Origin: an uncultured Alphaproteobacteria bacterium
GTDB lineage: Bacteria; Pseudomonadota; Alphaproteobacteria; Rhizobiales; Xanthobacteraceae
Assembly: GCA_963758945.1 (NCBI GenBank)
Contig: CAVWXY010000021.1
Coordinates: 191,614-255,613, forward strand
Direction of reading: 5' to 3'
DNA length: 64,000 nucleotides
Positions within the stretch are counted from its first letter, which is position 1, and each line of letters starts with the position of its first letter. The position numbers were made by a program, and so were the translations under genes. Below are positions 1 through 64,000 of the stretch, piece after piece. The notes below the pieces were generated by a model. That model saw only the letters and a list, made by a program, of their open reading frames with translations, had not been told where the DNA came from and did no database searches.

Positions 1-1
1 T

Positions 2-634
2 GTGGACGTGCTGCCGCGCTTCAAGCCGCACGATCGCCGCTTCGAGGTGCCCGGCGTGGTCAGCGTGATGGCGCTGCCGTTCCGGCCGCTGTCGCGCGCG
101 CCCAATCCGCGTCCCGATCGACCGTTCATCGAGCGCCTGCATGCCTACCTGTCGGCGCGCACGCCACTCGCCACCGAGCTCTACGTCATCGGCTGCGAAT
201 ACGTCCCGCTCGGCGTGTCGGTCGGCGTGACAATTCGCGACGGCTTCGCGCGCGATCAGGTGTTGAACGAGGTACGCCAGGCCCTGCAGCGGCTGCTGTG
301 GCCGTTGCCGCCGGGCGGTGCCGATGCCCAGGGCTGGCCGCTCGGCCGCAGCGTCAAGTCGCGCGAGGTGGAGGTCGAGGTCTCGCGCGTCGCCGGCGTG
401 CGCGAGGTCACCGGGCTCTCGCTGTTCAGGCGCGACGGCAATACCTGGCGCTCGCTGGCAAACGGCACCGACGCAGCCCAAACCCTCGAGCTTGCACCGT
501 GGCAATTGCCGGAGCTGCTCTCCGTCGTGGTGGCCGATGATCCCTCTGGCGCGCCGAGCGTGCTCACCGCCCCACCCAATCCTTACGCCGACCCGGACGC
601 CGTCGCGGTGCCGGTCGTACCCGAGTTGTGCTGA
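2..634 (+). CDS. baseplate J-like protein (Afp11/gp6-like), C-terminal fragment; the gene starts upstream of the window
   Basis: The ORF is open from the window edge. The C-terminal sequence (ELYVIGCEYVPLGVSVGVTIRDGF...EVSRVAGVREV) resembles phage/eCIS baseplate J C-termini. Its stop overlaps the next start (TGATG, 632-636). It is syntenic with the following gpI-like gene. Confidence 0.55.
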   Translation: MDVLPRFKPHDRRFEVPGVVSVMALPFRPLSRAPNPRPDRPFIERLHAYLSARTPLATELYVIGCEYVPLGVSVGVTIRDGFARDQVLNEVRQALQRLLWPLPPGGADAQGWPLGRSVKSREVEVEVSRVAGVREVTGLSLFRRDGNTWRSLANGTDAAQTLELAPWQLPELLSVVVADDPSGAPSVLTAPPNPYADPDAVAVPVVPELC

Positions 635-3420
635 TGGACGCCAACGGACTCCGCTTCTGGTTGCTGGCCGACGGGCGCCATTTCCCGTCGCGTCGCCATG
701 CGGTGTGGGATCGCCATTGCCGCGTGCTGCGGCTGGCGAGCGAGCGCACCCTTCCCGCGCCGGCCGACCTCGGCGCCGCGCTCGCCACCGCCACCAGCGC
801 GCTCGAGCGCGTACCGGGCGCGCTCGATGCACACGGCAGCCTGGCGCGCTGGGTCGACAAGTCCGACGCGGATGGCAACGTGGGCGCCGTGGTGGTCTCA
901 AGCCCGCATCTGCCCGACGCTGTTGTCCGACTGCGGCTGCACGAGCGCCCCACCGATCTCGCCGTCGGCCACGACGGCGTGGTGTACCTTCCGCTAGCCG
1001 ATCGCGTGCTCATGCACGACCTGCGCGGCCGCTGGCCGGACGAGTTGGTGCCGGGCAAAGTTAAAGTTCAAGATGAGGATCAAGATTTCGCGCCATGGCG
1101 CCTTGCCACCGACGCAAATGGCGGCGCCTGGGTGCTCGAGCGCGCCAGCGGCCGGCTGGCAAGGCTGCAAGGCCTGCCGCTGCCGCAGCGGCCGCATGTG
1201 GACTACGCCCACACGACGTTTCGTCCGAGCCCCGAGAATGGACGCCCGCCGACGCTGCGGGTGCTGGAGCATGTGCTCTGGCCGTCCGGCGAGCGGCCGG
1301 TGGCGCTCGCGGCGCATCCGCAGCAGGGCCTCGCATTCCTGTCTTGGACCGATGGCGGGCAGACCTTCCTGCGCCGGCTCGACGCGGAACGCGAGATTCT
1401 GACGGCGCCGGTGGAGCTGACGGGCGCACGTTATGCTTATGCGCTGGCTTGGCTCGACGAAGCCCGCATCGCCGTGCGCCTGCCGGGCCGCCGCGATGCG
1501 CCGGCCTTCGCGCTCGACGACGGCGAAGCCGACAACGCGCGCGCGCCGCTCGGCGAAATCTTTCCGCTCGCCGAGGATGCGGTCGAGGCACCGTTCGTGC
1601 ACCGCCTCGCCGGCCCGCCGCACTATCCGACCGTCGACGGCTCCGAGCCGCTGCACGCGCTGTCCATCGCCAATCTGGCGCGCCACGGCGAGGCGGAGAA
1701 CTTTGCCTCCACGCAAATGCACCTCATCGACAGCGGCAGCCAGGTCACAGTGTGGCACCGCCTCTATGCCGAAGCAGCAATTCCGCCCGGCTCGAGCTTC
1801 ATCGTCTGGCTCGCCGCCACGGCCGAGCCCGCGCCGCCGAGCGAGAACACGGCGTGGTGCGCGCATCGCTTCGGCCGGACAATTCCGCGCCCGGCCGCCT
1901 GGCCCGAGCCGCAGGCTGCGTGGGAAGCGTTGCCGTCCGAGCTGCCGGCCCATCCCGGCCTCGGTCCCTGGCCGAGCGAACGCGACCGTTCCGGCCTGTT
2001 CTCGGTGCTGATCCAGAATCCGCGGCGGCGCGTGCACAGCCTGATTGGGCGCTATTTGTGGGCGCGCGTGGAGCTGTTCGGCGACGGCCGCGTCACGCCG
2101 GAAATCGCCGCGCTGCGCTGCTGGGCGAGCCGCTTCTCGTATCGCGATCGGTATCTGCCGCGGCTCTATCGCGAGCAGCTCTTCGGCGCGCCGGCGCTCG
2201 CGCCGGGCGAGCGCATCGACGATCTCGCCGACACGGAGGCGCTCGCCAACACGCTGGCGCCGCAGCTCGATGCCGGCGGCGCTCCGTCCGCCGCAGTGGC
2301 TGCGCAACTCGCCGGCATCGACCTGCCGCTCGGCCCCATGGCCGAGATCCGTGTCGAGCAACCAGGCCAGGCGTGGCTGCTGCAGGACACGGCAGGGGGA
2401 CGCGCATGGCCGCTGCGGCGCGAAGCCGACGCCATCACGCTGTATCGGCCCGGGGCAACAGCGGCTGACTTTCTCGAGCAATTCCTCTTGAGCTTCGAGG
2501 CGATGCTGACGCCGCTCGAGGATCGGGTGGCGGCGGCGCACCTGTTGACCGATCCGACGAGCGCGCCGGCGGACCGCCTCGACTGGCTCGCAGCGTGGAT
2601 TGGCCTCGCCTTCGATCCGGCGCTGCCGTCGGAGCGGCGGCGCGACTGGCTCGCCGCCGCGCCCCAGCTCGCGCGCCTGCATGGCACCCGACAGGGGCTG
2701 ACGCTCGCGCTCGACATCGCCAGCGGCGGCGGCGTGCGCGTCGGCGAGATCGTCCTCGTTGAAAACTTCCGCCTGCGCCGGCTGCTGGCCACGCTGCTCG
2801 GCGTCGACCTCGCCGACGAAACCGACCCGCTGCTGCCCGGTCTCGCCGTCAGCGGCAACTCGGTGGTAGGCGATACCCTCATCCTCGCCGAGGCCCAGAC
2901 CGCCGAGCTGCTCGCGTTGTTCCGCGAGGAGGTCGCCACCGTGGAGGAGAATGCCGCGGTGCGCGCCTTCTACGAACGCCTCGCGCACCGCGCCACCGTG
3001 CTGGTGCATCGGGGCGTGAGCCCGCAGGATCTCGGCCTGCTGCGCCGCGTGGTTGAGCTGGAGGCGCCCGCCCATGTGGACGTGCGCACCGCCACCGCCA
3101 CGTGGCCGCTCTTGGTCGGCATTGCCAGCTTGGTCGGCGTCGACACCTATCTGGGCCCGCCGCCGCAGCCGCAGCCGGCGCGCACCGATGTGTCGTCGCT
3201 CGGCATGGGCGACTACGTGCTCGGCCCGATCTCGCTCGACCCGCGCCGCACCGGCGGCACCGCGCCGATGCCTTCCGCACCACCGCCGGTGGCCAACGCC
3301 GGCTCCGATTTCACCGTTCAATTCGGCCGCTCGTTCAATCTCGACGCCAGCGGCTCCAGCGCCGCCCCCGGCCGCCGCATCGAAGCCTACCGGTGGATGC
3401 GTCTGCCGCCTGCGACCTGA
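634..3420 (+). CDS. phage tail protein I-like baseplate wedge protein (Afp12 position) with a C-terminal half PKD-like motif
   Basis: ATG 634 overlaps the upstream stop; GTG 628 is an alternative start. An internal segment (DRLDWLAAWIGLAFDPALPSERRRDWLAAAPQLARLHGTRQGLTLALD...VENFRLRRLLATLLGV) matches the P2 gpI / tail_TIGR02242-type domain. The C-terminus reads ANAGSDFTVQFGRSFNLDASGSS...IEAYRW. Confidence 0.65.
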   Translation: MDANGLRFWLLADGRHFPSRRHAVWDRHCRVLRLASERTLPAPADLGAALATATSALERVPGALDAHGSLARWVDKSDADGNVGAVVVSSPHLPDAVVRLRLHERPTDLAVGHDGVVYLPLADRVLMHDLRGRWPDELVPGKVKVQDEDQDFAPWRLATDANGGAWVLERASGRLARLQGLPLPQRPHVDYAHTTFRPSPENGRPPTLRVLEHVLWPSGERPVALAAHPQQGLAFLSWTDGGQTFLRRLDAEREILTAPVELTGARYAYALAWLDEARIAVRLPGRRDAPAFALDDGEADNARAPLGEIFPLAEDAVEAPFVHRLAGPPHYPTVDGSEPLHALSIANLARHGEAENFASTQMHLIDSGSQVTVWHRLYAEAAIPPGSSFIVWLAATAEPAPPSENTAWCAHRFGRTIPRPAAWPEPQAAWEALPSELPAHPGLGPWPSERDRSGLFSVLIQNPRRRVHSLIGRYLWARVELFGDGRVTPEIAALRCWASRFSYRDRYLPRLYREQLFGAPALAPGERIDDLADTEALANTLAPQLDAGGAPSAAVAAQLAGIDLPLGPMAEIRVEQPGQAWLLQDTAGGRAWPLRREADAITLYRPGATAADFLEQFLLSFEAMLTPLEDRVAAAHLLTDPTSAPADRLDWLAAWIGLAFDPALPSERRRDWLAAAPQLARLHGTRQGLTLALDIASGGGVRVGEIVLVENFRLRRLLATLLGVDLADETDPLLPGLAVSGNSVVGDTLILAEAQTAELLALFREEVATVEENAAVRAFYERLAHRATVLVHRGVSPQDLGLLRRVVELEAPAHVDVRTATATWPLLVGIASLVGVDTYLGPPPQPQPARTDVSSLGMGDYVLGPISLDPRRTGGTAPMPSAPPPVANAGSDFTVQFGRSFNLDASGSSAAPGRRIEAYRWMRLPPAT

Positions 3421-3453
3421 TCCGATCGAAACCGCAACCAGAGGAGCACAGCC

Positions 3454-3837
3454 ATGGCTCAATTCAACATCAACCAGGAAGTCGTCACCGACGTGCCGGT
3501 GGTGGAAGTGACGGTGTCGCCGGACAAAGCGCTCCCCATCGGCCGGCAGCGCTTCCAGTTGGTCGTCACCGATAATGCCGGCAACGTGTCGAAACCCGAC
3601 GTGGTGGAAGTCATCGTCGCCGATCAGGACGCGCCCACCGCGGTGCTCAACGTGCCGTCGGTCATCGGCTTCGGGCGGAGCTTCAACATCAGCGGCGAGA
3701 AGTCGTTCGACGTCGGCGGCGGCAAGATCGTGAAATATGCCTGGACTTATCTCGGCCCGTCTCCGGTCGTCGCGCCGCCGCCGATCATCACCACCCCACC
3801 CATCATCTCGCCCGCGCCCACGCCGGTGATCCGCTGA
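3454..3837 (+). CDS. small PKD/Ig-like module protein (second half-domain, then first half-domain, then a Pro-rich tail)
   Basis: AGAGGAG at 3440-3446 precedes ATG 3454. The protein contains RFQLVVTDNAGNVSKPDVVEVIV and then FGRSFNISGEKSFDVGGGKIVKYAW. It is in the same frame as the flanking ORFs. Confidence 0.55.
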   Translation: MAQFNINQEVVTDVPVVEVTVSPDKALPIGRQRFQLVVTDNAGNVSKPDVVEVIVADQDAPTAVLNVPSVIGFGRSFNISGEKSFDVGGGKIVKYAWTYLGPSPVVAPPPIITTPPIISPAPTPVIR

Positions 3838-3846
3838 GATGTGAGC

Positions 3847-4344
3847 ATGGTGCAGTTCGCGCTCAACCAGACGATCGAGACGGCCGAGCCGACGATCACG
3901 GTCGACCCTGGGCTCCCGCTCGGGCAGCACCGGTTTCAGCTCGTCGTCATCGATGCCGCCGGCAACCGCAGCCAGCCGGCGATCGCGGTCGTCGACATCC
4001 AGCGCGCAGTGCCGATAGCCCCCACGCCGGACCTGGTGGCCACTTCGGTGACACCCATCAATCCGGCCGCGGTGACGCCTACGCGGCCCGCCGTCCCGCC
4101 CTCGGTCAGTCCGGTCGTGTCGCCCACGCCGACCCTCAGCCCGCTGGCCTCGCCTCGCTCGACCGTCACGCCGATCGCACCGACGGTGATCCGGTCGGGG
4201 GACGCGGCGCCGATGGTGCCGCACGCGCTGCCGGAATCATCCGACGTGCCGACGAGCGCCCAGCCGCCGCGTAAGTCGAGCGGCTCTGCGAAGAAGCCGA
4301 AGCGATCTCCCAAAAAGCCGCCCCCACCGCGCAAGGAGAAGTGA
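3847..4344 (+). CDS. small PKD/Ig-like module protein with a Pro/Thr/Ser-rich spacer and a polybasic C-terminal tail
   Basis: The N-terminus MVQFALNQ...HRFQLVVIDAAGNRSQP is paralogous to the 3454 ORF. The tail reads KSSGSAKKPKRSPKKPPPPRKEK. GTG 3841 is an alternative start. Confidence 0.55.
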   Translation: MVQFALNQTIETAEPTITVDPGLPLGQHRFQLVVIDAAGNRSQPAIAVVDIQRAVPIAPTPDLVATSVTPINPAAVTPTRPAVPPSVSPVVSPTPTLSPLASPRSTVTPIAPTVIRSGDAAPMVPHALPESSDVPTSAQPPRKSSGSAKKPKRSPKKPPPPRKEK

Positions 4345-4346
4345 TC

Positions 4347-5273
4347 ATGAGCGCCATTTCGCGCCGCCCGGAGGCTGACCCGCTCTATGCGCGGCCGCGT
4401 CCTGAGCGCGCGGCTTATGCCACCGGCATGCTGCTCGATGCGCAGGACTTCGCCGACGAGCAGACCTACCACCGCGGCCGCCTGGCCCGCGGGCTGCTTT
4501 TCGGCGTCGGCAGCGGCACGCTCGCCGGCCTCGCCGTGACGCATCGGCCGGCGACCCAGGATCAAGCGGAGGAGATCCAGGTCGCGCCCGGTATCGCGAT
4601 CGACGGCATCGGCCGGCTGGTGGAGATTCCGCGGCCCGCCTGTCTGCGGCTGGAGCGCTGGTTCACCGGTGAGACGGAGCGCGACGGCGGCGACACCTTG
4701 CGCCGCGCCGCGCAGGGCAATCTCGATCCCCTCGTCGGCCCGCGCGTGCAGCCGCCCGGCGCGCTCCCGGCGCGCGCGGTGGTGGCCGACGTCTATGTGC
4801 GCTTCGTCAGCTGCGAGAACGGGCTGACGCCGAGCTTTGCAGCGGGTCCGTTCGATGCGCTCGACGCGGTGGCGCCGTCGCGCCTGCGCGACGCCTATGA
4901 GCTGCACCTGATCGCGCGCGGCGACGGCCTCGACGTCGACAATCCCGATCCCGCCAAGCGCTTCACCGGCCTGCCCGACCTCGGGCCCGACCTCGCCGCT
5001 ACCGCCGACGTGAACCAGCGCCGCGCCGCGCTGCAAGACTTCGTTCTCAGCTCCTACCCCGTGAGCGGCGTTGCCGGCAGCGCCGACGCGATGGCGCCGC
5101 CCGCCGGCCATCCGCCCGACCTCGATCCCACCGCCGTGTTCCTGGCGCGGGTGCTGATCCCGGTCGGCCCGGGCAATCCGCCGCAGCGCACCAATGAAGC
5201 GGTGTGCATCGACAATTTCAGCCGTCGCATCGTGCCATCGGCGACGTTGCTCGCACGCTGGGTCGGTGCCTGA
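4347..5273 (+). CDS. eCIS-associated hypothetical protein, first of three paralogues sharing an N-terminal motif (Afp13 / fibre position)
   Basis: AAGGAGAA at 4333-4340 precedes ATG 4347. The motif is RPERAAYATGMLLDAQDFADEQTYHRGRLARGLLFGVGSGTLAGLAV. Amino-acid composition looks coding. Confidence 0.5.
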   Translation: MSAISRRPEADPLYARPRPERAAYATGMLLDAQDFADEQTYHRGRLARGLLFGVGSGTLAGLAVTHRPATQDQAEEIQVAPGIAIDGIGRLVEIPRPACLRLERWFTGETERDGGDTLRRAAQGNLDPLVGPRVQPPGALPARAVVADVYVRFVSCENGLTPSFAAGPFDALDAVAPSRLRDAYELHLIARGDGLDVDNPDPAKRFTGLPDLGPDLAATADVNQRRAALQDFVLSSYPVSGVAGSADAMAPPAGHPPDLDPTAVFLARVLIPVGPGNPPQRTNEAVCIDNFSRRIVPSATLLARWVGA

Positions 5274-5317
5274 ACGGGCGCCGGTCAAGCCGGCAGACGA
5301 ATAGAGGAGCGTACGAC

Positions 5318-7709
5318 ATGATCGACTTCACCGCAGGCGCCGCGCGCGAACTGATTGCGCCGGAAGACGTCGACTCGCTGCGGGCTTCCGGCGCCCTGAT
5401 CGAGGATGTGCGCCGCGAGCGGCCACGCTATTTCGACGGCCGCTTCCTGGCGGCCCGCGACCTCATCCGCGATCAGCAATATTTCCTCGCCCGCGAAGCC
5501 GATCTCGGCCAGGCATCGGGCGGCGGCGTTACCGTGGGCCTGCGCGTCGCGCTCGGCCAGGCCGCCGACGAGCTGGTCGTAAGCCGCGGCTATGGCGTCA
5601 CCCCGGCGGGCGAACTCACCCTGCTGCCGCAAGATTTGACCGTGCGGCTCGCCGATATTCCCCTCGCCGAGCAGCTCTCCGCACGCTTCGCGCTGTCGCG
5701 CCGGCCGCAGCCGCCGCTGCGCAACCGTACCGGCCTGTTCGTGCTGGCGCTGCGCCCGGTGGAGTTCACCGCCAATCCGGTCGGTGCCTATCCGACCTCC
5801 ATCACCGGCCAGCGTACCGTTGAGGACGGCGACGTCATCGAGGCCACGGCGGTGGTGCTGGTGCCGTGGACCGACGACAACGCCACCGACGCGCTCGATG
5901 CCCGCCGCGGTCGCGCCGCGCGCGCGATCTTCGTCGAGAACCGGCCGAGCGGCGTGTCGGCCAATGTGCTGCCGCTGGCCATGGTCGCGCTGCAGAACAA
6001 CGTGGTGGTGTGGCTGGACGTGGCCATGGCGCGCCGCGAGCTGGGCGCCGATTTCGCCGACCGGCCGGGCCTTGGCGTCGGCGGCCGGGCGCTGAGGCTG
6101 GCCTATCTGCTGCAGTATTACGGCCATCTCGAGGACGAGCTGCGTCACAATGGCGGTCGCGGTTTTCCGGCTGTCCCGCGCTTCAGCGCGCTGCCGCCGG
6201 CCGGCCCCATGCCGCCCGGCATGATCTCCACGCGCGACTTCACGCAGAACTTCTTCCCCGCCGAGATCGACGCCGAGCTTGCGCCCATCCCCGAGGATGA
6301 GCTCCCCGCCATGGTGGACGAGGCGCTGGGCCTCCCGGCCGTCGACCTGACCGTGCCGCCGGCGCTGCTCGAACTCGACCGCCATGCTGGTGCTGGCGCC
6401 CGTGCCGCGCGCCGAGTGGATTGCCGTCAACAATCGGCTGAACCAGACGGGCAGCACGCCGGCGACGCGCCAGCTCCTGCCGGCTGCCGCCAATCGCCTC
6501 GCCGCGCGCAAGCCGCTCGAGATCCTGCAGCGCCTGCGCCTGCCGTCGCCGCTGCCGGTGCCGGTCGACACCAGCGACCCGGTGCAGCAGGAGTGGGCGC
6601 GCCTCGCCACCTTGCCGAACCTGTGGTTCGTGCGCCGGCGCAACCTGGCGTATCGCGACGATCTCGCGGGACGCTTCGTGCGCTTCGCCGGCCGCGACGT
6701 CGCGGCCGAGGACAGCGTGCGCGCGCGGCTCGAACCCACGGGGCTGCGCCCACAATTCGACGCGCTGGTCGAGCGCGCGCCGCCCAACGTCGCCGCCGAA
6801 GTGACGGCGTTGCTCGCCAGCCCACGCTTTGCCACCTCGCGCGTGCTCACCGCCGCCGCCCTCGGGGACTTGACCCGCATCGGCCAGCTCGATCGTGCAT
6901 CGGTGCTCGCCGCGTCGGCGCGCTTGACCGCGTCCGGCGTGGGCGACGGCTTGCTCCGCCTCGAGCGCAGCCAGGGCGACGTGCTGACCTCGCCCGAGGC
7001 GCTGAGCAAAATCGCCGCGACGCCCGATTGGCGCAACACCGACGCGGCGGCGCGCGCCGCGAGCGAGAGCACCGTGCCGACGCTCGCCGCGTCCTTGGCA
7101 GGCCGGCCGGTCTTGACCGGGCCAAGTGCGCCGACGGCCCCCGCACCAACCCCAGCCGCACCAACGCCAGCAGCACCAGCGCCCGCCGCACCTGGGCCGG
7201 TCACCACCGCGCCCGCAACACCGACGCCGTCACCCGCGACACCTCGGCCAACGGCACCCACGGCGCCGACGCCGGCGACGCCCACGACAGCGCCGACGAC
7301 CGCGCCGACCGCGCCGCGACCCACTCTGACAACGCCGGTGTCACCCACCGTGACAACGCCGGTTTCACCGGCACCGACCACGCCCACGGCCCCGCGGCCT
7401 ACCGTGACGGCACCGGTTTCGCCCGCCGTGACGTCGCCCGTTTCACCCACGCCCGTCGTGACGGGGCCGCTTTCACCCAGAGTCACCGTCACGGCGCCCA
7501 TCACACCGACACCCACCGTGACGCCGACCGCAACGACAAGGCCGACTCTCACCACCCCCGTTGCACCAACGCCCGCGGTCACGACCGCGCCCTTGGCGCC
7601 GCGCTCGGCGGTGGCGCCGAAGGAAGAAGCAGCGAAGAAGCGGAAGTCGGCCTCGAAGAAGAAGCGCACCGCAAAGCGCAAGCGCAGCCCTAGACAGCCG
7701 GAGAGATGA
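5318..7709 (+). pseudogene. fibre-position paralogue 2; reading frame broken (+1) near 6377. The break could be a sequencing error, recoding or decay.
   Basis: AGAGGAG at 5303-5309 precedes ATG 5318. The 5' part is credible in frame 2 up to ...PPALLEL (6376). Beyond that, frame 2 turns into Arg/Ala/His-rich junk with no stop until 7693. Frame 0 (open from 6351; ORF-track ORF 6384-7709) gives credible protein (LVLAPVPRAEWIAVNN...) that ends in a PT-rich region and a polybasic tail. Confidence 0.5.
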
Positions 7710-7710
7710 C

Positions 7711-10700
7711 GTGACCATCAAGCCGATCGATCAGCCGTTGCCCGGCGAGCAAGTCGTTGCGCTGTCGCCGGAGAGCGCCGCCGAAGCGGCCACCGTCTGG
7801 CTCGCGCGACCCAATCTGTTCCCCGGCCGCGCCCTCACGGCGCCGACGCTGCAACGGCGGCAGCGCTGGCAGGCCGGCCGCCTGGCGCTGCGCGGACAAC
7901 GGCTGACCGCCGGCGTCGTGCAGGGGCTCGAAGTCGGATACGACGTCGTGCCGCTGCCGGCCGGCGGAGGGCCCGACATCACGCTCGCCATCGCGGCTGG
8001 ACGCGGCCTCGCGGTGAGCGGCGAAGACGTGGTGCTGCCGCAGCCGGTGGAGATCCATCTGCGCGACCTGCCGGTGTTCGCCGAACCGTCGGTCGAGGCC
8101 GGCCTGCCGCCCGAGCCGGTACCGGCCCCGCCCCCGCCCGATCCGGTGCCGGCTCCCCCGCCACCCGAAGACGTGCCACCGCCGCCCCGACCGGAAGATA
8201 CACTCCGCGTCGGCGCGGGCGATACCACCGGAGCTCCAGCGCCGCCCGATGATGTTCCGCCGCGCCCCGGCGATGAGGACGGCGGTGGCGGCACCGGCAC
8301 CGGCGAGTTGCGCGCCCGCGCCTTCCTGCGGCGAAGGCTCGGCGCACTGCTCGCCGCCGCGCCCAACGCGCTCCCCGGCGTCGGCGTGCTGGTGCTGCAG
8401 CCGATTACGCTTGATCGCCTCGGCGAGTTCGATCCTACCGATCCGTGCGAGCTGGGCTTCGGCGAGGTCGGAGACAACTCCTCGTTCGAGGACTGGCGCA
8501 TCGCCGACGGCGTGCGTCTCGCCTGGTACGCCTGGCCGCTCGAATGGCGGCCGCTGCCGGCAGCTGGGCCAACGCAACGCAACGCGCTCGCATGGACGAT
8601 TTTCCAGGCCGAGGCCGCTTTGCCGCCCGGCGCCGTGCTGCCATGGGAGCAGCTCGGCGTACCCGTGGCGTTGATCGCGCTCGATTCGCTGCAGCTGCAG
8701 CCGATATTCATCGACCGCGCCAGCGTGGTGCGTCTCGGCGGCCGCGCGCGCGACCCGCGTCTCGCGCTCGGCGCCAAGCCTTCGGCCGAGTGGCGCCGCG
8801 CGCCGCTGTGGCAGGCGCAGATCGAGCAGCTGGCGGAGCAGATCGCCGATGCCGGCGATCCGCCGCCGCCCGCCGCCACGCTGGCGGAGGCCTTTGCCCG
8901 GTTGCCGCCGGCCGGTCTGTTGCCGACCAACGCCATCGATCTCGGCGTTCTGCCGCTGAACGATGCGGTCGAGACGCTGCACAGCGATTTCTTTCCCGAC
9001 ACCTTCGAGCTCGACGCCGTGCCGGTGCCGATCGAGAGCCTCGACCTCGCCGTGCGTGAAGCGGCCTCGCTCGCGCCCGTCGAAATGAGCCAGGCCGAGC
9101 GTGTGCGCGTGCTGGTGCCGGTGCCGCAGGCGGTCTACGAGCCGCGTCTTTTGCAGGAAGAGGTGATCGACCCCGAGTTCCAGGCCACGCTCGATCGTTT
9201 CCTGCTTGCCCGCGCGCGGGCGCTCGGCGCGCGCCAGGGCTTGCGCGCCAAGCACTCGCGGCTGGTGCAGCTCGCCACCGGCCGCGCGCTGCCGGTGCCG
9301 AGACCCGAGGAGGATGCGCAGGCGCTCGAAGCCGAGAGCTTCGCGCCGTGGGGACCGCCGCCCGCCGGCGGCGGCCATCGCGGGCTGCTCGCGCCGGGCC
9401 TGCATCAGCACTTCTTCCGCAACGCGACAGCACGGCTTTCGCTCGGTGTCGGCGACGGGCTCTACGCGTGGGTCTATCTCGATCCCGATCATCCGCCGCG
9501 CGCCTTGATGCTGCAGTGGCATGACGGCGAGAGTTTCGACCATCGCGCCTACTGGGCGGCGGCCGACGACGAAGCACTGATCGCCACCGATATCGACGGC
9601 ACGCCGCTCACGGTCGTGCGGATGGGCGACCTGCCGGAAGCCGGCCAGTGGTTGCGACTGGAGGCGCCGGCGCAAAGCATCGGCCTCGGTGGTGCGGAGC
9701 TCAGCGGCATGAGCTTCACGCTCTATGACGGCCAAGCGGCGTTCGGCGAGACCGGCGCCGTGAACGCCGACAGCGTCGCTGTGCCGTGGTTTTCCAACGT
9801 GCTGCCCCAGGGCGCCGAGCTCGACCTGTCGGATCCCGGCGTCGATCCCTGGACATTTCTCACGCCCAACGATCTCTACGCGCCGTTCGAGCCTCCGTTC
9901 GGGCTCGAGGTCGACCCGGACGAGAATGGCGCCCTGGGACGCAGCACGATCATCGCTGCGCTCAAGGCGGATTCCGCGCTCGCCCCGTTGACGGTGACGG
10001 AAGGCAACGTCACCGGCGGCGTCCTTTCGCCGGCCGAGCTGCAGCAGCTCGACGCACGTGGGCTCGACGGCTTCATCGCCTTCCTGAAGTCGCGCGCCGA
10101 CCGCGCCGACGACATCGTCGACTACGGCTTCGTCAAGGTGCAGACCGACACCTATCGCGTGCGGCAGCTGATCCTCGGCACCACCGCCGCCACGCGGCTG
10201 GCCATCTCGCCCACGTTGGCGACGATCGCCCAATCGGAAACCGCGGTCGCGTCGCAGGAGCGGATCGCCAGCTTCTTCGACGAGCTCAAGACTGCGCCGA
10301 CTGTGCGCGCCGCGGCGTTCGGCGGCACCGCCCCGACCGCGCCCCCCACGGCAGCCGTTTCGGTCGCCGGGCCCATCACCGGCGCAGGCCTCACGAGAGC
10401 CGGCCTTACCGCCGCGCGTGTCGTTCAACCGACGTCGATTTCCACCGCGGCGCTCGATATCGGCGTCACCATCCGCGACGAAGCCTTCGCCAGGGCTCCG
10501 CTCGCCGACCGCACCACCATTATCGACCGCGAGGTGGAGGTGGTGAGGCCCATCCGCGTGGTCGAAACCAAGCCGCCCACGCCCACGCCGCGCGACGTGA
10601 CCGAAGTGGATCCGCTGATCGGCAAGGCGCTGATCCGCACCACCAGCATCGCGCAACGGCTCGAGGAGCCCAAGGCGCTCAACGCCAAGAACTACTCCAC

Positions 10701-28713: not shown

Positions 28714-29690
28714 GCGCGCACCAGGCCGAGTTTCCGATTGCCACCATGTGCCGAGTGCTGGGCATCTCGTGCAGCGGGTACTATGCGTGGAGAACGCGAT
28801 CGCCCTCCCAACGGGCGCGTTCGAATACTGCGTTGACCGAGACGGTACGCACGATCCACGCGGTATCGCGCGGAACCTATGGCGCGCCGCGGGTGCACGC
28901 TGAGCTTGCGGCGAACGGCGTGCAGGTCGGCAAGAACCGTGTCGCGCGGCTCATGCGCGAGGCGGGTGTTGCTGGTATCAGCCGTCGCAGGTTTGCGATC
29001 ACAACGGTGCGTGATGGAGCCCGCCAAGCGCCCGATCTGGTCGAGCGCAGGTTCACGGCGGATGCGCCGAATGTGCTTTGGGTGGCTGATATCACCTACA
29101 TTCCGACATGGGCGGGCTTCCTGTACCTGGCGGTCGTCCTCGATGTGTTCAGCCGCCGGATCGTCGGCTGGTCGATGGCGACGACGTTGCACACCACGGT
29201 CGTGCTCGATGCGTTGAGCATGGCGCTGGCCATGCGTCGTCCGCGCGGCGTCATTCATCACTCCGATCAAGGCGCGCAGTACACGTCCATTGAGTTCGGC
29301 AACCGCTGCCGCGAGGCGGGTGTGCGGCCTTCGATGGGGAGTGTGGGCGACGCCTACGACAATGCGATGGCGGAGAGCTTCTTCGCCACGCTGGAATGCG
29401 AGTTACTGGCTCGCAGCCGGTTCAAGACGCAAGCCGAGGCACGCAATGCCGTCTTCGAGTTCATCGAAGGCTTCTACAATCCGCGCCGGCGGCATTCGTC
29501 GCTCGAGTATCTGTCACCCGTCGAGTTCGAGCGGCGGCACTGGGAGCCTGCGGTTTCCCCCGGCTCACTCCATCCTGCCGCCGTGCTCGGGGCCGTCAAG
29601 GTCAAGCCCTCGCGCGCGCGCAAAGTGCGCGACCTTGACCGCCCCTGCGCGCGACGGCGGGTCGAATGTGCGGGCCGGGACATGGCGTAA
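28710..29690 (+). CDS. IS3-family transposase OrfB (DDE integrase core), in the -1 frame relative to OrfA
   Basis: Contains WVADITYIPT...VIHHSDQGAQYTS...GDAYDNAMAESFF...NPRRRHSSLEYLSPVEFE. The C-terminus runs on past the normal end into the repeat preceding the IS110 insertion. Confidence 0.8.
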   Translation: MSAHQAEFPIATMCRVLGISCSGYYAWRTRSPSQRARSNTALTETVRTIHAVSRGTYGAPRVHAELAANGVQVGKNRVARLMREAGVAGISRRRFAITTVRDGARQAPDLVERRFTADAPNVLWVADITYIPTWAGFLYLAVVLDVFSRRIVGWSMATTLHTTVVLDALSMALAMRRPRGVIHHSDQGAQYTSIEFGNRCREAGVRPSMGSVGDAYDNAMAESFFATLECELLARSRFKTQAEARNAVFEFIEGFYNPRRRHSSLEYLSPVEFERRHWEPAVSPGSLHPAAVLGAVKVKPSRARKVRDLDRPCARRRVECAGRDMA

Positions 29691-29750
29691 TCGCGGGGTA
29701 ACGAATGCCGGCGCAGGCTGGTCCTCCCCGCAACGCCAAGGAGCGAGATC

Positions 29751-30797
29751 ATGTCCAAGAGCAAGCAGTATGTCGGCCTCGATGTGTCGCTGAAGGAAAC
29801 GTCGATCTGCGTCATTGACGATGCCGAGAAGATCGTATGGCGCGGCCAAACCAACTCGACGCCGGAAGCTATCGCATCGGCTGTGAAGCAGCACGCGCCC
29901 CATGCGGCTCGGATCGGACTCGAAAGCGGGCAGCTGTCGAACTGGATGTTCCACGAGCTGAAGGCGATTGGCCTGCCCGTGATCTGCGTCGATGCGCGCC
30001 ACGCCAAAGCCGCGTTGTCGCTCAAGGTCAACAAGACCGACGCCAACGACGCCCTCGGTTTGGCACAGATCATGCGCGTCGGCTGGTACCGCGAGGTGAC
30101 GGTGAAGGGCCTTGACAGCCAAGCCGTCCGTGCACTGCTGGTAGCACGCGGCCAGATCGTGTCGCAAATCACGACGCTGAAGAATTGCGTGCGCGGCATT
30201 CTGAAGACCTTCGGTCGGGTCCTTCCCAAAGGCTTGCGCAGCCAGTTCCCGGCGCGCGTGCGCGCGGCGATCGACGGGCATCCTGTACTTGGGGCGATCA
30301 TCGAGCCGACGTTGCAGGTGCTGGAGGCAACGCGGGCCCAACTCCTCGTGTACGATAGGGCCGTCATTCAACGCGCTCGCAGCGACGACATTGCCCGTCA
30401 GCTGATGTCGGCACCGGGCGTCGGCACGGTGGTTGCCTTGGCCTATATCACCGGCGTTGAGGACCCAGCACGCTTCAAGCGATCGTCGTCAGTGGCGGCG
30501 TACTTTGGGATGACGCCCAGGCGTTATCAATCCGGCGAGGTCGATCACGCAGGGCGCATCTCCAAGTGCGGAGACGGCATGGTGCGCGGCCTTCTGTTCG
30601 AGGCCGCCAAAGTGTTGCTCAGTCGGTCAACGCGACCAAGCGCGCTGAAGACCTGGGGCGAGGCGCTTGGCAAGCGTATCGGAGCTAAGAAGGCAACGAT
30701 GGCGGTTGCCCGAAAGCTTGCCGTCATCCTGCATCGCATGTGGACCTCAGGTAGGACGTTCCGATGGAACGCTGAGGCTGCATCTGCAGCCGCCTGA
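29751..30797 (+). CDS. IS110-family transposase
   Basis: Contains MSKSKQYVGLDVSLKETSICVID (DEDD N-terminal domain) and LMSAPGVGTVVALAYI...YFGMTPRRYQSGE...GRISKCGD (C-terminal domain). Confidence 0.85.
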   Translation: MSKSKQYVGLDVSLKETSICVIDDAEKIVWRGQTNSTPEAIASAVKQHAPHAARIGLESGQLSNWMFHELKAIGLPVICVDARHAKAALSLKVNKTDANDALGLAQIMRVGWYREVTVKGLDSQAVRALLVARGQIVSQITTLKNCVRGILKTFGRVLPKGLRSQFPARVRAAIDGHPVLGAIIEPTLQVLEATRAQLLVYDRAVIQRARSDDIARQLMSAPGVGTVVALAYITGVEDPARFKRSSSVAAYFGMTPRRYQSGEVDHAGRISKCGDGMVRGLLFEAAKVLLSRSTRPSALKTWGEALGKRIGAKKATMAVARKLAVILHRMWTSGRTFRWNAEAASAAA

Positions 30798-31512
30798 GAT
30801 CGATCGAATATCCCTTCGCCGCATCTCGCGGCGGATCGCTGTCCCTGCTGGGACGGGCCTCGATGACCGCGCGATTCTTCCTGCGCTGAGCTTCTGTTGA
30901 GCGCGTTCGGGACATAGCGGCGTCGAAACCCTGAGGCCATGGTGCGGCCAGCGACCCTGGACCGCGGAGAGAACGGTGGACCTGGCAGCGACATCAATCC
31001 GCGCGAGCAAAAGCTAAAGGGACCATACTCGATAGCAGAGCGCTCTTCCGGCCCGTGACCATCCAGTCTGCCGCCGTGCTCACGGCTGTCAAGGCGCGGC
31101 CTGGAAACGGTGGAGTGCGCCGCATGGCGGAGTGACGGCCGACCTTGACAGCCTCTGCGCGCGGCGGCGTTCGAAATCTACGGTCGGGGCGGAAGAGCCT
31201 GCGGCGCGGTCAACCCAAAGAAAGCCTCCAGGCAAGCAAGAGAACAAGCAAGAGAACAAGCAAACAAGGAAGAAAGAAAATGCTTGCGTTCGTGGTGGCG
31301 ATTAGAGAACGGAAGGATGAGCTCCGCAGGGGCCGAACAAAAGGATGAGCAGAAAAGGCAGAAAAAGGAGGACACCTTTGACGGCAGACACTGTAGCCTG
31401 ATCCCAAGACGTCAACTGTCCACGAAATCGGGGTAGGTCCATTCCACAGCAGCACCGCAGCCTTGCGCAACGTGGCACAACGTCGAGGGAACAGAATTTT
31501 GGAAAGAACAAC

Positions 31513-33150
31513 CTAACTGCGGGCGTCCTCCAAGATCATCGCGGCGCCCTTCTCGGCGATCATCATGGTGGGCGCGTTGGTATTCCCCGAAGTGATGACC
31601 GGCATCACCGAGGCGTCGATGACGCGCAGCCCGGCGATCCGCAGCATCCGCAGGCGGGCATCGACCACCGCCATGGGATCGCTCGGCAATCCCATCTTGG
31701 CAGTGCCGACAGGATGGAACACCGTGGTCGAGAAGCTGCGGAACATGTCGAGCAGCCCGTGATCGTCGTCGTCGCGGACGTCGGGTCGTGGCGCGATTTC
31801 CTGCGGCCGATGGGGAGCGAGCGCGGGCCGCCGCATGAGGCGCCGCACCACGCGGATACCGTCGATCGCGACCTGGCGGTCCTCCTCGGCGTCGAGATAG
31901 TTGAAGCGGATAGCGGGGGGATCGGCGGCGCGGCCGGATTTGAGCCGGATCGTGCCGCGGCTCGCGGAGCGCAACTCGTAGACGCTCACCGTGATCCCGG
32001 GAAAGTCGTGGAACGCGCTGGTGGCGGTGGCGCCCTTGCGCGAGAACGGCATGACGATGAGACCGATATTGGCACGATCCCGGTTCGGATCGGAGCGGGT
32101 GAAGATTCCAAGCGTCGACGGCCCCATGCTCAGCGGGCCGCGCCGGAGGGCGGCGTATTCCAGCATCATGGCGACCTTGCCGAAGGGCGAGTTGGCCCGC
32201 TCGTTCAGCGTCCCGATGCCTTCGATCCGGTAGCTCATATGGAGCTGCAGATGGTCCTGCAGGTTGCCGCCGACGCCGGGTCGGTCCACCACGACGTCGA
32301 TGCCGTGGTCCTGCAGATGCCTGGCCGGCCCGATGCCCGAGCGCAAGAGGAGGGGCGGCGTCGCGATCGCACCGGCCGCGACGATCACCTCGCAACCGGC
32401 CAATGCCGTCCGCCGGTCCGTCCCTTGGCAATATTCGACGCCGACGGCTCGCCTGCCCTCGAACAAGAGCCGTTCCGCCAGGGCTTCGGTTTCGAGCTTG
32501 AGATTGGGCCGTCGCAGGACCGGCTTGAGGAAGGCGGTGGCGGCGCTCCAGCGACGCCCGCGTTTCTGCGTGAGGTGGATGGGGCCGACGCCCTCGTTGT
32601 CGCCGGTGTTGAAGTCGTCGAGCAAGATCAGCCCGTCTTCGCACGCGGCGCGCTGCACGACGCCCAGCACAGGCCAATGCGCACGCGTTCGCTCGATCCG
32701 CAGCTCCCCGCCCGCGCCGTGGCTCGCGCTCGCGCCGAGCTCGAAGTCTTCATGCGCCTTGAAGTAAGGCAGCACGTCGTCCCAGCCCCAGCCGTCGAGC
32801 CCGAGTTGGCGCCAATGGTCGAAGTCGGCGGCGTGTCCGCGGATCTGGAACATGCCGTTGATTGCGGACGACCCCCCGATTACCTTGCCGCGCGGATGGC
32901 CGATCGAACGGCCCTTGAGGCCGGGCTCGGCTTGCGTCTGGAAGCACCAGTCGTATCGCGGATCACCGATGGCATAGCGGTAGCCGATCGGAACGTGCAG
33001 CCGGATCGAGCGGTCGGCGCCGCCGGCTTCGAGCACGAGCACGCTTGCGCGCGGATCGGCCGATAGCCGGTTGGCCAGGAGGCAACCGGCGGAGCCCGCG
33101 CCGACGATGATGTAATCGAAGCGATCGGCGCCGTTCGACCCGTTGGACAT
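31513..33150 (-). CDS. GMC-family FAD oxidoreductase (choline dehydrogenase-like)
   Basis: The N-terminus is FDYIIVGAGSAGCLLANRLSADP...VLVLEAGG. The C-terminus is HPVGTAKMG...VVDARLRMLRIAGLRVIDASVMP. Confidence 0.85.
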   Translation of the reverse strand: MSNGSNGADRFDYIIVGAGSAGCLLANRLSADPRASVLVLEAGGADRSIRLHVPIGYRYAIGDPRYDWCFQTQAEPGLKGRSIGHPRGKVIGGSSAINGMFQIRGHAADFDHWRQLGLDGWGWDDVLPYFKAHEDFELGASASHGAGGELRIERTRAHWPVLGVVQRAACEDGLILLDDFNTGDNEGVGPIHLTQKRGRRWSAATAFLKPVLRRPNLKLETEALAERLLFEGRRAVGVEYCQGTDRRTALAGCEVIVAAGAIATPPLLLRSGIGPARHLQDHGIDVVVDRPGVGGNLQDHLQLHMSYRIEGIGTLNERANSPFGKVAMMLEYAALRRGPLSMGPSTLGIFTRSDPNRDRANIGLIVMPFSRKGATATSAFHDFPGITVSVYELRSASRGTIRLKSGRAADPPAIRFNYLDAEEDRQVAIDGIRVVRRLMRRPALAPHRPQEIAPRPDVRDDDDHGLLDMFRSFSTTVFHPVGTAKMGLPSDPMAVVDARLRMLRIAGLRVIDASVMPVITSGNTNAPTMMIAEKGAAMILEDARS

Positions 33151-33400
33151 GCTGGCTCGCGAGGTCTGCGATGAACGCGACAGTATGCGGAACAGGACAT
33201 TTCGTCACAAGCCGCTGCCCGCGACTGGCAAGGCCCACTCTTCGCGCTGCCCACAACCGACGTTGAGGTTTCTCCCCCGAGCACGACGGACTGCAGCCGC
33301 GAACCTTGGCCGCCGGTGGAGCGTGATGCGGAAACGCGCTATAACCCGGCAACTTCAAAACTGCGGTTTTCAAACCGCGATCGTGCCAGGGAGGATTGCG

Positions 33401-34594
33401 ATGAGGTGCTCATTCGGCGCCGCGGCAGTGATGATATCGCTGTCGGCGAGCATGGCTTCGGCCGACACCGTCAAGGTCGGGTTGATTGCCGATTTCACCG
33501 GGGCGTTCGCCACCTGGGGCACGCAATTCAAGCAGGCGGTCGAGGCGTACCAGGCGGTCAACGGCCAGACCGTCAAGGGACCCGACGGCAAGACCCACGA
33601 GATTCAATTCGTCTATCGCGACTCGGCCAGCGCCGGCCCTGACCGCGCGAAGCAGCTCGCGGAAGAGCTGGTCCTGCGCGAGAAGGTGAAGTTCCTGGCG
33701 GGGTTCGACCTCTCGCCGCACGCCATGGCGGTGGCGGAGATCGCCACCCAGGCCAAGATTCCGGTCGTCATCATGAACGCAGCGACCGCGTCGATCACCC
33801 GCGGCTCGCCCTATTACGTGCGCGTGAGCATGACCATCCCGCAACACGTGGTTCCGCTCGCCCAATGGGCTTACCGGAACGGCATCAGGAAGGTGTACAC
33901 GATCGTTAGCGATTACGCGCCCGGCCACGACGCCGAGACCTATTTCAGCAAGACGTTCAAGGCACTGGGCGGCGAGATCGTCGGCAGTGCCCGTTCGCCG
34001 CAGCAGGAGACCAACTACGCGGCCTACATGGAGAAGGTGCTGCAGGCGAAACCCGACGCGCTCTACATGTTCCAACCGGCCGGCTCGCCATCGATCGCGT
34101 TCGTCAAGGGCTATGTCGAGCGCGGCCTCAAGGCGGCCGGCATCAAGCTTCTCGGCACCGGTGAAACGCAAGAGCTGTTTTTGCCCAATTTCACCGATGA
34201 CGTGATCGGCGTGGTGACCGCGTTCCACTACACCGAGACCAACACCAATCCGGAGAATCTCGCCCTCAAGGCCCAGCTTCGGAAACAGTTTGGCGAAAAG
34301 GCGGTGCCCGACATCGCCTCGGTCGCGGCCTGGGACGGCACCGGCCTGATCCACGCGGCGGTGGCGACGCTCGGCGCGAACGCCGACGGCGCGAAATACG
34401 TTGATTACTTCAAAGGCAAGAAGCTCAACAGCCCGCGCGGGCCGATCCTGATCGATCCGGACGAGCGCGACGTCGTGCAGAACATCTACATCCGCCGCGT
34501 CGAGAAGCGGGACGGCAAGCTGGTCAACATCGACATCGGCCAGGTCGACATGGTCAAGGACCCCTGGAAGATCGACAATCCTCTGAAGAAATAA
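33401..34594 (+). CDS. ABC transporter substrate-binding protein, branched-chain amino acid (LivK/LivJ-like) family
   Basis: GGGAGGA precedes ATG 33401. It has a signal peptide (MRCSFGAAAVMISLSASMASA) and VKVGLIADFTGAFATWG. It is followed by permease and ATPase genes. Confidence 0.85.
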   Translation: MRCSFGAAAVMISLSASMASADTVKVGLIADFTGAFATWGTQFKQAVEAYQAVNGQTVKGPDGKTHEIQFVYRDSASAGPDRAKQLAEELVLREKVKFLAGFDLSPHAMAVAEIATQAKIPVVIMNAATASITRGSPYYVRVSMTIPQHVVPLAQWAYRNGIRKVYTIVSDYAPGHDAETYFSKTFKALGGEIVGSARSPQQETNYAAYMEKVLQAKPDALYMFQPAGSPSIAFVKGYVERGLKAAGIKLLGTGETQELFLPNFTDDVIGVVTAFHYTETNTNPENLALKAQLRKQFGEKAVPDIASVAAWDGTGLIHAAVATLGANADGAKYVDYFKGKKLNSPRGPILIDPDERDVVQNIYIRRVEKRDGKLVNIDIGQVDMVKDPWKIDNPLKK

Positions 34595-34684
34595 TTTTCA
34601 GGTGACCGGATGTGAGCTCGCGCGCGGGACCGGGAGCGGTTCCGTGCGCGTCCGCTTCAACGCGACCCGCCGCAGCGACGACCG

Positions 34685-35557
34685 ATGCTAGGCTTCGTAT
34701 TGACCGTACTGCTCGACGGCGTTTCGTACGGAATGATTTTGTTCGTCATCTCGGTCGGCCTCACCGTCACCATGGGGCTGATGCGTGTCATCAACCTTGC
34801 CCACGGCGCGTTCGCCATGATCGGAGGCTACGTGGCGGGCTACTTGACCCAGAACGGCGTCGATTTCTACCTCGCCGTGCTGGCGGCCGCCGTGATTTCC
34901 GGCTTGTTCGGAGGCGTTGCGGAGATCACAGTCTATCGCCCGCTTTACCGCAAGGGCGAGCTCGCCCAGGTGCTGTTGACGATCGGCATGGTTTTCGTCG
35001 TGACGGCGGCGGTCACCGAGATTTTCGGCGCGTTTCCCTACCCGGTCGTGTTCCCCGACTACTTGTCGCGGCCGGTCGACATCGGATTTCGGACCTACCC
35101 GGCCTACCGGCTGTTCCTGATCGCGGTCGGCGCGGTGATCGCGGCCGCTCTGTGGTACGTGGTTGAGACCTCGATCTACGGGGCGCGGCTGCGCGCCGCG
35201 GTCGACAATTCGCGCATGGCAAGGTGCGTCGGGATGAACGTGAATGTCCTGTTCACCTCGACCTTCGCGGTCGGCTGCGCGCTCGCCGGGCTCGCCGGCG
35301 CGCTCGGCGCACCTATTCTTTCGCTCGAACCCTCCTATGCGCTCAAATACGTCGTCCTGTTCCTGCTCGTCGTGATCGTCGGCGGCGAAGGCAGCTTGAA
35401 GGGCTCGTTCGTCGCCGCCATGGCGCTCGGCATCATCGACACGCTGGGCAAGTATTTCGTCACCGAGGCCGCTCCCTATCTGCTCTACGCCGCCGTTTTC
35501 GTCCTCCTGCTGTTGCGGCCGCACGGCCTGTTGCCGCCGAAATCGGCCGCGCTATGA
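34685..35557 (+). CDS. branched-chain amino acid ABC transporter permease (LivH-like)
   Basis: A multi-pass hydrophobic protein containing NLAHGAFAMIGGY. It has an ATGA overlap with the next permease gene. Confidence 0.85.
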   Translation: MLGFVLTVLLDGVSYGMILFVISVGLTVTMGLMRVINLAHGAFAMIGGYVAGYLTQNGVDFYLAVLAAAVISGLFGGVAEITVYRPLYRKGELAQVLLTIGMVFVVTAAVTEIFGAFPYPVVFPDYLSRPVDIGFRTYPAYRLFLIAVGAVIAAALWYVVETSIYGARLRAAVDNSRMARCVGMNVNVLFTSTFAVGCALAGLAGALGAPILSLEPSYALKYVVLFLLVVIVGGEGSLKGSFVAAMALGIIDTLGKYFVTEAAPYLLYAAVFVLLLLRPHGLLPPKSAAL

Positions 35558-36585
35558 CGCCGACGCCCTCCGCTCCGGCGGCACCTGCGCCCGCAACCGG
35601 GCTCGGCGCGCTCGCCGTCGGCAGCCCGCTGGCGATCGCCGGGCACGCATTGCCGTGGGCGATCATGATTGCCTTCTACGTCTTCGCCGAGGGCTATCTC
35701 AGCCTCGGCACGCAGGTGATGGTGTGGATTCTGTTCGCGCTGTCGCTCGACCTCGCCTTGGGATATGCCGGCATCGTGACGCTGGGTCACGCCGCTTTTT
35801 TCGGCGTCGGGGCCTATGCCGCGGGATTGTTCGCCATTCATGTCTCTCCCGATCCGATCCTGGGACACTTGGCGGCGATCGTCCTCGCCGGCCTCCTGGG
35901 AGCCGTCACCGGCGCGCTGATCCTGCACACGAGCGGCGTCACCTTCCTGATGCTGACGCTGGCCATCGTCTCGATGTTGTTCGAATACGCCAATCAGGCG
36001 CGCGACCTCACCGGCGGCGACGACGGCCTGCAGGGCATCAAGATCGATCCGATCTTCGGCGTGTTCGAGTTCAACATTTTCGGGCAGACGGCCTATCTCT
36101 ACACGCTCGTCGTCCTGTTCATCTGGTTTCTGATCTCCTGGCGGGTCGTGCATTCGCCCTTCGGCCGCTCGCTCGACGGCATCCGCCAGAACACGCGGCG
36201 CATGCGCGCCATCGGCACGCCGGTGTGGTGGCGGCTGCTCGCCGTCTACACGCTGGCGGCGGCGATGGCGGGCTCGGCCGGAGCGCTGTCGGCGCATTCG
36301 ACCCGGTTCGTCGGCCTCTCGGTCTTGAGCCTGCTGACCTCCGGCGTCGTGACCGTGATGCTGATCCTGGGCGGAACGCGGCGGCTCTACGGCGCCTTCC
36401 TGGGCGCCGCGATCTATTACGTGGTGCAGGATTCGACGGCGAAGATCAGTCCGTATTTCTGGGAATTCATCGTCGGCGGCATGCTGATGGCGACCGTGCT
36501 GTTTCTCGAAGGGGGTCTGATGGACCTGGGCAGGGTCGGCCGCGGCCTCCTCGCCCGCTTGCTGCGGCGGACGGGCGGCTCATGA
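35554..36585 (+). CDS. branched-chain amino acid ABC transporter permease (LivM-like)
   Basis: Contains LGYAGIVTLGHAAFFGVGAYAAG. It has ATGA overlaps on both sides. Confidence 0.8.
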   Translation: MTPTPSAPAAPAPATGLGALAVGSPLAIAGHALPWAIMIAFYVFAEGYLSLGTQVMVWILFALSLDLALGYAGIVTLGHAAFFGVGAYAAGLFAIHVSPDPILGHLAAIVLAGLLGAVTGALILHTSGVTFLMLTLAIVSMLFEYANQARDLTGGDDGLQGIKIDPIFGVFEFNIFGQTAYLYTLVVLFIWFLISWRVVHSPFGRSLDGIRQNTRRMRAIGTPVWWRLLAVYTLAAAMAGSAGALSAHSTRFVGLSVLSLLTSGVVTVMLILGGTRRLYGAFLGAAIYYVVQDSTAKISPYFWEFIVGGMLMATVLFLEGGLMDLGRVGRGLLARLLRRTGGS

Positions 36586-37334
36586 CGGTTCCGGCGCTTT
36601 CGGTACGCGGGCTGTGCAAGAGCTTCGGCGGCCTCACCGTGGCGCAATCGATCGACCTCGACCTGATGCCGGGCTCGCGCGTCGGCCTGATCGGTCCGAA
36701 CGGCGCCGGCAAGACCACCTTCGTCAACCTGCTGACGGGTTTTCTCACCCCCGATGCCGGCACGATCACGCTCGAGGGCGTGTCGATCGAGGCCATGAAG
36801 CCGGAGGACCGGGTACGCCGCGGCCTTGCTCGCACCCATCAGATCAACACGCTACTCGGCGAAAGCTCCATGCGCGACAATGTGGCCATCGCGATCGCCG
36901 AGCGCGAGGGCTTTGCGTGGCGAACGATGCGGTTCGCTCCGCAATGGCGGCAGTGCCTCGAGGAGGCGCAGACGCGGCTGACCGAGATGGGCATCGCCGA
37001 AGTGGCCGACCGGCGCGTGTCGGAGCTGCCCTATGGCCAGCAACGGCTGTTGGAAATCGCCATCGCGCTCGCGCTCGAGCCGCGGGTTCTGCTGCTCGAC
37101 GAGCCTGCGGCGGGCGTGCCGGCGGCGGACACGCACGTGATCCACGACGCCTTGAACCGCATGCCGGCCGATATCGCCATGCTCATCATCGAGCACGACA
37201 TGGACGTCGTCTTTCGCTTCGCCAGGGAGATCGTGGTTCTCGTGCGCGGCCGGATTCTGACCCGCGGAACGGCGGCGGAGGTTTCGCGCAACCCCGAGGT
37301 GCGCGCGGTCTATCTCGGCAAGGCCGCGCGATGA
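36582..37334 (+). CDS. ABC transporter ATP-binding protein (LivG-like)
   Basis: Walker A is GPNGAGKTT, the signature is LPYGQQRLLEIA, and Walker B is LLLDEPAAG. Confidence 0.9.
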   Translation: MTVPALSVRGLCKSFGGLTVAQSIDLDLMPGSRVGLIGPNGAGKTTFVNLLTGFLTPDAGTITLEGVSIEAMKPEDRVRRGLARTHQINTLLGESSMRDNVAIAIAEREGFAWRTMRFAPQWRQCLEEAQTRLTEMGIAEVADRRVSELPYGQQRLLEIAIALALEPRVLLLDEPAAGVPAADTHVIHDALNRMPADIAMLIIEHDMDVVFRFAREIVVLVRGRILTRGTAAEVSRNPEVRAVYLGKAAR

Positions 37335-38035
37335 GCGTCGGGCTGTCGATGGAAGATCTCGTGGCCGGCTACGGCGCGACCGTCGTCATCGACGGCGTTT
37401 CGCTCGCGGTACCGGCGGGCGGCACGCTCGCCATCCTCGGACGCAACGGCGTCGGCAAGACCACGCTGTTGCAGACCCTGATGGGGCTGACCACGCTGCA
37501 TCGCGGCGCCGTATTGCTCGGGGACGAACGCATCGACGGCGTTCCGACGCACCGTCGCGCGCGGCTGGGTCTGGGCTACGTGCCGCAGGAGCGTGAGATT
37601 TTCCCCTCGCTCACCACCGAGGAGAACCTGGCGGTGTCGGTGCTGCCCTCCGGCTGGAGCATCGAGGCGGTGCTCGACCTCTTCCCCCTGCTCGCGGAGC
37701 GCCGGCGCACCTCCGGCAACCGGCTCTCCGGCGGCGAGCAGCAAATGCTCGCGATCGGCCGCGCGCTGGTCGGGGGACCCAAGGTACTGCTGCTCGACGA
37801 GCCGCTCGAAGGGCTGGCGCCGATCGTGGTCGAGGCCCTGTTCGAGGCCCTGCCGAAGATCCGCGACGAAGGCGGCTTGAGCATCGTTCTGGTGGAGCAG
37901 AACGCCGGGCTTGCCCTCTCCTTCGCGCAGCATGCAGCCGTGCTCGACCGCGGCAAGGTGGTCCACTTCAGCACGAGCGCCCAGCTGCGCGCCGACGAGG
38001 CAACGCAAGCGCGGCTCCTGGGAGTGGCCCGGTGA
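37331..38035 (+). CDS. ABC transporter ATP-binding protein (LivF-like)
   Basis: Walker A is GRNGVGKTT, the signature is LSGGEQQMLAIGRAL, and Walker B is LLLDEPLEGLAP. Confidence 0.9.
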   Translation: MSVGLSMEDLVAGYGATVVIDGVSLAVPAGGTLAILGRNGVGKTTLLQTLMGLTTLHRGAVLLGDERIDGVPTHRRARLGLGYVPQEREIFPSLTTEENLAVSVLPSGWSIEAVLDLFPLLAERRRTSGNRLSGGEQQMLAIGRALVGGPKVLLLDEPLEGLAPIVVEALFEALPKIRDEGGLSIVLVEQNAGLALSFAQHAAVLDRGKVVHFSTSAQLRADEATQARLLGVAR

Positions 38036-38242
38036 TATCGAGCGTCCGCCCCTCGTTCCGCGCAGCCTTGGAGGAACCGGCGCGGTTGGTGCTCTTCAGC
38101 CAATGGTGGCGGACAGGACTCTGGCGGAAGGCGTGTCCGCCAAAGTCTATTGAGAACGCTTTAGGGCCTGTCTTCAGTTGGGGGATTCCCAAATCAGTGA
38201 TTGAGTGATTCATGGGTGGTCGGCCTAAGGAGGGGCCGACCG

Positions 38243-38994
38243 ATGCGGCGCTATGCATTGCGGGACGACCAGTGGGATCGGATCAAGGATTTTCTGCCGG
38301 GCCGCGAAGGCCATGTCGGAGGCACGGCAGCAGACAATCGCCTGTTCGTCGAGGCTGTTTTGTTTAGATACCGAGCCGGCATTCCTTGGCGTGATCTGCC
38401 GGCGCGCTTTGGCGATTGGAAGATCGTCCATCAGCGCTTCAATCGATGGGCGAAGGGCGGTGTTTTCGAGCGTATTTTCAAGCTGTTGGCCAGCGATCGC
38501 GATAATGAGTACATGATGATCGACGCCACAATCGTGCGTGCGCACCAGCACAGCGCCGGCGCACGAAAAAAAACGGCGCGCAAGCGATCGGCCGATCCCG
38601 CGGTGGATTGACCACCAAAATTCACGCGCTCGTCGATGCTCTCGGCAATCCCGTCGAATTGATGCTCACGCCAGGACAGGCCAATGACCTCATTTGCGCA
38701 CAGCCGTTGCTCGAGGAGTCCGATCCAGAGGCTCTGATCGGCGACACCGCATACGACGCCGATGTCTTCATCGAGGCTCTTGCCGAGCGGCAAATCACCC
38801 CGGTGATTCCTTCACATCCCCGCCGCAAGAAACCACGGCCCTGCGATTTTGCCCTCTACTGCGAGCGCAATCTCGTCGAGCGCTTCTTCAACAAACTCAA
38901 GCACTTTCGCGCTATTGCCACGCGCTATGACAAACTCGCCAGAAATTTCCTCGCCGGCGTCCAGCTTGCCTCGGCTATCATTCTCCTCAACTGA
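38243..38994 (+). CDS. IS5-family transposase (orfA 38243-38611 and orfB 38608-38994, presumably fused by -1 slippage)
   Basis: Contains MRRYALRDDQWDRIKDFLPG...IPWRDLPARFG...VHQRFNRWAKGGVFE and then TKIHALVDALGNP...GDTAYDAD...YCERNLVERFFNKLKHFRAIATRYDK. Confidence 0.8.
38566..38573 (+). promoter_or_regulatory. A8 slippery run, candidate -1 frameshift site of the IS5-family transposase
   Basis: A run of eight A residues sits in the orfA/orfB overlap region. Confidence 0.6.
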
Positions 38995-39517
38995 GGACAG
39001 GCCCTAGCTTTAGAAATTTGTTTAGTTTGCCGCGCGAGCGCACCCACGCGCCCCGTAAACACCCGAAGCCCTTTTGGCGCTCGGTGGTCCGGAATTTCAA
39101 CGCTGCTTCCAGCTTCTCCTGTGCAGTCGCGCGCTCGCCTCCGTACGTGTCCAAAGTGTTGGATACCCTGAAAAGCGCCTCGTTTGCCTCCCACGGATCG
39201 TAACAACCTTTCACGACCCACACGGCGAGGTCTTCATTTAGCGCAAAGGCTCGCATCCGGGCCGCGAGGTCGCGGAAGACATTTATAGCCTCGTGCAATC
39301 TCTTAATTTCGTCATCCGATAAGTCGTCGACTGCTTTGACAGAGCCGTCTGGAAACTCCGTTCGCACGGCCCTCACATTGCCGTACACGATGCTTCGGTG
39401 GATGACCTCACCGCGCAAATCAAAGAATTGTCTGAACGGACGACCGAGAAAAGAGGTCACCAACCACCCTGCCCCTCCGAGCAGGAGAACGCCAACCGTG
39501 TTCCAAACACCGGCCAT
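38987..39517 (-). CDS. hypothetical membrane-anchored protein; its 3' end was altered by the IS5 insertion
   Basis: The N-terminal hydrophobic helix is VGVLLLGGAGWLVTSFL. The ORF crosses the IS boundary at 39006. Without the IS it would stop a few codons later. Confidence 0.4.
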   Translation of the reverse strand: MAGVWNTVGVLLLGGAGWLVTSFLGRPFRQFFDLRGEVIHRSIVYGNVRAVRTEFPDGSVKAVDDLSDDEIKRLHEAINVFRDLAARMRAFALNEDLAVWVVKGCYDPWEANEALFRVSNTLDTYGGERATAQEKLEAALKFRTTERQKGFGCLRGAWVRSRGKLNKFLKLGPVLS

Positions 39518-39579
39518 GTCCGCCCCTTAAAATCAACGGCGCGGCAATCCTACGCGATTCGCCCGACGCGGACGGCGCG

Positions 39580-39939
39580 CTAGTACAAGTTGGGCCACTC
39601 CTTCTTGAACTCGTCAAGCTTGCCAAAAAGACTATTTTTCAAGAAAACGCTGTAACAATAGGCTAGCTCCTTTCTGAGCGCGCCGACCATTATCTCAAGT
39701 TCTTCGCAGTCGATAACCAGTGCCTTCGCACCATGCTTTTTTGTTTCGTAGGTGCTGCCTTCGAATCGATTACGCGAATATGGCTCCGCTTTAAGAGCGA
39801 CGACTAAGTGCGGCTGCATGCATTCTGTCCGTTTTTTCTTGGCCGGGTCCTGAATACTCCCCCGTATTTCAAATCGGACCTTCACATCTTGGATGGAGTA
39901 GTGATTAGGCGTTTTGTTACGCGTGTCGCTGATCTGCAT
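39580..39939 (-). CDS. hypothetical protein (lower-GC block)
   Basis: ATG at 39939 follows GAAGG. The Lys/Glu-rich composition is typical of AT-richer foreign DNA. I recognise no motif. Confidence 0.3.
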   Translation of the reverse strand: MQISDTRNKTPNHYSIQDVKVRFEIRGSIQDPAKKKRTECMQPHLVVALKAEPYSRNRFEGSTYETKKHGAKALVIDCEELEIMVGALRKELAYCYSVFLKNSLFGKLDEFKKEWPNLY

Positions 39940-40171
39940 ATGAACCTTCGGCTGGTTTGGTCGTCGGTCGTCGCCGGATGCAGAGTATCCAATTCCGGTT
40001 GGCCAAAAAACTCCGGCCGAGCCGTCCGGCCCGGCCGGCGCGCGCCTGCACAAGTTTTGGGAAGTCGTTATCGATGCCTGGCTCTGACTTGGTGAATTCT
40101 GACTCCAACGCCAACCCCGCACGATCCATGAACCCTTTTTTCGTAGCGTGATCCGTGTGCCAAAACTGATC

Positions 40172-40378
40172 CTATAGATATTCGCCGTCAGTACGATTCG
40201 CATAGCAGCCAGCTCTGCAACAGACCATGAAACCGAGTTCGCGGCCCAAGTCGCCGAAGACCGTCAGAGCCGTTCGCGTGCGATCGCTGATCTGTTTGGC
40301 GGCGAAATTGTCGAACGCAGCTGGCACTGCGAGTTCAAGTCGTTGTGCGAGATAACTTGGTTGCAATAGAGTGCTCAT
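40172..40378 (-). CDS. small hypothetical protein (68 aa)
   Basis: A strong GGGAGGAG lies 5 nt upstream of ATG 40378. I recognise no motif. Confidence 0.4.
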   Translation of the reverse strand: MSTLLQPSYLAQRLELAVPAAFDNFAAKQISDRTRTALTVFGDLGRELGFMVCCRAGCYANRTDGEYL

Positions 40379-40632
40379 AGCCTCTCCTCCCGTCACCAGC
40401 TCCTTGCGAACGCCGCCATCGCCGCCTCGCGCGTGGCCTAGTAGCCGTGCGCCGCGCGGCGTAGATCGTCGTTGTGCCCGCTCGCCCACCTCCAGGGACG
40501 ATCTTCAGGCGCGATTGGCACCAGGGATGCGGCCGCCGATGACGCGGTCCTCCAGCACGTGTTAGTCGTCCTGGTTCCAGCCGATCGGCGCGCGCCTGAG
40601 CATGAGCGTGCTCACGCCTTTAACTTAGCCGT

Positions 40633-41298
40633 TTAATCGATCGATGCTTCGCCGGATGCTTGCTTAACGGCATTGAGCAGCTGCTGAGATAGCATCGCGT
40701 CTATGACGTGTTCCAACTCGGACACATCGACCCTCTCATTGGCCCATTCGCGGTCCGCCGCTTCCAAAGCCTTATAATAGGGCTGCTTGTCAGCGGCGAT
40801 CTGTTCCGGGATCGTTGGCGTGCCGGGCAACAAGCTATCGAGCTTGATACTGAGAACGACATATGAAATGGCGCGCGCCGTGCGACCGTTTCCATCCGCA
40901 AAAGGATGTATCCAGTTCATTTTCCAAAGCACGTAGGCTGCTAGATGGACAGCGCTCTTCTTTGACCAATTGTCGTTGACGTATTGGCACATTGACTGAA
41001 CCTCATCGGAGACGAAGGCCGCCTCCGGAGGCTGATGCAGGCTCCCTCCGATCTTGACCGGTGTGTTGCGGAAGGTGCCCGCCAACCGATGGAGGCCATC
41101 GAGCGCCGCCTTGTGCAATTGGAGGATCGGACCCGCCCGCAATTTGAACGGCCGTTCTCGGTCTCTCACATGGTTCGCGATGATTTCGATCGCGAGGCTG
41201 AATTGCCGGATACCGTTCTCGGCCTCGCGACGTGCAATCTCGTCAGGATCGCTGAGTAGTTGGGCGTCCTCGGCCTTGCTGTGGCGATCTTCGGCCAA
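40633..41298 (-). CDS. Fic/DOC family protein (start uncertain; the ORF is open up to 41517)
   Basis: It has the canonical Fic motif HPFADGNGRTARA (about 40870-40912). The first ~70 codons of the long ORF overlap a better-looking small ORF in another frame, so TTG 41298 is proposed as the start. Confidence 0.7.
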   Translation of the reverse strand: MAEDRHSKAEDAQLLSDPDEIARREAENGIRQFSLAIEIIANHVRDRERPFKLRAGPILQLHKAALDGLHRLAGTFRNTPVKIGGSLHQPPEAAFVSDEVQSMCQYVNDNWSKKSAVHLAAYVLWKMNWIHPFADGNGRTARAISYVVLSIKLDSLLPGTPTIPEQIAADKQPYYKALEAADREWANERVDVSELEHVIDAMLSQQLLNAVKQASGEASID

Positions 41299-41308
41299 GC
41301 GCCAGCCG

Positions 41309-41491
41309 TTACTTTGATTCGGCTTCGATCTTTTGATCCGCTTCGGCAACCATCTCGCGTGTGATGCGATCGTTCTCGATATGGGTGTTGCCGTATGCAA
41401 AGCTCCGGCGCTGCTCCCGAAGCTGGCCAGACGACATCGTGATCTTGCGGGTTCGGATGACCAAGTCTTCCAGCTTGTCGTTATTCGCCAT
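41309..41491 (-). CDS. small ORF upstream of fic (candidate VbhA-like antitoxin / inhibitory partner)
   Basis: This 60-aa ORF ends 10 nt before the proposed fic start. It contains ...RRSFAYGNTHIENDRITREMV. The E-N pair is reminiscent of the (S/T)xxxE(G/N) inhibitory helix, but the S/T position is Asn. Confidence 0.35.
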   Translation of the reverse strand: MANNDKLEDLVIRTRKITMSSGQLREQRRSFAYGNTHIENDRITREMVAEADQKIEAESK

Positions 41492-41601
41492 AGCTCACGT
41501 TCCCCACTTCGAGTCACTTGGACAAAGCGTATGGGCTGTAAGGGGCGCTTTCAAGGTCCCCCGCGCGCTATACGGCCGCTAGCCCCCGGTCTACTTGTTC
41601 C

Positions 41602-41952
41602 CTAAAGCGCCCGCCGCCCCGCGTCGGTGATCCGCAGCATGGCGATCTCGTATCGTTCCTGTCCAGCAACCACGCGCTGAGCCGTCGCGGTCGCCAGCCC
41701 AGCGCGTACTAGCTCGACCATCAGCCCGATCGAGAAGCCATGCGCGAGCATGAGCCCCTCGGCACAGCCTTGGCCGTCGCAAGAGGCGCGCAGCTCAAGC
41801 GCACGGCGACGTTGGTCGGGCTTGCGGGTGCGGCGGGCGGGCACGGCGCCCTCATAGCGGCCCGGCGGCAACCGCGCCAGGGGTGCCACGCCGCCCGTCC
41901 GGCGGCCCGCTAGGGCGCGTGCCCTGCCGCTCGCGGCTTTCCTAGGGGCCAA
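41602..41952 (-). CDS. hypothetical protein adjacent to tRNA-Ser
   Basis: 116-aa ORF. The C-terminal half (LMLAHGFSIGLMVELVRAGLATATAQRVVAG...ITDAGRRAL) looks coding, possibly with a wHTH-like fold. The start is uncertain. Confidence 0.35.
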   Translation of the reverse strand: MAPRKAASGRARALAGRRTGGVAPLARLPPGRYEGAVPARRTRKPDQRRRALELRASCDGQGCAEGLMLAHGFSIGLMVELVRAGLATATAQRVVAGQERYEIAMLRITDAGRRAL

Positions 41953-42005
41953 AGTGAGGGTCTGTTCGCCGATTACGGAAAAAATCTTGCAAATTCAGAT
42001 GATTT

Positions 42006-42097
42006 TGGCGGAAGGGGTGGGATTCGAACCCACGAGGGAGCGCAAACCCCCTGGCGGTTTTCAAGACCGCTGCCTTAAACCACTCGGCCACCCTTCC
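42006..42097 (-). tRNA. tRNA-Ser (anticodon UGA)
   Basis: The reverse complement reads GGAAGGGTGGCCGAGTGGTTTAAGGCAGCGGTCTTGAAAACCGC...GTGGGTTCGAATCCCACCCCTTCCGCCA. It has a fully paired acceptor stem and T-stem, a canonical TTCGAAT loop, a long variable arm and an encoded CCA. Confidence 0.9.
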
Positions 42098-43070
42098 TGC
42101 GAGAATGCGCTTCAGGCTTTTGGGCCGGATGCGCCGGACCGCCGCGAACGTGCCGCTGGCCCAGCCGGGCCGCCTGTTATCAGGTCTTGCCCCGCCCCGC
42201 CAACGCATGGCGCGGTCGATCGTCGTCCCGTCGCACGCGATGCAGCCGGTGCGCCGGGCCTATAGCAGGGTCGACGCCGACGTCGGCCAGCGATATTGCG
42301 CCCACATCAGGAAGAGCGCCTCAGCAGGAACGCGCAACGGCTGCCGGCGCGCCGAGGCCGACGCGACATGGTTGCTCAGTTGCGCCAAAAACGCCGATCA
42401 GCCCGCAGGCTGGTCCCCCACTCCCTGTCGAAGATCTCAAGGCCGCGGGGCGGAAATCTCGCCAGCCCCGCTGCCGGCCACGCGCTCCGAGCGGCCGTGC
42501 CCGCTCAAGCCTCGTCGTCGGGCAGTTGGTCCTTGCCCGTGTCTATGGGCACAAGGCTCGGCGCCATCCCCATGGCGCTGAGCGAAGCCATCATCGCGAC
42601 ATACATGACGATCCACATGGTCCGATCCCCCCGGTTCATGGTCCCACGATCACGCCCGCGAAGTGTCGGCCCGCACGATGAGGGAATTGAGGCTCGCTCC
42701 GCCATGACGCGGACAATTCCTCCGGGTGTCACCTTCCGGCAACAATAGCGGCCAAGGCAGAGCACAGCTCCCCTCGTTCGAAATTCATTGAAAATCTGAG
42801 ACTTGTCCCTCGTTCCGATGGAAAAGGTCGAACCCGAAGCCGCGGGCGCCCGCCGATCGCAAGTTCATGCGGAACCAAAACCGCAGCCAAGCGGTAACCT
42901 TGCGGCGTTCCCCGAAGGCCCCCCACTGCTCATCCGAGCCCACGGGAGCGCTGGGCCCCGGCGACGCCCTCGCCGGGGCCGCTTCCGCCCTGTGCCGAGC
43001 AGCCCGAGAGCGCCCGCCCCGGCCCCGAGCGTGCTTGCGACCGCGCCCGCGCTCGGGTAGCCCCTCGCCC

Positions 43071-44450
<1,380 letters not shown>

Positions 44451-44553
44451 CGCATGTCCCGGAAAAGTGGGCACCGGTTTTCCGCCAAGGACATGCGCAA
44501 AGCCAAGGAATCTAGAGCGCATCCCAATTCGACCTAATCGGGATGCGCTCTAG
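44451..44553. repeat. compound palindromic (REP-like) element downstream of rimO
   Basis: The outer stem is GCGCATGTCC (44451-44460) with GGACATGCGC (44490-44499), enclosing CGGAAAA/TTTTCCG. A perfect 14-bp stem follows: CTAGAGCGCATCCC (44512-44525) with GGGATGCGCTCTAG (44540-44553). Confidence 0.7.
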
Positions 44554-44623
44554 CGCTGCTCCGGCATGAACTCGTGCCGCTCGTTGCAAATCCATTTCCG
44601 GCAGCAGGTCTGGAGGGTATGGC

Positions 44624-46120
44624 ATGCGTCGCGTATGGCTGGGAATTGCCGGAGCGCTGATCGGCATTGCGCCGGCGGCCGCTGAGAACGGTCCGTTGCC
44701 GGAAGGGTTTCAAAAGATCCAGACGATCGTCGTCATCCTCCAGGAAAATCGCAGCCACGTGCACCTGCTCCCCGACTTTCCCGGCGCAACCGGGATCGCC
44801 GATGCGCCCAAGACGGCCCTGGTGCAAAGGGACCGAGACGGCTCGGTCCTGCCTTATCTGCCGCCGCTGTGGATCACCGACGAAGTCGCGCCCGACCCCG
44901 GACGGCCCGAACCTCCCCGGCCCGATGCCGCCTATCCGGCATCGATGCCGAACGGGCCGTTCTTTCTCGGCGAGCCGCCCTACGATGCGCCAGCCGACAT
45001 CCTGACCCCGATCCCGGTGCATCGCTTCTATCAGAACCAGATGCAGATCAACGGTGGTCGCAACGACATGTTCGTCGCCTGGACCAATGTCGGTTCGCTG
45101 GCGATGGGACTCTATCGCGGCGCGGGCACGCATCTCTATCGGCTCGGGCGCCAATACACGCTCGCCGACCAATTTTTCATGGGCGCCTTCGGCGGCTCCA
45201 ATCTCAATCACTTCTTCCTGGCGTGCGCTTGCTCGCCGCCTTTCCCCGATGCGCCGGAGAGCCTGCGGGCTGTGCTCGCGGAAAACGGTACGCTCAAGCC
45301 CGCCGAGGACTCGCCCAAGTCCGCCCTGAATGGTCCGCCGAAATGGGTTCGGGACGGCAGCGTTTCGCCCGACGGCTATGTGGTGAACACGGTGCAGCCG
45401 GCATACCAGCCCAGCGGCATCCCACCGGCGCGAGGCGGCGATCCCGCGATGGCCGACCCGGCGCAAAATCCTTTGCCCCCGCAGACCTTGCCGACCCTTG
45501 GCGACCGCCTGTCGGACAAGGGTGTCGGCTGGGCCTGGTACGCCCAGGGGTGGGACGTGGCGCTGGCCGATCGCCGCGTCATCTACAACACCCGCGGCGC
45601 CGTCAACTTCCAGCCCCACCACCAGCCCTACAACTACTTTGCCAAATATGCCCCGGGCACCCAGGCGCGCGCACAACATCTCAAGGACATGGAGGCGTTC
45701 TGGAACGCGGCCAAGGCCGGCACATTGCCGGCGGTGGCGTTCGTCAAGGCCGACGGCAATGACAACCAGCATCCCGGCGAAAGCACCATGGCCGCCGGGG
45801 ACCTGATCATCGGCACGATCGTCAACACGCTGCAGCGCAGTCCGCAATGGGACAAGATGGCGATCATCATCACCTATGACGAGAATGGCGGGTTTTGGGA
45901 TCCGGTACCGCCGCCCAAGGGCGACCGTTGGGGGCCGGGCTCGCGGGTGCCGACCGTGATCGTCTCGCCTTTCGCCAAAAAGGGATTCGTCGACCACACC
46001 GTCTACGACGCCACATCGATCCTGGCTTTCATCTCCAAGCGGTTCGGGCTGGAACCGCTGCCTGGCATCCGCACTCAGTTCGGCGACCTCCGCAACGCAT
46101 TCGAGCCTGGCGCGCCATGA
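44624..46120 (+). CDS. phosphoesterase-family protein (acid phosphatase AcpA / phospholipase C-like)
   Basis: It has a signal peptide. IVVILQENRS is typical of the phosphoesterase family, and later motifs include FVKADGNDNQHPGES and ITYDENGGFWD. Confidence 0.8.
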   Translation: MRRVWLGIAGALIGIAPAAAENGPLPEGFQKIQTIVVILQENRSHVHLLPDFPGATGIADAPKTALVQRDRDGSVLPYLPPLWITDEVAPDPGRPEPPRPDAAYPASMPNGPFFLGEPPYDAPADILTPIPVHRFYQNQMQINGGRNDMFVAWTNVGSLAMGLYRGAGTHLYRLGRQYTLADQFFMGAFGGSNLNHFFLACACSPPFPDAPESLRAVLAENGTLKPAEDSPKSALNGPPKWVRDGSVSPDGYVVNTVQPAYQPSGIPPARGGDPAMADPAQNPLPPQTLPTLGDRLSDKGVGWAWYAQGWDVALADRRVIYNTRGAVNFQPHHQPYNYFAKYAPGTQARAQHLKDMEAFWNAAKAGTLPAVAFVKADGNDNQHPGESTMAAGDLIIGTIVNTLQRSPQWDKMAIIITYDENGGFWDPVPPPKGDRWGPGSRVPTVIVSPFAKKGFVDHTVYDATSILAFISKRFGLEPLPGIRTQFGDLRNAFEPGAP

Positions 46121-46230
46121 GCCGGCGTCTTCGCTTTCCTCGATTGCGGCCGACCTGGAGCTGCGACTACTCGCATTTATCCTTGCCGTGCGCGGTCGCG
46201 GCGACAGCTCCTCGACATCGCGTGATCTCT

Positions 46231-46399
46231 CCGCTGTCATGCCCGCGAAAGCGCATCGGCGCTAACTTAAGCCATCTCTCGCTGTCATGCCCGCGAAAGC
46301 GGGCATCCAGTAACTCATGAAGGTGCAATTCGAGGCCGAAGCGGTGCCTCTCACCTTGTCCGGCGATTACTGGATCGTCCGCCTTCGCGGACGATGACA
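46231..46399. repeat. MITE/REP-like element built of hairpin modules
   Basis: GCTGTCATGCCCGCGAAAGCG occurs twice in direct orientation (46233-46253 and 46281-46301). TGTCATGCCCGCGAAAGCGGGCATCCAGTAA (46283-46313) is matched in inverted orientation by TTACTGGATCGTCCGCCTTCGCGGACGATGACA (46367-46399). Confidence 0.7.
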
Positions 46400-46555
46400 A
46401 CCGAAGAGCCCTAAACTTAGCTAGCGCCTATGGGATCAAGCCCGCGGGTGACGCATGTGGGGACATGAATCAAACGAACTGGAAACCGTTTTAGCCTTAC
46501 CCGGCGCGACCTCGCCGGTTTTGCACGGGGCAGTCGCGGAGCCGTGTCCGACTGG

Positions 46556-47809
46556 TTAGGCCGTCGCGACGCCGATCAGGTCGATCTCGACCAGCGCGTC
46601 TTTGACCAGCAGACCCGTCGTCCCGATGGTCGTTCGCGGCGGGGGAATCTTGAAATACTCCTTCCACACCTCGTCGAAGCCGTTGAAGTTCGCAAGATCG
46701 GTGAGGAAGACCTGCGCCTTGGCGACGTTGTCGAGCGAGCTTCCCGCCGCTTCGAACGTGCGCTTGAGATTGTCGAGCACGAAACGGGTCTGCAGCTTGA
46801 TGTCCGAGCTGTAGTAGGGAAAGTTCGGATGCCGCCGCGCCTGTTCCGGCACGCCGGACTTGAAATCGCTGGCAAGCTGGCCGGCGGCGAAGACGAGGCC
46901 GCCGACCTTGAACGCCTCGGTGTAGTTGGCGAGCGGTTGCGGCGCGGCCGATTTGACCGCCTGCTTGGCGCTCTTGCCGGGCACGCCGCCGATCAGGTCG
47001 ATCTCGACCAGCGTGTCCTTGACGAGGAGGCCGGTCGTGCCGACCGTCGTGCGCGCCGGCGGGACCTTGAAGTACTCCTTCCATACCTCGTCGAAGCCGT
47101 TGAAATTCTCGAGGTCGGTGAGGAAGACCTGCGCCTTGGCGACGTTGTCGAGCGAGCTTCCCGCCGCCTCGAACGTCTGCTTGAGGTTTTCCAGGATATA
47201 GCGGGTCTGCAGCTTGATGTCGGAATTGTAGTAGGGAAAGCCCTCCCCGCGCCTGGCCTCGGCCGGGACGCCGGTCTTGTAGTCGCTGGCGATCTGCCCC
47301 GCGGCATAGACGAAATCGCCGACCTTGAACGCCTCGTTGTAGTGCGCGAGCGGGCGCGGCGCGCTCGACGCGATCGCCTGCTTCTCCGCGCCCTTGCCCG
47401 GGACCAATCCGATCAGGTCGATCTCGATCAAGGTGTCCTTGACGAGGAGGCCGGTCGTGCCCACGGTCGTGCGTGCGGGCGGGACCTTGAAGTACTCCTT
47501 CCACACCTCGTCGAAGGCGCAGAAATCATCGAGATCGGTCAGGAACACCTGCGCCTTGAAGGCATGCTCGAGCGAGCTGCCTGCGGCCTCGAACGTCCTC
47601 TTGAGATTTTCGAGGATGTAGCGGGTCTGCAGCTTGATGTCGGAGCCGTAGAACGGAAAGTTGGGGTGCTTGCGCGCCTCCGGCGGCACGCCGGTCTTGA
47701 AATCGCTCGCGAGCTGGCCCGCCGCGAAGATGAACGGGCCCGCGACCATCGCTTCCGAGTAATTGGCAAGCGGCCGAGGGGCATTGGATTTGACGACGTC
47801 GATTTTCAT
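46556..47809 (-). CDS. triple tandem RidA/YjgF/YER057c-domain protein (single-chain 3x fusion)
   Basis: GGGAGAA precedes ATG 47809. Three ~139-aa repeats each contain PRPLA.Y.EA...AAGQ.ASD...DIKLQTR..L.NLK.TFEAAGSSL...KAQVFLTDL..F..FDEVWKEYF..PP.RTT.GTTGLLVKD.L.EIDLIG. The DNA period is 417 nt. Confidence 0.85.
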   Translation of the reverse strand: MKIDVVKSNAPRPLANYSEAMVAGPFIFAAGQLASDFKTGVPPEARKHPNFPFYGSDIKLQTRYILENLKRTFEAAGSSLEHAFKAQVFLTDLDDFCAFDEVWKEYFKVPPARTTVGTTGLLVKDTLIEIDLIGLVPGKGAEKQAIASSAPRPLAHYNEAFKVGDFVYAAGQIASDYKTGVPAEARRGEGFPYYNSDIKLQTRYILENLKQTFEAAGSSLDNVAKAQVFLTDLENFNGFDEVWKEYFKVPPARTTVGTTGLLVKDTLVEIDLIGGVPGKSAKQAVKSAAPQPLANYTEAFKVGGLVFAAGQLASDFKSGVPEQARRHPNFPYYSSDIKLQTRFVLDNLKRTFEAAGSSLDNVAKAQVFLTDLANFNGFDEVWKEYFKIPPPRTTIGTTGLLVKDALVEIDLIGVATA

Positions 47810-48578
47810 GGCTCGTTCTCCCTCTCTGCAGGCCGGTGCCGGCGGCGTAGGATCTGCTGTTTCGTCCGCACCCTTGCGCGCGCAATGCCCATGCGTTCGC
47901 CGCATCATTATACGGCTACGAATCGGATGTCGTGCTCGCAGCTGGAAGGCACGCCGCACCGCTGCGGTGCGGGGACGCCATCGCCTACAGCTCGTCCGGT
48001 GCACAAGATCTGGAACTGCCGAGCCGCGCCGGCCCGCGGGCTGGGATCATCGTTTCGCCGCCAGCGCTGCCGGCATAGTCGCCGCCGCTTTGCCGCGCCC
48101 TTTTTTCGACTACCCATCAACTACGGTATTGACTACGACTCGCATTTGTAGTAGCTAAGACCATCCCTGCGCGGCGCCCTGCCGGCGCCCCACCCCCCTC
48201 GCTTGGGGGCGGATGGAAAAGAGGAAAAGCCAGAACCCGGGCGCAGCAACGCGCGGCGGGAACGAAGAAGACTGCGTTGTTTGATATCGTGAATAGGAAA
48301 GGACGCGGCGGCCGCTCGTGTGCAGGCCGAGCGCAGGGCGCATCGGCAACCGTGCGCCCGAGCGCAATCGCGTCGGCGGCAACGCACTCGGATCAGACCG
48401 AGGGCGCGCCTCGCTGCGTCTTGGCGGCAACGCGCCGGCACGCGCACGGGTGGGAGCTGGAGGTGCGTGCACTCCAGCCAGCGCGGCCTGTATTTTCCCT
48501 GTTATTTACAGGATCGGGTTGCATCATGCGCCGTGCCGCAAGCGTGGGTTGAGGGCGTACACGCGAGCTCGGATCCAT

Positions 48579-49898
48579 CTAAGGGCGACGAGCGCCCACA
48601 ACCTTCACCACCGCGCCGGTCAGGCGCGCCAGCTCCTCCTCGCCGATGGTGAAAGCGGGCGTGAGATAGACGATGGAGCCGAACGGACGCACGAACACCC
48701 CCTCCTCGATAAAGCGTGCGCGCAAGGCTTCGAGGTCGTCGACGCGATCGAGCTCGACCACGCCGATTGCGCCCTTGACGCGCACGTCCTTGACGCCGGG
48801 CAAGCCGCGGCAGGACGCAAGCCCGCGCTCGAGCGTGGCCGCGATATCCGCCACCTGCCGCAGCCGCGGCTCGCGCTCGAACAGGTCGAGCGAGGCATTG
48901 GCAGCCGCGCAGGCGAGCGCGTTGGCCATGAAGGTCGGCCCGTGCATCAATGCATGCATCGGGTCGTCGGACCAGAATGCCTCGAAGACGCGCCTGCGGG
49001 CGATGGTCGCGGCGAGCGGCAGCGTTCCGCCGGTCAGCGCCTTCGACAGCGTGACGATGTCCGGCACCACGCCCGCCGCCTCACAGGCAAACAACGTTCC
49101 GGTGCGGCCGAAGCCGGTGAAAATCTCGTCGAAGATCAGCAGGAGCTGGTAGCGGTCGGCCGCCTCGCGCAACGTCCGCAGCACCGCCGCGTCGTGGAAG
49201 CGCATGCCGCCCGCCCCTTGCACCAACGGCTCGACGACGATGCCGGCAAGCTCATCGGCGTGGCGCTCGAGAACGCGTGCGAGCGCCGCGGCACTCTCCT
49301 CGTCCCGCGGCAGACCGACGACGTGATGCTCGGCCAACAGCCCGCGAAACAGCGCGTGCATGCCGGCCTCGGGATCGCAGATCGCCATCGCGCCGGTGGT
49401 GTCGCCGTGATAGCCGCCGCTGAAGGCGAGGAACTTGGTGCGCGTGCGCACGCCCCTGTTGATCCAGAACTGCACCGCCATCTTCATGGCGACTTCGACC
49501 GCGACCGAACCGGACTCGGAGAAGAAGACGCGATCGAGATCGCCGGGAAGTGCCGACGCCAGCCGGCGGGCAAGGGTGAGCGCCTGCTCGTGGGCAAGCC
49601 CGCCGAACATGACGTGCGGCATCAGCGCGAGCTGGCGCTCGACCGCGGCACGGATGTGCGGATGGTTATAGCCGTGGCAGGCGGTCCACCACGACGCGAT
49701 CCCGTCGACGAGCTCGCGCCCGTCGGCCAGCACGATGCGGGAGCCTTGCGTGCGCACGACCGGCAGCGGCGGCAGCATCCGCTTCATCTGCGCATAAGGC
49801 AGCCAGACATGGGGGAGACCCGCCTCGTACCAAGCGGGCCGCGAAGCTCCCTCGTCTACCGTCTTGCCTCCCGACTTGCCTCCCGTCTTGCCCGACAT
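48579..49898 (-). CDS. bioA: adenosylmethionine-8-amino-7-oxononanoate aminotransferase BioA (start uncertain, 49898-49979)
   Basis: Contains HVWLPYAQMK...DGIASWWTACHGYNHP...SESGSVAVEVAMKM...LLIFDEIFTGFGRTG...DIVTLSKALTGG. Confidence 0.85.
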   Translation of the reverse strand: MSGKTGGKSGGKTVDEGASRPAWYEAGLPHVWLPYAQMKRMLPPLPVVRTQGSRIVLADGRELVDGIASWWTACHGYNHPHIRAAVERQLALMPHVMFGGLAHEQALTLARRLASALPGDLDRVFFSESGSVAVEVAMKMAVQFWINRGVRTRTKFLAFSGGYHGDTTGAMAICDPEAGMHALFRGLLAEHHVVGLPRDEESAAALARVLERHADELAGIVVEPLVQGAGGMRFHDAAVLRTLREAADRYQLLLIFDEIFTGFGRTGTLFACEAAGVVPDIVTLSKALTGGTLPLAATIARRRVFEAFWSDDPMHALMHGPTFMANALACAAANASLDLFEREPRLRQVADIAATLERGLASCRGLPGVKDVRVKGAIGVVELDRVDDLEALRARFIEEGVFVRPFGSIVYLTPAFTIGEEELARLTGAVVKVVGARRP

Positions 49899-49969
49899 TC
49901 CGCGCTTCCATTCGACCTTCATTGCCGCCATGCTGTCGCGTGAGGAACCGACGCAGGGTCGATGCGAGG

Positions 49970-51145
49970 ATGCGTTCACTCGATGAATTCGCGACCGCCA
50001 AGCTCGCCGAGCTCGAACGCAACAGTCTACGCCGTGCGCTCGTCGACACCACCCGAGTGACGGGAACTCGGCTGCTGCGCAACGGGCGCCCGCTGCTGTC
50101 CTTCTCCTGCAACGACTATCTCAACCTGACCCATCACCCCGCCGTCAAGGACGCGGCGATCGAGGCGCTGCGTATCCACGGCCTGGGCGCCGGCGCCTCC
50201 CGCTTCGTGACCGGCAATCATCCACTGTTCGCGGAGCTCGAGGCGAGGCTCGCGCGCCTGAAAGCCACGCAGGCGGCGTGCGTCTTCGGCTCGGGTTATC
50301 TCGCCAATCTCGGCATCATCCCCGCACTCGCCGGCCACGGCGACCTCGTGCTGATCGACGAGCTCGCGCATGCCTGCCTGTGGGCGGGCGCGCGGCTCTC
50401 CCGCGCCGCCGTCGTGCCGTTTCGCCACGCGGACACCGAGCATGTGGGGGCGCTGCTCGCGGAGCTGCGCCCGCGTCATCGGCATGCCCTGATCGCGACC
50501 GACGGCGTCTTTTCCATGGACGGCGATATCGCGCCCCTGCCCGGCCTCGCGGCGCTGGCGCAGCGCCACGACGCCTGGCTGATCTCGGACGACGCCCATG
50601 GCCTCGGCGTCGTCGGCAACGCGCGGGGCTCGAGCTTCGCGCACGGCGCCAAGGTCGACGTGCCGCTCCAGATGGGCACGCTGTCGAAAGCGCTCGGCGC
50701 CTACGGCGGGTATCTCTGCGCCTCCGCCGCGGTCATCGACCTCATTCGCAACCGTGCGCGCACCCTGATCTACTCGACCGGCCTGCCGGCGGCCGTGGTC
50801 GCCGGCGCGATTGCCGCCCTGGACGTGATCGAGCGCGAGCCCGGCTATGCCGCGCTGCCGCTTGCCAAGGCGAAAGCGTTTGCCCGCCGCGTCGGGTTGC
50901 CGGAGCCGGCGAGTCCGATCGTGCCGGTGCTGCTCGGCGGCGCCGAAGCGGCGCTCGCCGCCTCGGCTCTGCTCGAGGATCACGGCTTCCTCGTCGTCGC
51001 CATTCGGCCCCCGACCGTGCCGGCCGGAACGGCGCGGCTGCGCCTGACCTTCACCGCGCAACATCCCGACGCCGAGACCGAGCGGCTGGCCGATCTCATC
51101 CGCACCCGCATTCTCGCGCGGGCCGCGGCCAGCGCAGCGCAATGA
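49970..51145 (+). CDS. bioF: 8-amino-7-oxononanoate synthase BioF
   Basis: Contains SFSCNDYLNL...GAGASRFVTGN...DDAHGLGVVG...MGTLSKALGAYGG. It is divergent from bioA. Confidence 0.85.
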   Translation: MRSLDEFATAKLAELERNSLRRALVDTTRVTGTRLLRNGRPLLSFSCNDYLNLTHHPAVKDAAIEALRIHGLGAGASRFVTGNHPLFAELEARLARLKATQAACVFGSGYLANLGIIPALAGHGDLVLIDELAHACLWAGARLSRAAVVPFRHADTEHVGALLAELRPRHRHALIATDGVFSMDGDIAPLPGLAALAQRHDAWLISDDAHGLGVVGNARGSSFAHGAKVDVPLQMGTLSKALGAYGGYLCASAAVIDLIRNRARTLIYSTGLPAAVVAGAIAALDVIEREPGYAALPLAKAKAFARRVGLPEPASPIVPVLLGGAEAALAASALLEDHGFLVVAIRPPTVPAGTARLRLTFTAQHPDAETERLADLIRTRILARAAASAAQ

Positions 51146-51819
51146 CCGCGTTTTTCGTCACCGCGACCGGGACCGATGTCGGCAAGACCTTCGTCACCGC
51201 GGGATTGATCCGCCACGTGCGCGCCGCCGGCCGGGCCGTCGCCGCGATCAAGCCGGTGGTCAGCGGCTTCCCGGCCGAGCGCTGGCAGGACAGCGATCCC
51301 GCGGTTCTGCTCGCGGCACTTGATCGCCCCGCGGCCTTGGAGGAGATCGAGGCAATCTCGCCCTGGCGGTTCAGCGCGCCGCTCTCGCCCCACATGGCGG
51401 CGCGATGCGAACACCGCGCAATCGCGTTCCCGGAGGTCGTGGAGTTCTGTCGCCGTGCCATGTCCGCCCGCCGCGGCGTGCTGCTGATCGAGGGCATCGG
51501 CGGCATCATGGTGCCGCTCGACGACCGCCACACCGTGCTCGACTGGATGTCGGTGCTGCGCATCCCGATCATCCTGGTGGCAGGGAGCTATGTCGGGACC
51601 ATGAGCCACACCTTGACCGCGCTCGAAGTGCTGGCGCGGCGCAATCTCGATGTCGCGGCGGTGGTAATCAGCGAAAGCGAAAGCAGCGCGGCGTCGCTCG
51701 CGGATACCGTCGCGACCGTTCAGCTGTTCGCGGACTCCATCGACGTCATCGGCATCCCGCGTCTGACCGGCGGCGCGGGCGACCACCCGGCCTTCGCGCG
51801 CATCGCCGGGTTGCTGTAG
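51142..51819 (+). CDS. bioD: dethiobiotin synthase BioD
   Basis: ATGA overlap with bioF. The N-terminal P-loop is FFVTATGTDVGKTFVTAGL, followed by LIEGIGGIMVP. Confidence 0.85.
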   Translation: MTAFFVTATGTDVGKTFVTAGLIRHVRAAGRAVAAIKPVVSGFPAERWQDSDPAVLLAALDRPAALEEIEAISPWRFSAPLSPHMAARCEHRAIAFPEVVEFCRRAMSARRGVLLIEGIGGIMVPLDDRHTVLDWMSVLRIPIILVAGSYVGTMSHTLTALEVLARRNLDVAAVVISESESSAASLADTVATVQLFADSIDVIGIPRLTGGAGDHPAFARIAGLL

Positions 51820-51859
51820 TGCGGGTGCCGAAGGTCGAAGTGGGGATCGCTTGATCTGA

Positions 51860-52837
51860 TCACGGCACCAGGATGCTCGAGCCCGTGGTGTTGCGGCCTT
51901 CGAGGTCGCGATGCGACTTCTGCGCGTCCTTGAGCGCGTATTTCTGGTTGACCGGGATCTTGACCGCGCCGCTCGCCACCACGTCGAACAGATCGTTCGC
52001 GGTCTTGAGCAGGTCCTCGCGCTTGGCGACGTAGGTGTTGAGCGTCGGCCGGGTGGCGAACAGCGAGCCTTTGGTCTGCAGAATGTTGATGTTGAAGGCC
52101 TCGATCGGGCCGGAAGCGGAGCCGAAGCTCACGAACATGCCGAGCGGCTTGATGCAGTCGAGCGAGGCCGGGAAGGTCGCCTTGCCGACGCCGTCGTAGA
52201 CCACCTCGCACAGCTTGCCGCCGGTGATCTCCTTGACCTTGGCGACGAAATCATCGTCGCGGTAGAGGATGACATGGTGGGCGCCGTTCTTCTTGGCGAG
52301 CTCGGCCTTGTCCTTCGAGCCGACGGTGCCGATGACATTGGCGCCGAGATGGTTGGCCCACTGGCAGGCTATGAGCCCGACCCCGCCGGCGGCGGCATGG
52401 ATCAGCACGTTGTCGCCCTTCTGCACCTTGTAGGTCCGCCGCAGCAGATATTGCACCGTCATGCCCTTGAGCATCATGGCGGCGGCCTGCTCGTAGCTGA
52501 TCTTGTCCGGCAGCTTCACCGCGCGGTCGGCCGGCAGCAGGCGCTCGGCCGCATAGGCCCCGAGCGCCGACGTGTAGCCGACGCGATCGCCGACCTTGAG
52601 GTCGGTCACGCCCGGCCCGACGGCGACGACCTCGCCCGCCCCCTCGTTGCCGGCCACGAACGGCAGTCCCACCGGCGAGGGATACATGCCCATGCGGAAA
52701 TAGGTGTCGATGAAGTTGACGCCGCAGGCGTGGTTCCGGATCTTGATCTGGCCCTGATCCGGCGCCGGCACCGCGACGTCCTCGTAGGTCAGCACTTCCG
52801 GACCGCCCGTCTTGTGGACCCGCACCGCTGCGACCAT
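51860..52837 (-). CDS. qor: NADPH:quinone oxidoreductase (zeta-crystallin / Qor family)
   Basis: Contains AVRVHKTGGPEVLTYEDV and the MDR fold motif AAAGGVGLIACQWA. ATG is at 52837. Confidence 0.85.
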   Translation of the reverse strand: MVAAVRVHKTGGPEVLTYEDVAVPAPDQGQIKIRNHACGVNFIDTYFRMGMYPSPVGLPFVAGNEGAGEVVAVGPGVTDLKVGDRVGYTSALGAYAAERLLPADRAVKLPDKISYEQAAAMMLKGMTVQYLLRRTYKVQKGDNVLIHAAAGGVGLIACQWANHLGANVIGTVGSKDKAELAKKNGAHHVILYRDDDFVAKVKEITGGKLCEVVYDGVGKATFPASLDCIKPLGMFVSFGSASGPIEAFNINILQTKGSLFATRPTLNTYVAKREDLLKTANDLFDVVASGAVKIPVNQKYALKDAQKSHRDLEGRNTTGSSILVP

Positions 52838-52918
52838 GGCTCTCACTCCCTGTCTCGACTTCAAAGGCCGGACTGCCGGCGGCGGCAATGTCTCCCAGCG
52901 GAGGCCGCCGATCAAGCC

Positions 52919-53656
52919 TCAGCCGCCCGGCTTGCGCCGTCGCCGGTTGCGCCTTGCCATGACGTTGAAGAACTCGACCGCCCCGGCAAAGGCCATGGCG
53001 AAATAGATGTAGCCGCGCGGGATGTGGAAATCGAAGCCGTCGGCCATGAGCGCGACCCCGATGAGCACCAGAAAGGCCAGCGCCAGCATCTTGGTGGTGG
53101 GGTGCTCGGCGATGAACGCGCCGACCGGTCCCGCCGCCACGTACATCACGATCATGGCGATGACCACGGCGGCGATCATCACCTCCAGGTCCTCCGCCAT
53201 GCCGATCGCCGTGATGATCGAATTGAGCGAGAAGACGAGGTCGATCGCGACGAGCTGGGCGATGATCCAGGCGAACGCCTGGGTGGTGGAAGCGGGCTCC
53301 GTACCTTCCTCGCGCGCCTCGACCTCGGCGTGGATCTCGTGCGTGGCCTTGGCGATGAGGAACAGGCCGCCGCCGATCAGGATGATGTCCCGCCAGGAGA
53401 TCGCCATGCCAAAGATGGTGATCAGCGGTGCCGTCAGGCCTATCAGCCAGGTGAGCCCCACGAGCATGACCACGCGGAAGACGAAGGCGAGTGCGAGGCC
53501 GATCTGCCGGGCGCGGCGCGCCCTTTGCTCGTCCAGCCGGGAGGTCAGCACCGAGATGAAGACGAGATTGTCGATGCCGAGCACGATCTCGAGCACGCTG
53601 AGCGTGATCAGCGCGGCCCAGGCATTCGGATCGGCGAGGAGCGCGAGCGTGTTCAT
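52919..53656 (-). CDS. TerC-family integral membrane protein
   Basis: Contains LITLSVLEIVLGIDNLVFISVL and a second DLVFSLNSIITAIG repeat, as is typical of the TerC family. Confidence 0.8.
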   Translation of the reverse strand: MNTLALLADPNAWAALITLSVLEIVLGIDNLVFISVLTSRLDEQRARRARQIGLALAFVFRVVMLVGLTWLIGLTAPLITIFGMAISWRDIILIGGGLFLIAKATHEIHAEVEAREEGTEPASTTQAFAWIIAQLVAIDLVFSLNSIITAIGMAEDLEVMIAAVVIAMIVMYVAAGPVGAFIAEHPTTKMLALAFLVLIGVALMADGFDFHIPRGYIYFAMAFAGAVEFFNVMARRNRRRRKPGG

Positions 53657-54340
53657 TCAGCGCTTCTCGGTGAGCCCGACGCCGAGGAAGTAGAGCCCGA
53701 CCACCACCAGGCCTGCCGCCACCCACGGCCCCGGATCGAGATCGTGCAGGACGGCGATCAGTGCGAGCACGGACCACAGCGCCAATGCGGCGACGTTCAC
53801 AGCCCGCAGCCGCGCAACCCGCATGGGGTGGAGGAACTTGAACGGTGTGAAGGTCAGCACCGCGAGCGCCGCGACAATGACCGTCGTCAGCCACGGCGCG
53901 GGCCTGAGCAAGAACAGATAGAATGCGGCCGCGTTCCAAAGCGCCGGAAAGCCGCGAAAGTAGTTGTCGGCGGTCTTCATGTCGCGGTCGGCGAAATAGA
54001 GCGCGCCGGTGACGACGATGATGACGGCGGCGGGAAGCGCGAACGCCGCCGGCAGCAGGCCGCCGGCGGAGATCGCGTAGGCCGGGACGAAGACGTAGGT
54101 GGTGAAATCCACCACCAGGTCGAGTACGTCACCCGACCAGCGCGGCAGAACGTCGGAAACTTTGAGCCAGCGCGCGATCGTGCCGTCCACGCCGTCGATA
54201 ATGAGCGCGATCCCGAGACAAAGGAACATCGCCGCCCATTGCGCGCGCGTCGCATAGACGAGCGCGGCGAGCGCCAGCGCCGCCCCCGCCGCGGTGAAGA
54301 CGTGGACCGTGAAGGCGCGCGTTTGCGTGAGCGGCGGCAA
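53657..54340 (-). CDS. pcs: phosphatidylcholine synthase (CDP-alcohol phosphatidyltransferase family)
   Basis: Contains DGVDGTIARWLKVSDVLPRWSGDVLDLVVD (DG..DG..AR...D...D motif). TTG 54340 is preceded by GGGAG. The longer ORF to 54631 has an implausible N-terminus. Confidence 0.7.
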   Translation of the reverse strand: MPPLTQTRAFTVHVFTAAGAALALAALVYATRAQWAAMFLCLGIALIIDGVDGTIARWLKVSDVLPRWSGDVLDLVVDFTTYVFVPAYAISAGGLLPAAFALPAAVIIVVTGALYFADRDMKTADNYFRGFPALWNAAAFYLFLLRPAPWLTTVIVAALAVLTFTPFKFLHPMRVARLRAVNVAALALWSVLALIAVLHDLDPGPWVAAGLVVVGLYFLGVGLTEKR

Positions 54341-54527
54341 GGATACGGACTCCCTTCTCCCGTTAGCTATTATACATGTGAGGTGCCTCAGGTTGCCGTG
54401 CCGGCACAAGCCGGAATTGGAAGGTGCGACATTTGCGTGACTGCGCTTGACATGCAGATGACCCGGGCCATGTGCTCGCGCCGGCAATGAGGCTCGAAGA
54501 GGGCTGAACCATGAGGATGACCGCAGG

Positions 54528-55724
54528 ATGAACGACCTAACGGCCGAAGTCGTGGTCGTCGGCGGCGGTCCCGCGGGCCTGACCGCAGCGATCGCGCTCG
54601 CCTCGGCCGGGGTTGAAACCGTGCTGGTCACCAGGGCGCTCGCCGATCCGGATCACCGCACCACCGCGCTACTGGGCGGCTCGGTCACGGCGCTCGACAC
54701 GCTCGGCGTCTGGCCGGGTTGCCGAGAGCACGCCGCGCCGATGCGGGTGTTGCGGATCATCGACGACACGGCACGGCTGTGGCGTGCGCCCGAGGTCTCG
54801 TTTGCCGCTCGCGAGATCGGACTCGACGCCTTCGGCTACAATATCGAGAACCGGTTTCTCTTTGCCGCGCTCGTGGCGCGCGCGGACGAGGTTCCCTCGC
54901 TCACCCGCCTGGAGGCGGCTGCCGACGCGGTCGAGATCGCGAACGGCGGCGTAACCGTGCGGTGCAACGGCGCCGCGGTATCGGCACGGCTGGCGATCGG
55001 CGCCGAGGGTCGACGCTCGTTGTGCCGGGCTGCCGCCGGCATCGACAGCAACGGCCGCGGTTATCGCCAGACGGCGCTCACCTTCAACCTCGGTCACAGC
55101 CGGGAGCACCACGACACGTCCACCGAGTTCCACAGCGAGAGCGGTCCCTTCACGCTGGTACCGCTGCCCGGACGGCGATCGAGCCTCGTCTTCGTCGTCG
55201 ATTCCGCCGAGGCCCCTCGCCTCTCGGCGCTCTGCGACGCGGCCATGGCGGTGGAGATCGAGCGACGCTCGCATTCGATCCTGGGCAAGCTCACCGTCGA
55301 GCCCGGCCGCGGCGTCTTCCCGCTGGCGATCGAGACCGCGAGCAGTTTTGGCGCTCGCCGGGTGGCGCTGGTGGGAGAAGCAGCGCACGTCGTTGCGCCG
55401 ATCGGCGCACAAGGTCTCAATCTCGGGCTGCGCGATGCCGCCACCATCGGCGAGCTCGCGGTTGCCGCCCATCGTGACGGGCGCGACGTCGGCGAGGTGG
55501 CCGAACGCTACGACCGCATGCGCCGCGCCGACGTGACCAGCCGGGCGCTCGCCGTCGATCTTCTCAACCGTAGCCTGCTCTCGGATGTCCTGCCTGTGCA
55601 GGGGGCGCGCGGGCTCGGGCTGTTCCTGATGGAGCGCATCGGTCCGCTGCGGCGGGCGCTGATGCGCGAGGGCGTCGCGCCGATCGCGTCGCAGCCGCGC
55701 CTCATGCGCGGCGAGACGCTCTAG
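54528..55724 (+). CDS. FAD-dependent monooxygenase, UbiH/UbiF/VisC/COQ6 family
   Basis: Contains [21 protein letters not shown] (dinucleotide fold) and [25 protein letters not shown]. Confidence 0.8.
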
Positions 55725-55903
55725 CATGCCGTCGCAGCTGCGACGCACGGGCTCGGTCGCCGGTGCTGCCCGCTGCTTGCTCTCGCGCTAATCAATCTTG
55801 CCCGCCTCTGCTCGCAAAAGCGGCTTGGCCAAACCCCGGAATTGCCCCTACCGTAGCGGGAAACGGCGGCCACGCTTGGGAACGGCATTTTGGGGGGACG
55901 ACG

Positions 55904-56944
55904 ATGAAGCTTCCGCGCAACTTCTTCAAGCCGCTCGCGATCGGCGCGCCGGCGCCGCTGCGCGAGCTGCCGGTCAAGCTCGAGCGCATGATCCATTTCG
56001 TGCCGCCGCACATCGAGAAGCTGCGCGCCAAAGTGCCGGAGCTGATCGCGCAAGTCGACGTCGTGCTCGGCAACCTCGAAGACGCGATTCCGGCGGATGC
56101 CAAGGCGGCGGCGCGTGTCGGTTTCATCACCATGGCCAAAGCGAACGATTTCGGCGCGACCGGCCTGTGGACGCGCATCAACGCGCTCAATTCGCCTTGG
56201 ATGCTCGACGACGTGATGGAGATCGTCGGCGCGGTGGGCGCCAAGCTTGATGTGGTCATGCTGCCCAAGGTGGAAGGGCCGTGGGATATTCATTACCTCG
56301 ACCAACTCCTCGCCCAACTCGAGGCCAGACACGCGGTCGAGAAACCGATCCTGATCCACGCCATCCTGGAGACGGCGGAAGGGGTCGACAACGTCGCCGC
56401 GATCGCCGCGGCGTCCCCACGCATGCACGGCATCAGTCTCGGTCCGGCCGATCTCGCCGCCTCGCGCGCCATGAAGACCACGCGCGTGGGTGGCGGGCAT
56501 CCGGATTATGCTGTCCTCGCCGACGCCAAGCAGGGGGTCGCGCGAAAGAAATTCCAGCAGGATCTTTGGCACTACACCATCGCGAAAATGGTGGACGCTT
56601 GCGCGGCGGCCGGCATCAAGGCGTTCTACGGCCCGTTCGGGGACTTCTCCGATTCGGAGGCCTGCGAGGCGCAGTTTCGCAACGCCTTCCTCATGGGCTG
56701 CGCAGGCGCCTGGACGCTGCATCCGAGCCAGGTGCCCATCGCCAAACGCGTGTTCTCGCCCGATCCCGCGGAGGTCGCCTTCGCCAAGAAGATCCTGGCG
56801 GCCATGCCCGACGGCAGCGGGGCGGTCATGATCGACGGCAGGATGCAGGACGACGCCACTTGGAAACAGGCCAAAGTGCTCATCGATCTCGCCCGCCTGG
56901 TCGCCGCAAAGGACCCGGAGGTGGCGGTGCGTTACGCGCTGTGA
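55904..56944 (+). CDS. HpcH/HpaI aldolase / citrate lyase beta-like CoA-ester lyase (malyl-CoA lyase-like)
   Basis: ATG is at 55904. It contains [13 protein letters not shown]...[11 protein letters not shown]...[10 protein letters not shown]...[12 protein letters not shown]. Confidence 0.7.
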
Positions 56945-56973
56945 CCCTCTAGCATCGACCGCGATCCCGGATT

Positions 56974-57321
56974 ATGTCCAGTTCGAGCATGAACAAGACG
57001 CGTAGCGCCAAATTCAAGATCGGGCAGGTGGTCCGCCACCGCCTATTCCCGTTCCGCGGGGTCGTGTTCGACATCGATCCGCAGTTCAACAATACCGAGG
57101 AATGGTACGAGTCGATCCCGGCCGAGGTGCGCCCGCACAAGGATCAGCCGTTCTATCATCTGTTCGCCGAGAACGCGGAGACCGAGTACATCGCCTATGT
57201 GTCCGAGCAGAACTTGTTGCCCGACACATCCGGCGAACCGGTGCGCCATCCGCAGGTCGCCGAGGTGTTCGAGGAGGACGAGAAGGGCAGCTACCGGCCG
57301 CGCAATTCATTGCTTCATTAG
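56974..57321 (+). CDS. hspQ: heat-shock protein HspQ (hemimethylated DNA-binding YccV family)
   Basis: Contains AKFKIGQVVRHRLFPFRGVVFDIDPQF...QPFYHL. Confidence 0.8.
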   Translation: MSSSSMNKTRSAKFKIGQVVRHRLFPFRGVVFDIDPQFNNTEEWYESIPAEVRPHKDQPFYHLFAENAETEYIAYVSEQNLLPDTSGEPVRHPQVAEVFEEDEKGSYRPRNSLLH

Positions 57322-57401
57322 CGCGTGTAATGCGTCTCGGCCGCATGCGGCGGGCGCGCGCTTCAACATCGGCTGGCGAATTCCAGCACGCGGAACGAGA
57401 G

Positions 57402-57423
57402 AGGCGCGCCCAGGGGCGCGCCT
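57402..57423. terminator. candidate bidirectional terminator hairpin between the convergent hspQ and ialB-like genes
   Basis: A perfect 9-bp GC-rich stem, AGGCGCGCC-CAGG-GGCGCGCCT. There is no clear U-tract on either side. Confidence 0.4.
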
Positions 57424-57452
57424 CGATCCATTCCAAAGGAAAATCGGAGCCG

Positions 57453-58214
57453 CTAACGCGTCGGGGCCTGCTGCTGCTGGCCTTCGAGCTTCTTGCGCGC
57501 CTCCTCGGCCCGCTTCTGCAACTCCGACTGCAGCTGCTTCTGCTGCTCCTCGAATTTCTTGGGATCGGTCGGCGGCCCGTCATAGGCCTTGGCGAAGTCG
57601 GTGAGCGGGACCACGAGACTGATGGGCTGGCCGGCGCCGTTGATGCCCTGGATGACGAGGCCCTGCCCTTTCTTCAGCTTGCCGATCAACTCCCCGCTCG
57701 CCTCATAGTCGGCCATGCAGCCGTTGTTGAAGCAGATGACGTAGGGCCCGGTCATGGGCTGGCCGTTGTCGACGATGACGCGGGTTCCGGGCTGCAGCGA
57801 CATGCCCAACGGCAAGGTGACGCGAAGCACCTTCTTGGGATCGTTCTCGGGCTCGATCAGCACCGCCGCCACCACCGGCATGCCCGATTCGACCCTGCCG
57901 TCCTTGCCGGTGAAGCAGACCTGCTTGGCGTTCGCCTCCTGCCCCTTCAGGCAGAACTTGGTCCAGGGTGAAAAGATGAGCTGCGGCTGATCGCCGCTCT
58001 GTGCCGCCGCCGGCGCCTGCGTATGCGGAACCTCGGTCGGTTTCTGCGCCGGCTTGGGTGCGGCCTTGGGCGCAGCTTTCGGTGCGGGAGGTGCCGGCGG
58101 CGTCTGCGCGAAGGCGCTGGAGCCAGCCAAGGCGGTGAGCATCGTCGTTACCGCGGCGACGGCAAACGAACGTGCGGCCGGCCGGGCCGGCGCAAAAACC
58201 AACCTATGAACCAT
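57453..58214 (-). CDS. invasion-associated locus B (IalB) family protein
   Basis: It has a signal peptide, a Pro/Ala/Lys-rich spacer, and then WTKFCLKG...VCFTGKDGRVESG...LRVTLPLGM...YVICFNNGCMADY, typical of IalB. Confidence 0.8.
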   Translation of the reverse strand: MVHRLVFAPARPAARSFAVAAVTTMLTALAGSSAFAQTPPAPPAPKAAPKAAPKPAQKPTEVPHTQAPAAAQSGDQPQLIFSPWTKFCLKGQEANAKQVCFTGKDGRVESGMPVVAAVLIEPENDPKKVLRVTLPLGMSLQPGTRVIVDNGQPMTGPYVICFNNGCMADYEASGELIGKLKKGQGLVIQGINGAGQPISLVVPLTDFAKAYDGPPTDPKKFEEQQKQLQSELQKRAEEARKKLEGQQQQAPTR

Positions 58215-58497
58215 CGACAGATCCTCTTGCTTACCGCTTTCCCCCCGGCGCCCCCGCGCCGGAACGGCAACCCCGCATTACCGTTGTGTCGACACCAAAT
58301 GCGGCGGGAGCGTGACGCCGAACAACCGCCTGATATCGATTTCCGCTGCCCGTTGAAGCCATAACCCCGCCGCGTTTGAGGCGAGACATGGCCGATCATC
58401 ACCTGCGACCGGCATTCGCCGCCGGCCGCGCGGCCCAAGCCGCCGCGTTCATGGGATCATTCGTGGTAACCCCGAGCCGCCGAGTTGCCCCTCTGCT

Positions 58498-64000: not shown

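What the first reader, a model, noticed from the sequence alone, without database searches (positions are those of the whole stretch)
3290..4344. Three collinear same-frame ORFs separated only by single TGA codons, with PKD-like domains split across the stops
ORFs 634-3420, 3454-3837 and 3847-4344 all have coordinates mod 3 = 1.
- One TGA (3418-3420) is followed by 11 sense codons and ATG 3454.
- One TGA (3835-3837) is followed by GAT GTG AGC and ATG 3847.
- Upstream of each TGA lies what reads as the first half of a PKD/Ig-like domain (ANAGSDFTVQFGRSFNLDASGSS..IEAYRW; VIGFGRSFNISGEKSFDVGGGKIVKYAW).
- Downstream of each TGA lies the second half (GRQRFQLVVTDNAGNVSKPDVVEVIV; GQHRFQLVVIDAAGNRSQPAIAVVDI).

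Each domain is therefore complete only if the UGA is read through or if adjacent polypeptides complement each other in trans. Possible explanations are a ladder of baseplate-appendage lengths made by leaky termination, a split-domain docking chain, or decay of one ancestral ORF. The first downstream ORF also has its own SD (AGAGGAG, 3440-3446), so independent initiation is possible too.
Basis: partly seen in the sequence, partly recalled or inferred. Interest (0 to 1): 0.75.

Follow-up and report, generated by a model that had tools for sequence, protein, structure and literature searches.

The report
PKD domains split across three genes
Next to the baseplate gene of a phage-tail-like injection machine, two beta-sandwich (PKD) domains are each cut in half by a gene boundary, and the cut is conserved in about 55 bacterial genomes.

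Summary
Cis12 (628/634-3420), ORF2 (3454-3837) and ORF3 (3847-4344) share one frame, are separated by single TGA codons, and each boundary cuts a PKD domain at its C-C' ('WxFGDG') loop.

Comparison with 59 homologous ORF2 genes, mostly from Betaproteobacteria, separates what is conserved from what is chance.
- **Conserved:** the cut position, an ATG start, and an AGGAG Shine-Dalgarno site before ORF2 (56/56).
- **Not conserved:** the frame relation (Cis12 to ORF2: 24 same, 21 +1, 11 +2; ORF2 to ORF3: 17/32/6; both in frame in 7 of 55, about 1/9) and the stop codon (TGA, TAG or TAA).

Programmed readthrough and gene decay are therefore rejected.

ORF2 is a register-shifted slice of a tandem PKD array: the C-half of domain 1 followed by the N-half of domain 2.
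- AlphaFold2 models ORF2 alone poorly, with no PKD match.
- An accidental single-chain fusion of the Cis12 N-half and the ORF2 C-half is modelled as one confident PKD sandwich (pLDDT 86-96; TM 0.7-0.8 to solved PKD domains).

Best reading: a three-polypeptide, non-covalent chain Cis12-ORF2-ORF3 built by half-domain fold complementation. It hangs a proline-rich, basic-tipped tail on the baseplate. I found no report of this. The assembly itself is inferred and has not been shown with separate chains.

The parts
2..634 (+). 3' end of the Cis11-like baseplate gene (cut by the window edge)
   Evidence: NCBIfam TIGR02243 'putative baseplate assembly protein', E 5e-11, matching profile positions 553-657 of 659.
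628..3420 (+). Cis12-like baseplate protein with a Tail_P2_I domain, 930 aa, ending in TGA
   Evidence: Pfam PF09684 Tail_P2_I at 38 bits. NCBIfam TIGR02242 at 62.9 bits (cut-off 51.85). CIS12_fam gives a partial match, E 2.5e-33 but far below its cut-off. Homologous loci show the same gene order: tube, VgrG, gp25, Cis11, Cis12.
3280..3417 (+). N-terminal half (strands A to C) of PKD domain 1, forming the last ~46 aa of Cis12 (PPPVANAG...IEAYRWMRLPPAT)
   Evidence: Matches K319L-like_PKD profile positions 1-35 alone, and positions 1-84 when joined to the ORF2 N-terminus. In about 56 loci Cis12 ends right after the '..EYRWRxLPP..' motif.
3418..3420 (+). Cis12 stop codon (TGA), lying in the C-C' loop of PKD domain 1
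   Evidence: In homologues the stop is TGA (39) or TAG (17), and the next gene lies in any of the three frames.
3440..3446 (+). Shine-Dalgarno site of ORF2 (AGAGGAG)
   Evidence: An AGGAG-type site lies upstream of ORF2 in 56/56 loci.
3454..3837 (+). ORF2, 127 aa. Residues ~1-56 are the C-half of PKD domain 1 (C' to G strands). Residues ~56-65 are the conserved ADQDAPTAVL inter-domain linker and A strand. Residues ~60-103 are the N-half of PKD domain 2, ending in WTYLGP. A 24-aa proline-rich tail specific to this lineage follows.
   Evidence: 187 database relatives, nearly all stand-alone proteins of 103-107 aa. Alignment shows 29 invariant columns. The order of the halves is swapped relative to solved PKD 4aqo. 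The profile aligns over nearly its full length (for example positions 2-102 to 101 contiguous residues) inside ordinary tandem-PKD proteins. AlphaFold2 of ORF2 alone gives pLDDT 64 and no PKD match.
3835..3837 (+). ORF2 stop codon (TGA), lying in the C-C' loop of PKD domain 2
   Evidence: In homologues the stop is TGA 53, TAA 3, TAG 3. ORF3 is in the same frame in only 17/55.
3847..4344 (+). ORF3, 165 aa. Residues ~1-52 are the C-half of PKD domain 2. A proline/threonine/valine-rich low-complexity spacer follows, then a lysine/arginine-rich C-terminal tail (last ~26 aa, DNA ~4264-4341).
   Evidence: ORF2 HMM positions 1-71 match ORF3 residues 4-67, E 2.6e-10. The same layout (half domain, variable proline-rich spacer, basic tip) is seen in nearly all homologous loci, with L011 and L055 as exceptions.
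4347..5273 (+). Cis13-like (tail-fibre family) gene immediately downstream
   Evidence: NCBIfam CIS13_fam N-terminal match, E 1.6e-11, below the family cut-off. A conserved ~300-aa gene sits at this position in L001 and L003.

Best explanation
This is a conserved gene-fissioned appendage of a contractile-injection-system baseplate.

**What is there**
- A tandem pair of PKD (Ig-like beta-sandwich) domains, followed by a proline-rich spacer and a basic tip, is encoded in three separately translated pieces.
- The gene boundaries fall in the C-C' loop of each domain, not between domains.
- Cis12 carries strands A to C of domain 1.
- ORF2 carries strands C' to G of domain 1, the normal inter-domain linker, and strands A to C of domain 2.
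- ORF3 carries strands C' to G of domain 2 plus the tail.

**How it most likely works**
- Each half contributes strands to both sheets of the sandwich, so no half should fold alone.
- The pieces are proposed to fold on binding. This would give a tight non-covalent chain Cis12-ORF2-ORF3 that hangs a flexible, positively charged tail on each baseplate wedge, next to the Cis13 fibres.
- The simplest origin is one fission at a conserved internal Met in the C-C' loop, followed by tandem duplication of the already split domain. That duplication would create ORF2.

**Shown versus inferred**
- Shown: the split, its conservation, independent translation signals, and the lack of frame conservation.
- Inferred: trans-complementation (supported only by a single-chain AlphaFold2 model), 1:1:1 stoichiometry, and the role of the tail.
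For: **Locus identity**
- The locus is a contractile injection system. Cis11, Cis12 and Cis13 matches are. eCIS_core proteins lie downstream. Synteny with tube, VgrG, gp25 and Cis11 is seen in L001 and L003.

**The split is real**
- Pfam PKD spans the Cis12/ORF2 junction over profile positions 1-84 and passes the gathering cut-off only when the halves are joined.
- The halves of ORF2 are in swapped order relative to solved PKD 4aqo.
- The ORF2 profile aligns nearly end to end with contiguous stretches of ordinary tandem-PKD proteins.

**The split is conserved**
- 59 distinct ORF2 genes were found, mostly in Betaproteobacteria.
- Cis12 always stops after 'YRWRxLPP', ORF2 always stops after 'WTYLGP', and ORF2 and ORF3 always start at the equivalent Met.
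- ORF2 has an AGGAG site in 56/56 loci.
- None of 98 relatives of a fused query is a real Cis12-ORF2 fusion.

**Relatives that are not split**
- The closest unsplit relatives (37-43% identity) read '..WTRLSGxGGxMPLNQ..', with a Met at the position of the ORF2/ORF3 start.

**Structure prediction**
- ORF2 alone: pLDDT 64, lowest in the linker and A strand, and no PDB match at E <= 0.001.
- The accidental fusion P0337 (Cis12 N-half, junk linker, ORF2 C-half): pLDDT 86-96 in both halves and 47-66 in the linker.
- That model matches AAVR and ColG PKD domains at TM 0.70-0.80 normalised to the target. About 117-121 alignment columns cover 85-95-residue targets, so both halves form one sandwich.

**Relative without the module**
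- A more distant Cis12 (L067) ends exactly where the half-domain would begin and is followed directly by Cis13. The split module is therefore an add-on.
Against:
- The positive model is a single chain with a ~30-residue accidental linker. Its alignment included 10 unsplit PKD homologues, so it is partly a homology model.
- The second junction is weaker by sequence (16.8 bits, below the cut-off) and was not modelled.
- ORF2 alone gave pTM 0.54, so AlphaFold2 may have attempted a compact self-complemented fold.
- Orphan ORF2 genes occur away from any Cis12: ORF2 with an intact ORF3 in L061, ORF2 with only an ORF3-like fragment in L050, and ORF2 alone in L004. This is unexpected if ORF2 needs Cis12 to fold.
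- Nothing here shows that the proteins are expressed or present in particles.
Confidence: 0.7

Rival explanations
1. Programmed UGA readthrough: leaky termination at 3418 and 3835 makes a ladder of Cis12, Cis12-ORF2 and Cis12-ORF2-ORF3 fusions, and only the fusions have complete PKD domains.
For: In this window all three ORFs are in frame and separated by single TGA codons, and the junctions lie in loops that would tolerate the extra residues. The first junction is in frame somewhat more often than one third of the time (24/56, one-sided binomial p = 0.087, not corrected for shared ancestry). Low-level background UGA readthrough is known in bacteria (general knowledge).
Against: The frame is not conserved (24/21/11 and 17/32/6), and both junctions are in frame in 7/55, about 1/9. 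The stops vary (TGA or TAG after Cis12; TGA, TAA or TAG after ORF2), and so does the base after the Cis12 stop. ORF2 has ATG in 58/59 and AGGAG in 56/56. No Rfam match exists, and the RNA downstream of the stops has z-scores of -0.03 and -1.28.
Confidence: 0.04
2. Serial polymer: the ORF2 C-terminal N-half can also accept the N-terminal C-half of another ORF2. Cis12 would then nucleate a variable-length Cis12-(ORF2)n-ORF3 fibre, with ORF3 as the cap, as in donor-strand-exchange pili.
For: ORF2 carries one half of each kind, and the halves are homologous between positions. ORF2 has the strongest ribosome-binding site of the three genes, which is compatible with molar excess.
Against: The two N-halves are conserved differently ('S.AAPGR.I.EYRWR' in Cis12 against 'SFDVGGGK.V.Y.WTY' in ORF2). 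The two C-halves also differ ('EVTVSPDKPLP.GR' in ORF2 against the 4-residue-shorter 'VDAGLP.G.H' in ORF3). This suggests cognate pairs. Every locus has exactly one ORF2. Pairing preference was not tested directly.
Confidence: 0.12
3. ORF2 is a circularly permuted PKD domain that folds on itself. The Cis12 N-half then pairs with the ORF3 C-half, or both stay disordered.
For: AlphaFold2 of ORF2 alone gave pTM 0.54 with strands in both halves and low confidence in residues 60-74, as if the A strand were used as a linker. Orphan ORF2 genes exist without Cis12.
Against: The G-to-A connection in ORF2 (ADQDAPTAVL) has the same length as the inter-domain linker of ordinary tandem arrays, because the profile aligns with them residue for residue. 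The N- and C-termini of a PKD domain lie at opposite poles (general knowledge), so this linker is too short to fold back. The linker and A-strand residues are nearly invariant, which a sacrificed linker would not need. The ORF2-alone model has low confidence and no PKD match.
Confidence: 0.1
4. Decay: the stops are disabling mutations in a formerly continuous Cis12-PKD-PKD-tail gene, and the downstream pieces are non-functional remnants.
For: Unsplit tandem-PKD relatives exist, so a continuous ancestor is plausible.
Against: The layout is conserved with intact ORFs, start codons and Shine-Dalgarno sites across many genera. ORF2 proteins are 60-85% identical, with 29 invariant columns. Two stops at the equivalent loop of two successive domains are not what random decay produces.
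Confidence: 0.02

Closest known systems
Donor-strand complementation/exchange in chaperone-usher and type V pili
   Same: An incomplete Ig-like fold in one polypeptide is completed in trans by another polypeptide. The result is a very stable non-covalent chain of subunits in a defined order.
   Different: In pili only one strand (G, or an N-terminal extension) is donated, and a chaperone and an usher catalyse the exchange. Here about half of the sandwich (4-5 strands, contributing to both sheets) comes from each partner. No chaperone or usher genes are present, and the chain appears to be three pieces long, not a polymer.
Ordinary tandem-PKD surface proteins (e.g. P0279, P0308, P0333; solved PKD domains of AAVR/KIAA0319L and ColG)
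   Same: Same domain family (Pfam K319L-like_PKD). Identity is 37-43%, the inter-domain linker has the same length, and there is a Met in the C-C' loop.
   Different: These are single secreted polypeptides in non-CIS contexts. In the window the array is cut at two C-C' loops into three genes, and its first half-domain is fused to Cis12.
Cis12 / Tail_P2_I baseplate adaptors of extracellular contractile injection systems and R-type pyocins
   Same: A Tail_P2_I-domain baseplate protein lies just upstream of the fibre genes. The Tail_P2_I protein has been proposed as the fibre-anchoring adaptor (PMC12923769).
   Different: That work describes whole-fibre N-terminal domains docking on the adaptor. 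No half-domain on the adaptor completed by small downstream proteins is described. A more distant Cis12 (L067) lacks the module entirely.
Ig-like domains added to phage structural proteins by programmed frameshifting or readthrough (recalled from Fraser et al. 2006; not checked here)
   Same: Ig-like accessory domains sit at the C-terminus of tail or baseplate proteins, at a gene junction.
   Different: Those cases need a conserved recoding site and a fixed frame relation. Here the frame relation varies freely and each piece has its own start signals.
Myomesin / obscurin-like-1 Ig fold complementation (PMC5222588)
   Same: A natural case of an Ig domain completed in trans by a segment of another protein.
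   Different: A single strand is donated, in a eukaryotic muscle protein. It is not a gene-fission product of one domain.

Membership tests
Contractile injection system (eCIS/CIS) baseplate locus | Cis12-type protein with a Tail_P2_I / TIGR02242 domain | tested here: met
   PF09684 at 38 bits (cut-off 20.6). TIGR02242 at 62.9 bits (cut-off 51.85).
Contractile injection system (eCIS/CIS) baseplate locus | NCBIfam CIS12_fam equivalog score above its cut-off | tested here: not met
   115.7 bits against a cut-off of 860. Only the C-terminal third matches. It is a Cis12-like protein, not a member of that curated equivalog.
Contractile injection system (eCIS/CIS) baseplate locus | Synteny with tube, VgrG (Phage_GPD / base_V), gp25, Cis11 and Cis13, and with eCIS_core cargo proteins | tested here: met
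   L001 and L003 gene tables. In the window: Cis11 at 2-634, Cis13-like at 4347, and three PF13699 proteins at 16381, 21442 and 24609.
PKD domain (Pfam K319L-like_PKD, PF22352) | Full-length profile match above the gathering score | tested here: met
   Domain 1, joined from the Cis12 and ORF2 halves: profile positions 1-84 of 84, 28.4 bits against 27. Neither half passes alone.
PKD domain (Pfam K319L-like_PKD, PF22352) | The same test for domain 2 (ORF2 plus ORF3 halves) | tested here: inconclusive
   A single stretch over profile 17-82, but at 16.8 bits, below 27. Homology of ORF3 to the ORF2 C-half has E 2.6e-10.
PKD domain (Pfam K319L-like_PKD, PF22352) | PKD beta-sandwich fold | tested here: met
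   AlphaFold2 model of the accidental fusion P0337 has pLDDT 86-96 in both halves. Foldseek gives TM 0.70-0.80 (normalised to the target) to AAVR and ColG PKD domains. This is a single-chain model whose alignment includes unsplit homologues.
Programmed stop-codon readthrough | Downstream ORF always in frame with the upstream ORF across homologues | tested here: not met
   24/56 and 17/55 in frame; both junctions in frame in 7/55.
Programmed stop-codon readthrough | Conserved stop identity or context, or a downstream stimulatory RNA structure | tested here: not met
   TGA or TAG after Cis12; TGA, TAA or TAG after ORF2; variable +4 base after the Cis12 stop. No Rfam match. Folding z-scores of -0.03 and -1.28.
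Selenocysteine (UGA) recoding | Conserved in-frame UGA with a SECIS element | tested here: not met
   TAG or TAA replaces TGA in homologues and the frames vary. No SECIS or other Rfam match.
Chaperone-usher donor-strand exchange | Single missing G strand, periplasmic chaperone and outer-membrane usher genes in the locus | tested here: not met
   The split is half and half at the C-C' loop. No chaperone or usher domains appear in the gene tables of L001 and L003 or among the window ORFs scanned. It is an analogy of mechanism only.
Pseudogene / recent gene decay | Disruptions that are lineage-specific, at variable positions, with loss of start signals and of constraint | tested here: not met
   Same cut position, ATG and Shine-Dalgarno site in about 55 loci. 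ORF2 is 60-85% identical across genera.

The most novel reading that the evidence does not exclude
Half-domain complementation may be a purpose-built assembly device, not a neutral relic. Under this reading Cis12 presents an unfolded half-sandwich that is completed only when ORF2 arrives. ORF2 in turn presents the next half for ORF3, or for further ORF2 copies. The result would be an ordered, essentially irreversible, chaperone-free 'click' chain, and possibly a length-variable fibre Cis12-(ORF2)n-ORF3. This would be a new natural principle for building injection-system appendages and a ready-made split-PKD tag pair for protein engineering.
Probability: 0.15. Interest if true: 0.8.

Novelty: new variant of a known kind. 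Interest (0 to 1): 0.6.

Why it matters
- **Annotation.** Gene boundaries that are out of register with domain boundaries, conserved over a whole clade, are rare. Each small gene looks like a domain-less 'hypothetical protein' (no Pfam hit in most database entries), so pipelines miss the domain.
- **A possible new assembly mode.** If the three pieces assemble as proposed, this is a natural split Ig-like domain in which about half the fold comes from each partner. That differs from the one-strand donation of pili, and it would be a new way of fastening an appendage to a contractile-injection-system baseplate.
- **Testable predictions.** The reading predicts co-purification, fold-on-binding, and loss of ORF3 from particles in an ORF2 deletion.
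- **Practical use.** It could provide orthogonal split-PKD pairs for engineering eCIS particles, which are being developed as delivery vehicles.
- **Caution.** Same-frame ORFs separated by single TGA codons are expected by chance in about one ninth of such gene triplets, and stop codons are rare in 70% G+C DNA.

Tried and rejected
1. **Paired multimer-style model.** I built a paired alignment of concatenated Cis12-tail, ORF2 and ORF3-head sequences from 30 loci (A3) to mimic a multimer run.
2. **Block alignment for P0337.** An alignment of P0337 with Cis12 fragments and ORF2 proteins (A4) was unusable. MAFFT placed the Cis12 half-domain on the homologous ORF2 half-domain. I used A6 without ORF2 rows instead.
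3. **Apparent natural fusions.** P0307 and P0337 looked like natural Cis12-ORF2 fusions by query coverage. Reading them showed frameshifted gene calls. I used P0337 only as an accidental tethered construct.
4. **'FUSED?' flags.** My script flagged L004, L050 and L061. These turned out to be ORF2 genes with no Cis12 upstream, not fusions.
5. **Source record.** An exact look-up of the window's ORF2 gave no contig and no name, so the source organism is not identified. G+C content and relatives point to Betaproteobacteria.
6. **Selenocysteine, alternative genetic code and known RNA elements.** These were rejected from varying stops and frames and from no Rfam match.
7. **Literature.** Searches for a described split PKD or Ig domain in CIS baseplates found nothing.

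Full report
**1. Observation**

The sequence is as described.
- A 930-aa ORF (GTG 628 or ATG 634 to TGA 3418-3420) is followed in the same frame by 11 sense codons and then ORF2 (ATG 3454 to TGA 3835-3837, 127 aa).
- GAT GTG AGC follows, then ORF3 (ATG 3847 to TGA 4342-4344, 165 aa).
- AGAGGAG lies at 3440-3446.
- The region has about 70% G+C, so stop codons are scarce and long stop-free stretches occur in several frames.

**2. Context**

The locus belongs to a contractile injection system.
- The long ORF carries Tail_P2_I / TIGR02242 and partly matches NCBIfam CIS12_fam.
- The ORF at 2-634 is the end of a TIGR02243 baseplate protein, Cis11.
- The genes at 4347 and 5204 have CIS13-like N-termini.
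- Three proteins with the eCIS_core domain lie at 16381, 21442 and 24609.
- In homologous contigs the order is tube, VgrG, gp25, Cis11, Cis12 (~930 aa), a 104-aa gene, a 100-150-aa gene, and a ~305-aa Cis13-like gene.

**3. The domains really are split**

- An artificial fusion across both stops scores above the Pfam cut-off for K319L-like_PKD.
- Joining only the last 46 aa of Cis12 to the first 59 aa of ORF2 gives one match over profile positions 1-84 of 84 at 28.4 bits (cut-off 27). Each half alone fails.
- The second junction gives one stretch over positions 17-82, but at only 16.8 bits.
- Against solved structures, the ORF2 family profile matches the ColG PKD domain in swapped order. ORF2 positions 55-99 align with PKD residues 4-47, and ORF2 positions 31-46 align with residues 67-82.
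- The cut therefore falls at the canonical 'WxFGDG' turn between strands C and C'.
- An exhaustive profile search found 9,894 relatives. The top ones are giant tandem-PKD proteins in which the ORF2 profile aligns nearly end to end (for example positions 2-102 to 101 contiguous residues).
- ORF2 is thus a register-shifted slice of a tandem array: the C-half of domain n, a normal-length linker, and the N-half of domain n+1.

**4. What is conserved and what is not**

- ORF2 has 187 close relatives, almost all stand-alone proteins of 103-107 aa with no Pfam annotation. An alignment of 20 has 29 invariant columns.
- A scan of one genome per species found 59 loci, mostly Betaproteobacteria: *Thauera*, *Accumulibacter*, *Variovorax*, *Pseudorhodoferax*, *Roseateles*, *Ramlibacter*, *Zoogloea* and others.
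- In these loci Cis12 always ends just after '..EYRWRxLPP..' and ORF2 always ends just after 'WTYLGP'. ORF2 and ORF3 begin at the equivalent Met.

| Feature | Cis12 to ORF2 | ORF2 to ORF3 |
|---|---|---|
| Same frame / +1 / +2 | 24 / 21 / 11 | 17 / 32 / 6 |
| Stop codon of upstream gene | TGA 39, TAG 17 | TGA 53, TAA 3, TAG 3 |
| Intergenic gap, nt (median) | 8 to 369 (39) | -4 to 146 (16) |
| Downstream ATG start | 58/59 | 54/55 |
| Shine-Dalgarno-like site | 56/56 | 41/55 |

- Both junctions are in frame in 7 of 55 loci, close to 1/9.
- No Rfam family matches the region. The RNA after each stop folds no better than shuffled sequence (z = -0.03 and -1.28).
- The shared frame and the TGA codons in this window are therefore chance. 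Readthrough is not the mechanism, and recent decay is excluded.
- A search with a fused query returned only Cis12 proteins that end at the Cis12 stop, plus unsplit PKD proteins. The two apparent fusions (P0307, P0337) are frameshifted gene calls.

**5. Origin**

- The nearest unsplit relatives are secreted tandem-PKD proteins (37-43% identity) in non-CIS neighbourhoods.
- At the position of the cut they read '..YVWTRLSGxGGxMPLNQPVxT..'. They carry a conserved Met exactly where ORF2 and ORF3 start.
- This fits a fission that recruited an internal Met as the start codon.
- Tandem duplication of a domain that already contained the stop-SD-ATG junction would produce ORF2 in one step. This is inference.
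- A more distant Cis12 (L067) stops at '..SLDPRLAGG..', just before the point where the half-domain begins here. It is followed directly by Cis13, with no ORF2 or ORF3. The whole split module is therefore an add-on of one clade.

**6. Structure prediction**

- The tool does not accept concatenated sequences, so no true multimer test was possible.
- ORF2 alone, with a 20-sequence alignment, gave mean pLDDT 64 and pTM 0.54. Confidence was lowest at residues 60-74. It had no PDB match at E <= 0.001. It is not a confident autonomous domain.
- P0337 is a mis-called protein from an error-prone assembly. It happens to tether a Cis12 C-terminal half-domain to an ORF2 N-terminal half-domain through about 30 junk residues.
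- With alignment A6, AlphaFold2 gave pLDDT 86-96 for residues 21-70, 80-95 for residues 101-140, and 47-66 for the linker.
- Foldseek matched the model to AAVR/KIAA0319L PKD domains (E 2.7e-5, TM 0.70-0.75 normalised to the target) and to ColG PKD (TM 0.77-0.80, rmsd 3.3 A). The alignments cover about 117-121 columns on 85-95-residue targets, so they span both halves.
- The two halves are therefore compatible with forming one PKD sandwich.
- Caveats: the model is a single chain, its alignment contains unsplit homologues, and the second domain was not modelled.

**7. Interpretation**

- Best reading (confidence about 0.7): Cis12, ORF2 and ORF3 are translated separately and assemble by half-domain fold complementation into Cis12-PKD1-PKD2-tail.
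- In a PKD sandwich the A-B-C half and the C'-G half each contribute strands to both sheets (general knowledge of the fold). Neither half should be stable alone, and the joint should be tight.
- ORF3 then projects a variable proline-rich spacer ending in a conserved Lys/Arg-rich tip. This may contact a negatively charged surface, but that is speculation.
- Rivals: a Cis12-(ORF2)n-ORF3 polymer (0.12); a self-complementing, circularly permuted ORF2 (0.10), argued against by the normal-length, near-invariant linker; strain-specific low-level readthrough (0.04); decay (0.02).

**8. Comparison with known systems and novelty**

- Mechanistically, the closest parallels are donor-strand complementation in pili and single-strand Ig complementation (myomesin/obscurin-like-1, PMC5222588).
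- Here half a domain is exchanged, no chaperone or usher is present, and the setting is a CIS baseplate.
- The recent catalogue of eCIS fibre domains proposes Tail_P2_I proteins as fibre adaptors but mentions no split domain (PMC12923769). Other literature searches found nothing.
- I rate it a new variant of a known kind, with interest 0.6. The headline idea (readthrough) is wrong. The conserved out-of-register gene and domain boundaries are unusual, testable and potentially useful.

Noticed in passing
window 4003-4341 (ORF3 residues ~53-165); ORF3 homologues listed: In nearly all loci ORF3 has a length-variable Pro/Thr/Val-rich low-complexity spacer (20 to more than 120 aa) that ends in a conserved Lys/Arg-rich tip (here KKPKRSPKKPPPPRKEK). 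In L011 and L055 ORF3 is short (72-73 aa) and lacks the basic tip. A 'PVIR' motif recurs in these spacers and in the extra proline-rich tail of the window's ORF2.
   Followed up: partly
L004 10001-10312; L050 ~6001-6309; L061 6001-6535: ORF2 genes occur with no Cis12 upstream. L061 (ORF2 plus an intact ORF3) lies after a GlmM-like gene in an alphaproteobacterial MAG. L004 (ORF2 alone) lies among metabolic and ABC-transporter genes. L050 has ORF2 plus only an ORF3-like fragment. They may be relics, may be moved modules, or the partner may be encoded elsewhere.
   Followed up: partly
L067 6001-8434: A more distant Cis12 relative ends at '..SLDPRLAGGFPEPVVIEA', exactly where the PKD half-domain starts in the window's clade. 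It is followed directly by a Cis13-like gene, with no ORF2 or ORF3.
   Followed up: partly
window 16381-19614, 21442-24213, 24609-26351: Three large proteins each carry an eCIS_core domain (PF13699; E 2e-33, 2e-16, 1.7e-31). They are presumably cargo or effector proteins of this injection system. The large ORFs between them and Cis13 (7561-12357, 12377-14308, 14349-16052) have no Pfam or NCBIfam match.
   Followed up: no
window 4347-5273 and 5204-7693: Two consecutive genes both have a CIS13-like N-terminal region (E 1.6e-11 and 0.012). As listed, the ORFs overlap by about 70 nt. This may mean two different fibre proteins that share a baseplate-attachment head.
   Followed up: no
window 26001-28000 and 38001-40000: G+C drops to 0.545 and 0.566 against about 0.65-0.73 elsewhere. 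These may be island or insertion boundaries downstream of the CIS cluster.
   Followed up: no
P0279, P0308, P0313, P0333, P0354; L064, L065: Secreted tandem-PKD proteins outside CIS loci are the nearest unsplit relatives. They have a conserved Met in the C-C' loop ('GGxMPLNQ') at the position used as the start codon by ORF2 and ORF3.
   Followed up: partly
P0307, P0337; L019, L060, L062: Several MAG-derived copies carry frameshifts that create chimeric 'proteins' mixing frames across the Cis12/ORF2/ORF3 junctions. These database entries could be mistaken for natural fusions.
   Followed up: yes
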